Virus record (IMG/VR): IMGVR_UViG_2537561712_000020
Direction: 5' to 3' (one strand)
Length of the DNA: 4,254 nucleotides
From: a virus
Lineage: Duplodnaviria; Heunggongvirae; Uroviricota; Caudoviricetes
Shown here: positions 1 to 4,254 of the stretch, one piece after another
How positions within the stretch are numbered: position 1 is the stretch's first letter
Layout of the letters: each line of letters starts with the position of its first letter
Translations under genes and position numbers: made by a program
Notes under the pieces: model-generated
The model's input: only the letters and a program-made list of their open reading frames with translations
Told to the model about the DNA's origin: nothing
Databases searched by the model: none

Positions 1-528
1 GAACGACGACTGTGACTGCACTGTGACCGCCACACTTTCAGTTTTAATTTCTTCCTGTGTTTCCGCTTCCCGGACTGGTAACGCAACACCTGCCGGCTGA
101 GGAAAGGCTTTACCATCGGTTTCCGTTACCGATGCAGCTTTCGGCTCTGCCGGTAAATTATCGCCCGGTATGCAGTAACGATATTTACCGTCCTGATTTA
201 CGCGAATCAGACGACCTTTGCTGACAGCCATCGCCAGTGATGAATTCGCCCGGCGGGAGGTAATCCCGAACATTAACGCCAGTTCGTCAGCCGACTGAGG
301 ACCATGCTGTTCAATCGCGTTAATCAGCATCTCTGCAGTGGTTTTTGGGGCCGCTTCAGTTGCCTCACTCGTCAGCCACCACATCGACCCCTTGTTATCA
401 GCTTCGCCACGACGCTTCAGCTTCCAGAGTTCGGTAACAGCATCGTCACGGCTGATTTCAAGACGGGCTGCAATCTCGTGCGACGAGGCTTTTTTCAGTG
501 CTTTCAGTGCGTCAAAAACGGTTTCCAT
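1..528 (-). CDS. Hypothetical protein with two winged-helix-like repeats, 5'-partial in window (start codon at 528-526, runs off the left edge; at least 176 codons)
   Basis: Not in the ORF track because it has no stop in the window. I checked every plus-strand triplet in this frame from 1 to 528 and found no TTA/CTA/TCA (minus-strand stops). ATG at 528-526 is preceded by GGGAGGAAAA (plus 536-545 reversed) about 5 nt upstream. Translation begins [52 protein letters not shown], then a second similar unit [44 protein letters not shown]. Sits directly downstream of the P-like gene, the position of ren in lambda. Function not recognised. Confidence 0.6.
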
Positions 529-562
529 TAAATTTTCCTCCCGGTAAAAATTACTTCTCAAC

Positions 563-1024
563 TCAGACAAAACCGGCCGCCTTCCGGCGCTCATATTCCT
601 GTTTCAGCAATTCAATTGGCGTTGGCCCTGGCGGGCGTTTGGGTGCTGCCAGTTGTCGCCGGACTGGCGGAACACTGAGGCCATTACCAACATGCTTTGC
701 CCATTTCGTCAGCTGCCTTTCCACAAGCCGTTTTAACTCCCCTTCGGTCATCTGGCGCTCAATCCCCTTTGAACGCATCTCGAGGCAAATGTGGTACAGC
801 ACCGGCTGTGGCCACGGGTATTTATCACTCCCGTCGTACCGCCAGGATTCATTCCTCCAGCGACGGTACTCCTCCATCACGGCATCCACCGTCAGGCCAA
901 ATGGATTTGCCCCGCTCTCCGAAATCAACGCCACAAACTCAGCCAGATCCGGAGGCCACGTTTCACCCGCCCGGCAGCGGTCCATGCACTGACGGCAGAC
1001 CTGCCGGATTTGCTGTTCAGTCAT
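563..1024 (-). CDS. Replication protein P-like (putative replicative-helicase loader); start codon uncertain
   Basis: ORF-track frame 563..1228. The C-terminal two-thirds resemble lambda P as I recall it (EQQIRQV, YPW motif, [17 protein letters not shown] near the C-terminus). The start is placed at ATG 1024-1022 because on the minus strand it forms ATGACTGA with the TGA stop (1019-1017) of the upstream initiator gene, a classic coupling arrangement. Alternative in-frame starts are ATG 1105-1103 (GGGA about 5 nt upstream) and ATG 1228-1226, which would overlap the upstream gene by 88 or 212 nt. Confidence 0.6.
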
Positions 1025-2057
1025 CGCGCCAATCTGAGCAATCCAGAGCTTCGAAGGTGCGGCCCCGTTCTTCTGGGTCCAGCGGTTCGAATACACCTCC
1101 CCCATGAGTTCCCACAGCTTCCAGGCCGTTTCCGTTGCTGATAAATCCGTTTTCACGTTCCCACTGTTCACGTGCTGCCCGAATTTCCTGAACTGCCCGT
1201 GATGCGGTGCCACCTGGTGCTGCTGCATGGTTTACCCCTTTGCTGACTGGTTTAACCTGCGCCCTGACGTGATTTACGTGACGGGCGAATTTCTGCTCCC
1301 ACTGAATCTGCGTAAACACTTTCCCCTCCGCTGCCCAGTAGTCCCGGAAGGCGGCAAGTTCAGCAGGTGTAAATTCTGTCTCCGGCAAAGCCATCCCCCA
1401 CAACGCAGCCCGTCGTCGAAAATCCCGTGACGGATACCAGCTATCGCTCATCGGGAATTTTCCGATGGGTTCGCTCAGGCCATACAGGAATACAGGGGGG
1501 GCTGCCTGTAACGACAAAACTTCCTGCTCACTGGTCGGAGCACTCTCGCGTGCGTTATGTGTGGGGTTTAGATCTTTGGGTTCCTTTGGGTTCCGTGATC
1601 CGTTTTTGGGTGTCTTTGATGGAAAATTTGGGTGTCTTTGGTTATTTTCCATGCAGCTAAGAGTTCTGTTTTTGGGTCTGTTTTGTGCTGAAACATAACC
1701 ATTTTCGGTACTGTTTTTATTAACAGCACCAATTTTACCCACCTTTAAAGACTCCCGTTTTTGGGTGTATTCAGGCTCGGCAACACTTTCTTCTACACCG
1801 ATAAGTCGGTACACCACAATTTGCTTTGTTCTGCCTTTTCTCTCACCGGTATCAACAATTAACCCAATCTCCATCAGGTGTCGTAAGCTGTCCTGCACAG
1901 TCTTTTTGTTCAGTTCCGTTACTTCTGCCAGTGCAGATACAGACGGGTATGCACACAAATCGGCACCGCACATATCAGCAAGCCAGGTCAATACTGACTT
2001 ACTGGATGAACTGCCGGTTTTCACCTTTTTAGCCCATCGTAGTGCATCGATACTCAT
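1017..2057 (-). CDS. Phage replication initiator / replisome organizer (lambda O analogue): N-terminal HTH DNA-binding domain, repeat-encoded Pro/Lys-rich linker, C-terminal DnaT-like region
   Basis: ORF-track frame 1017..2132. Start preferred at ATG 2057-2055 (MSIDALRWAKK...), preceded by AGGGGGG; the ATG at 2132 has no comparable signal. The N-terminus (KSVLTWLADMCGADLCAYPSVSALAEVTELNKKTVQDSLRHLMEIGLI) matches the pattern of replisome-organizer N-terminal HTH domains. The middle is low-complexity (PKNGSRNPKEPKDLNP) and is encoded by the repeat array. The C-terminal part (FTPAELAAFRDYWAAEGKVFTQIQWEQKFARHV) resembles DnaT-type C-terminal domains from memory. Overlaps the YdaT-like stop by 29 nt. 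Confidence 0.75.
   Translation of the reverse strand: MSIDALRWAKKVKTGSSSSKSVLTWLADMCGADLCAYPSVSALAEVTELNKKTVQDSLRHLMEIGLIVDTGERKGRTKQIVVYRLIGVEESVAEPEYTQKRESLKVGKIGAVNKNSTENGYVSAQNRPKNRTLSCMENNQRHPNFPSKTPKNGSRNPKEPKDLNPTHNARESAPTSEQEVLSLQAAPPVFLYGLSEPIGKFPMSDSWYPSRDFRRRAALWGMALPETEFTPAELAAFRDYWAAEGKVFTQIQWEQKFARHVNHVRAQVKPVSKGVNHAAAPGGTASRAVQEIRAAREQWERENGFISNGNGLEAVGTHGGGVFEPLDPEERGRTFEALDCSDWRDD
1564..1776. repeat. Phased direct-repeat (iteron-like) array plus AT-rich patch inside the initiator gene; candidate origin of replication
   Basis: Plus-strand TTTGGGT at starts 1575, 1585, 1605, 1627, 1671 and 1760, with spacings of 10, 20, 22, 44 and 89 bp. An exact 14-mer TTTGGGTGTCTTTG occurs at 1605-1618 and 1627-1640; related units are at 1669-1685 and 1757-1770. 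Positions 1690-1750 are about 68 percent AT. In lambda the origin lies inside gene O with iterons followed by an AT-rich segment. Confidence 0.6.
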
Positions 2058-2580
2058 ACGCCCCCCTGGCAGACATTTGTTTATCTGCAAAGTAATATTG
2101 GTATTGCTGACGATACGCGTGCTTGAAAGCAATAGCTTTTTCTATAAGCTCGTCAGTCTCACGTTCCACAACAACTGGATCCGCAAAAAGCAGCCCGGAC
2201 TCCACCACATCGCCATATTCTTTGTTTAACCCGGCGATCATGTACGTAATGCTTTTTCCGTCAGTAATTTCACAATACAATCTGAAATCGCTGATCCGGA
2301 TAGCCTCCATAATTGCCGGAATCAGCGCCGTGAATTTGTCACGCTTATCTCTGGTGTCGATAGCTTTCCAGCGTTCGAATATCTTCACCCGGTTAACGCC
2401 CAGCGCCCGTTGATCAACCTCGCCATCATTAAACGTGACGCGTTGAACATCGATGTTCGGGCGTTCTTTCAGAGCCCAGAATGCTTCCGTGATTAATATC
2501 GTCGCCTGCTCCTGTGTCATTCCTGGTCGGCATACCCAGGTATCCAGAGCCTCACAAACCTGTTCAGTGGTGATTTTCAT
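2029..2580 (-). CDS. YdaT-family protein (proposed CII-like regulator; earlier described as a prophage toxin)
   Basis: 182-codon ORF with ATG at 2580-2578. N-terminus MKITTEQVCEAL and the internal segment KFTALIPAIMEAI resemble Rac-prophage YdaT as I recall it. Lies immediately downstream of the Cro-like gene (17-nt overlap), the conserved ydaS-ydaT arrangement. Family assignment is from memory, not a search. Confidence 0.65.
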   Translation of the reverse strand: MKITTEQVCEALDTWVCRPGMTQEQATILITEAFWALKERPNIDVQRVTFNDGEVDQRALGVNRVKIFERWKAIDTRDKRDKFTALIPAIMEAIRISDFRLYCEITDGKSITYMIAGLNKEYGDVVESGLLFADPVVVERETDELIEKAIAFKHAYRQQYQYYFADKQMSARGAYEYRCTTMG

Positions 2581-2791
2581 TGTTCAACCGCCCCGCCCGC
2601 TTTGCCTTACGATATTCGTCATAAACTTTGGGGTCGTACTGAAGTTCCCCGCCGGATGCCTCTTGCAGGCGCATCGCGCGACCTTCAGGAACCAGTTCCC
2701 CCCATGCAGCAACGCTTGCCAGCCTAACTCCTGCGACATTGGCAAGCTTTGTTTTGCTGCCAAAAAACGCTATAGCATCAATTTTCAACAT
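2564..2791 (-). CDS. dicC: Cro-like HTH regulator of the DicC/YdaS family
   Basis: 75 aa; ATG at 2791-2789, AAGGG about 7 nt upstream. HTH-like segment GSKTKLANVAGVRLASVAAW. C-terminal half (LVPEGRAMRLQEASGGELQYDPKVYDEYRK...RLNNENH) matches my recollection of E. coli DicC. Divergent from the repressor gene across a 76-bp operator region. Confidence 0.8.
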   Translation of the reverse strand: MLKIDAIAFFGSKTKLANVAGVRLASVAAWGELVPEGRAMRLQEASGGELQYDPKVYDEYRKAKRAGRLNNENHH

Positions 2792-2867
2792 ATCGAAACC
2801 CTTAGATTTTCCTAAGGAAACTAGATCGTAGAGAAACCTAAGTCAAGAAAAATTAGAATTACCTAAT
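2792..2867. promoter_or_regulatory. Divergent control region with two operator-like palindromes (O1 2800-2817, O2 2852-2867) and back-to-back promoter candidates
   Basis: O1 is CCTTAG-ATTTTC-CTAAGG (perfect 6-bp arms). O2 is ATTAG-AATTAC-CTAAT. Minus-strand promoter candidate for the Cro-like gene: -35 TTGACT (plus 2841-2846), 17-bp spacer, -10 TAGTTT (plus 2818-2823), abutting O1. Plus-strand -10 candidate TAGAAT (2854-2859) lies inside O2 and ends 8 nt before the repressor ATG. Confidence 0.6.
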
Positions 2868-3275
2868 ATGAAAAACGAAACCTTCGGTGCTCGCCTCTTA
2901 TACAGGCGAAAAAAATTAAAACTGTCTCAGGCCGCATTAGGTAAGCTGGTCAAAGTGGCTCACGTAACAATTTCTCAATGGGAAAGAGATGAAACACAGC
3001 CAGCGGGGAAGAGATTATTCGCACTGAGCCAGGCGCTTCAGTGCTCGCCGACTTGGCTTCTTTTTGGAGATGAAGATAAGCAACCAGGCGAACCGATCCC
3101 AGATAATCAGCCAGTCAATCTGACAGAAGATCAAAAAGAGTTGCTTCAACTGTTCGACGCACTGCCTGAGTCAGAGCAAAAGGCTCTGTTGTCAGAGATG
3201 CGTGCTCGAGTTGAGAATTTCAACAAACTTTTTGAAGAACTACTCAAAGCTCGCAAAAGAAGCGCAAATAAATAA
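2868..3275 (+). CDS. dicA: DicA-like HTH (XRE-family) repressor; CI analogue with no S24 peptidase domain
   Basis: 135 aa. HTH segment LSQAALGKLVKVAHVTISQWERDE. Segments LFALSQALQCSPTWLLFGDEDKQP and ALPESEQKALLSEMRARVENFNKLFEELLKARKR match E. coli DicA as I remember it, including the 135-aa length. No Shine-Dalgarno sequence upstream of the ATG. Confidence 0.88.
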   Translation: MKNETFGARLLYRRKKLKLSQAALGKLVKVAHVTISQWERDETQPAGKRLFALSQALQCSPTWLLFGDEDKQPGEPIPDNQPVNLTEDQKELLQLFDALPESEQKALLSEMRARVENFNKLFEELLKARKRSANK

Positions 3276-3373
3276 CCCCCCTTTTTTTCGCAACTCTCTG
3301 TAATAAAAAGCACAAACTTTCAAATACTTGTGTTTTTTACATCAAGAAGCTTAGGTTTTTCTACACAAAAAGC

Positions 3374-3403
3374 TTGACCATAACTCTTAGGCTATTCTAA
3401 ATT
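3374..3403 (+). promoter_or_regulatory. Candidate rightward early promoter with embedded operator-like palindrome O3 (3386-3401)
   Basis: -35 TTGACC (3374-3379), 18-bp spacer, -10 TAAATT (3398-3403). O3 is CTTAG-GCTATT-CTAAA, the third copy of the TTAG-N6-CTAA core, sitting between the -35 and -10. Confidence 0.4.
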
Positions 3404-3616
3404 CTACTCATCAAGACACCGCACGGTGTTCTCAGCAAACAGTTCCGCTACCCGGCGTTAAGGGGAAGCAGAGGATTTCTCAGTGGGCGAGTCAAACATC
3501 AGAATGGAAGGCGTCCAGGGATCAGCAAAGAAACAGCGATGGCGCTTTATATTGATATCAGCGCCATTGCCGGACAGGTAAGAGTTATCAGAGCGGTAAC
3601 TAAGCGGTATGCGCCT

Positions 3617-3817
3617 TTACTTCAGAAAGTCTCTGGTGAGTGCACCGAAGATATTGTCAACGATTTCGTCATCGAACTGCGAGGACTCATCTTCAGTTAC
3701 AAGGTGACCACAATTTTTGCAGATGGCTCCCGCGAAACTGTCAGAGCCCTGCGGCTTAAAGGATGTGTCAAAGACTTCGCCACCACATTCTGGGCAAGAA
3801 AACTTGATTGTATTCAT
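3617..3817 (-). CDS. Small zinc-ribbon protein (CxxC-N21-CxxC) with acidic C-terminal tail; function unknown
   Basis: 66 aa from ATG 3817-3815: MNTIKFSCPECGGEVFDTSFKPQGSDSFAGAICKNCGHLVTEDESSQFDDEIVDNIFGALTRDFLK. GAGAGGAAA lies 8 nt upstream of this ATG; the TTG at 3823 used by the ORF track is too close to the SD. Codon usage is ordinary. The overlapping plus-strand 99-aa ORF (3539..3838) has no SD and 7 of its 8 Arg codons are AGA/CGG/CGA, so I treat that one as the antisense shadow. Confidence 0.6.
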   Translation of the reverse strand: MNTIKFSCPECGGEVFDTSFKPQGSDSFAGAICKNCGHLVTEDESSQFDDEIVDNIFGALTRDFLK

Positions 3818-3909
3818 AACCAATTTCCTCTCGAGTAACAGACCCCTCAGAGGATACCACCTCGCCTGACGTGGTTAAAAGCAGGCAACGCTAACCACAA
3901 GGAGCCGAC

Positions 3910-4128
3910 ATGCAGAAACGAGACCCCGTCATCATCGCGCCAGACTATACCGATGATGAACTTTATGAGTGGATGCACCAGAAAATTAATGCAGCGCAGG
4001 ATCTGAAATGGGCCAATGAAGCCAGGGCTAAGCAGGCTGAAAATCTGTCCGCTCTGGAGCAGGATATCACCAATCTGGAAAAAGCAGCGGCATTAAGCAT
4101 TGCCAGAATGATTACATACCCGCGTTAA
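3910..4128 (+). CDS. ydfC: YdfC-like small protein (Qin-prophage type), function unknown
   Basis: 72 aa, MQKRDPVIIAPDYTDDELYEWMHQKINAAQDLKWANEARAKQAENLSALEQDITNLEKAAALSIARMITYPR. AGGAG at 3900-3904 lies 5 nt before the ATG. Length and position downstream of dicA match K-12 ydfC. Symbol assigned from memory and synteny; treat as provisional. Confidence 0.7.
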   Translation: MQKRDPVIIAPDYTDDELYEWMHQKINAAQDLKWANEARAKQAENLSALEQDITNLEKAAALSIARMITYPR

Positions 4129-4254
4129 TAGCTAACCAACGAAGCTAAGGTTGGTAATTAAGGAGTTCTCCACGGGTGAGGTGGAGTGCGTGCGCCGGAC
4201 ACGGGTGAGCATACGGCACTGACAGTTTACTGAAAGGATATTTCTCTGAAAAGT

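Follow-up and report, generated by a model that had tools for sequence, protein, structure and literature searches.

A candidate replication origin within the initiator gene of a lambdoid Escherichia coli prophage

A lambdoid prophage of Escherichia coli (IMG/VR record IMGVR_UViG_2537561712_000020) carries a replication initiator gene with a dense cluster of short repeats in its middle part, and this raises the question of whether the repeats act as DNA, in an origin of replication, or belong only to the peptide that they encode. The window considered here is the whole stretch of 4,254 nucleotides that was analysed. Positions 1556-1768 are probably the vegetative replication origin of the prophage, located in the initiator linker on the plan of lambda ori, and comparison with related loci predicts that the repeats are very probably binding sites of the prophage's own initiator. 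The lambda-type design is well known, and only this family of origins appears to be undescribed; a literature search by term and by sequence string, covering papers outside subscription, returned nothing relevant on these repeats.

The initiator gene and its repeat array

The replication genes of the window and the edge of the proposed origin cassette are located as follows:

1017..2057, minus strand: replication initiator gene (346 aa), with a winged-helix N-domain, a repeat-bearing linker and a DnaT-type C-domain
1788..2057, minus strand: N-terminal winged-helix DNA-binding domain (aa 1-90), the presumed reader of the iterons
1257..1457, minus strand: DnaT-type C-terminal domain (aa 201-267; Pfam PF17948, E = 9e-17), which travels with the loader gene
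563..1228, minus strand: lambda-P-like helicase loader gene (long reading; alternative start at 1024)
1556..1577, minus strand: conserved joint AAAGATCTAAACCCCACACATA, the downstream edge of the cassette of N-domain and origin

The initiator product matches PHROG 1032 ('replication initiation protein', E = 9e-91) and is named 'DnaT-like ssDNA-binding domain-containing protein' by PGAP. Its C-domain is readily assigned (61 bits for PF17948 vs a 25-bit cut-off), while the N-domain scores 20.9 bits against HTH_36 (PF13730; cut-off 25 bits); homologues that can be aligned over the full 100 aa reach 30-47 bits. The AlphaFold2 model of the N-domain (pLDDT 77, H-H-H-beta-beta topology) predicts a winged helix, and its Foldseek matches are winged-helix regulators and RepA_N initiators. 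Sequence and fold searches of the PDB returned generic winged-helix proteins only. PHROG families annotated as 'replication initiation O-like' match the N-domain at 1e-10 to 1e-12. The initiator contains no Phage_rep_O domain (PF04492) at E <= 0.01, a profile against which lambda O scores 123 bits, and an hhalign comparison of the N-domain with lambda O gave a weak, collinear match (probability 9%, E = 0.0035). Because the profile match is only weak and collinear, homology with lambda O is not claimed. The loader product scores 60 bits against Phage_lambda_P (PF06992; cut-off 26 bits) and matches PHROG 109 ('P-like helicase loader', E = 1.6e-62) over residues 19-220. In its long reading the loader gene overlaps the 3' end of the initiator gene by 212 nt, and the same long overlap is present in the homologous locus L003. 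The same pair of a PF17948-type initiator and a P-like partner is found as gp43/gp44 of phage phiV10.

The word TTTGGGT occurs seven times on both strands of the window, vs 0.80 +/- 0.90 expected copies, and at least seven copies were reached in 0 of 200 dinucleotide-preserving shuffles. Six of these seven copies, starting at 1575, 1585, 1605, 1627, 1671 and 1760 as reported in the sequence-only reading, are packed into 192 bp (1575-1766) on the plus strand only, and between them they occupy every reading frame of the initiator gene. The exact 14-mer TTTGGGTGTCTTTG is likewise present twice (1605-1618 and 1627-1640), and, again as proposed, the linker that carries the repeats (aa 97-161) is rich in Pro, Lys and Asn and connects the HTH N-domain with the C-domain. 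The six cores do not form one set, however, but two different elements. Four belong to longer units, as had been recognised, which on the gene strand are ~18-bp iterons of the ACACCC-AAAAAC-GGGAGT type, and the other two (1575 and 1585) constitute a separate tandem decamer just past the last iteron. The proposed helical phasing of the six core spacings could not be upheld (Rayleigh R = 0.61, p ~0.11 at 10.5 bp); the 89-bp spacing corresponds to 8.5 helical turns. In total, the linker holds four iterons, two decayed copies and the decamer pair:

1751..1768, minus strand: iteron I1, gene strand ACACCC-AAAAAC-GGGAGT, holding the core at 1760
1724..1741, unstranded: degenerate iteron-like copy, gene strand TGGGTAAAATTGGTGCTG, inverted relative to I2
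1694..1711, minus strand: degenerate iteron copy, gene strand GTACCGAAAATGGTTATG
1662..1679, minus strand: iteron I2, gene strand AGACCC-AAAAAC-AGAACT, core at 1671
1618..1635, minus strand: iteron I3, gene strand ACACCC-AAATTT-TCCATC, with a variant AAATT centre and the core at 1627
1596..1613, minus strand: iteron I4, the last one, gene strand ACACCC-AAAAAC-GGATCA, core at 1605
1574..1594, minus strand: tandem decamer GGAACCCAAA, 2.1 copies, cores at 1575 and 1585
1690..1750, unstranded: AT-rich patch inside the array, a candidate melting site

Good dyad symmetry is kept in the window by I1 only, whereas the right arms of I2-I4 have decayed. I1 differs from CCCAAAAACGGGAC by one mismatch, its arms are complementary at five of six positions, and its position (gene nt 293) is that of the first iteron in loci L003, L005, L007, L088 and L200. 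I2 and I4 each deviate from the consensus by two mismatches, with arms complementary at three of six positions, and I4 is homologous to the conserved terminal iteron of relatives, ...AAAAACGGGACACGGAAC. I3 sits where relatives have an inverted copy, GTACCGTTTTTCCC, and has lost its right arm. The copy at 1724-1741 forms an inverted repeat with 1673-1690 (72% complementary) and aligns with iteron 2 of Edwardsiella phage EPP-1, GACACCCAAAAACGGTGCTG, while the copy at 1694-1711 is the positional homologue of GTACCGAAAACGGAACTG, found at gene nt 349 in L003, L004 and L006.

Repeat scans, including Tandem Repeats Finder, detected no other repeat cluster of comparable strength in the window. DnaA boxes, with up to one mismatch allowed, and IHF cores were likewise absent from the window, and the scan for promoters and terminators gave no hit in 1500-1800 and, over the window, none beyond what shuffles led to expect. 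An Rfam search gave no match at E <= 1 and thus no known antisense RNA such as oop.

Conservation of the array

The sequence-only reading had considered that close homologues might lack the repeats entirely, but an array is present in every homologue examined. About 20 homologues of the N-domain, ranging from 75% to ~35% identity and encoded by phages of Enterobacteriaceae, Vibrio, Acinetobacter and Burkholderiales, have repeat arrays at the same gene position, with CC(C/G)AAAACGG(G/A)AC units at gene nt ~290-490. Most arrays have one core in common, with the consensus CAGTCCC-AAAAAC-GGGACTG, a dyad around an A-tract with exactly complementary arms; inverted iteron copies also occur in relatives. 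The most frequent 9-mer has at least five copies in 18 of 20 homologue linker segments; among 284 control segments, 164 had a maximum of two copies, 105 of three, 14 of four and one of five. Among 129 family representatives, core-encoded peptides occur 3.13 times per 120 aa in the linker vs 0.15 elsewhere. The HTH_36-type initiator family comprises 6742 clusters at 50% identity with E <= 1e-3, 1691 of them with E <= 1e-10, and the search for homologous loci was done with two narrower alignments. In E. coli, 908 of 5426 complete genomes carry the module, in most cases with an identity of at least 99%, among them O157:H7, O145:H28, O111 and O103 strains.

The reading frames in which the core is used differ between and within loci. 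Across 72 family sites the frames are distributed 47/16/9, at least two frames are used in 13 of 17 loci and all three in 7 of 17, and the same nucleotide core is read as PKN/ENG, QKR or PKT, depending on the frame. Polymorphism was analysed in 52 E. coli variants; a first IMG/VR scan had returned 80 near-identical E. coli loci, which were informative on polymorphism but not on diversity. The N-domain shows 17 synonymous vs 2 non-synonymous changes and is clearly under purifying selection, as judged from these substitutions. Changes in the linker (10 synonymous, 27 non-synonymous) resemble the out-of-frame controls (7:30 and 9:28), and since they have no synonymous excess, the linker peptide is barely constrained.

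I1, I3, I4 and the decamers together have 3 variable columns in 74 nt vs 26 in 159 nt between units, a comparison from which I2 was left out post hoc; with I2 included, the ratio is 9 of 92 vs 26 of 159, which is not convincing. One variable column is found in I1, one singleton in I3 and none in I4, while I2 is the most polymorphic unit with six. One of the I2 columns, gene nt 391, is G in 45 of the 53 aligned sequences (52 variants and the window), which restores AAAACGG; the window has the minority allele that breaks it. No indels in the array occur among the 52 variants. On this comparative evidence, it is the DNA of the repeats that is conserved, not the peptide.

Mosaic joints at 2098 and 1577 bound the N-domain and the repeats, which, judging from the alignments, behave as an exchangeable 520-bp cassette. 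DNA homology with the Rac prophage of SA53 (Rac-SA53) ends at 1577: window positions 14-1577 are 88.6% identical, spanning the DnaT-type domain and the P-like gene, and the two proteins share 86% identity from aa 161 on and none before. In phage EPP-1, the N-domain (71% identity) recurs with the same ACACCCAAAAACGG iterons, joined to a lambda-O-type Phg_2220_C domain.

Candidate sites of duplex opening and alternative readings

The tandem decamer (period 10, 100% matches in Tandem Repeats Finder) is located where lambda carries its AT-rich unwinding tract. In 16 homologues, GAA[CT]C is present in 2-5 copies at 10-13 bp spacing just past the last iteron, at a density of 2.12 per 60 nt vs a background of 0.11. 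In the window, the last iteron is not followed directly by a strongly AT-rich tract (43-50% GC and z = 0.3-0.8 for 1556-1599), whereas the corresponding lambda tract has z = 3.5. The AT-rich patch at 1690-1750, given as about 68% AT in the sequence-only reading, has 67.2% AT vs 50.4% for the whole window. Within the initiator gene, no 30-mer is less stable than one in this patch (1695-1724, z = 2.2), which ranks only sixth among the least stable 30-mers of the window. By its position, the patch is the homologue of iterons 2-3 of close relatives, and both decayed copies fall within it; lambda and most relatives have their least stable DNA after the last iteron instead of inside the array. The melting site would be either the decamers together with AGATCTAAA after I4, or the internal AT-rich patch.

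By analogy with lambda, derepression would lead to leftward transcription from a promoter on the Cro/DicC side and to synthesis of the initiator. Its winged-helix N-domain would bind, probably as a dimer, to the ~18-bp iterons I1-I4 of dyad type, and with less strength to the two degenerate copies flanked by I1 and I2. Together, the bound dimers and the A-tracts at the iteron centres would then fold the DNA into an O-some-like complex. The duplex would open beside this complex, at the tandem GGAACC decamers and AGATCTAAA or in the AT-rich patch, and the C-terminal DnaT-type domain would recruit the lambda-P-like loader with host DnaB. Binding, dimer stoichiometry, melting site and origin activity are what we infer for this locus.

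A wider interpretation, which is tentative and less likely than not, is that HTH_36-type initiators define an extensive and so far uncharted group of phage origins with one grammar and a common ancestor with lambda ori. This grammar would consist of direct dyad iterons (CAGTCCC-AAAAAC-GGGACTG) with one to three inverted copies, and of a terminal iteron fused to 2-5 GGAACC repeats one helical turn apart. The GGAACC repeats would be a sequence-specific element rather than a passive AT-rich tract, and half-site contacts of the initiator might spread from the last iteron over GGAACC and thereby open the DNA. If so, the opening mechanism would differ from that of lambda with its AT-rich unwinding tract.

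Two alternatives would deny the repeats any function in DNA. That the cluster of T/G-rich words is a chance product of compositionally biased DNA is in keeping with the strong local AT and GC skew of the region, but the observed count is not reached in the shuffles and both position and sequence of the array are conserved in distant homologues, so this explanation has been refuted and retains a negligible probability. It is only slightly more credible, and still very improbable, that the repeats are a by-product of a repeated PKNG-like peptide in a low-complexity linker. The linker is indeed rich in Pro, Lys, Asn and Gly, and one frame (xNGT) predominates with 47 of the 72 family sites; this explanation is contradicted by the frame analysis, in which one nucleotide core is read in three frames, by the inverted copies, which give unrelated peptides such as VPFFP, and by linker substitutions that behave like the out-of-frame controls. 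The proven iterons of lambda behave likewise.

The two other alternatives accept the repeats as functional DNA, past or present, and carry more weight, although both are unlikely. If the prophage is defective, as it may be, the copy in the window could be an origin that has lost its function and is decaying, kept only because the gene around it is still open. Decay would be consistent with the degenerate right arms of I2-I4 and the two likewise degenerate copies flanked by I1 and I2, with the interruption of AAAACGG in I2 by the minority allele of the window, and with the frameshifted and split versions of the gene in some genomes. Against it stand the wide distribution of the module in E. coli at mostly 99% identity or more, the purifying selection on the N-domain, and the near-invariance of I1, I3, I4 and the decamers in an array free of indels. 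Somewhat less likely still is a purely regulatory role, in which the repeats bind the initiator or another protein for autoregulatory roadblocks or handcuffing and the true origin is located elsewhere. Iterons in plasmids do double duty in copy control (review cited in PMC2647930), and no convincing melting site was identified in the window. On the other hand, the layout, gene position, orientation and following repeat element match those of lambda ori, which is an origin (PMC7466680), and the window has neither a comparable repeat cluster elsewhere nor DnaA boxes. A vegetative origin at 1556-1768 is the preferred reading.

This assignment is of practical relevance, as about one in six complete E. 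coli genomes contains the module and its annotation there is without an origin feature. Knowing the origin and its iterons would help to predict which co-resident prophages cross-activate each other or compete for initiators, and would provide a handle to build or block replicons of these prophages; the location of the origin would also account for the frequent breaks in assemblies and gene calls at this spot. The iteron core is also found in phages whose hosts are Vibrio, Acinetobacter, Burkholderia and Cupriavidus, and it is similar to that of lambda, so that origins in thousands of phage genomes could be annotated by one simple sequence rule, which could also reveal the phage ancestor of the domesticated DopC/DopE pair described below. 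The known principle of lambda-type initiation is left unchanged by these findings.

Comparison with known replication origins

The comparative evidence strongly supports the suggestion, made already from the sequence, that the locus follows the logic of lambda ori with initiator-binding repeats within the initiator gene. In lambda, the origin is located in the initiator linker that connects the DNA-binding N-domain to the loader-binding C-domain (PMC7466680), and the candidate origin of the window occupies the same place. Dyad iterons of ~18 bp, composed of a C-rich arm, AAAAC and a G-rich arm, are common to lambda ori and the family of the window, and each has one AAATT-centred unit (lambda iteron 3 and I3). 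In both, the iterons are distributed over several reading frames; the annotated lambda iterons, ATCCCTC-AAAAC-GAGGGA, occupy three frames of O. Both also have a P-type loader gene next to the initiator gene and a recombination joint just past the origin, so that N-domain and origin swap as a unit. The earlier statement that the repeat unit is unlike the lambda iteron therefore holds for the arm sequences (ACACCC/GGGTGT-type vs ATCCCTC/GAGGGAT), but not for the layout. Further differences concern the N-domain (HTH_36-like vs Phage_rep_O), the C-domain (DnaT-type vs Phg_2220_C) and the array, which is longer and looser in the window (~6-8 sites in 175 bp at 22-44 bp spacing) than in lambda (4 sites in 85 bp) and includes inverted copies in the window's relatives. 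After the last iteron, the window has GGAACC decamers at ~47% GC, while lambda has a strongly AT-rich tract.

[quoted passage not shown] They resemble the window in being lambdoid E. coli prophages with an origin (in the window, a candidate) in the initiator gene and more than four iterons. They are, however, true lambda O/P homologues with near-lambda iterons, whereas the initiator of the window comes from a different domain family. The plasmid origins of pSC101, F, P1, RK2 and R6K share with the window multiple repeats of ~17-22 bp near the gene for a winged-helix initiator. Plasmid iterons are asymmetric, monomer-bound and intergenic, and are accompanied by DnaA boxes and AT-rich 13-mers; the units of the window, in contrast, lie within coding sequence and are of a type that is a dyad in the family consensus. 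An iteron plasmid origin of the Rep_3/RepA type was rejected for the window in view of the intragenic, dyad-type repeats and the lack of a DnaA box, an IHF core and a Pfam match to Rep_3.

The YdaU/YdaV module of the Rac prophage has an 86% identical DnaT-type domain, a P-like gene and the joint TAAACCCCACACATA in common with the window. The N-module of Rac-SA53 is DUF1376, unrelated to the N-domain of the window, and is without CCCAAAAACGG repeats; with no comparable repeats and an unrelated N-module, Rac-SA53 YdaU served only to define the mosaic joint. A parallel at the protein level is the pair of DopC and DopE in Cellvibrionales and Oceanospirillales, where a lambda-P-like protein comes after an HTH_36 N-domain joined to a DnaT C-terminal motif (Brezellec et al. 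2017, PMC5509034). DopC has been domesticated as a chromosomal gene, no longer acts as an initiator and is reported without iterons or origin activity (PMC5509034), a negative example in favour of the origin reading. With its HTH_36-like N-domain, PF17948 C-domain and P-like gene, the window has the architecture expected of the phage counterpart of DopC, and it would represent the phage form of the DopC/DopE pair in which the array is intact, whereas DopC is reported without one.

Replication genes and their setting

The window comes from a lambdoid E. coli prophage, of which it forms the immunity and replication region. Over 95% of the window, identity to the PPompW prophages of Shiga-toxin-producing E. 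coli (STEC) is 97%. Of 5426 complete E. coli genomes, 908 carry the module at 1540-2060. GenBank and RefSeq records annotate no origin feature at this locus.

Genes of the window, the minus-strand genes in their order
2868..3275, divergent from the minus-strand genes: DicA-like repressor
2564..2791, minus: Cro/DicC-like gene, first in the order
2029..2580, minus: YdaT-like gene
1017..2057, minus: initiator, 346 aa
563..1228 or 563..1024, minus: lambda-P-like loader
minus, after the loader: DUF1627/YdaW-like gene

The initiator consists of an N-terminal HTH_36-like domain, a Pro/Lys/Asn-rich linker and a C-terminal domain of DnaT type (61 bits). In PHROGs it is classed as a replication initiation protein (E = 9e-91), and the gene after it as a P-like helicase loader. 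The N-domain scores 20.9 bits against Pfam HTH_36, below the 25-bit cut-off that its homologues exceed. AlphaFold2 predicts aa 1-100 to be a three-helix, two-strand winged helix (pLDDT 77); among solved structures, generic winged-helix regulators and RepA_N plasmid initiators come closest to it in fold.

If the loader ORF is begun at its first ATG (1228; AAGGGG 8 nt upstream), it overlaps the last 70 initiator codons in another frame (1017-1228, minus), and its P-family match reaches into this overlap. A Scandinavium homologue has the same overlap of ~215 nt, open in both frames (L003 3345-3559). Polymorphisms within the overlap divide 20:32 (synonymous:non-synonymous) when read as initiator and 23:29 when read as P, compared with ~1:4 in non-coding frames. 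Public annotations use the shorter P, and the initiator/P overlap of phiV10 is only 19 nt. Downstream of the repressor gene, a 23-bp tandem repeat, GTTTTTCTACACAAAAAGCTTAG (x1.9; 3332-3391), contains CCTAAG/CTTAGG, which also occurs twice between the repressor and Cro genes (2811-2842). The enrichment is weak (4 copies versus 1.5 expected; 4 reached by 7 of 200 shuffles); these copies may be a second operator set.

Iterons in the initiator linker

The six TTTGGGT cores from which the sequence-only reading proposed an origin at 1564-1776 are in place, all on one strand within 192 bp. The window holds seven copies versus 0.8 expected, a number reached by none of 200 shuffles. The 14-mer common to two repeat units is an exact match, and the AT-rich segment at 1690-1750 measures 67.2% AT. 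The proposed helical phasing did not hold (R = 0.61, p ~0.11 at 10.5 bp, not significant), and the 89-bp spacing corresponds to 8.5 turns. The cores at 1575 and 1585 form a separate element just after the last iteron, the perfect tandem decamer GGAACCCAAA (x2.1). The repeat units proper are as follows.

Iterons (I1-I4) and decayed copies, sequences on the gene strand
1751-1768: I1, ACACCC-AAAAAC-GGGAGT
1724-1741: decayed copy, inverted relative to I2
1694-1711: decayed copy, GTACCGAAAATGGTTATG
1662-1679: I2, AGACCC-AAAAAC-AGAACT
1618-1635: I3, AAATTT centre
1596-1613: I4, ACACCC-AAAAAC-GGATCA

The two decayed copies stand where relatives have iterons 2 and 3, and I3 stands where relatives have the inverted copy. 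On the gene strand the core, ACCCAAA, is read in all three frames (T-Q-K, P-K and P-N/P-K). Across 72 family sites the frames are used 47/16/9 times, with all three in 7 of 17 loci.

The initiator gene was compared across 52 distinct E. coli variants. Synonymous:non-synonymous substitutions in the coding frame were 17:2 in the N-domain and 56:53 in the C-domain (out-of-frame controls 23:86 and 22:87). The linker counts (10:27) are indistinguishable from their out-of-frame controls (7:30 and 9:28), and the linker peptide is therefore barely constrained. Even so, only 3 variable columns fall in the 74 nt of I1, I3, I4 and the decamers, and the 159 nt separating the units have 26; I2, with 6, is the exception. 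None of the variants carries an indel within the array. Most of the aligned sequences (45 of 53, the window counted) have at gene nt 391 an allele that restores the family core AAAACGG; the window has the minority allele and so is without this core.

Database proteins of 167-170 aa, ending ...KPHT, result from a frameshift just past the decamers (P0002, P0004; hit H72). Such frameshifts break the initiator up, giving an HTH protein and a DnaT-domain protein, and in some genomes PGAP annotates the gene as two CDSs. This region is also where many 'partial' database entries stop.

Conservation and exchange of the module

Absence of the repeats from close homologues would have refuted the sequence-only reading; this was checked, and the homologues have them. 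In N-domain homologues of Scandinavium, Enterobacter, Kluyvera (75% identity) and Cupriavidus (48%), CC(C/G)AAAACGG(G/A)AC recurs 5-7 times, one copy inverted, at the matching place in the gene (nt ~290-490). Most sequenced phages examined share the core, namely Edwardsiella EPP-1 (71%), Burkholderia Bcep176, Vibrio H20, E. coli phiV10 and Acinetobacter AP22; in AP22 it is weaker, with a single exact copy. Ten more IMG/VR lineages have repeat arrays, 8 of them with the family core. In Vibrio H20 (L091, gene nt 362-480) the iterons are five perfect tandem units of 24 bp, CCCGAAAACGGTACTTTGAATAGG; at this gene location Moraxella phage Mcat8 (L093, gene nt 300-500) has a repeat of quite another sequence, AAAGGGGGTACAATTTTGCA, which suggests that site specificity changed within the family. 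The arrays of Mcat8 and of two other lineages, L241 and L243, differ in repeat sequence, consistent with co-evolution of sites and N-domain.

With one mismatch allowed, the top 9-mer was present five or more times in 18 of 20 linker segments; among 284 control segments from the same loci the maximum was 2 in 164, 3 in 105, 4 in 14 and 5 in 1. A profile search found 6742 family clusters at E <= 1e-3, 1691 of them at E <= 1e-10. The core-encoded peptides [KE]NG, QKR and PKT occur 3.13 times per 120 aa in residues 81-200 of the 129 top representatives, versus 0.15 elsewhere. In 16 homologues, 2-5 GAA[CT]C repeats, 10-13 bp apart, begin 8 nt past the last iteron (2.12 per 60 nt versus a background of 0.11).

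Phages that have other replication genes (PhiR42_1, mEp460, HannyBb) share DNA homology with the window that breaks off at 2098; for the Rac-type prophage Rac-SA53 it breaks off at 1577. From aa 161 on, the initiator of Rac-SA53 shows 86% identity; the part before is unrelated, its N-domain being DUF1376. The conserved string AAAGATCTAAACCCCACACATA at 1556-1577, which contains GATC, is common to initiators with unrelated N-modules (HTH_36-type and DUF1376-type) and looks like a homologous-recombination joint for swapping replication modules. EPP-1 (L088 1501-2424) is a natural domain swap: its N-domain is 71% identical to the window's, with the same ACACCCAAAAACGG iterons in near-identical units (AAAGACACCCAAAAACGG), and its C-terminal domain is Phg_2220_C, of lambda O type, in place of DnaT. 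The joints at 2098 and 1577 and the Rac-SA53 and EPP-1 combinations therefore indicate that the N-domain travels with its sites and the C-domain with the loader gene.

A probable lambda-type origin

The window repeats probably constitute a replication origin within the initiator gene; comparison supports this proposal of the sequence-only reading well, with several details corrected. By analogy with lambda (PMC7466680), winged-helix dimers would bind the dyad iterons, and A-tracts and bound dimers would fold the DNA into an O-some-like complex. Opening would occur at the decamers and AGATCTAAA, or else at the internal AT-rich patch, and the DnaT-type C-domain would recruit the P-like loader carrying DnaB. 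In lambda, EPP-1, L005, phiV10, Bcep176 and L007 (L005 and L007 are homologous loci), the stretch directly after the last iteron holds the least or second least stable 30-mer. This position is only slightly unstable in the window (z = 0.3-0.8), and the least stable stretch of the initiator gene is the internal patch at 1695-1724 (z = 2.2), which comes only sixth in the window as a whole. The window contains no DnaA box or IHF core.

The annotated lambda iterons read ATCCCTC-AAAAC-GAGGGA, with one AAATT-centred variant, and use three frames of gene O. The consensus of 74 family sites is cAGTCCC(A/G)AAAACGG(G/A)ACtGT; its two arms, CAGTCCC and GGGACTG, form a perfect inverted repeat about an A-tract, so that the unit has lambda's layout. 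The unit had been described as unlike the lambda iteron, which is true of the arms alone; binding specificity would be expected to lie there. The GAA[CT]C/decamer element stands where lambda has its AT-rich tract. In lambda, too, N-domain and sites travel together, as do C-domain and loader gene, and its record annotates recombination joints just past the origin. A search of the freely accessible literature found no paper describing these iterons; the element is probably a further example of a lambda-type origin, of moderate-to-low surprise to a specialist. In some Gammaproteobacteria, an HTH_36 and DnaT_C protein with a P-like partner has been domesticated as the chromosomal pair DopC/DopE, reported without iterons (Brezellec et al., PMC5509034), whereas the window has the phage form, with its array intact.

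Follow-up and report, generated by a model that had tools for sequence, protein, structure and literature searches.

Among the closest known relatives of the locus studied here are those encoding the YdaT proteins of CP-933P and Rac. CP-933P YdaT is an activator of PRE933P and is non-toxic (PMC8630535). A YdaT tetramer binds TTGATT-N6-AATCAA (PMC9986795). [quoted passage not shown] In Rac, YdaT was reported to activate leftward transcription 29-fold in a manner that requires its box, and the YdaT-dependent activity was assigned to PracR4, ∼190 bp from that box (PMC11879457). Rac YdaT also has a host target, rcsA; no such targets are known for the protein described below.

The 4,254 nucleotides analysed here, which we call the window, make up the immunity and replication region of a lambdoid prophage of the Qin/DicA type. 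Of 5426 complete E. coli genomes, 4280 carry this type of locus. An ORF listing confirmed two consecutive genes on the minus strand, a dicC-like gene encoding a Cro analogue of 75 aa (2564..2791) and a YdaT-family gene encoding a CII analogue of 183 aa (2029..2580, stop codon at 2031..2029). Both products match their families strongly, which marks the two as genuine genes rather than chance ORFs. As the first-pass annotation had read, the two overlap by 17 nt (2564..2580), with the TGA of the former at 2566..2564 and the ATG of the latter at 2580..2578; dicC and ydfX of K-12 Qin share the identical 17-nt overlap. [quoted passage not shown] The initiator ORF (1017..2132) opens with TTG, and its alignment to PHROG 1032 begins only at residue 26. 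In a 96%-identical locus, RefSeq places the initiator at 7028..8068 and YdaT at 8040..8591, an overlap of 29 nt. We therefore take the ATG at 2057..2055 as the start of the replication initiator, a protein with HTH and DnaT-like domains encoded on the minus strand at 1017..2057 (PHROG 1032, 1e-90; Pfam DnaT domain, 60.8 bits; RefSeq). Next to it lies a lambda-P-like helicase loader (563..1024, minus strand; Pfam Phage_lambda_P, 60 bits; PHROG 109) of 153 aa from the ATG at 1024, a length that RefSeq also gives for the homologous locus.

On the other side of the pair, a dicA-like gene on the plus strand (2868..3275) encodes a CI analogue of 135 aa that lacks a peptidase domain, matches the DicA family over its full length (NF007257, 241.6 bits) and is 63% identical to K-12 DicA. 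Three TTAG-N6-CTAA operators occupy the dicA-dicC intergenic region (2802-2815, 2828-2841 and 2853-2866). The motif occurs five times in the window, where 1.24 occurrences are expected, and every occurrence falls in one of two regulatory regions; its core matches the K-12 Oc operator TTGTTAGTCATAACTAACAA (PMC3441716). The gene pair had been described as lying between the operators and the replication genes, in a manner fitting a regulatory role. With the operators at 2802..2866, this placement is correct, and the Cro/CII interpretation is far better supported than a toxin-antitoxin one. The gene dicF is located past the window's end, and Rfam detected no RNA family within the window. The YdaT-family gene has a Cro-like gene on one side and replication genes on the other, with a divergent repressor, in a lambdoid immunity region. 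The same synteny (short repressor, divergent Cro-like gene, YdaT-family gene, replication genes) is present in loci of Serratia, Citrobacter, Raoultella, Salmonella and Rahnella and in phages, and the DicC/YdaT-family gene order is an ordinary, previously annotated arrangement. The pair very probably encodes a Cro-like regulator (DicC) and a CII-like one (YdaT family), both of a lambdoid prophage that is common in E. coli.

The suggestion of a YdaS/YdaT-type pair was right for only one partner: the 183-aa product is a YdaT-family protein, but the Cro-like protein is of the DicC/P22-Cro type. The latter matches NCBIfam DicC over the full length of its 75 residues (NF007282, 167.6 bits, cut-off 130) as well as Pfam P22_Cro (PF14549, 49.7 bits, cut-off 30.2), it is 83% identical to K-12 DicC, and the dicA-like gene adjoins. 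Against YdaS_toxin (PF15943) it scores 18.8 bits, under the cut-off of 30, which rules out YdaS membership, and its identity to Rac YdaS is 29%. We consider it as an analogue and distant relative of YdaS, not as a member of that family.

The family identity of the 183-aa protein required profile methods to be established. With the single sequence, phmmer reached neither Rac YdaT nor the intact CP-933P YdaT, its only match being a CP-933P-type fragment (P0110, E=2.5e-4), and a search of the PDB retrieved 8bt1 at merely E=0.21. The match to Pfam PF06254 (DUF1019) is over the cut-off but marginal by itself (24.8 bits against 21, residues 59-131). In contrast, a profile of 42 homologues matched 8bt1 with E=8e-20 and 3c4r with 1.5e-19, hhalign gave 99.1% against Rac YdaT over residues 1-130, and PHROG 163 ('CII-like') was matched at 3e-40. 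The structure 8bt1 is the sole strong structural match. Alignments of 14 and of 42 homologues show no variation at R70 and W71, and both residues align with the RW of the Rac and CP-933P proteins; they correspond to R57 and W58 of Rac YdaT, that is, to the conserved Arg/Trp of recognition helix alpha3 (Arg60 in CP-933P). In Rac YdaT, the H56A/R57A substitution abolishes binding (PMC11879457). The profile search and alignment that the first-pass annotation had called for therefore sustain its proposal, and sequence comparison makes the protein a divergent yet secure member of the YdaT family. Our scan for related loci with P0097 found none, and scans with Rac and CP-933P YdaT returned near-identical loci only, which collapsed after de-duplication. 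Phage records annotate the 183-aa allele as cII. Pfam Phage_CII gave no match at E ≤ 0.1, and the protein shares neither sequence nor fold membership with lambda CII, of which it is a functional analogue only.

The N-terminal domain is an all-helical POU-like HTH with an unusually long alpha2-alpha3 loop. The protein is indeed longer than Rac YdaT (183 versus 140 aa), as had been noticed. The idea that the surplus forms an extra C-terminal region is correct in part: ∼13 residues lie instead in the alpha2-alpha3 loop, and the rest comprises a conserved turn, an extra helix and, after it, a tail that varies. Compared with CP-933P YdaT (141 aa; PDB 8BT1; PMC9986795, PMC8630535), this loop has ∼21 residues rather than 14, the recognition helix reads NRVKIFERW rather than RNTQKIFRW, and the single 29-residue C-terminal helix is replaced by a hairpin (111-130, 135-181), split by a conserved Pro-containing turn. 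In the YdaT family, a long C-terminal helix assembles the tetramer that DNA binding requires; the hairpin of the 183-aa protein would probably mediate oligomerization. The partner repressor also differs, DicA here and PaaR2 in CP-933P, and no TA genes are inserted in our locus. The pairwise BLAST match to Rac YdaT covers just 29 residues (41% identity), and the gene upstream of Rac ydaT encodes a YdaS protein (PF15943, 107.7 bits), whereas it encodes DicC here.

The earlier annotation proposed looking upstream of the repressor gene for binding sites arranged as tandem direct repeats. The site that matters proved instead to be an inverted repeat overlapping the start codon of the YdaT-like gene. 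This YdaT-box-like 6-N6-6 repeat at the cro/ydaT junction (2570..2587; minus strand TTGAAC AATGAA AATCAC), with the ATG in its spacer, is the predicted binding site of the 183-aa protein. Its register is identical to that of the footprinted Rac YdaT-box, ATGATT CATGAA AATCAA (PMC11879457), in which the ATG also falls within the spacer. In CP-933P the box is TTGATT-N6-AATCAA, in comparison with TTGAAC-N6-AATCAC here. The window's box is a poor palindrome (3/6 symmetric positions); its right half-site is also constrained by the M-K-I codons. Within the window alone, TTGATT-N6-AATCAA, TTGAAC-N6-GTTCAA and TTGAAC gave 4 matches against ∼2.4-3.2 expected. Because such pattern statistics are not significant, the case for the box is built on comparison across loci. 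A box lies over the start codon of the YdaT-family gene in all 44 locus clusters, and it was retained in three lineages in which the ATG moved by 3 nt. Moreover, the left half-site changes in step with the recognition helix, NRxN/K being associated with TGAAC and NNKQ, RNTQ or NNQQ with TGATT. We could not recognize a box in HK639.

The box is accompanied by a second conserved element. On the antisense strand, TANNNT is present in 43 of the 44 diverse clusters (35 of 36 under strict criteria), 38-39 nt from the box start and 20-21 bp beyond the box, compared with 0.4 counts per position as background; the exception, cluster L199, has CACGAT instead. A G at −2, the signature of an extended −10 (TGn), occurs in 25 of 36 loci. 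ZF40, a Stenotrophomonas phage and mEp237 place the box differently with respect to the start codon, yet they preserve its spacing to the −10. In the window, the predicted −10 hexamer is TACGAT (2608..2613, plus strand), located 20 bp from the box as is TATGAT in Rac, and a PRE-like transcript is predicted to start near 2620 and run through dicC, in antisense, towards dicA. The fixed spacing thus implies a CII-style antisense promoter aimed at dicA. Our scan for consensus promoters and terminators flagged nothing inside dicC, including this promoter, which is the expected outcome for an activator-dependent promoter, although it brings no support either.

A second 6-N6-6 site, TTGAAC ATCGAT GTTCGG, lies within the YdaT-like gene (2443..2460), 127 bp from the first box. 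It contains a perfect 14-bp palindrome and is the window's only match to TTGAAC-N6-GTTCAA at two mismatches or fewer. The palindrome is invariant in four alleles, but these are themselves 97% identical, which makes the invariance uninformative; the site might be a candidate auxiliary site. On a family-wide scale, one can imagine that the box serves as an activator site of the class-II type, centred ∼41.5 bp upstream of a conserved promoter that runs in antisense, has no −35 element and carries TGnTAnnnT at 20-21 bp from the box. If so, the true 'PRE' that depends on YdaT would adjoin the box, and the 2025 report of Rac PracR4 being activated over ∼190 bp would contain a misassignment. The DicC-linked E. 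coli subfamily, with its C-terminal hairpin and hybrid box, could in addition differ in oligomeric state and loop DNA to 2443..2460. We regard the chances for and against this extended scenario as evenly balanced.

Taken together, these observations argue with good confidence for the early-right operon of a Qin/DicA-type lambdoid prophage that carries a CII-like YdaT-family activator of an antisense promoter. DicA would bind the three operators in the 76-bp intergenic region, and the rightward operon would successively express DicC, the translationally overlapping YdaT-family gene, the initiator and the helicase loader. The 183-aa protein would bind 2570..2587, spanning its own start codon and the last dicC codons, with the box centre ∼41.5 bp upstream of the opposite-strand promoter, which has no −35 element. 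Gene structure, family membership, fold, synteny and the conservation of both box and −10 element are demonstrated by the analysis; DNA binding, activation and oligomeric state are inferred. Once bound, the protein could activate a leftward transcript antisense to dicC and entering dicA, which may favour the establishment or maintenance of repression. This arrangement is reminiscent of lambda CII at PRE. The gene occupies the same position. The site of the activator sits at the cro/cII junction, at the 5′ end of the activator's own gene, where it overlaps a weak leftward promoter in its −35 region, and the transcript is antisense to cro and enters the repressor gene. In our proposal, the promoter is adjacent to the box, at variance with the assignment to PracR4 in Rac (PMC11879457).

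The annotated names of these proteins suggest a different function. RefSeq calls the 183-aa product 'toxin YdaT family protein', Pfam uses YdaT_toxin and YdaS_toxin, and the layout, a pair of small overlapping genes of which the first encodes the DNA-binding protein, resembles a type II toxin-antitoxin module, in which the Cro-like protein would be both antitoxin and autorepressor. Rac YdaS and YdaT are indeed toxic when expressed ectopically (PMC5700377; PMC11879457), but the toxicity of Rac YdaT has been put down to rcsA regulation (PMC11879457), and the CP-933P pair, whose YdaT is harmless, was shown not to be a toxin-antitoxin system (PMC8630535). Here, the 183-aa protein has the fold of an HTH transcription factor, with 8bt1 as its only strong structural match, and no toxin family of Pfam or NCBIfam was matched beyond the name of PF06254. 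Its gene occupies the cII position in a complete immunity and replication module, also found in viable phages, and its partner is DicC, an operator-binding Cro analogue. On fold, context and literature, we reject the toxin-antitoxin function, to which we attach a negligible probability.

A purely repressive role at the box is less easily dismissed, though we consider it unlikely. The box covers the protein's own start codon, 5′ of the O and P genes, so that binding could shut off its own translation and transcription together with the downstream replication genes, with no activation of an antisense promoter. The structural study of YdaT uses the term 'CII repressor', Rac YdaT binds over the PydaST promoter as well, and the second candidate site 127 bp downstream could permit looping by a tetramer. 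Such a roadblock would nevertheless have no need for TANNNT and TGn on the opposite strand at a fixed spacing, and box-dependent leftward activation has been measured in both Rac and CP-933P. Furthermore, the boxes of ZF40 and the Stenotrophomonas phage are off the start codon, upstream of the ribosome-binding site, and still keep their distance to the −10. The protein could alternatively serve chiefly as an accessory of the replication module, coupled to the initiator instead of governing the lysis-lysogeny decision, as its stop codon lies in the 29-nt overlap with the initiator start and the alleles of 183 and 173 aa, each found beside different replication genes, diverge over their last ∼20 residues. 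The conserved core (1-163), however, occurs together with replication modules of unrelated types (DnaT-domain O and P; HTH_36 and DnaC-like; DUF1376 and P), the variable tail, which has low model confidence, is best read as a mosaic joint, and both homology and box indicate transcription control. An accessory role in replication is therefore highly improbable, and we favour the CII-like activator.

The biology proposed here is nothing surprising in kind, being an expected variation on the lambda switch. The equivalent locus of K-12 Qin has a box and −10 element identical to those of the window, and its YdfX is 84% identical to our protein over residues 1-94. Given its different operators and a DicA with only 63% identity, the window represents a heteroimmune variant of Qin. 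K-12 ydfX, annotated as being of 'unknown function', can be identified as a truncated CII analogue, of which the gene described here is the intact form. YdfX ends after residue 94 and misses the whole C-terminal region. As residues 1-96 of CP-933P YdaT do not bind DNA (PMC9986795), it is probably inactive. Our results also speak against the 'toxin' label that RefSeq gives to the 183-aa protein. This type of locus is common to most E. coli genomes, Shiga-toxin strains included, and controls the division inhibitors DicB and DicF via DicA. The conserved association between box and antisense −10 element offers a precise promoter model for how YdaT-family regulators may switch on the repressor gene.

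The window is a compact lambdoid immunity and replication region, as read from its ORF list and family scans. On the minus strand, it carries a partial DUF1627-type gene (1..528; RefSeq annotation of a homologous locus), a lambda-P-like helicase loader (563..1024) and an initiator with HTH and DnaT-like domains (1017..2057; both from family scans and the same RefSeq annotation), followed by the genes for a 183-aa YdaT-like protein (2029..2580) and a 75-aa Cro-like protein (2564..2791). A 76-bp intergenic region (2792..2867) leads to the plus-strand gene for DicA (2868..3275; 135 aa, matching NF007257 over its full length at 241.6 bits), and ydfC (3910..4128, plus strand) was placed from RefSeq annotation of the homologous locus. 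The P-like ORF in its longest form (563..1228) would encode 221 aa from the ATG at 1228 and overlap the initiator by 212 nt; from the ATG at 1024 it encodes 153 aa and overlaps the initiator stop by 8 nt (ATGACTGA), in agreement with RefSeq. Similarly, a 68-aa CxxC...CxxC ORF (3617..3823, minus strand; zinc ribbon, NCBIfam NF047912, 57.2 bits, cut-off 37) overlaps a 99-aa plus-strand ORF (3539..3838) that is a 'hypothetical protein' of the homologous RefSeq locus and has no family match in NCBIfam; the former is probably the real gene of this pair. Iteron-like direct repeats (TTTGGGTGTCTTTG with TTTTTGGGTxTxTT, at least six copies) occupy the linker region of the initiator gene (1575..1771) and, by analogy with lambda O, are probably the replication origin. 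Related DNA was detected by megablast in 4280 of 5426 complete E. coli genomes. The top match (96% identical) is a prophage adjoining ompW that also contains dicB, exo, xis and int, and STEC 'PPompW' prophages encode a protein 99.5% identical to the 183-aa protein.

Single-sequence support for placing the 183-aa protein in the YdaT family, as proposed by the first-pass annotation, is thin: it scored 24.8 against Pfam PF06254 (cut-off 21), reached only E=0.21 in a phmmer search of the PDB, and matched YdaT of Rac over only 29 residues in BLASTP. Searched exhaustively with phmmer, 1.84 billion representatives yielded only 62 relatives, with full-length homologues at 30–47% identity and a CP-933P-type fragment (P0110, E=2.5e-4); intact YdaT of Rac or CP-933P was not reached. 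A profile search widened the homologue set to Citrobacter, Raoultella, Salmonella, Serratia and Rahnella, and a profile of 42 homologues matched the two solved YdaT structures with E=8e-20 and 1.5e-19. Hhalign aligned residues 1–130 with residues 1–111 of Rac YdaT (99.1% probability), and the all-helical AlphaFold2 model (pLDDT 83.9) retrieved the CP-933P YdaT structure 8bt1 as top hit in Foldseek (probability 1.0, TM 0.71), with no other significant match. In addition, R70 and W71 are invariant among the homologues. The counterparts of both are required for DNA binding by Rac YdaT (PMC11879457), and the single fully conserved arginine noted in CP-933P YdaT has its counterpart in this pair (PMC9986795). 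Profile, alignment, fold and invariant residues together make membership in the YdaT family secure for the DNA-binding domain. The protein represents a divergent, uncharacterised branch within this established family of regulators, its prophage is very common, and the feature as a whole is ordinary in kind.

Both gene overlaps seen in the first-pass annotation are real: 17 nt (2564..2580) between the dicC-like and YdaT-like genes, identical to the dicC/ydfX overlap of the K-12 Qin prophage, and 29 nt (2029..2057) between the YdaT-like gene and the initiator, whose ATG is taken to be at 2057 with the support of both PHROG alignment and RefSeq annotation. The 75-aa protein is DicC (NF007282, 167.6 bits; Pfam P22_Cro, 49.7 bits; 83% identity with K-12 DicC). 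Its earlier description as YdaS-type holds as an analogy and not as family membership, since it scored 18.8 bits against the YdaS family (cut-off 30) and shares only 29% identity with the YdaS of Rac. The latter also scores above the P22_Cro cut-off, so YdaS and DicC are related Cro-type families.

The extra length of the 183-aa protein had been tentatively attributed to an additional C-terminal region. Compared with Rac YdaT (140 aa), this region is indeed about 20–30 residues longer, but about 13 further residues sit in the alpha2–alpha3 loop (residues 36–56), which is variable in YdaT (9–23 residues; PMC9986795). The C-terminus is modelled not as one long helix but as two (111–130 and 135–181), joined by a turn with the conserved motif LLxAxPxxFERExDE, and this hairpin recurs throughout the subfamily; the 153-aa proteins of Serratia have it as well. 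The final ~20 residues, which overlap the next gene, are variable and of low confidence; in phage mEp460, a 173-aa allele with another tail adjoins another replication gene. YdfX of K-12 (96 aa), still of 'unknown function' in a 2024 preprint, corresponds to the 183-aa protein truncated after residue 94 and is probably inactive, because residues 1–96 of CP-933P YdaT do not bind DNA (PMC9986795). Many database 'homologues' (P0026, P0028, P0039, P0042, P0044, P0049 and others) consist of these N-terminal 94 residues fused to DnaC-like, DUF968, initiator or other sequences, and seem to have arisen by deletion in decaying prophages, as in K-12 ydfX, or to be assembly chimeras. In Salmonella proteins of one locus (L013: P0086, P0120, P0121, P0136 and P0142), an unrelated Arg-rich stretch of ~40 residues follows the conserved LLKK before the shared ...TRDMTS ending resumes, as if two frameshifts had compensated for each other and become fixed across the lineage.

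It has been proposed that such pairs form toxin–antitoxin modules, a reading for which database names are the sole support here. The transcription-factor fold, the cII position and the presence of the gene in viable phages argue against it and bear out the Cro/CII reading favoured in the first-pass annotation, whose interpretation was supported overall, with three corrections: to the family of the Cro-like protein, to the placement of the extra length, and to the candidate binding site, for which an inverted repeat at the YdaT-like start codon takes the place of tandem direct repeats upstream of the repressor gene. CP-933P YdaT is itself non-toxic and its pair was shown not to be a toxin–antitoxin system (PMC8630535), while the toxicity of Rac YdaT was explained through an effect on rcsA (PMC11879457). 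Gene order was constant in every locus examined (short HTH repressor, divergent Cro-like gene, YdaT-family gene, then replication genes), with the Cro type and replication modules being swapped between relatives. The 183-aa protein or its relatives are already labelled cII in several phage records; in phages HK639 and mEp237, the annotated cII carries an N-terminal extension of 16–30 residues. In mEp237, an internal ATG (+48) marks the position of the box and -10 element discussed below, suggesting that the annotation places the start too far upstream.

The motif TTAG-N6-CTAA occurs five times in the window (1.24 expected), with three copies in the dicA–dicC intergenic region and two (3351–3364 and 3387–3400) flanking TTGACC-18-TAAATT (3374..3403, plus strand), a promoter-like site downstream of dicA that looks like a DicA-repressed promoter of a leftward, dicB-type operon. 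The core matches the K-12 Oc operator but the flanks differ, and K-12 DicA is 63% identical to that of the window. The 5' half of dicC has diverged from K-12, whereas its 3' half, the box and the 5' end of the YdaT-like gene are nearly identical. The window thus carries a heteroimmune form of the Qin switch, and its mosaic joint falls within dicC. An inverted repeat directly after the dicA stop (TAAAAAGCACAA / TTGTGTTTTTTA, 3304..3339), ending in a T run, is a probable terminator for dicA.

The footprinted YdaT-box of Rac is ATGATT CATGAA AATCAA, with the ydaT ATG within the spacer (PMC11879457), and the end of CP-933P ydaS carries TTGATT-N6-AATCAA (PMC9986795). The window reads TTGAAC AATGAA AATCAC on the minus strand (2587..2570), in the register of the Rac box. 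Within-window statistics gave no significance to this pattern, and the need to encode M-K-I constrains its right half. The case for the predicted box is much stronger across loci. Clustering of 203 loci on their surrounding 170 nt (85% identity) left 44 groups, every one of which has, at the start codon, a 6-N6-6 box whose core is TGA...TCA, and in three lineages the ATG has moved by one codon while the box has kept its position. Although no part of the left half-site belongs to the YdaT coding sequence, it varies in step with the recognition helix: N-R-(I/V)-(N/K) helices accompany TGAAC, whereas NNKQ, RNTQ and NNQQ helices accompany TGATT. The window protein has an NRVK helix, and its box combines a left TGAAC half with a right half of the TGATT type. 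A third xTGAAC half-site (2558..2566, CTGAAC on the minus strand) follows the box, 20 bp or two helical turns from its left half, as in K-12 Qin, and may be the counterpart of weak flanking sites reported in CP-933P. A possible second operator for a tetramer lies within the YdaT-like gene at 127 bp from the box: a perfect 14-bp palindrome (GAACATCGATGTTC) contained in TTGAAC-N6-GTTCGG (2443..2460). The alleles compared are 97% identical and give no power on its conservation.

A TANNNT hexamer recurs opposite the Cro-like gene, on its antisense strand, with its first base 38 or 39 nt from the start of the box in 43 of the 44 clusters (background 0.44 counts per position) and in 35 of 36 strict clusters with flanks less than 70% identical (background 0.37). 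Only its T, A and T are conserved, and an extended -10 signature precedes it, with G two bases upstream in 25/36 loci and T three upstream in 18/36. The spacing is also kept in two Klebsiella phages, as well as in Pectobacterium phage ZF40, a Stenotrophomonas phage and mEp237, where the box lies 36–41 bp upstream of the annotated start or within the annotated coding region; the box is therefore tied to the hexamer and not to the start codon. Among the phages compared, HK639 is the exception, with no recognisable box. If the hexamer is taken as a -10 element at -12..-7, the box is centred at about -41.5, the usual site for an activator replacing the -35 element (class II promoters). From this comparative sequence evidence, we infer a YdaT-dependent antisense promoter beside the box. 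In the window, the hexamer is TACGAT (2608..2613), and a transcript predicted to start near 2620 on the plus strand would run antisense to dicC and read into dicA.

The YdaT-dependent PRE933P fragment, whose primers span the box and the counterpart hexamer (PMC8630535), agrees with this model, and so does the 29-fold box-dependent activation reported in Rac (PMC11879457). The authors of the latter study credited the activity to PracR4, about 190 bp away, rather than to a promoter adjacent to the box; their reporter carried the two promoters together, with PracR4 left intact in that experiment (PMC11879457). The box-adjacent promoter is a useful by-product of our analysis, as it provides a precise and testable model for YdaT-dependent antisense transcription.

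Follow-up and report, generated by a model that had tools for sequence, protein, structure and literature searches.

The three-operator layout of the phage P22 immC region was known before the 1988 description of Qin. The P22 GenBank record annotates OR1-OR3, PR, PRM and OL/PL, with OR2 given as an operator of the C2 repressor, and it has the RM transcript starting 4 nt ahead of the c2 start codon. The layout of Qin in Escherichia coli K-12 was described in 1988 (Bejar et al., as cited in PMC10448788): its dicC-dicA region holds Oc (TTGTTAGTCATAACTAACAA), a degenerate Om (TTAACAAAAACATA) and Oa (TTAGCATTAGCTAA), and its dicBp carries TTAGCTATAGCATA and TTAGTCATGGCTAA around TTGACC. K-12 DicA occupies Oc in vivo, and binding is lost when a single A of CTAA is replaced by C; from this site DicA represses dicC and is required for transcription of its own gene. 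Om and Oa, each taken alone, are reportedly unbound by DicA (data not shown), the Cnu-H-NS complex antagonises DicA at this locus, and the dicC start was mapped by 5′ RACE to a place equivalent to the start predicted here (all PMC3441716). Reg-Seq recovers a DicA site on dicCp, which in a later study is annotated at -8 to +12 and is selected against on plasmids.

The ChIP-seq motif of DicC is the palindrome TT(A/C/T)G...C(G/A/T)AA; the strongest binding falls on the protein's own promoter region, with sites on either side of dicA inferred by the authors, induction of DicC strongly represses dicA, and YjdC is reported as a regulator of DicA targets when DicA is absent (PMC11430063). Overexpression of dicC in O157:H7 likewise lowers dicA expression (PMC6915034). 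DicA and DicC form a bistable switch in which the antirepressor Rem relieves DicA independently of RecA (PMC10448788). Among the broader surveys, the main text of a ChIP compendium paper does not mention either protein, and a genomic SELEX paper only lists them.

We analysed a window of 4,254 nt, meaning the whole stretch of DNA at hand. Its 1-kb core is 100% identical with many E. coli O157:H7 chromosomes and is found, at lower identity, in 2526 of 5426 complete E. coli genomes, while PPompW prophages match the whole window at 97% identity and carry dicA and dicC annotations on the same genes. Judged by its sequence, the window is the immunity region of a lambdoid prophage of E. coli O157:H7. 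In strain TR01, a DnaT-like O gene, a lambda-P-like gene, a YdaT-family gene and a Cro/CI-family gene lie on one side of the switch, and the HTH repressor, ydfC, dicB, an exonuclease, an excisionase and an integrase lie on the other. The PR-like promoter serves a dicC-ydaT-O-P operon, whose second gene encodes a product that matches PHROG 163, a CII-like transcriptional activator (E = 3e-40). Several dicBF loci occur per O157:H7 strain, on different prophages (PMC5069750). The DicF RNA was detected between ydfC and dicB of the same prophage (L001) at 43.5 bits (E = 8e-8), slightly below the gathering score and with the E-value-threshold Rfam scan only, the gathering-threshold scan having returned sok alone; the E-value-threshold scan of the window itself gave no match.

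The two genes flanking the divergent region, which had been picked out as repressor-like and Cro-like, match the DicA and DicC families over their full length and encode a CI-type repressor and a protein of the P22_Cro fold, whose DNA-binding domains are homologous to those of P22 C2 and P22 Cro. The 135-aa repressor matches the NCBIfam DicA model NF007257 from residue 1 to 135 of 135 (241.6 bits, cut-off 101) and shares 63% identity with K-12 DicA. Its residues 2-69 resemble the N-terminal domain of P22 C2 (PDB 1adr/2r1j, E = 1e-21), and the match ends at residue 69. Pfam found only helix-turn-helix domains in this protein, HTH_3 being N-terminal, and no S24 peptidase (LexA-like autocleavage) domain; K-12 DicA shows the same lack of a LexA-like domain when compared with the P22 repressor (PMC10448788). 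The 75-aa Cro-like product matches NCBIfam DicC NF007282 from residue 1 to 75 of 75 (167.6 bits, cut-off 130), shares 83% identity with K-12 DicC and is assigned to Pfam P22_Cro, with P22 Cro (PDB 1rzs) as a structural match (E = 6e-7).

We show that TTAGNNNNNNCTAA has exactly three matches in the window, namely the cores of O1, O2 and the OL1-like site (Table 1). The original prediction had counted three such cores, all next to predicted promoters, and had expected about 0.06 by chance; both statements agree with our scan, in which the third core lies on the dicBp/PL-like promoter and 200 dinucleotide-preserving shuffles gave a mean of 0.04 matches, the same order of magnitude, with 0/200 reaching three. 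Over 13 kb of the same prophage (L001) there were no exact matches beyond these three, and in related prophages the half-sites are conserved. When one mismatch was allowed, exactly two more sites appeared, GTAGAGAAACCTAA at Om and TTAGGTTTTTCTAC at the OL2-like position, with local base composition predicting about 0.019 such sites in the gap between O1 and O2 and about 0.036 in the second interval. The divergent region therefore holds three sites and the downstream promoter two.

Other candidate signals were also examined. Direct SOS control of the switch was rejected, the sole perfect LexA box (CTGT-N8-ACAG, 1711-1726) being in the replication-origin region, at a distance from the switch, and none being near the operators. 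The YdaT-type inverted repeat follows the pattern TTGATT-N6-AATCAA, for which we obtained 4 weak matches against 2.4 expected, a non-significant excess.

Table 1 Genes and predicted regulatory sites of the switch region (window coordinates).
Feature	Position	Core	Strand	Evidence
YdaT-family/CII-like gene, second in rightward-type operon	2029..2580		-	Pfam YdaT_toxin; PHROG 163
DicC-family Cro-like regulator gene, 75 aa	2564..2791		-	NF007282; Pfam P22_Cro; PDB 1rzs
Predicted operator O1 (= Oc of Qin, OR1 of P22)	2800..2817	2802-2815		exact motif; perfect palindrome; collinearity
PR-like promoter, TTGACT-17-TAGTTT	2818..2846		-	hexamer reading; conserved -35
Predicted middle operator Om (= OR2 of P22)	2826..2843	2828-2841		7/8 half-site bases; conservation; collinearity
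PRM-like maintenance promoter candidate, GAGAAA-17-TAGAAT	2831..2859		+	hexamer reading; position equivalent to P22 PRM
Predicted operator O2 (= Oa of Qin, OR3 of P22)	2851..2868	2853-2866		exact motif; palindrome; collinearity
DicA-family repressor gene, 135 aa	2868..3275		+	NF007257; K-12 DicA identity; P22 C2 match
Predicted upstream operator, OL2-like	3349..3366	3351-3364		TTAG-GTTTTT-CTAC, 7/8
dicBp/PL-like promoter, TTGACC-18-TAAATT	3374..3403		+	promoter scan; aligns with K-12 dicBp and P22 PL
Predicted promoter-proximal operator, OL1-like	3385..3402	3387-3400		exact match; TTAG-GCTATT-CTAA

In the divergent region of 76 bp, direct reading of the sequence confirmed that O1 and O2 are perfect palindromes where the original prediction had placed them. 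O1 is CCTTAGATTTTCCTAAGG (CCTTAG-ATTTTC-CTAAGG), with perfect 6-nt arms; O2, at 2852-2867, is ATTAGAATTACCTAAT, with perfect 5-nt arms around the core TTAG-AATTAC-CTAA, which stops 1 nt short of the repressor ATG. Between them, the Om core GTAG-AGAAAC-CTAA keeps 7 of the 8 half-site bases and adjoins AGTCAAG exactly as P22 OR2 does. The site centres (2808.5, 2834.5 and 2859.5) are spaced 26 and 25 bp, each site measuring 14-18 bp, and the common form of the three is TTAGR-N4-YCTAA. A seven-way alignment placed O1, the middle site and O2 collinear with P22 OR1, OR2 and OR3, respectively.

The minus-strand promoter that had been proposed beside O1 was located there, as was the plus-strand -10 TAGAAT within O2 (2854-2859), the -35 of the latter, GAGAAA, being weak. 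The -10 of the PR-like promoter abuts O1, so a start some 7 nt downstream, predicted at about position 2811, would fall within O1. Its -35 (AGTCAA on the plus strand) is kept in all relatives and in P22, and its TAGTTT agrees with TATAAT at 3 of 6 positions. The two promoters are divergent, as claimed, but they are not back-to-back: they are interdigitated, with each -35 inside the spacer of the other, and their predicted starts are about 54 bp apart. The lambda PR and PRM starts are about 82 bp apart. Neither divergent promoter was called by a consensus promoter scan of 2500-3600 (below threshold), which did call the dicBp-like promoter; both divergent promoters were assigned by manual hexamer reading and homology. 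No Shine-Dalgarno sequence was found between O2 and the ATG in any relative compared.

At the downstream promoter, the OL1-like operator sits between the -35 and the -10, and TTAGGTTTTTCTAC lies 36 nt upstream of it (35-36 nt in relatives) and aligns with the P22 OL region, such that the pair flanks the -35. The OL1-like site is kept in all relatives, whereas the bases leading to it from the -35 drift. These two are the only sites with at most one mismatch near the leftward-type promoter, and no site with two mismatches was found in 3276-3350. Downstream of this promoter, in the same prophage, lie ydfC, DicF and dicB. The predicted fold of the leader RNA after the dicBp-like promoter was no more stable than those of shuffled sequences (z = -0.43).

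We collected 99 loci encoding DicA relatives from species-representative genomes and viral contigs, which reduced to 47 distinct upstream regions, and found that across these the half-sites are kept while the spacers drift. In the 38 distinct upstream regions of the TTAG type, that is, those of repressors with the helix HV[ST][IV]SQWE, the geometry is tightly held (O1-O2 49-52 bp, O1-middle site 24-26 bp, O2 stopping 1-2 nt before the ATG), and the N6 spacers vary widely (ATTTTC, GTTTTT, GTTTAC, TCATAA, CCATGG, ACTTTT, GTATAT). Among 18 distinct close relatives of the window subtype, only 1 of 24 half-site columns is variable compared with 17 of 41 spacer and linker columns (Fisher p = 0.0012), and the half-sites of O2 are invariant while its spacer is variable in 10/18. 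Furthermore, the operator sequence that we predict changes with the recognition helix of the adjacent repressor, and the direction of this evidence is clear: TTAG is followed by a pyrimidine in 44/44 half-sites with the helix HVSVSQWE and by a purine in 64/68 with HVTISQWE, counts that refer to distinct sites and not to independent evolutionary events. Relatives with the helix SSVSVFKWE carry ATAAC-N4-GTTAT at the corresponding positions, a perfect middle site included.

Taken together, these observations indicate that the palindromes are the operators of a DicA/DicC-type, P22-like immC switch in an O157:H7 lambdoid prophage, a reading to which we give a probability of roughly 0.8. The original prediction that they serve a divergent repressor/Cro switch is very probably right, given the gene families, the homology and the conservation. 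What we observed directly are the sequences and positions, the homology of proteins and layout, and the conservation pattern. The least probable of the competing accounts is that the motifs are a coincidence of AT-rich promoter sequence (TAGAAT, TTGACT flanks) with no operator role. A -10 candidate does lie in O2, and the middle site does adjoin a -35 with its right half, but promoter hexamers do not occupy both arms of O1 or of the 3387 site, both arms are conserved in relatives with different spacers, and three matches never arose in the 200 shuffles. It is also very improbable that host factors (H-NS/Cnu, or YjdC) are the main binders at an AT-rich acquired promoter region. The G+C content of the intergenic region is 32%, and both the antagonism of Cnu-H-NS towards DicA at the K-12 locus and the reported regulation of DicA targets by YjdC without DicA would suit such a view; against it, where the neighbouring repressor has a different recognition helix the half-sites differ too, DicA-dependent repression in K-12 is lost through one base change in the half-site, and exact 4-6-4 palindromes with freely varying spacers are typical targets of dimeric helix-turn-helix proteins and not of H-NS.

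The original prediction had described a two-site arrangement in place of a three-site OR, and this part is not supported by the sequence, an imperfect middle site being present (2828-2841) where Qin has Om and P22 has OR2. We regard as unlikely a strict two-site switch, with O1 (for the repressor, on the Cro promoter) and O2 (for Cro, on the repressor promoter) as its sole working sites and the 7/8 match between them either decayed or a reflection of conservation around the -35. K-12 DicA bound Oc and neither Om nor Oa alone, yet a weak site that depends on cooperative binding is expected to fail when assayed singly. Several relatives lack a TTAG-like left half in the middle site, the degenerate forms being CGCG in E. 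ruysiae and Citrobacter and TTAA...CATA in Qin; in more distant relatives of other specificities, by contrast, near-perfect palindromes occupy the middle position (L014, ATAACAAAAGTTAT; L016/L018, ACTTA-N8-TAAGT). The right half, CTAA, runs directly into the -35 AGTCAA, both being conserved, and because it overlaps this conserved neighbourhood, part of its conservation could be promoter-related. However, neither GTAG nor CTAA changes in the 18 close relatives, in which 7 of the 12 columns of the adjoining linker do, and the site stands at the place of P22 OR2, an annotated C2 operator. There is thus evidence that the putative middle site is under selection in this allele, though it is seemingly inactive in K-12.

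How the DicA/DicC-type switch would work can be outlined by carrying over the pairing of proteins with sites, the start sites, the activation step and the induction route from experiments in K-12 and P22. A dimer of the 135-aa repressor would bind through its P22-C2-like helix-turn-helix, with O1 (about -6 to +12 of the Cro-side promoter) as its strongest site, and would from there block dicC, the ydaT/CII-like gene and the O/P genes. Repressor at O1 would also favour the weak, overlapping repressor promoter, which is expected to yield a nearly leaderless transcript as in P22 c2. Because the promoters are interdigitated, shutting down the strong one on the Cro side should leave the weak one of the repressor free to fire, and such relief of promoter competition may contribute to what was seen as "activation" of dicA in K-12. 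O2 would cover the -10, the start and the first ATG base of the repressor gene, so that its occupation by the Cro-like protein, or by excess repressor, might switch the gene off. The DicC-like protein would recognise the same sites as the repressor, and in turning the repressor gene off from O2 it would make the switch bistable. The middle site probably provides cooperative or auxiliary occupancy, the least certain step of this scheme. Repressor on 3351-3364 and 3387-3400 would keep the PL/dicBp-like promoter, and with it the dicF-dicB cell-division-inhibitor operon, silent. Given that the repressor carries no LexA-like domain, induction would be expected to proceed via an antirepressor (Rem in Qin), noise or stress, and not via RecA cleavage.

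It is conceivable, if somewhat doubtful, that the window-type repressor has an operator dialect of its own within the DicA family. The pattern is (c)cTTAGr...yCTAAg(g) here vs tgTTAGy...rCTAAca in Qin, a difference that goes with 2-3 residue changes lying within and just ahead of the recognition helix (VAHVTIS vs ISHVSVS). Were this the case, DicA-type prophages that share one O157:H7 genome might be heteroimmune, or only partly cross-regulated, despite their common TTAG core; the locus would offer a compact natural system for one-base shifts in helix-turn-helix specificity, and it would bear on the joint control of DicF and DicB by co-resident prophages, with respect to cell division and EHEC virulence. 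Apart from the dialect, the annotation gains predicted operators and promoters through which an O157:H7 prophage would keep its replication genes and its dicF-dicB operon silent. Such control sites help the design of reporter and derepression experiments, since cell division, phage resistance and the expression of EHEC virulence genes are all influenced by DicF and DicB. The comparative gain is a clear case of covariation between operator and recognition helix within one repressor family.

Compared with lambda, the locus shares a tripartite operator between divergent repressor and cro genes, a weak maintenance promoter, and, in prospect, a nearly leaderless repressor mRNA and bistable logic (general knowledge and PMC10448788); it differs in its unrelated operator sequence, its interdigitated promoters and a repressor that has no cleavable C-terminal domain. 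Here as in P22, AGTCAAG (the -35 of PR) directly adjoins the middle site, the -10 of the maintenance promoter falls within O2/OR3, which borders on the repressor ATG, an operator is placed between the -35 and the -10 of a PL-type promoter TTGACC...TAAATT, and the operators fit an 18-bp frame, of which the P22 repressor leaves the central 4 bp uncontacted (PMC4267663). The half-site is TTAGR here and TTAAG in P22, whose OR sites read ATTAAAG.., ACTAAAG.. and ATTTAAG.., and the P22 consensus is not matched. The P22 repressor is a two-domain, RecA-cleavable protein of 216 aa, whereas the one here has 135 aa, with a C-terminal part of about 65 aa and no S24 domain, and two left operators were detected here against the three (OL1-OL3) annotated in P22.

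The closest counterpart is Qin, with which the locus shares full-length members of the same gene families in divergent arrangement, the TTAG-N6-CTAA core, and three divergent-region positions in the same spacing and register, Oc lying over the dicC start and Oa beside the dicA ATG; two sites around the downstream -35 and a dicF-dicB operon beyond it are likewise common to both. The two differ in the repressor, with only 63% identity, and in operator detail, the sites reading ccTTAGr...yCTAAgg here and tgTTAGy...rCTAAca in Qin; the middle site keeps 7/8 half-site bases where Qin Om (TTAACAAAAACATA) keeps 6/8, and the switch is surrounded by ydaT, O/P, exonuclease, excisionase and integrase genes, whereas Qin is a short remnant. 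The locus is, in sum, an ordinary allele of the known DicA/DicC switch, with a layout already described for Qin and P22.

The half-sites of the operators (TTAG-N6-CTAA palindromes) at the loci encoding DicA relatives (L002-L101) vary in the bases that border their TTAG core. Loci of the type of Qin, the K-12 cryptic prophage, whose repressors carry the helix ISHVSVSQWE, have a pyrimidine directly after TTAG, and VAHVTISQWE loci have a purine there, while the base ahead of TTAG is C in the subtype of the window and G in the others. From sequence comparison, the bases bordering TTAG may act as specificity determinants within one repressor family. In all relatives, as in the window (2853-2870), only 1-2 nt separate the last operator from the repressor ATG, no Shine-Dalgarno sequence precedes this ATG in the window or at any related locus, and the P22 record annotates the RM transcript as starting 4 nt upstream of the c2 ATG. 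The maintenance transcript of the repressor gene is therefore probably near-leaderless.

E. coli genomes contain up to four matches each to the 1-kb core region of the window, and O157:H7 records contain two to three; several DicA-type switches thus occur in one cell. Cross-regulation among them is possible. Multiple dicBF copies have been reported in Sakai and EDL933 (PMC5069750). DicA-type loci (L005, L011 and L012) were also found on short MAG contigs labelled Collinsella, Bacillota and Veillonella parvula, which are most likely mis-binned enterobacterial DNA; the sequence of L005 is practically that of Qin in K-12.

Further features of the prophage (window, or L001, 13 kb of the same prophage in strain TR01).
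Feature	Location	Strand	Remark
O-like replication gene	window 1017-2132	-	
Iteron-like repeats	window 1560-1790		TTTGGGT(G/T)(T/C), six copies
LexA-box-like match	window 1711-1726		CTGTTTTTATTAACAG, perfect
YdaT-family gene	window 2029-2580 (L001 5531-6081)	-	frameshifted pseudogene in RefSeq (TR01)
Leader	window 3409-3465		CATCAAGACACCGCACGGTGTTCTCAGCAAACAGTTCCGCTACCCGGCGTTAAGGGG
Predicted 99-aa ORF	window 3539-3838	+	PHROG 21318 match, full length
Predicted 68-aa ORF	window 3617-3823	-	CxxC...CxxC zinc-ribbon-like matches, all below Pfam thresholds
hokD, sok antitoxin RNA, Paa adhesin gene	L001 1188-2437		sok, 103.9 bits
DicF copy	L001 8606-8655		43.5 bits

Within the O-like replication gene, the iteron-like repeats are followed by an AT-rich stretch, and the region resembles a replication origin of the lambda type, lying inside the gene for its initiator. 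The LexA-box-like sequence inside it may be a chance match. A few kb past the replication genes, the same prophage carries hokD/sok and the Paa gene. As the 183-aa YdaT-family ORF of the window aligns across nearly the full PHROG 163 CII-like profile, its designation as a pseudogene may be an annotation artefact. Because the DicF copy scores below the Rfam gathering score of 48, a default Rfam scan misses it. The 99-aa and 68-aa predicted ORFs overlap on opposite strands downstream of the dicBp-like promoter.

The leader 3' of this promoter is near-identical in K-12 Qin and in E. ruysiae, and the flanking DNA is different. It contains the hairpin ACACCG-CA-CGGTGT, and when the leader RNA was folded against shuffled sequences its stability did not exceed theirs. 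The P22 nutL (boxA) region aligns with the leader, which may be what is left of a nutL site or may be a conserved leader element of another kind.

Follow-up and report, generated by a model that had tools for sequence, protein, structure and literature searches.

Background

The repressor gene dicA of the Qin prophage in E. coli K-12 has already been catalogued as leaderless, with a 3-nt leader (PMC4681348). Its start, 3 nt before the ATG, was identified by dRNA-seq and confirmed by RLM-RT-PCR (Romero et al.); this proximal start was the only one found by dRNA-seq. According to the same authors, three leaderless genes of K-12 encode prophage repressors: dicA (Qin), racR (Rac), and ymfK (e14). 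Later work counts dicA among the 'known leaderless genes'. PaaR2 has been described as leaderless on the evidence of 5' RACE and N-terminal sequencing; for RacR and YmfK the evidence is dRNA-seq.

Regulation of the Qin immunity region has also been described. K-12 DicA represses dicC (PMC10448788; PMC3441716). Of the operators it bound Oc, whereas Om and Oa by themselves were not bound (Yun et al. 2012, PMC3441716), and activity of the dicA promoter required DicA, acting through Oc (PMC3441716; summarised in PMC10448788). The dicBp promoter is described as tightly repressed by DicA. Control of the DicA-type repressor in K-12 is by antirepressor; in Qin this is rem, which inactivates DicA (PMC10448788). 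At the O157:H7 locus itself, overexpression of DicC lowers dicA mRNA (PMC6915034).

A short-leader dicA is thus already known: the K-12 homologue is catalogued, and phage P22 has the same layout. The start site of the O157 gene is also already public, in Table S5 of PMC10469882, without comment in that paper.

Identity of the locus

The stretch of DNA analysed here (the window, 4254 nt) comes from a lambdoid prophage of E. coli O157:H7 and represents its immunity and replication region. Many O157:H7 chromosomes match positions 2560-3420 at 100%. The 'PPompW' prophages and Stx2a phages match the whole window at 97%, and the two central genes are annotated there as dicA and dicC. Strain EDL933 differs from positions 2500-3500 by a single base, at 2957, which is synonymous; positions 2780-2900 are identical. 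The ten primers that Pu et al. 2019 (PMC6915034) published for dicA/dicC of O157:H7 are all exact matches to the window, and the locus is thus the dicA/dicC of that study. The two central genes are as follows.

2868..3275, + strand: dicA-like repressor CDS (ORF, 135 aa; the O157 dicA primers of PMC6915034 match)
2564..2791, - strand: dicC-like Cro gene, 75 aa (Pfam P22_Cro at 3e-13; SD AAGGG, -4.9 kcal/mol)

The region has the composition of a Qin-like immunity module: a divergent Cro-like dicC, three operator-like sites between the genes, and a downstream, operator-bearing promoter directed toward ydfC/dicB. Both ydfC and dicB are found downstream in EC4115 and EDL933. A rem homologue is present in the same prophage, outside the window (EDL933 1854667-1854800, RS09645), which suggests that induction of the non-cleavable O157 repressor proceeds via an antirepressor. 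The O-like replication gene, which is on the opposite strand, contains direct repeats resembling iterons (variants of TTTGGGTGTCTTTG and GTTTTTGGGTGT) at 1575-1771. These repeats probably mark the replication origin of the prophage, as in lambda and P22.

The repressor and its start codon

As the dicA allele of the O157:H7 prophage, the 135-aa ORF encodes a repressor of the P22-C2 type lacking a self-cleavage domain. It is 63% identical to K-12 DicA over 131 aa (E=6e-62), and its N-terminus contains Pfam HTH_3 (4e-14). Its similarity to the N-terminal domain of P22 C2 (PDB) covers residues 2-69 (E=1e-21). No Peptidase_S24 was found in the Pfam scan of the ORF. It thus has all the features of a DicA-type repressor: about 135 aa, an N-terminal HTH_3 domain, no S24 domain, and homology to K-12 DicA. 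A LexA/cI-type self-cleaving repressor was considered and rejected, as the protein has only 135 aa and no S24 match; lambda cI and YmfK do show S24. BLASTP of the repressor against lambda cI gave no significant similarity, and the relatedness of these two proteins is argued from the common HTH_3 domain together with the P22 C2 match. In EDL933 the identical protein is encoded by EDL933_RS09600 (WP_000787428.1).

The ATG at 2868-2870 is the first start codon past an in-frame TAG at 2829-2831, and in alignments it coincides with the N-terminus of both K-12 DicA and P22 C2. The next in-frame candidate is a GTG at 2955, and its use would remove the first HTH helices. The ATG is confirmed as the true start, and the missing Shine-Dalgarno (SD) sequence before it is real rather than a mis-annotation. 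That no SD precedes this ATG had been stated from the sequence, and the energies agree: the best duplex of positions -25 to -1 with the 16S 3' end (anti-SD) is only -0.7 kcal/mol. At the starts of five other ORFs in the window the anti-SD duplexes are -4.9 to -7.9 kcal/mol, and composition shuffles average -1.8.

Transcription start site and leader

A Cappable-seq map of 5'-triphosphate ends is available for EDL933 in eight conditions (Zehentner et al. 2023, PMC10469882, Table S5). For EDL933_RS09600 a single gTSS is listed, at 1849474(-), in eight of eight conditions; the CDS starts at 1849472. The following features are defined by this position and by the sequence around it.

2854..2859, + strand: TAGAAT, the -10 of the dicA-like (PRM-like) promoter (highest PWM score for a -10 on the + strand; TSS 7 nt downstream)
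2866, + strand: transcription start site (A) (EDL933 gTSS 1849474(-) mapped onto the window)
2866..2867, + strand: 2-nt leader 'AU', without SD (Cappable-seq TSS and sequence)

The start is the seventh base after TAGAAT, and it is also the last A of an operator half-site, CTAA. The 5' end of the mRNA reads 5'-AU-AUG-AAA-AAC. The earlier note had predicted, from the position of the hexamer, a transcript beginning 0-2 nt before the ATG; the mapped start, 2 nt upstream in all eight conditions, bears this out. The same note had named a start inside the Cro-like gene as the result that would overturn it. Table S5 lists no such gTSS within 250 nt upstream in the eight conditions. The authors assigned gTSS purely by distance (up to 250 nt upstream of a gene), as can be seen from the dicC starts, which are listed also for the gene after dicC. 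A start in the Cro-like gene reading into dicA should thus have been listed. In these data, starts less than about 5 bp apart are clustered under the strongest position, and 2866 may therefore stand for a mix that includes some use of 2867 or 2868.

Leaderless mRNAs are defined in two ways. The operational definition (leaderless or short-leader) covers 5' UTRs under 5-10 nt, which includes the 2-nt leader found here. The strict definition, in which +1 is the A of the AUG, does not apply; the major mapped start is at -2. The data support an O157 dicA mRNA that is leaderless in essence, with a leader of 2 nt. The mapped start site is the decisive evidence.

The dicA promoter

The arrangement read from the sequence in the earlier note is correct: TAGAAT at 2854-2859, a gap of 8 nt (TACCTAAT, 2860-2867), and the ATG at 2868-2870. 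The hexamer was also called the only good -10. It is the best on the + strand (6.9 bits), but two others score as well: TAGATT at 2803-2808 (5.6 bits) and TAGCAT at 2773-2778 (4.4 bits), the latter with TTGTTT 18 nt upstream. The scores come from a rough -10/-35 PWM, with frequencies based on published compilations, and are indicative only. All three hexamers derive from TTAG-type sequence.

No recognisable -35 was found for TAGAAT: the sequence at 2831-2836 is GAGAAA, with three of six matches. There is no TG extension (extended -10), and a consensus promoter scan made no call at the site because of the missing -35. P_dicA is nevertheless active in vivo with GAGAAA at its -35 position, as the EDL933 Cappable-seq start demonstrates. 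Data from K-12 suggest, by analogy, that P_dicA may be activator-dependent.

Upstream regions were compared in 28 distinct variants from prophages of Escherichia, Citrobacter, Enterobacter, Pantoea, Erwinia, and Yersinia, with protein identities as low as 53%. In every one of the 28, TAGAAT or TAGCAT stands 8 or 9 nt before the ATG; since the hexamer is inside an operator, its conservation alone cannot tell promoter from operator. None of the 28 has an SD, the best duplexes ranging from 0.3 to -2.9 kcal/mol. In dinucleotide shuffles of the 76-nt intergenic region, 1.6-3.7% give an equally good hexamer 5-9 nt before the ATG.

Operators and regulation

Sites of the form TTAG-N6-CTAA, with one mismatch allowed, occur five times in the window; 1.24 would be expected by chance. 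Three of them are intergenic and two are at the downstream promoter. The intergenic sites, found by palindrome search, and the divergent promoter among them are listed here.

2853-2866: proximal operator-like palindrome TTAG-N6-CTAA, TTAGaattacCTAA ('Oa' equivalent; O2 in the earlier note)
2828-2841: middle operator-like site GTAG-N6-CTAA ('Om' equivalent)
2802-2815: distal operator-like palindrome TTAG-N6-CTAA ('Oc' equivalent)
2818..2847, - strand: divergent dicC promoter TTGACT (2847-2842)-N17-TAGTTT (2823-2818) (PWM 11.6, the best of the region)

The half-sites are ATTAG/CTAAT in the proximal site and CTTAG/CTAAG in the distal site; the downstream promoter has the latter form again. Measured from the dicA start, the proximal site covers -13 to +1, the middle site -38 to -25, and the distal site -64 to -51. 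Relative to the dicC start, the same sites cover -55 to -42, -30 to -17, and -4 to +10. The dicA start site thus sits within the proximal palindrome. The -35 of P_dicC (2842-2847) falls between the -35 and -10 positions of P_dicA. As the strong dicC promoter overlaps P_dicA in this way, RNA polymerase would not be able to occupy both at once.

If K-12 is a guide, DicA would silence P_dicC from the distal operator(s) and would thereby permit or activate P_dicA. DicC, and possibly also excess DicA, would turn off dicA from the proximal operator. The earlier note had proposed that the repressor regulates its own gene through the operator overlapping the -10. Excess DicA may repress dicA at this putative operator. 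The K-12 data point instead to positive autoregulation via the distal Oc, together with repression of dicA by the Cro-like DicC. The proximal site would then be mainly a DicC target, as Cro has OR3.

The dicC start and the downstream promoter

In the EDL933 Cappable-seq data, the dicC TSS is at 2811/2810 (-) of the window, which gives a leader of 20/19 nt and fits the TTGACT-N17-TAGTTT promoter. This start is seen in three of the eight conditions (exponential M9, exponential salt, and stationary salt), compared with eight of eight for the dicA-like start. Such a pattern is consistent with a stably repressed switch which is leaky in some conditions.

A further promoter lies downstream of the repressor gene.

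3351..3410, + strand: PL/dicBp-like promoter, TTGACC 3374-3379, N18, TAAATT 3398-3403, TSS 3410 (promoter scan and Cappable-seq)

The two operator-like sites here are at 3351-3364 and 3387-3400. The start at 3410 is seen in all eight EDL933 conditions, although the promoter bears these two sites. The leader of the PL-like transcript (window 3413-3468) is about 95% identical between O157 and K-12 Qin, whereas the promoter/operator region just upstream has diverged. It holds a hairpin, ACACCGCACGGTGT, and a CCC(C)-N8-GGGG stem; it could be an RNA element, nutL-like or of another kind. No part of the window had a match in an Rfam scan (E<=1). Further along, two ORFs on opposite strands overlap. 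The annotated one, 3539-3838 (+), encodes 99 aa and has no Pfam match; the unannotated one, 3617-3823 (-), encodes 68 aa with CxxC...CxxC motifs and weak matches to zinc ribbons. The TSS at 3410 shows that there is transcription of the + strand.

Translation initiation and alternative explanations

The 5' end of the dicA mRNA is open. The first 10 nt are unpaired in a 60-nt fold, and the 5' end is A-rich. Unfolding the first 20 nt takes 1.4 kcal/mol, compared with 5.6 +/- 3.5 for random 60-mers of the window. The mRNA thus has the features of the short-leader class: an AUG start codon, no SD, and an unstructured 5' end. With only two untranslated bases, the AUG would be recognised at or near the 5' end by the leaderless or short-leader pathway, and the unstructured, A-rich end would aid this recognition. 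In E. coli, a single added 5' nucleotide is already reported to inhibit leaderless initiation (cited through PMC8459731), and in Caulobacter reporters output falls about 2-fold per added A (PMC8459731; PMC9031893). Since short leaders lower leaderless initiation, translation of dicA is probably inefficient and would keep repressor output low. This would suit a repressor that is needed at a low level.

Three other explanations deserve to be weighed against this one. Most DicA could be made from a longer, leadered transcript, begun at TAGATT (2803-2808) or at TTGTTT-N18-TAGCAT (2773-2778) in or near the dicC-like gene. Both hexamers do score as -10-like and TAGCAT has a partial -35, but 2866 is the only TSS among the gTSS within 250 nt upstream in the eight conditions, and dRNA-seq of K-12 shows the proximal start only. 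The ATG of such a transcript would still be without an SD. We consider this explanation very improbable. Much the same can be said, with slightly more force still, of the idea that TAGAAT is a mere by-product of the operator half-site (TTAG...) and that nothing functional follows from its position near the ATG. The TAG-type -10-like hexamers of the region all coincide with TTAG-type sequence, the chance expectation of 1.6-3.7% is not negligible, and conservation of the hexamer is inseparable from that of the operator. Against this, a primary 5' end lies exactly 7 nt downstream of the hexamer in EDL933, and likewise at the homologous hexamer of K-12.

The third explanation accepts the 2-nt leader and concerns the ribosome. 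Ordinary 30S subunits could initiate on this mRNA independently of an SD, with the help of an A/U-rich, unstructured start and S1, rather than by the specialised 70S recognition of a 5'-terminal AUG, the mark of truly leaderless mRNAs such as lambda cI. The start region is indeed A-rich and unstructured, the mapped start is at -2 and not 0, and short leaders lower leaderless initiation. Ribosome profiling with kasugamycin points the same way: the 'leaderless' genes of K-12, among them dicA, showed no greater resistance than leadered genes, which calls a 70S-type mode in vivo into question. However, 2 nt cannot span the mRNA channel of the 30S subunit on the upstream side of the P site, a small share of transcripts may start at 2868 given the 5-bp clustering, and the conservation of 2-4-nt leaders in the DicA/P22 C2 lineage suggests that it matters how near the AUG is to the 5' end. 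We regard 30S initiation as somewhat unlikely, though it deserves serious consideration. A more speculative proposal, which we think has a rather small chance of being right, makes the leader a tuning device. In the P22-C2/DicA lineage the +1 would never fall on the AUG, and a 2-4-nt leader would be kept since the start is tied to the final A of the operator nearest the gene. Such a leader would reduce translation several-fold, and small shifts of the start over 2866-2868 (for example with nucleotide pools or operator occupancy) would alter translatability, adding a translational layer to the lysis-lysogeny switch.

The account that we prefer, and hold to be very probable as a whole, is that the O157 allele of dicA is transcribed in lysogeny from a weak sigma-70 promoter with a -10 and no -35, that transcription starts at 2866, that the mRNA is translated as a leaderless or short-leader message, and that operator control resembles that of K-12. 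Its importance beyond annotation is slight. The O157:H7 dicA allele joins the few leaderless or short-leader mRNAs listed for E. coli, nearly all of which encode prophage repressors. The 2-4-nt leaders of the DicA/P22 lineage are also a natural test case for the cost of a very short leader in E. coli.

Comparison with known systems

The K-12 dicA gene of Qin is a close counterpart. Its product is a homologous protein, also of 135 aa and also of the HTH_3 type. Both loci have a divergent Cro-like dicC, three operators of the TTAG-N6-CTAA type, and a downstream dicBp/PL-like promoter. In both, the proximal operator contains the -10, and transcription begins at the final A of its CTAA, the seventh nucleotide past the hexamer. 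The hexamer is TAGCAT in K-12 and TAGAAT here. The only geometric difference is found between the operator and the ATG, where K-12 has CT and the window has T; the leader is thus 3 nt (ACU) in K-12 but 2 nt (AU) in O157. The flanks of the operators differ, which indicates a different immunity specificity. Unlike K-12 Qin, the O157 prophage keeps replication genes downstream of dicC.

P22 is the closest characterised relative. The PRM start of c2 is annotated (GenBank) 4 nt before the ATG, inside OR3, compared with 2 nt in the window. The P22 sequence TAAGATgacTTAACT-ATG is nearly superimposable on TAGAATtacCTAAT-ATG of the window. The N-terminal DNA-binding domains of the two repressors are homologous, and in both cases the partner Cro belongs to the P22_Cro family. 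P22 C2, however, has 216 aa and a RecA-cleavable C-terminal domain, whereas the DicA-type protein has 135 aa and no such domain. The earlier note had seen in this locus a convergent solution in an unrelated repressor family. That view is not supported: the repressor is of the HTH_3 type, as is lambda cI, it matches P22 C2 at E=1e-21, and P22 PRM and K-12 dicA have the same layout. Since P22 shares the design, it is not a convergent invention. The leaders kept in the DicA/P22 C2 lineage are 2-4 nt and not 0 nt, which suggests that it is the closeness of the AUG to the 5' end that matters.

The resemblance to lambda cI and its promoter PRM is more general. In both systems a maintenance promoter diverges from the cro promoter, the operator is tripartite, and the repressor gene has no SD; the promoter-proximal operator overlaps the -10, and both repressors score as HTH_3. 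Lambda PRM has TAGATT, 6 nt, and the ATG, and it starts on the A of the ATG with a 0-nt leader, compared with 2 nt here. Lambda cI has an S24 domain and the O157 repressor does not. Operator centres are at -6.5, -31.5, and -57.5 from +1 in the window and at -19, -42, and -66 in lambda; they are thus about 10-12 bp, roughly one helical turn, closer. As a result the middle operator covers the -35 position of the repressor promoter, whereas its lambda counterpart abuts it. Given this position, activation from OR2 in the manner of lambda may not be applicable to the operators of the window.

Other prophage repressors at the cI position also have leaderless mRNAs, as dicA does here: PaaR2 (CP-933P, O157:H7), RacR (Rac), and YmfK/CohE (e14). 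In racR and ymfK a -10-like hexamer is found 6 nt before the ATG. These three repressors belong to other sequence families and have a 0-nt leader, whereas the leader of the O157 dicA allele is 2 nt.

Follow-up and report, generated by a model that had tools for sequence, protein, structure and literature searches.

Among lambdoid immunity systems, the closest described relative of the locus presented here is the dicA-dicC-dicBp control region of the Qin (Kim) cryptic prophage of Escherichia coli K-12 (Bejar et al. 1986/1988, as cited in PMC10448788 and PMC3441716). Operators have been described in the dicA-dicC as well as the dicA-dicBp intergenic region, with dicBp being the analogue of lambda PL; the activity of this promoter is derepressed 22-fold by deletion of dicA and is unchanged by deletion of dicC (PMC10448788). 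The dicBp transcript is cut by RNase III at position 813/814 (PMC10448788). DicA binds TTGTTAGTCATAACTAACAA in vivo, where a single base change in the dyad abolishes binding; of three upstream sites expected from the K-12 sequence, however, two (Om and Oa) were not bound by DicA in an in vivo assay (PMC3441716), so that a dyad match alone is no guarantee of occupancy.

The stretch of DNA analysed here (4254 bp in length, hereafter the window) comprises the immunity and replication region of a lambdoid prophage of the DicA/DicC type. From 2500 to 4254 it shares 99.2-99.5% identity with E. coli O157:H7 prophages and with 'PPompW' phage records, in which both regulators are annotated, as dicC and dicA, and dicB, ydfD, an exonuclease gene, xis and int follow downstream. 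Unlike Qin, the window belongs to another prophage, of the O157:H7 'PPompW' type, while the arrangement itself is ordinary, namely the already known dicA/dicBp layout. Its genes, together with a hairpin located after the repressor gene, are the following.

563-1228, minus strand: lambda-P-like gene.
1017-2132, minus strand: O/DnaT-like gene.
2029-2580, minus strand: YdaT/CII-like gene.
2564-2791, minus strand: cro-like gene, dicC homologue (Pfam P22_Cro, E 2.8e-13; annotated dicC).
2868-3275, plus strand: repressor gene, DicA homologue of 135 aa (Pfam HTH_3; annotated dicA in LC567818).
3304-3339, plus strand: AT-rich hairpin with 12-nt arms and A-tract and T-tract flanks (dG -9.6 kcal/mol, z -3.9 on folding).
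3617-3817, minus strand: gene for an ECs_2282-family putative zinc-binding protein (NCBI family), convergent with the promoter described below.
3910-4128, plus strand: ydfC homologue (annotated ydfC; phrog_1744).

As in Qin, a homologous 135-aa repressor devoid of an S24 cleavage domain is accompanied by a divergent cro-like gene, and a conserved transcript leader and ydfC are found downstream. In place of ydfA and ydfB, however, the window harbors a segment with the convergent zinc-ribbon gene. When set against the ydfABC-dicF-dicB order of K-12, ydfC is present in the window and ydfA and ydfB are absent, while the places of dicF and dicB fall past its end, dicB following in near-identical O157 records; an Rfam scan of the whole window (E up to 1) returned no match, whether to DicF or to a nut or put family. 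The end of the window after ydfC resembles K-12 Qin rather than the O157:H7 records, as approximately 635 bp present in the latter (5630-6390 of the O157:H7 locus L001), carrying a 135-aa hypothetical gene and a small minus-strand ORF, are missing around 4128-4254. The hairpin at 3304-3339 is a possible weak intrinsic, maybe bidirectional, terminator insulating the repressor gene from the promoter; it is not called by a strict terminator scan and fails the G+C criterion.

The repressor is 62% identical to K-12 DicA over its full length, with invariant C-terminal motifs. Its HTH domain, at the N-terminus, is joined by a Pro-rich linker to a C-terminal region that is helical and conserved. The N-terminal domain has its closest solved relative in the homologous domain of P22 C2 (PDB 1adr, 2r1j, 3jxb; E about 1e-21), and the cro-like partner likewise belongs to P22_Cro. 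P22 C2, on the other hand, is a protein of 216 aa with an S24 autocleavage domain, its operators differ in sequence and number, and P22 uses a gp24/nut antitermination system, unlike the system of the window. Pfam searches with the repressor retrieve HTH families only, the S24 peptidase domain being absent, and for its C-terminal region no resemblance to that of lambda CI is detectable in Pfam or in the PDB, where matches are confined to the N-terminal domain. The Pro-rich linker and helical C-terminal region would be compatible with pairwise cooperativity of the repressor.

A search of the window for the dyad TTAG-N6-CTAA, allowing at most one mismatch, yields 5 matches in 4254 bp against 1.24 expected. 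Three of them precede the repressor gene, with start positions 2802, 2828 and 2853, and two follow it, with start positions 3351 and 3387. The 4044 bp beyond the two intergenic regions flanking this gene are free of such matches. The predicted operators, to which no strand is assigned, are listed below.

2801-2816 (core 2802-2815): OR3-like predicted operator, CTTAGattttCCTAAG, adjoining the cro-like gene.
2828-2842: OR2-like predicted operator, GTAGagaaacCTAAG, asymmetric, abutting the -35 of the cro-like promoter.
2853-2866: OR1-like predicted operator, TTAGaattacCTAA, the most conserved site across loci.
3350-3364: OL2, predicted operator, CTTAGgtttttCTAC, comprising TTAG-gttttt-CTAC at 3351-3364 (1 mismatch).
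3386-3401: OL1, predicted operator, CTTAG-GCTATT-CTAAA, with the exact dyad core TTAG-gctatt-CTAA at 3387-3400.

A preliminary description of this DNA, in which OL1 was termed O3, placed two operators (O1 and O2) upstream of the repressor gene. Operators are present there, but in the number of three (2802-2815, 2828-2841 and 2853-2866), giving a total of five, and their distances to 3387 (585, 559 and 534 bp) agree with the roughly 530-590 bp that had been estimated. Shuffles of the upstream intergenic region give P <= 5e-5 for this cluster. The predicted -35 of the leftward cro-like promoter is the reverse complement of TTGACT, at 2841-2846, abutting OR2, and colinearity with K-12 dicCp is what would assign this promoter to the cro-like gene. 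The repressor ATG is positioned one base after the OR1-like operator (2853-2866), lacks a Shine-Dalgarno sequence and is preceded by TAGAAT (2854-2859) inside the operator; the proximity of the ATG to OR1, along with TAGAAT within it, suggests a leaderless, PRM-like repressor mRNA. The window in this manner combines a DicA homologue, a divergent cro-like dicC with three dyads in 2792-2867 and a promoter colinear with dicBp.

A similar plan is seen in lambda OL/PL, where the repressor gene also lies between a divergent, three-operator PR/PRM-type region and an outward PL-type promoter. In both systems operators overlap promoter hexamers, and the start codon of the repressor gene comes immediately after the operator nearest to it, which would suit a leaderless mRNA like that from PRM. 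Adjacent upstream sites are 25-26 bp apart in the window compared with 23-24 bp in lambda. Differences are evident at the PL-type promoter, which has two sites rather than three, separated by 34-36 bp and flanking the -35, and which is followed by neither an N gene nor a recognisable nut site. Furthermore, the repressor has no RecA-cleavable C-terminal domain, and the two operator sets are approximately 0.5 kb apart, as opposed to 2.3 kb in lambda.

The elements of the predicted promoter downstream of the repressor gene, which corresponds to dicBp, are as follows.

3367-3371, plus strand: A-tract between OL2 and the -35; an A- or T-tract is found here in all immunity groups.
3374-3379, plus strand: predicted -35 hexamer, TTGACC; same column and hexamer in K-12 Qin, with TTG kept in all loci.
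3398-3403, plus strand: predicted -10 hexamer, TAAATT; TAAATT, TAATCT or TATGCT at the same column in relatives.
3409-3414, plus strand: CATCAA, kept in almost every locus.

The promoter (TTGACC-18-TAAATT) has an 18-bp spacer and 9/12 consensus matches, and the OL1 core at 3387-3400 fills this spacer, its right half overlapping the first bases of the -10. The A-tract is possibly UP-element-like. Transcription would start at A3410, 7 nt past the -10, and by the numbering of the K-12 transcript, +1 would be no more than about 6 nt away from the corresponding A. The K-12 Qin sequence after dicA, tgTTAGctatagCATAcaaaatcacTTGACCgatatgTTAGtcatggCTAAtcttgtttgCATCAAC, when anchored on CATCAA, aligns to 3329-3414 of the window free of gaps. 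The K-12 promoter reads TTGACC-gatatg-TTAGtcatggCTAA-tcttgtttg-CATCAA, OL1 being colinear with TTAGtcatggCTAA. Common to the two are the -35 TTGACC, an identical 30 bp of distance from the -35 to ATCAA, a spacer dyad overlapping the -10 with the core TTAG-N6-CTAA, and, upstream by about 35 bp, a second and weaker dyad, while the flanks and centres of the operators differ (cTTAG...CTAAg in the window, gTTAG...CTAAc in Qin). The two hexamers, O3, both AAGCTT copies (3347-3352 and 3370-3375) and TTAG-N6-CTAC all lie where the preliminary description had put them.

Promoter-like hexamer pairs are not enriched over shuffles (3 found against 1.9 expected in 1.75 kb). The hexamer match is thus insignificant alone, and the case for a promoter relies on conservation and on homology to dicBp. 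It could be argued in the same vein that intergenic DNA this rich in A and T has produced the dyad between the two hexamers by chance and that there is no real promoter, as the region is of 34% G+C and dinucleotide shuffles restricted to the AT-rich downstream intergenic region give a P of only about 0.009 for at least one exact dyad. The same shuffles give P of about 0.009 for at least two dyads with at most one mismatch. Against such an explanation, all five dyads are confined to the two control regions and the promoter is homologous to the characterised dicBp; the comparison of relatives bears on it further.

DicA-type loci were sampled from reference genomes (Pantoea, Enterobacter, Erwinia, E. 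ruysiae, E. albertii, Citrobacter and Yersinia), with further loci drawn from phage records and viral contigs. The positions and spacing of the sites are kept in more than 150 loci, spread over Escherichia, Citrobacter, Enterobacter, Pantoea, Erwinia and Yersinia. In all loci with enough flank, the layout 3' of the repressor gene consists of a dyad, a short A/T-tract, TTGnnn and 5-6 variable bp, continuing with a dyad that overlaps TAAATT, TAATCT or TATGCT, then 5-6 bp and CATCAA. A set of 46 distinct promoters whose repressors have the recognition helix of the window shows conservation in OL2, the -35, OL1/-10 and the start region with CATCAA, and the 5-6 bp from the -35 to OL1 are freely variable. 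The distances are the following.

Repressor ATG to OR1: 15-16 bp (related loci).
OR1 to OR2: 25 bp (related loci).
OR1 to OR3: 49-51 bp (related loci).
OL1 to OL2: 34-36 bp (all groups).
Predicted start to OL1: 23-24 bp (related loci).

Three immunity groups are distinguishable by recognition helix and dyad.

Helix VAHVTISQWERD (K-12: ISHVSVSQWERG), in the window and Qin: dyad TTAG-N6-CTAA.
Helix VSGSSISLWESD, in the phage HannyBb group: dyad TTGAG-N4-CTCAA.
Helix KSSVSVFKWENG, in the Cronobacter phage phiES15 group: dyad TAAC-N4-GTTA.

Each group carries its own dyad at three sites before the repressor ATG and at two in the downstream promoter, and at those five positions none of the dyads of the other groups is found in its loci. 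This co-variation of dyad and recognition helix is strong comparative evidence and provides the strongest argument for a real operator. Since the dyad changes with the recognition helix, being swapped in heteroimmune loci while its position and spacing are kept in more than 150 loci of six genera, the predicted operator appears to be real and chance does not explain the pattern; a fortuitous dyad in a spurious promoter is barely conceivable. The colinearity with dicBp, the geometry of these loci and the dyad/helix co-variation in three groups all uphold the earlier proposal of a third operator copy inside a PL-equivalent promoter. It is accordingly a repressor-operated promoter of the dicBp type that we consider very likely, with the repressor recognising the five predicted dyads, OL1 and OL2 among them at the PL-analogue promoter.

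OL2 had been regarded as a degenerate fourth site (3351-3364). Its odd CTAC half is kept throughout the immunity group of the window, while the site is a perfect dyad in loci of E. ruysiae, E. albertii and Citrobacter, and it matches 2828-2842, on the other side of the repressor gene, in reverse complement at 14/15 positions (93%). Its conservation, the perfect dyads of relatives and this reverse-complement twin indicate that 3350-3364 is a genuine second predicted operator flanking the -35, which bears out the earlier suggestion, asymmetric half-site included. The conserved asymmetry (GTAG/CTAC half-site) of 2828-2842 and 3350-3364 suggests graded or lower affinity for the repressor, or may reflect a preference of the Cro-like protein.

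OL2 also lies within a repeat to which the preliminary description had drawn attention.

3347-3375, no strand assigned: interrupted inverted repeat AAGCTT-agg-TTTTT-ctacac-AAAAAGCTT, overlapping the -35.

The HindIII-site repeat exists and does overlap the -35, and might for that reason be taken for a functional element in itself, for example a hairpin or the site of a second protein controlling the -35. Of 44 distinct promoters from the immunity group of the window, nevertheless, only 3 have both AAGCTT arms, and of 40 from the other groups none has them, close relatives having aaactt, aatctt or aacctt instead of AAGCTT. The repeat therefore reduces to the T-rich centre of OL2, the A-tract preceding the -35 and two nonconserved AAGCTT hexamers, so that of the earlier observation the presence and position stand and the repeat itself is lineage-specific and incidental. 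A function of its own is highly improbable.

The predicted operators point to a mechanism in which the 135-aa repressor would recognise TTAG-N6-CTAA at three sites in the divergent repressor/cro control region and at two in a sigma-70-type promoter. Transcription from this PL analogue would be directed outward from the repressor gene and into the ydfC...dicB early operon. With a repressor dimer seated on OL1, the spacer and the beginning of the -10 would be covered and RNA polymerase excluded, and such steric occlusion at OL1 appears to be the best-supported mechanism. OL2 probably adds occupancy, either through cooperativity with OL1 or by blocking upstream contacts of the polymerase; its centre is located 36 bp upstream of that of OL1, approximately 3.4 helical turns, which is not obviously a cooperative phasing. 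The sites, their restriction to the two control regions, their rigid geometry, their co-variation with the helix and the homology to dicBp are observed; from these we infer binding by the window's own repressor, the start site, occlusion and any cooperativity or looping.

The protein occupying OL1 deserves separate consideration. Lambda CI and Cro share operators, and in the window a P22_Cro-family gene is encoded divergently from the repressor, raising the alternative that OL1 (3387-3400) is used mainly by the Cro-like DicC or is shared between DicC and the DicA-like repressor. The asymmetric sites at 2828-2842 and 3350-3364, whose odd half is kept, could reflect the preference of a second protein, and deletion of dicC lowers spontaneous induction, making DicC part of the dicBp switch (PMC10448788). 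However, it is deletion of dicA that derepresses K-12 dicBp (22-fold), that of dicC leaving it unchanged (PMC10448788), and the dyad co-varies with the recognition helix of the repressor, the protein for which this comparison was made. A principal or shared role of DicC at OL1 is somewhat unlikely, and repression by the DicA-like protein remains the preferred reading.

A further alternative, put forward as speculation in the preliminary description, is that repressor bound at both operator sets loops the DNA over its own gene, much like the lambda OL-OR octamer, and that this loop is needed for tight repression or autoregulation. There are several sites on both sides of the repressor gene, 534-585 bp apart, a near-identical asymmetric site is present in both regions in inverted orientation, and the conserved C-terminal helical region of this two-domain repressor, joined by a Pro-rich linker, could mediate oligomerisation. 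That region is, however, without detectable lambda CI C-terminal similarity. In relatives OR1 and OL1 are separated by 480-564 bp, with scattered helical phase, but since loops of this size tolerate phase variation, the scatter is weak evidence which neither supports nor excludes a loop. A required loop is on balance rather unlikely.

Downstream of the promoter, the first well-supported plus-strand gene of the early operon within the window is the ydfC homologue (3910-4128). The plus-strand ORF 3539-3838, annotated in RefSeq/GenBank, is doubtful as first gene of the operon and probably spurious, as it overlaps the conserved minus-strand zinc-ribbon gene; it has no Pfam match, and its only PHROG match is a family of the same annotation. 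The minus-strand gene at 3617-3817 has homologues of 60-70% identity in Citrobacter, Klebsiella and Enterobacter in which CPEC...CxxCGH is invariant, and two phage records have three amino-acid changes in the plus frame (3539-3838) and none in the minus frame (3617-3817). In LC567818, an extra A after 3489 fuses ORF 3539-3838 to a GTG start at 3483. In Citrobacter, an ECs_2282-family gene is found in a prophage region also carrying S24-type CI repressors, on the strand opposite to the repressor gene, and so convergent with a PL reading in the direction of the repressor. Given its position on the minus strand between the promoter and ydfC, the PL-type transcript would run antisense through this moron-like gene (3617-3817) before reaching ydfC. 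Both the doubtful first plus-strand ORF and the convergent gene in the path of the transcript were counted against the promoter-operon reading.

Directly after the promoter, the transcript would begin with a conserved structured leader, the elements of which are listed below.

3410-3464, plus strand: leader RNA, predicted to form a hairpin, a single-stranded stretch and an H-type pseudoknot.
3416-3429, plus strand: predicted 5' hairpin ACACC-GCAC-GGTGT with a 5-bp stem.
3431-3445, plus strand: single-stranded stretch CUCAGCAAACAGUUC, almost invariant.
3446-3449 with 3454-3457, plus strand: predicted pseudoknot stem 1, CGCU with GGCG.
3451-3453 with 3462-3464, plus strand: predicted pseudoknot stem 2, CCC with GGG.

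The leader alignment was guided by a covariance model built on stem 2, with stem 1 left out of the model; a MAFFT version was dropped, its gaps being misplaced around the hairpin and stem 2. The stem 2 model finds exactly one copy per DicA-type locus, always directly after the promoter. In the model-guided alignment pairing holds in 98% of cells, compared with 35-47% when the partners are slid by 1-3 columns, and 18 cells have double-sided changes. The outer pair of stem 2 occurs as C-G, G-C and A-U and the inner as C-G, U-G, U-A and G-C, while stem 1, though absent from the model, changes from C-G to A-U in three sequences. A loose leader pattern applied to viral contigs returned mostly chance matches, of which the covariance model kept 33 copies; the one whose context was checked (L224) is downstream of another DicA-type repressor and does not widen the known distribution.

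The leader, which makes up the first 55 nt of the predicted transcript, is kept in Escherichia, Citrobacter, Enterobacter, Pantoea and Erwinia irrespective of the downstream gene: K-12 has ydfA at this place, other loci have different genes, and Citrobacter has no gene close by. Owing to this variation, a purely translational role for a single gene is unlikely, and a role at the level of the transcript, in stability, processing or antitermination, is possible. In the Citrobacter DicA-type locus L010 (2080-2135), a boxA-like CGCTCTTTAACAA comes after the leader, then a convergent 175-aa zinc-finger-like ORF; CGCTCTTTAACAA was not seen in other loci. The put-type RNA of HK022 and HK639 has approximately 70 nt and two long stem-loops just downstream of PL. 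A putL-like identity was considered for the leader and rejected, one 5-bp hairpin and a small pseudoknot being different from two long stem-loops, and the leader model gave no match in HK639, including its annotated putL-like RNA. Our literature search retrieved no paper describing the element. We tentatively raise the idea, rather unlikely as it stands, that the leader is a cis-acting RNA element, so far undescribed, of those lambdoid prophages that are of the DicA type and lack N. Factor-independent antitermination or transcript protection as its function would fit both its location immediately behind the PL analogue and the lack of N and nut. If true, the element would be comparable in function, not in structure, to the HK022 put RNA.

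The comparison generalises the Qin model to five operators in fixed geometry with three recognisable specificities, an outcome useful for annotation though not surprising. The pseudoknotted leader is the one nearby feature which may be new and could open a new question. For the organism, the predictions mean that a prophage of the O157:H7 type would keep a dicB-type early operon under the control of a repressor switch resembling that of Qin; cell-division inhibitors are among the products of this operon, as characterised in K-12. The operator set would furthermore enable prediction of immunity and cross-repression among the several DicA paralogues of a single genome.

Follow-up and report, generated by a model that had tools for sequence, protein, structure and literature searches.

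A prophage locus in which both strands of one DNA segment appear to code for a protein

Layout of the DicA-controlled locus

The window, i.e. the whole stretch of 4,254 nucleotides analysed here (IMG/VR record IMGVR_UViG_2537561712_000020, Caudoviricetes), contains a DicA-type repressor gene that is followed on the same strand by a pL-like promoter, a 99-aa open reading frame (ORF) and ydfC, as summarized in Table 1. A 66-aa minus-strand ORF with two CxxC pairs, hereafter the zinc-ribbon gene, is entirely enclosed in the 99-aa ORF, hereafter the partner ORF, such that codon position 2 of the one lies opposite position 2 of the other. Sites resembling CTTAG-N6-CTAAG are enriched in the window, with six found against 1.4 expected and none of 200 shuffles reaching six. 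Three more operator-like sites lie between dicC and dicA (2801-2867), and the palindromes at the pL-like promoter match these. By its sequence context, the cassette formed by the two ORFs is located beyond pL/OL, and the partner ORF is the predicted first cistron of a dicB-type early-left operon.

An earlier sequence-only reading had described the zinc-ribbon gene as antisense to the early-left transcript, which agrees with the plus-strand pL-like promoter and the DicA-type operator-like palindromes upstream. The same reading had placed the gene in a rexAB-type slot next to the repressor. This placement does not hold, since the pL-like promoter and operator-like sites (3350-3403) separate dicA from the cassette; in the relatives L097-L099, the repressor-to-pL slot is occupied by toxin-antitoxin pairs, with the cassette located about 280 bp further along.

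In phage HK639, a homologous gene is found after pL, directly following a putL-like RNA. The pL leader of the window was likewise considered as the site of a put-like antiterminator RNA; this was rejected, as the fold was no better than that of shuffled sequences (z = 0.27), and comparison of the leader with the HK639 putL-like RNA gave no convincing similarity. An Rfam scan of the window returned no match at E ≤ 1, neither dicF nor another known RNA. No LexA box was found near the zinc-ribbon gene; the only CTGT-N8-ACAG site (1711-1726) is far off and occurs at chance frequency.

Table 1. Features of the locus with their positions in the window
Feature	Position	Strand	Description
DicA-type repressor	2868..3275	+	NF007257 DicA, 241.6 bits
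Two operator-like palindromes at the pL-like promoter	3350-3365, 3386-3401		CTTAG-N6-CTAAG-like
pL-like early-left (dicB-operon) promoter	3374..3403	+	TTGACC-18-TAAATT, from promoter scan
Partner ORF	3539..3838	+	99 aa; phrog_21318; encloses the whole zinc-ribbon gene on the opposite strand
Non-overlapping N-terminal 26 codons of the partner ORF	3539..3616	+	Selection and shared motif
Zinc-ribbon gene, ECs_2282 family	3617..3817	-	CPECG...CKNCGH and C-terminal helix, 66 aa
Doubly constrained nonamer GCA GAT GGC	3719..3727	both	Plus frame A61-D62-G63; minus frame A31-I32-C33
Shine-Dalgarno (SD) sequence of the zinc-ribbon gene	plus 3826..3832	-	GAGAGGA, 8 nt before ATG
Candidate promoter of the zinc-ribbon gene	3851..3878	-	TTAACC (plus 3873-3878), 16 nt, TGgTATCCT (plus 3851-3859), extended -10
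ydfC, next gene of the early-left operon	3910..4128	+	Annotated in matching records; phrog_1744

The two reading frames and their constraint

The zinc-ribbon protein starts at an ATG and comprises 66 residues (MNTIKFSCPECGGEVFDTSFKPQGSDSFAGAICKNCGHLVTEDESSQFDDEIVDNIFGALTRDFLK), with cysteines arranged as C8-x2-C11 and C33-x2-C36 and a gap of 21 residues between the pairs. This ORF and its SD sequence at ideal spacing were already seen in the sequence-only reading, and a profile search with the protein identified a family, NCBIfam NF047912, whose cutoff of 37 bits it exceeds with 57.3 (E = 1e-15, profile positions 1-56 of 60). NF047912 is the curated model 'ECs_2282 family putative zinc-binding protein' (ECs_2282_CxxC). 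Its cutoff is also passed by 35/35 relatives tested, and a family profile matched 66 cluster representatives at E<1e-3, mostly 64-68 aa long and typically covering 40-65 of its 66 positions. The family shares the motif GAxCxxCGHxxTxDD, a C-terminal helix and knuckles of the form CPxCG and CxxCGH. Conservation of the four cysteines in homologues, on which the earlier reading had made its gene call depend, was found without exception: C8, C11, C33 and C36 do not vary in the alignment of 35 relatives or in the codon alignment of 26 loci, even where identity falls to about 25-30%. The SD sequence and ATG are conserved as well, the former being of (A)AGGA/GGAG type in most lineages. In the overlap, dN/dS is 0.18-0.35 in the zinc-ribbon frame versus 0.29-0.79 in the opposite frame and lower in 14/15 pairs, and in the codon alignment Pro9 of the zinc-ribbon remains unchanged where the opposite frame exchanges Trp and Arg. 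Conservation of this kind indicates that the 66-aa ORF is a genuine gene, well beyond chance and already catalogued by NCBI.

The acidic tail ascribed to the protein was borne out in part: an acidic run is present at residues 42-57, but GALTRDFLK comes after it, so that it does not form the extreme C-terminus. It is confined to the clade of the window, and most distant members are basic there (35-member alignment). The structure prediction that had been proposed alongside the profile search could be obtained, but the metal-free AF2 model is poor (pLDDT 54.6). No Pfam zinc-ribbon family reached its gathering threshold, the best being DUF5795 (23.4 bits versus 27), with Zn_Ribbon_TF, Zn_ribbon_3 and other Pfam ribbons scoring below it, and a sequence profile search of the PDB returned generic zinc-ribbon and helix noise only. 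By its sequence, the protein is a four-cysteine ribbon followed by one C-terminal helix; most likely, it serves as a small nucleic-acid- or protein-binding module and not as an enzyme.

A promoter of its own had also been suggested for the gene. The site exists, and related loci conserve it as TT(A/C)ACC-16-TGgTATC(C/T)T, but with 8/12 hexamer positions it stays under the 9/12 threshold of a generic consensus scan. All lineages examined carry a -10-like box 19-40 nt before the zinc-ribbon start codon, mostly at about 30 nt, and the hexamers TAGAAT, GAGAAT, CAGAAT and TAGACT are seen, GC-rich lineages included. A promoter for the zinc-ribbon gene at this site is plausible on these comparisons. 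Many sampled E. coli genomes without the cassette also carry the candidate promoter segment of about 37 bp unchanged (100% identity); in the one examined, a cassette-less prophage (L094), it adjoins a different minus-strand ORF. A conserved hairpin upstream of the zinc-ribbon SD, whose CTTGG/CCAAG and CTGG/CCAG stems seemed compensatory on inspection, was discarded, as RNAalifold found no consensus structure among 14 sequences.

Is the partner ORF a gene as well? In its N-terminal segment outside the overlap, dN/dS of the plus frame is 0.25, the lowest among the six frames, and two further distant, independent clades gave pN/pS values of 0.22 and 0.27 in this segment versus about 1-2.5 in shifted frames. 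Its motif, hydrophobic-x-hydrophobic-[DN]-[TA]-S-x-hydrophobic-x-x-Q, lines up in register across clades (hhalign P = 0.002); pairwise tests show weak resemblance to the N-termini of the most distant members. DNA conservation continues for about 85 nt after the zinc-ribbon stop, up to the start of the partner ORF, whose start codon is conserved and usually preceded by an SD sequence, strong in several diverged loci (e.g. caggagaggaaATG, ataggaggttttATG and tgaggaggccgtgATG) and weak in the window's own clade. No close lineage and hardly any distant one interrupts the frame; in L207 it stops early, opposite zinc-ribbon codon 11. Over most of their length, distant partner homologues match PHROGs (phrog_29546). 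The partner matched neither a Pfam nor an NCBIfam family, and its AF2 model of moderate confidence (pLDDT 69), a helix-helix-helix-hairpin-helix fold, resembled no known fold in a fold search.

Rare Arg codons had been held against the partner ORF. Indeed, 7/8 of its Arg codons are rare, but they are uninformative between the two ORFs, since five of them lie within the overlap, where the zinc-ribbon frame constrains them, and the overall codon fit of both ORFs is alike. The resulting picture of a dispensable shadow is contradicted by the purifying selection outside the overlap in three clades. On comparative grounds, the 99-aa ORF behaves like a conserved gene under purifying selection.

Inside the overlap, the constraint of both frames can be followed to single codons. 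The zinc-ribbon codons are GCC for Ala31 in 21/23, xTC for Ile/Val32 in 22/23 and TGC for Cys33 in 22/26 sequences, and among 63 columns, variability across 14 deep lineages is lowest at the third positions of codons 31 and 32 (0.39 bits versus a mean of 1.45). A single base of the nonamer varies; this leaves Asp unchanged in the plus frame (GAT/GAC) and exchanges Ile and Val, a conservative change, in the zinc-ribbon frame. In the AF2 model of the partner, the 'ADG' triplet lies at the hairpin turn. The codon statistics indicate that the plus ORF freezes the synonymous sites of Ala31, Ile/Val32 and Cys33 in the zinc-ribbon gene and thereby keeps its own 'ADG' turn. Stops in this antisense frame relation come only from TTA, CTA and TCA, and these codons are absent from both frames across the overlap, with an analytically calculated chance of 0.03-0.29 per lineage; a product of these probabilities would overstate the significance because the lineages are not independent. 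Taken over both segments, purifying selection appears attributable to each frame separately, by which an antisense protein-coding pair is recognized.

Recurrence of the cassette and its annotation

Is this arrangement peculiar to the window? The cassette, about 0.4 kb in length and coding on both strands, recurs with constant geometry and always with both ORFs: the long ORF begins 22-36 codons past the stop of the zinc-ribbon gene, and in most lineages its own stop coincides with the zinc-ribbon start or is no more than about 7 codons away. We found it in early-left, early-right, tail and baseplate operons and also beside S24-type cleavable repressors. In every case, across five operon contexts, the partner ORF points the same way as the host operon and the zinc-ribbon gene the opposite way. 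At protein identities of about 25-30%, the two partners are still found together in Enterobacterales, Burkholderia-type and metagenomic phages, and more than 900 complete E. coli genomes, O157:H7 included, contain the cassette. Distant loci were found with the degenerate DNA pattern CPxCG-17-GAxCxxCGH, which describes the zinc-ribbon only; unrelated C-terminal ribbons of radical-SAM type returned by this pattern were excluded. Single-protein pattern scans gave almost no matches, and a scan of GTDB representative genomes gave only two, both spurious. The sequence-only reading had regarded the zinc-ribbon gene as an independently transcribed insert; the mobile unit proved to be the two-strand cassette and not the zinc-ribbon gene alone.

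The annotation of these loci alternates between the strands. Newer RefSeq/PGAP records carry the zinc-ribbon gene only (WP_001092153.1), and older RefSeq records (WP_001240336.1) as well as GenBank phage records such as HK639_45 and KP12_367 carry the plus ORF only; in no database record examined were both ORFs annotated together. The NF047912 annotation is silent on the conserved opposite-strand ORF that encloses every member examined. In a literature search, ECs_2282, the two WP accessions and NF047912 were mentioned in none of the papers found, and the EHEC overlapping-gene papers found concern other loci. The cassette thus exposes an annotation problem, in that pipelines choose one strand or the other and never keep both.

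Proposed expression and alternative explanations

Based on the evidence for both frames, we consider it probable, well short of certain, that the locus is a mobile two-strand cassette whose zinc-ribbon gene is expressed from its own promoter when the lytic operons are silent and whose partner is expressed when they fire. The partner ORF would have no promoter of its own and would be expressed only upon transcription of the surrounding lytic operon, which here would be the DicA-repressed pL/dicB operon. The zinc-ribbon gene would be driven by the weak extended -10 promoter just past the stop codon of the long ORF and, having its own promoter, would therefore be made in the lysogen. Upon induction, strong convergent transcription across this promoter together with a fully complementary mRNA should silence the zinc-ribbon gene, which would render the two products mutually exclusive in expression. 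We speculate that the two proteins have a common target or target each other, the one being a factor of the lysogen state and the other its lytic-state counter-factor, and that the shared DNA would make them inseparable by recombination. The element is, in our judgement, rather likely an ancient one, in which the same codons specify a zinc ribbon of about 65 aa and an alpha/beta protein of about 95 aa as lysogenic and lytic products.

Could one of the two ORFs be a mere shadow of the other? The current view of RefSeq implies that only the zinc-ribbon gene is real and that the plus ORF is its shadow with position 2 facing position 2. Newer PGAP annotation omits the plus ORF, dN/dS is lower in the zinc-ribbon frame and only 0.29-0.79 in the overlapping plus frame, and the plus ORF is without a family or fold match; moreover, as stops arise only via TTA, CTA and TCA, open shadows are frequent, above all in GC-rich members. 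A shadow would, however, not explain the purifying selection over 22-36 codons outside the overlap in three clades, nor a conserved plus-ORF start, usually with an SD sequence, precisely at the end of DNA conservation, nor the frozen four-fold sites at zinc-ribbon codons 31-32, nor the co-orientation with the host operon in five contexts, and we regard this view as unlikely. Scarcely credible is the converse, held implicitly by older PGAP and GenBank phage records, that the zinc-ribbon ORF is the shadow of the plus ORF. The four cysteines in classic CPxCG/CxxCGH knuckles are invariant to about 25-30% identity, the zinc-ribbon frame has the lower dN/dS in 14/15 pairs, radical Trp/Arg swaps in the plus frame leave Pro9 intact, and the gene has its own conserved SD sequence and ATG, a -10-like box upstream in all lineages examined and a protein that passes a curated NCBIfam model. 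The annotation of just the plus ORF in those records and its fitting operon direction and spacing are what speaks for this converse.

Two further explanations concern the function of the zinc-ribbon protein. The sequence-only reading saw an independently transcribed, lysogen-type insert in a rexAB-type slot, with antirepressor, nucleic-acid mimic or superinfection-exclusion factor as candidate roles. We judge this improbable: the gene lies beyond pL/OL and not between repressor and pL; occurrence of the cassette in tail and baseplate operons and beside S24-type cleavable repressors is a misfit for a repressor-specific antirepressor; domain, PHROG and defence searches gave no antirepressor family match; no LexA box is nearby; and the acidic tail is clade-restricted. 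It does accord with an orientation opposed to the early-left operon and a plausible own promoter, as for sieB in Rac. In addition, family searches found the DicA-type repressors to lack a cleavage domain, with which an antirepressor would make sense, and in PADLOC-DB the zinc-ribbon protein weakly matched the candidate defence protein PDC-M14A (E = 0.002; a distant member reached E = 2e-7, the match spanning the zinc-ribbon part); the partner ORF had no match in this database. Very improbable, in our estimate, is a distant Lar/RalR-type protein (restriction alleviation or small DNase toxin) curbed by the antisense operon transcript in a type I toxin-antitoxin-like manner. The window protein scored 15.7 bits (E = 0.014) against TIGR03655 (Lar), whose cutoff of 39.6 is not reached, although 10/35 family members match this model with a best E of 3e-6. 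Alignment to K-12 RalR over the zinc-ribbon core (hhalign E = 2e-4) has a probability of 44% and covers 30 columns of generic knuckles only, the GAxCxxCGHxxTxDD motif and the C-terminal helix are missing from RalR, and a lethal toxin would hardly be expected from a gene whose predicted expression is in lysogens. RalR itself is under antisense sRNA control (PMC4041452). YdaE, the other zinc-binding protein of Rac, was considered as a relative and found to be unrelated. We conclude that the antirepressor, defence and Lar assignments are unsupported.

How does the proposed two-strand cassette compare with known systems? With the NF047912 family it shares four conserved cysteines and a score above the cutoff, and the difference lies in the annotation, which lacks the opposite-strand ORF. 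RalR, described also as a DNase toxin, resembles the zinc-ribbon protein in being a small prophage zinc ribbon of about 64 aa; the two knuckles are weakly similar in profile comparison, and antisense RNA takes part in its control (PMC4041452). Its antisense sRNA RalA is non-coding and overlaps ralR by 16 nt, whereas the antisense partner here appears to be a full protein-coding ORF in a different genomic arrangement. Rac sieB likewise lies on the opposite strand of an early-left region, presumably with its own promoter and lysogen-expressed, but SieB is a membrane protein, unrelated in sequence, whose gene occupies its own intergenic space and is not nested. Convergent or antisense switches are well known in temperate phages, e.g. 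transcriptional interference between pR and pL of coliphage 186, OOP/cII of lambda and sar/ant of P22. As in those switches, a weak promoter would face a strong lytic one and lytic transcription would silence the opposing transcript; there, however, the opposing transcripts overlap partly or are non-coding, whereas those of the cassette would each encode a conserved protein from the same codons, the interference itself being predicted.

The zinc-ribbon gene alone belongs to a catalogued family and would be routine; what matters is its arrangement with the partner ORF. Whether bacteria have long antisense overlapping genes is disputed, mainly because the published examples found here are reported to be taxonomically restricted or evolutionarily novel and are based on expression data alone. 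The antisense pairs of E. coli O157:H7 and Pseudomonas share with the cassette two opposite-strand protein-coding ORFs and an embedded gene with its own promoter and SD sequence (e.g. PMC9927249, PMC8850804, bioRxiv 10.1101/2020.11.18.388249), and they have expression data behind them. The cassette, in contrast, is known from comparison of sequences, with both ORFs present across Enterobacterales, Burkholderia-type and metagenomic phages, and it would offer the opposite type of evidence: deep conservation of both frames, frame-separable selection and repeated horizontal movement as a unit. If correct, this would be an antisense protein-coding pair far more deeply conserved than the bacterial and phage examples found by our search, and it suggests a simple design principle by which one piece of DNA may provide a lysogen/lytic expression switch. 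Point mutations that alter one protein and are silent in the other are available: plus 3721 A>T turns Cys33 of the zinc ribbon into Ser and retains Ala61 of the plus frame, and plus 3722 G>A turns Asp62 of the plus frame into Asn and retains Ile32 of the zinc ribbon. Dual-strand coding is thus directly testable, in a DicA-controlled prophage of E. coli O157:H7 that is easy to manipulate.

Two probable genes on opposite strands of one segment

On the evidence of sequence comparison, both strands of this segment probably code: the minus strand for the 66-aa zinc-ribbon protein and the plus strand for a 99-aa ORF that encloses the zinc-ribbon gene in antisense (the plus ORF; together, the cassette). 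The minus-strand ORF carries two cysteine pairs (CPEC and CKNC, 21 residues apart), an acidic stretch and a Shine-Dalgarno sequence (SD; GAGAGGA, 8 nt ahead of the ATG), all as the sequence-only reading had described. It is a real gene, as its product passes the NCBIfam model NF047912 ('ECs_2282 family putative zinc-binding protein'; 57.3 bits, cutoff 37), its cysteines are invariant among relatives and its dN/dS is lower than that of the plus frame. The family is already known and catalogued; our literature search found no paper that mentions it. Newer RefSeq records annotate the gene on the minus strand (WP_001092153.1), while older RefSeq records and every GenBank phage record examined annotate the plus ORF instead, and both together are annotated in none of the records we examined.

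Citrobacter, Klebsiella and Enterobacter carry homologues with 60-70% identity, and an exhaustive profile search yielded 66 cluster representatives (E<1e-3); most are 64-68 aa long, and the alignment typically spans 40-65 of the profile's 66 positions. Across 35 aligned members, all of which pass NF047912, none of the four cysteines varies and G30 hardly does. The consensus reads CPxCG...DFxGAxCxxCGHxxTxDDI, followed by a helix whose end is basic in most distant members and acidic in the window's clade only.

A DNA pattern encoding the zinc-ribbon signature only was run against viral and metagenomic contigs, to which we added the loci of distant family members and sequenced phages. In nearly every true member, including those from Pectobacterium, Burkholderia-type and several uncultured lineages, Klebsiella phages KP12 and 2b and coliphage HK639, the same-triplet antisense frame is open and reaches a start codon, usually ATG with an SD, 22-36 codons past the zinc-ribbon stop. 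Its other end lies a few codons from the zinc-ribbon start in most lineages and further on in a few GC-rich loci. The remaining two antisense frames nearly always contain stops (1-11 per gene). As far as searches show, this apparently conserved and mobile two-strand coding arrangement is undescribed.

In HK639 (L231 2941-3404), the partner homologue HK639_45 (115 aa) begins within the 3' end of an annotated putL-like antiterminator RNA, and within it, on the opposite strand, is an unannotated zinc-ribbon ORF of 73 aa that has a good SD. Three GC-rich metagenome contigs (L189, L209 and L223) carry 63-aa CPxCG...GAICHYCGHFLD ORFs that fit the DNA pattern and lack the TxDD motif. These may belong to a related ribbon family that lacks the partner gene, or be unrelated; no antisense ORF extends past their stop in L209 and L223, and the antisense frame of L189 stays open across several hundred codons of GC-rich sequence.

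Selection on the two frames

The two ORFs face each other with codon position 2 opposite 2 and positions 1 and 3 opposite each other, a relation in which the frame opposite a real gene is often open as its 'shadow'; each frame was therefore tested separately. Within the overlap, dN/dS was 0.18-0.35 for the zinc-ribbon frame and 0.29-0.79 for the plus frame. The zinc-ribbon frame had the lower value in 14 of 15 pairs, which also showed the higher amino-acid identity there, and its Pro9 is retained where the plus frame alternates between Trp and Arg, so that the zinc-ribbon gene is not the shadow.

Is the plus ORF, then, the shadow? The sequence-only reading had discounted it; its rare codons (7 of 8 Arg) are there as noted, but selection outside the overlap and frozen sites within it indicate that it is not spurious. 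In six diverged loci, DNA conservation runs ~85 nt beyond the zinc-ribbon stop and ends at the plus-ORF start codon, which in several diverged loci is preceded by a strong SD. The 25 non-overlapping codons show a dN/dS of 0.25, the lowest among six frames, with third-position substitutions dominating; two independent distant clades gave 0.22 (L137/L140) and 0.27 (L125/L160) for this segment, against ~1-2.5 in shifted frames. The non-overlapping segments share an N-terminal motif (LRVDASAV, IIIDTSII, FRLDTAFL, LNVDASEV, LSIDTSRI), which falls in register when the segments alone are compared profile to profile (P = 0.002). N-terminal similarity of the plus ORF remains significant down to 45% zinc-ribbon identity (z = 3.5-8.7), and phrog_29546 matches distant partner proteins across most of their length.

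Inside the overlap, codons that would place a stop on the other strand are unused in either frame, for which a one-gene null gives a per-lineage chance of 0.03-0.29, and both ORFs are intact in ten closer lineages. The sharpest test for plus-frame coding, judged from the alignments, is the frozen synonymous sites at zinc-ribbon codons 31-33: Ala31 is GCC in 21 of 23, Ile/Val32 has C at its third position in 22 of 23, and Cys33 is TGC in 22 of 26, so that 'A-D-G' is preserved in the plus frame. In a set of 14 representatives of deep lineages, no other column of the 63 is as constrained as the degenerate third positions of codons 31 and 32 (0.39 bits vs a mean of 1.45). Third positions of the other conserved codons (P9, G12, G30) are free to vary. 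Within the nonamer made up of these codons, the one base that varies leaves the plus-frame residue unchanged (GAT/GAC) and causes a conservative Ile/Val exchange in the zinc-ribbon frame. When the plus protein was modelled with AF2 (pLDDT 69, pTM 0.50), ADG formed the turn of the sole beta-hairpin.

Operon setting and candidate promoters

The window covers the immunity and early region of an E. coli prophage, lambdoid and of the Qin/DicA type; O157:H7 chromosomes are 99% identical to it and 'PPompW' prophages are close. CTTAG-N6-CTAAG-like palindromes are enriched (6 observed vs 1.4 expected; 6 reached in 0 of 200 shuffles), and those between dicC and dicA and around the sigma-70-like promoter are probably the DicA operators OR and OL, the latter with pL. 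We read the promoter and its flanking palindromes as pL/OL of a dicB-type early-left operon with the cassette downstream, which bears out the proposal that the zinc-ribbon gene is antisense to the pL transcript. A search with Rfam found no dicF signal within the window.

Features of the window and their coordinates
Feature	Position	Strand	Remark
P-like and O/DnaT-like replication genes, YdaT-like gene, P22-Cro/DicC-like gene		-	
LexA-box-like CTGT-N8-ACAG	1711-1726		CTGTTTTTATTAACAG
Palindromes, three	2801-2867		between dicC and dicA
DicA repressor	2868-3275	+	NF007257, 241.6 bits
Palindromes, two	3350-3365, 3386-3401		either side of promoter
Sigma-70-like promoter	3374-3403	+	TTGACC-18-TAAATT
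Plus ORF	3539-3838	+	99 aa
Palindrome, sixth	3589-3604		weaker; within plus ORF
Zinc-ribbon gene	3617-3817	-	66 aa
GTTCTCACAC(A)A-like motif	3836-3850		diverged form GTCTGTTAC in window's clade
Promoter-like site	3851-3878	-	TTAACC-16-TGgTATCCT
Promoter-like segment, 37 bp	3851-3887		
ydfC	3910-4128	+	

In all contexts seen, the plus ORF lies along the host operon and the zinc-ribbon gene against it. The cassette is first after pL in the window and in the related loci L088-L093, as is HK639_45 directly after the putL-like RNA; elsewhere it sits in the pR operon after cro (L086/L087, Burkholderia L104/L105), within a baseplate operon (L103), after the tape-measure gene (Klebsiella phage 2b) or after Rha/KilA (KP12). 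The suggested 'rexAB slot' analogy is wrong, because in L097-L099 the space between the DicA-type repressor and pL is filled by toxin-antitoxin pairs, with the cassette beyond them; accessory genes of these phages have their real slot there. The pairs (L097 2031-2509, L099 3228-3705, L098 3057-3721) are PaaA2/ParE, encoded on the same strand, or HigB and an HTH antitoxin, encoded on the opposite one.

The promoter-like site suggested upstream of the zinc-ribbon gene is present, and an own promoter is plausible, since a -10-like hexamer recurs in every lineage examined, 19-40 nt (mostly ~30 nt) upstream of the start codon. It is an extended -10, TGgTATC(C/T)T, in the window's clade and TAGAAT, GAGAAT, CAGAAT or TAGACT in GC-rich phages, and is followed by a GTTCTCACAC-like motif and then the SD. 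This motif has equivalents in L088, L091, L092, L103, L106 and L198 and is almost identical in the enterobacterial loci and in one Pectobacterium locus, with zinc-ribbon proteins that share only ~29% identity. RNAalifold found no consensus structure for the inverted repeats flanking it, though they look compensatory by eye.

The 37-bp segment around the candidate promoter recurs without a mismatch (100% identity) in many of the E. coli genomes sampled that lack the cassette, and may be a leftward promoter that moves as a unit and takes on different cargo. In the one such genome examined (L094), it lies ~35 nt upstream of another minus-strand ORF (2146-2466), which encodes a hydrophobic, unannotated 106-aa protein without a Pfam match.

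Possible expression and function

The plus ORF would be expressed along with whichever lytic operon hosts the cassette, and the zinc-ribbon gene from its own weak promoter while these operons are silent; on induction, convergent transcription and the fully complementary mRNA would shut the zinc-ribbon gene off. A functional coupling of the two proteins is speculation.

Pfam returned only sub-threshold generic zinc ribbons for the zinc-ribbon protein, and PDB sequence and fold searches were uninformative. A Lar/RalR relationship was weak (15.7 bits, cutoff 39.6; hhalign probability against RalR 44%), with Lar matches in 10 of 35 family members, all sub-threshold. The PADLOC model PDLC04447 (PDC-M14A, a candidate phage-defence protein) matched weakly (E = 0.002), and distant members matched its N-terminal part (positions 19-81 of 152, E = 2e-7). 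The roles suggested earlier (antirepressor, nucleic-acid mimic, superinfection exclusion) found no support, and no LexA box lies near the zinc-ribbon gene.

The perfect LexA-box-like sequence of the window lies inside the O/DnaT-like replication gene; chance alone predicts one such site. In O157:H7 chromosomes (L001 4351-5110), ~635 bp of extra DNA separates ydfC from the match to the window's last 125 bases (4129-4254), and holds two ORFs with hypothetical annotations, one of 408 nt on the plus strand and one of 234 nt on the minus strand.

What the first reader, a model, noticed from the sequence alone, without database searches (positions are those of the whole stretch)
3404..3616. Roughly 340 bp without a confident gene downstream of the repressor: perfect palindrome at the predicted start site and a possible 32-codon ORF
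ACACCG-CA-CGGTGT (3416-3429) is a perfect 6-bp-arm palindrome beginning about 6 nt after the predicted start site of the 3374-3403 promoter. It could be a 5' stem-loop or a site for a second regulator. A GTG at 3483 has GAGGA 7 nt upstream and opens a 32-codon frame (VGESNIRMEGVQGSAKKQRWRFILISAPLPDR, stop 3579-3581) with a hydrophobic C-terminal half. In Qin-type prophages this operon encodes small ORFs and the DicF sRNA, so a leader peptide or regulatory RNA here is plausible but unproven.
Basis: partly seen in the sequence, partly recalled or inferred. Interest (0 to 1): 0.4.

Follow-up and report, generated by a model that had tools for sequence, protein, structure and literature searches.

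The report
Prophage operon leader, not a gene
The "empty" stretch is the untranslated start of a repressor-controlled prophage operon, running head-on into the terminator of a small zinc-ribbon gene on the other strand. The proposed 32-codon gene is only a frameshifted fragment of a longer, probably non-coding reading frame.

Summary
The palindrome (3416-3429) and the GTG ORF (3483-3581) are both present as described.

**The leader.** Positions 3409-3467 form a 59-nt transcribed leader, 95% identical to the K-12 Qin dicBp-to-ydfA 5'UTR.
- Across about 200 related prophage loci, conservation switches on at the predicted start site (CATCAA) and stops just before the first gene.
- This holds below more than 25 different promoter variants and above at least 6 different first genes.
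- The palindrome is invariant in the main class. Three other leader classes carry different inverted repeats at the same place, so an RNA hairpin is more likely than a shared operator. Its function is unproven.

**The 32-codon ORF.** It is not a conserved small gene.
- Most relatives carry one extra base, which fuses it to the 3539-3838 frame and gives 118 codons.
- That long frame is the codon-aligned antisense of the ECs_2282 zinc-ribbon gene (3617-3817, minus strand).
- ECs_2282 carries the selection signal: pN/pS is 0.15, against 0.96 for the long frame.

**The minus-strand hairpin.** Positions 3535-3571 form a stem-loop with a U-tract. It is conserved with compensatory changes across Escherichia, Klebsiella, Citrobacter and Enterobacter, and is probably the ECs_2282 terminator.

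Overall this is an ordinary but tidy anatomy. No Rfam family matches the window. Interest is low to moderate.

The parts
3374..3403 (+). Sigma-70-type promoter (TTGACC-18-TAAATT) of the early-left, dicB-type operon. It is flanked and overlapped by CTTAGG..CTA operator repeats at 3350-3363 and 3386-3399. Context for the finding.
   Evidence: 9 of 12 match. (repeat family D1 and inverted matches I1-I5, I8 to the dicC/dicA intergenic operators at 2801-2866); the -35 and two -10 positions are the only conserved upstream columns among 86 distinct relatives.
3409..3467 (+). Conserved 59-nt untranslated leader, a module shared by many Escherichia lambdoid prophages. It starts at the predicted transcription start (CATCAA) and ends at AAGGGGAA.
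   Evidence: 95% identical to the K-12 Qin dicBp-ydfA 5'UTR. Per-column identity rises from 0.4-0.7 to at least 0.98 at 3409 among 86 distinct sequences. More than 25 upstream variants and at least 6 downstream first genes. No Rfam match.
3415..3430 (+). Promoter-proximal hairpin: palindrome ACACCG-CA-CGGTGT at 3416-3429. As RNA it forms 5-6 bp with a GCAC loop, plus a G3415-U3430 closing pair.
   Evidence: -7.2 kcal/mol; 2.5% of shuffles fold as well. Three other leader classes have different stems at the same site: ACAGC/GCTGT, GCAC/GTGC and CAACGA/TCGTTG. Single copy per locus.
3442..3467 (+). Universal box GTTCCGCYACCC(C)GGCGTTAAGGGG(AA). It is shared by all leader classes, including a roughly 170-nt long-leader type, and ends in an SD-like AAGGGG.
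   Evidence: The GTDB scan found it only in Escherichia/Shigella genomes and a few MAG contigs. In some variants it lies 7-9 nt before the first gene's ATG.
3483..3581 (+). 32-codon GTG ORF (SD GAGGA at 3471-3475). It is the frameshift-truncated 5' end of a 118-codon ORF. One A is missing after 3490: GGGCGA-GTC against GGGCGAAGTC in relatives.
   Evidence: alignment; deleted allele in 11 contigs, undeleted in at least 80; the ORF is 118 codons in 74 of 87 loci; codons 2-19 have pN/pS 0.72, segregating sites [11,8,10] by codon position, and 54% of sites variable.
3539..3838 (+). 99-codon ATG ORF (phrog_21318). It is the codon-aligned antisense frame of ECs_2282 extended across its terminator. 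Most likely a shadow ORF that gene callers often annotate.
   Evidence: phrog_21318, E 2e-67; in the overlap the + frame has pN/pS 0.96 and 0.69, against 0.15 and 0.32 for the minus frame; variable sites [28,6,14] by + codon position. Evidence for coding: it stays open in all relatives and AF2 gives pLDDT 77.
3524..3571 (-). Terminator-like element of ECs_2282: a 12-bp stem (3560-3571 pairs with 3535-3546), a 13-nt loop, then UGUUUCUUUGC at 3534-3524 on the minus strand.
   Evidence: I14; z -3.1; 13 lineages, 85.9% of cells paired against 28-64% in slid controls, 5 of 12 pairs with changes on both sides, 0 of 500 shuffles reach the score. The commonest type at one pair is G-U on the minus strand, which would be a C-A mismatch on the plus strand.
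3617..3817 (-). ECs_2282-family zinc-ribbon gene (66 aa, CPEC...CKNC). It lies antisense to the operon. Context that explains the right half of the finding.
   Evidence: NF047912, 57.3 bits against a cutoff of 37; four Cys conserved; purifying selection. Annotated in RefSeq.
3851..3878 (-). Candidate extended -10 promoter for ECs_2282 (TTAACC-N16 ending in TGG-TATCCT). It lies inside a 37-nt block conserved beyond this gene.
   Evidence: Read directly from the sequence. The block is conserved. It falls below the scan threshold. Untested.

Best explanation
Positions 3404-3616 do not hold a gene. They form the zone where two convergent transcription units meet in a DicA-type lambdoid prophage.

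**Plus strand**
- The repressor-controlled promoter (3374-3403) starts the early-left, dicB-type operon transcript at about A3410.
- The first 59 nt (3409-3467) are a conserved untranslated leader. The palindrome there folds as a small RNA hairpin 5-6 nt from the 5' end.
- An SD-like box follows, where the first cistron normally begins.
- In this lineage the sequence after the leader carries no constrained plus-strand gene. The GTG ORF is a 118-codon open frame cut to 32 codons by a 1-nt deletion.
- That long frame is the codon-aligned mirror of the real gene on the other strand.

**Minus strand**
- The ECs_2282 zinc-ribbon gene (3617-3817) ends in a conserved stem-loop with a U-tract (3524-3571).
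- This element most likely terminates its transcript before it reaches the promoter.

**Shown**
- Homology, module boundaries and the frameshift.
- Which strand is under selection.
- Conservation of both hairpins.

**Inferred**
- The start site.
- That the 5' hairpin acts in RNA, most likely on leader stability, pausing or first-cistron translation.
- That the 3535-3571 hairpin terminates transcription.
For: **Leader**
- The K-12 Qin ydfA 5'UTR matches 3409-3467 at 95%.
- Conservation switches on at 3409 in 86 distinct sequences.
- It sits below more than 25 promoter variants and above at least 6 first genes.
- A full-length DicA-family repressor lies upstream.
- Operator repeats lie around the promoter.
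- ydfC, dicB and an exonuclease lie downstream in the identical O157 locus. The same leader heads an exonuclease-xis-int operon in phage HannyBb.

**5' hairpin**
- Four leader classes have different stems at the same site. One pair is flipped from C-G to G-C, and one class has a G-U pair.

**ORF**
- The extra base in relatives gives 118 codons.
- There is no codon periodicity, and pN/pS is 0.72 in the part unique to the GTG ORF.

**Strand under selection**
- ECs_2282 has pN/pS 0.15 and 0.32. The plus frame has 0.96 and 0.69.
- Among 32 DNA variants there are 13 distinct minus-strand proteins against 30 distinct plus-strand proteins.

**Terminator**
- Covariation across 13 lineages, with minus-strand G-U pairs.
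- One relative has a U8 tract (L131).
Against: - The start site is only predicted.
- With 5-6 unpaired 5' nucleotides, the hairpin is further from the end than classic 5' stabilisers.
- The leader as a whole folds no better than shuffles (z -0.16).
- Two of the four hairpin classes are not individually better than shuffles.
- One distant relative has a CATCAA...CAGCAAACAG leader with no hairpin.
- In the window the minus-strand stem has one C-A mismatch.
- The U-tract is imperfect, and poor in the Enterobacter relative.
- The long plus ORF stays open in every lineage down to about 45% identity.
- In non-E. coli relatives its 26 non-overlapping codons show pN/pS 0.39 with an excess of third-position changes.
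- AlphaFold2 models it more confidently (pLDDT 77) than ECs_2282 (55).
Confidence: 0.65

Rival explanations
1. The palindrome is a DNA operator for a second, dimeric regulator that blocks RNA polymerase at +7 to +20. One candidate is the host TetR-family protein DicD (YjdC).
For: It is a perfect 14-bp dyad, invariant in all main-class loci. YjdC/DicD is enriched at the dic locus by ChIP-qPCR, and lowers dicA and dicB transcripts when overproduced. Its site is unmapped (PMC9283627). yjdC is now annotated dicD in MG1655.
Against: Other leader classes replace it with inverted repeats that have different arm sequences, arm lengths (4-6 bp) and spacers (4-6 nt). One of them has a G-T position. That pattern fits a structure, not a shared recognition sequence. 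There is one copy per locus and none in the dicA-dicC intergenic region. No similar site lies near dicD.
Confidence: 0.18
2. The long plus-strand ORF (99-118 codons, phrog_21318) is a real first cistron overlapped antisense by ECs_2282. The window's 32-codon ORF would then be the N-terminus of a frameshifted pseudogene, with the 99-aa part possibly still made from ATG 3539.
For: It is open in all lineages, including relatives at about 45% identity. It is always co-oriented with the surrounding operon. The start codon changes from GTG to ATG in one lineage. The non-overlapping codons of non-E. coli relatives have pN/pS 0.39 and variable sites [10,11,20]. ECs_2282 almost never uses TTA, CTA or TCA, the codons that would give plus-strand stops: 1 of 35 occurrences. 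AF2 gives pLDDT 77.
Against: In the overlap, substitutions fall on minus-strand third positions, and the plus frame has pN/pS 0.96. The non-overlapping codons of E. coli variants show no periodicity: [11,8,10] and [11,8,12]. The conserved T-L...S-A residues and the purine-rich 'SD' are explained by the conserved minus-strand stem and U-tract. The codon-aligned antisense frame is the one expected to stay open by chance. No fold match was found.
Confidence: 0.25
3. The GTG ORF at 3483-3581 is a genuine small protein or leader peptide.
For: A good SD (GAGGA) lies 7 nt upstream. It sits exactly where first cistrons start in other leader variants.
Against: The 32-codon form exists only in the 1-nt-deletion allele. 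Its C-terminal half is an out-of-frame reading of another ORF. It has no family match and no coding-type substitution pattern.
Confidence: 0.04
4. The leader is a cis-acting antitermination or anti-pausing RNA (put-like), or a nut-like site that loads a factor onto RNA polymerase for read-through to the distal exonuclease, xis and int genes.
For: It starts at +1 of the PL-equivalent transcript, as HK022 putL does (PMC9378689). It is conserved as a discrete module regardless of immunity type and first gene. A hairpin is followed 8-12 nt later by a universal box.
Against: It has one 5-6 bp hairpin and no stable two-stem fold. It shows no similarity to HK022. There is no boxA consensus and no GNRA-like boxB loop (sequence). 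No N-like protein is found among the window ORFs. No Rfam match.
Confidence: 0.08

Closest known systems
5' untranslated leader of the dicBF (ydfABC-dicF-dicB) operon of E. coli K-12 cryptic prophage Qin, transcribed from dicBp under DicA repression
   Same: It has the same position: downstream of a DicA-family repressor gene and its terminator, and directly after an operator-flanked promoter. It is 95% identical over 59 nt, including the identical palindrome. ydfC and dicB lie further downstream.
   Different: The first cistrons differ. K-12 has ydfA and ydfB. This element has an antisense ECs_2282 gene under a long open frame. The operator sequence differs (CTTAGG... here, TTGTTAG... in K-12; PMC3441716). 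No DicF was detected in the matching O157 locus. No function of the leader or hairpin was reported in the papers read here (PMC10448788, PMC3441716).
Lambda and P22 nutL in the PL leader, and HK022 putL
   Same: Each is a conserved RNA element at the very start of the early-left transcript of a lambdoid phage. Each contains a small hairpin whose sequence differs between phage types.
   Different: There is no boxA, no GNRA-like pentaloop and no N-like first gene. There is no two-stem put fold and no sequence similarity.
Phage 'moron' units: a promoter, a small gene and an intrinsic terminator inserted in an operon that is silent in the lysogen
   Same: ECs_2282 has its own SD, a conserved downstream stem-loop with a U-tract and a candidate promoter. 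In every relative examined it lies next to the immunity region.
   Different: It is oriented head-on to the early-left promoter and lies under a long open antisense frame. Expression in lysogens is untested.
Shadow ORFs in the codon-aligned antisense frame of real genes
   Same: Plus-strand codon positions 1, 2, 3 face minus-strand positions 3, 2, 1. Plus-strand stops could arise only from TTA, CTA or TCA codons in the real gene. Substitutions follow the minus-strand reading frame.
   Different: The frame extends 26-45 codons beyond the real gene and stays open in all lineages sampled. This is more than a minimal shadow ORF needs.

Membership tests
Qin-type dicB operon leader (dicBp-ydfA 5'UTR) | A DicA-family repressor gene lies immediately upstream on the same strand | tested here: met
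   Window 2868-3275 matches NF007257 (transcriptional repressor DicA) over its full length, E 1.6e-72.
Qin-type dicB operon leader (dicBp-ydfA 5'UTR) | A sigma-70 promoter flanked by copies of the operator that is also found between the divergent repressor and cro-like genes | tested here: met
   Promoter at 3374-3403. CTTAGG..CTA repeats at 3350 and 3386 match sites at 2801-2866.
Qin-type dicB operon leader (dicBp-ydfA 5'UTR) | Sequence homology of the transcribed leader to K-12 | tested here: met
   3409-3467 is 95% identical to MG1655-derived strains (H51 and H53; alignment).
Qin-type dicB operon leader (dicBp-ydfA 5'UTR) | The operon continues into ydfC and dicB | tested here: met
   ydfC lies at 3910-4128. 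dicB lies 1.4 kb further on in the 99.8%-identical O157 locus.
Qin-type dicB operon leader (dicBp-ydfA 5'UTR) | The operon contains the DicF sRNA | tested here: not met
   No Rfam family reaches its gathering score in the 8.6-kb O157 locus, or in the window.
Qin-type dicB operon leader (dicBp-ydfA 5'UTR) | Transcription starts at the leader and is repressed by the DicA-like protein | not testable with these tools
   This needs 5'-end mapping and reporter assays.
Lambda-type nut site | A boxA consensus (CGCTCTTA) lies 5' of the hairpin | tested here: not met
   The sequence 5' of the hairpin is CATCAAG. No boxA-like string occurs in 3404-3470.
Lambda-type nut site | A boxB hairpin with a purine-rich GNRA-like pentaloop, and an N-like arginine-rich first gene | tested here: not met
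   The loop is CA or GCAC. The ORFs after the leader give no N-family hit in Pfam, NCBIfam or PHROGs.
HK022 put RNA | About 70 nt with two long stem-loops and sequence similarity to put | tested here: not met
   There is a single short hairpin and the fold z-score is -0.16. HK022 is not among the blastn hits in the phage collection.
5'-terminal stabiliser hairpin (ompA type) | The hairpin lies within about 2-4 nt of the 5' end | tested here: inconclusive
   With the predicted start at A3410 there are 5-6 unpaired nucleotides. The start site has not been mapped.
Intrinsic terminator (3524-3571, minus strand) | A stable G+C-rich stem conserved as a structure | tested here: met
   85.9% of cells paired, 5 pairs with compensatory changes, G-U pairs on the minus strand.
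Intrinsic terminator (3524-3571, minus strand) | A U-tract directly 3' of the stem | tested here: inconclusive
   The window has UGUUUCUUUGC. One relative has U8, and the tract is weak in the Enterobacter relative. The scan missed it because the loop is 13 nt.
Intrinsic terminator (3524-3571, minus strand) | Transcript 3' ends map there | not testable with these tools
   This needs Term-seq or 3' RACE.
Small protein or leader peptide gene (GTG 3483) | The ORF is conserved in frame and length among relatives, with purifying selection | tested here: not met
ECs_2282 family zinc-binding protein (NF047912) | HMM score above the curated cutoff, four conserved Cys, and purifying selection | tested here: met
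   57.3 bits against a cutoff of 37. C8, C11 and C36 are invariant and C33 nearly so. pN/pS is 0.15.

The most novel reading that the evidence does not exclude
ECs_2282 and the phrog_21318 frame may be a genuine antisense pair, conserved across Escherichia, Klebsiella, Citrobacter and Enterobacter prophages. The pair always sits head-on to the repressor-controlled early promoter. The plus frame would be kept open and translated, either as a protein or simply to keep ribosomes on the leader so that Rho does not silence the distal operon. The O157-lineage frameshift that creates the 32-codon ORF would then be a polarity-inducing lesion that further silences a toxic dicB-type operon.
Probability: 0.22. 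Interest if true: 0.6.

Novelty: new member of a known kind. Interest (0 to 1): 0.3.

Why it matters
- **Annotation.** RefSeq and phage records alternate between calling the 99-aa plus-strand ORF and the 66-aa zinc-ribbon gene at this locus. The selection data say the minus-strand gene is the constrained one.
- **Mobile leader module.** The result defines a discrete leader for dicB-type operons, with a promoter-proximal hairpin and a universal box. It can be tested directly in the existing K-12 dicBp reporter system, because K-12 carries the same 59 nt.
- **Recurrent architecture.** A small gene with its own terminator repeatedly faces the early-left promoter. If that arrangement affects leakiness of a toxic operon (dicB, ydfD), it would bear on how cryptic prophages are kept silent.
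- **Scope.** None of this changes present understanding in a major way.

Tried and rejected
**RNA families**
- Rfam with permissive filters found nothing in the window.
- Nothing meaningful was found in the long-leader relative.

**Leader mechanisms**
- Rho-loading (rut) idea: only the first 50 nt or so are C-rich (GC skew -0.29). The next 150 nt are G-rich, so this was not pursued.
- An 11-codon GTG mini-ORF inside the leader (3426-3461) was rejected. It has no SD, and the C-run length variation shifts its frame in relatives.
- DicD/YjdC as binder of the palindrome: no published site and no similar dyad near dicD.

**Structure prediction**
- ECs_2282 gave pLDDT 55 and the plus ORF gave 77. 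The alignments were shallow, so these are treated as weak evidence.
- Foldseek against PDB and BFVD gave no match with E <= 0.001.
- The afdb50 library was unavailable.

**Collection scans**
- The 15-base pattern used on the metagenome collection was too unspecific and returned mostly chance hits. Only loci passing the full box pattern were used.
- The GTDB scan showed that the box is confined to Escherichia/Shigella, so cross-genus covariation of the leader could not be obtained.

**Synonymous-site test**
- A run of invariant synonymous sites in ECs_2282 codons 36-42 is suggestive of dual constraint. By a simple run argument it is not significant.

**Literature**
- A search for ECs2282 returned nothing.

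Full report
**1. What the window is**

The window is part of an E. coli O157-type lambdoid prophage.
- It matches O157:H7 chromosomes at 99.8%.
- In those records the flanking genes are replication genes, a YdaT-like gene and a Cro/CI-type regulator on the minus strand. A helix-turn-helix repressor (window 2868-3275) lies on the plus strand.
- Downstream come an "ECs_2282 family putative zinc-binding protein" on the minus strand, then ydfC, dicB, a DUF1482 gene and an exonuclease on the plus strand.
- The repressor is a full-length DicA-family protein (NF007257, E 1.6e-72).
- The scan tool finds TTGACC-18-TAAATT at 3374-3403.
- Repeats of CTTAGG..CTA lie at 3350-3363 and 3386-3399. They match sites in the divergent regulator intergenic region at 2801-2866.
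- This is the arrangement described for dicBp of K-12 Qin (PMC10448788).

**2. Check of the observation**

- The palindrome ACACCG-CA-CGGTGT is at 3416-3429.
- GAGGA is at 3471-3475.
- The GTG ORF at 3483-3581 translates as stated.
- Within the window alone neither feature exceeds chance. There are eight perfect 6-bp-arm inverted repeats, against 6.7 +/- 3.3 in shuffles. The chance of one in a given 30 nt is about 0.02.
- No Rfam family matches anywhere in the window, even with permissive filters.

**3. The left part (3409-3467) is a conserved leader module**

- BLAST against complete E. coli genomes shows that query positions 134-192 (window 3409-3467) occur in thousands of records. These include K-12 derivatives at 95% identity.
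- In MG1655 this stretch is the sequence between dicBp and the ydfA start codon.
- I fetched about 200 loci carrying the leader from IMG/VR, GTDB genomes and metagenomes.
- Among 86 distinct sequences with the palindrome, per-column identity to the consensus is 0.4-0.7 upstream. The exceptions are the -35 hexamer and two -10 positions.
- Identity jumps to at least 0.98 at 3409 (CATCAA) and stays there to about 3453.
- More than 25 different promoter-proximal sequences precede the block. At least six different first cistrons follow AAGGGGAA: ydfA, the window type and four others.
- The second half, GTTCCGCYACCC(C)GGCGTTAAGGGG, is universal. It also ends a different leader of about 170 nt. That long leader occurs in phages carrying PaaA2/ParE or HigBA modules beside the repressor.
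- In the GTDB species-representative scan the box occurs only in Escherichia/Shigella and a few MAG contigs.
- The same leader heads the exonuclease-xis-int operon of the temperate phage HannyBb. It is therefore the PL-equivalent leader of working phages too.

**4. The palindrome**

- In the main class it is invariant, which says nothing for or against a structure.
- Three further classes of short leader keep (C/T)ATCAA and the universal box, but carry different inverted repeats at the same place:
  - ACAGC-ACGGC-GCTGT. Compared with the main class, pair 4 is flipped from C-G to G-C. A subtype starts GCAGC, giving a G-U pair.
  - GCAC-AACG-GTGC.
  - CAACGA-ACCGCA-TCGTTG.
- In each class the hairpin is the minimum-energy structure of the 33-nt segment.
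- Judged by energy alone, the main class and the CAACGA class are in the best 2-3% of shuffles. The other two are not distinguished (19% and 52%).
- The argument therefore rests on four different stems coinciding in position.
- Different arm sequences, arm lengths and loop lengths fit a structure better than a recognition site for one protein.
- One distant relative has CATCAA-CAGCAAACAG with no hairpin at all, so the element is not indispensable.
- The whole leader folds no better than shuffles (z -0.16). That argues against a put-like two-stem RNA.
- There is no boxA, no GNRA-like loop and no N-like first gene.
- The palindrome is single-copy in the O157 and K-12 loci.
- A host TetR-family protein, YjdC (now annotated dicD), is reported at the dic locus by ChIP-qPCR, with no mapped site (PMC9283627). 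This remains a lead for the operator reading. No similar dyad lies near dicD.

**5. The 32-codon ORF**

- I aligned the window with phage Evi and E. coli strains M6 and 3CM. These have GGGCGAAGTC or GGGCGAACTC where the window and O157 have GGGCGA-GTC.
- With the extra base, the GTG frame runs 118 codons to 3838. It joins the 99-codon ATG ORF (3539-3838), which PHROGs lists as phrog_21318.
- In IMG/VR the deleted allele occurs in 11 contigs and the undeleted allele in at least 80.
- Among 87 loci the frame is 118 codons in 74 and 32 codons in 10.
- The 32-codon ORF is therefore a lineage-specific truncation, and its hydrophobic tail is an out-of-frame reading.
- The codons unique to the GTG extension are the most variable part of the locus: 54% of sites segregate among 32 distinct sequences. 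The sites spread evenly over codon positions ([11,8,10]) and pN/pS is 0.72.
- In Klebsiella, Citrobacter and Enterobacter relatives the extension is absent.

**6. Which strand codes between 3539 and 3838**

- The long plus frame is the codon-aligned antisense of ECs_2282 (3617-3817, minus strand). Plus-strand positions 1, 2, 3 face minus-strand positions 3, 2, 1.
- ECs_2282 passes its NCBIfam model (57.3 bits against a cutoff of 37). It keeps its four cysteines in all homologues.
- Among E. coli-level variants, variable sites in the overlap number [28,6,14] by plus-strand codon position. They therefore pile up on minus-strand third positions.
- pN/pS is 0.15 for ECs_2282 and 0.96 for the plus frame. 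Thirty-two DNA variants encode 13 minus-strand proteins but 30 plus-strand proteins.
- Among the other genera the values are 0.32 and 0.69.
- The minus-strand gene is therefore the constrained one.

Several observations still favour the plus frame:
- It stays open in every lineage, down to relatives at about 45% identity. The zinc-ribbon ORF is also intact in those relatives.
- It is always co-oriented with the surrounding operon.
- Its 26 non-overlapping codons show pN/pS 0.39 and a third-position excess in non-E. coli relatives.
- ECs_2282 almost never uses the three codons that would give plus-strand stops.
- AlphaFold2 gives pLDDT 77 for the plus ORF against 55 for ECs_2282. Both alignments were shallow, and there was no fold match.

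Part of that support dissolves on inspection. The conserved T-L...S-A residues and the purine-rich "SD" before the ATG coincide with the stem and U-tract described in section 7. I give a real plus-strand gene roughly one chance in four.

**7. The hairpin at 3535-3571**

- An 11-12 bp inverted repeat with a 13-nt loop lies 47 nt beyond the ECs_2282 stop (I14, z -3.1).
- On the minus strand it is followed by UGUUUCUUUGC.
- A stem-loop sits at the same distance in all 13 lineages compared, with different flanking stem sequences.
- On a gap-free alignment, 85.9% of cells pair, against 28-64% when the partner is slid.
- Five of twelve pairs change on both sides, and no shuffle in 500 reaches the covariation score.
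- At one pair the commonest type is G-U on the minus strand, which would be a C-A mismatch on the plus strand.
- One relative has a U8 tract. The Enterobacter relative has a poor one.
- I read this as the intrinsic terminator of ECs_2282.
- The scan missed it because its loop limit is 8 nt.

**8. Synthesis**

- Positions 3404-3616 are the meeting zone of two convergent units.
- The plus strand carries the repressor-controlled operon leader, followed by an unconstrained and here frameshifted open frame.
- The minus strand carries the 3' end and terminator of a small zinc-ribbon gene.
- Because the early-left promoter is repressed in a lysogen, the zinc-ribbon gene would be free to be expressed there. 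This step is an inference.
- In part of the O157 lineage ECs_2282 itself carries a nonsense codon (E14*, 16 IMG/VR loci). RefSeq then annotates the 99-aa plus ORF instead. The module therefore looks to be decaying in these cryptic prophages.

**9. Novelty and score**

- The operon type and its repressor control are known.
- The papers I read on dicB regulation do not describe the leader as a discrete mobile module with a structurally conserved promoter-proximal hairpin (PMC10448788, PMC3441716). I cannot exclude older subscription literature.
- The finding as written resolves into ordinary parts. I score interest at 0.3 and novelty as a new member of a known kind.

Noticed in passing
window 3851-3887: A 37-nt block (CCTCAGAGGATACCACCTCGCCTGACGTGGTTAAAAG) is 100% conserved upstream of ydfC, even in operons that carry ydfA-ydfB instead of ECs_2282. 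It is also partly conserved in Citrobacter, Klebsiella and Enterobacter relatives. On the minus strand it reads as an extended -10 promoter (TTAACC-N16 ending in TGG-TATCCT). It also contains the inverted repeat ACCAC..GTGGT.
   Followed up: partly
window 3776-3778 (ECs_2282 codon 14); IMG/VR loci such as L105, L143-L145: Sixteen O157-type loci carry GAA->TAA (E14*) in ECs_2282. In such genomes RefSeq annotates the antisense 99-aa ORF as 'hypothetical protein' instead. The window itself has the intact codon.
   Followed up: partly
L135 2826-2965 (also L123, L131, L133, L137): An alternative leader of about 170 nt starts AACCCACCCCGCCCC right after varied promoters and joins the same universal box. 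It occurs in phages with PaaA2/ParE or HigBA modules beside the repressor. It folds worse than shuffles (z +1.9), has a C-rich 5' end, and matches neither Rfam nor HK022.
   Followed up: partly
window 3304-3339: The inverted repeat TAAAAAGCACAA...TTGTGTTTTTTA has A and T runs on either side, 29 nt after the repressor stop. It is a likely bidirectional terminator that insulates the repressor gene from the operon promoter (I9).
   Followed up: no
L001 (O157 locus, 8.6 kb around the window): No DicF reaches Rfam gathering score between ydfC and dicB in this prophage, although dicB is present.
   Followed up: partly
L479 1854-1916: A distant relative has a leader reading CATCAA-CAGCAAACAG. This is the main-class leader with the hairpin segment missing. 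It runs straight into a strong SD and the plus ORF.
   Followed up: no
L126-L130, L139, L140, L479-L481: In every genus examined, the ECs_2282 homologue lies within about 0.5-1 kb of a CI-, Cro- or DicA-type regulator gene, and always antisense to the neighbouring early operon. In the Enterobacter locus it is co-oriented with a sieB gene.
   Followed up: partly
NC_000913.3 4362733-4363308 (L477): MG1655 b4135 (yjdC) is now annotated dicD, 'DNA-binding transcriptional regulator DicD'. Its binding site in the dic locus is not given in the paper read here.
   Followed up: partly
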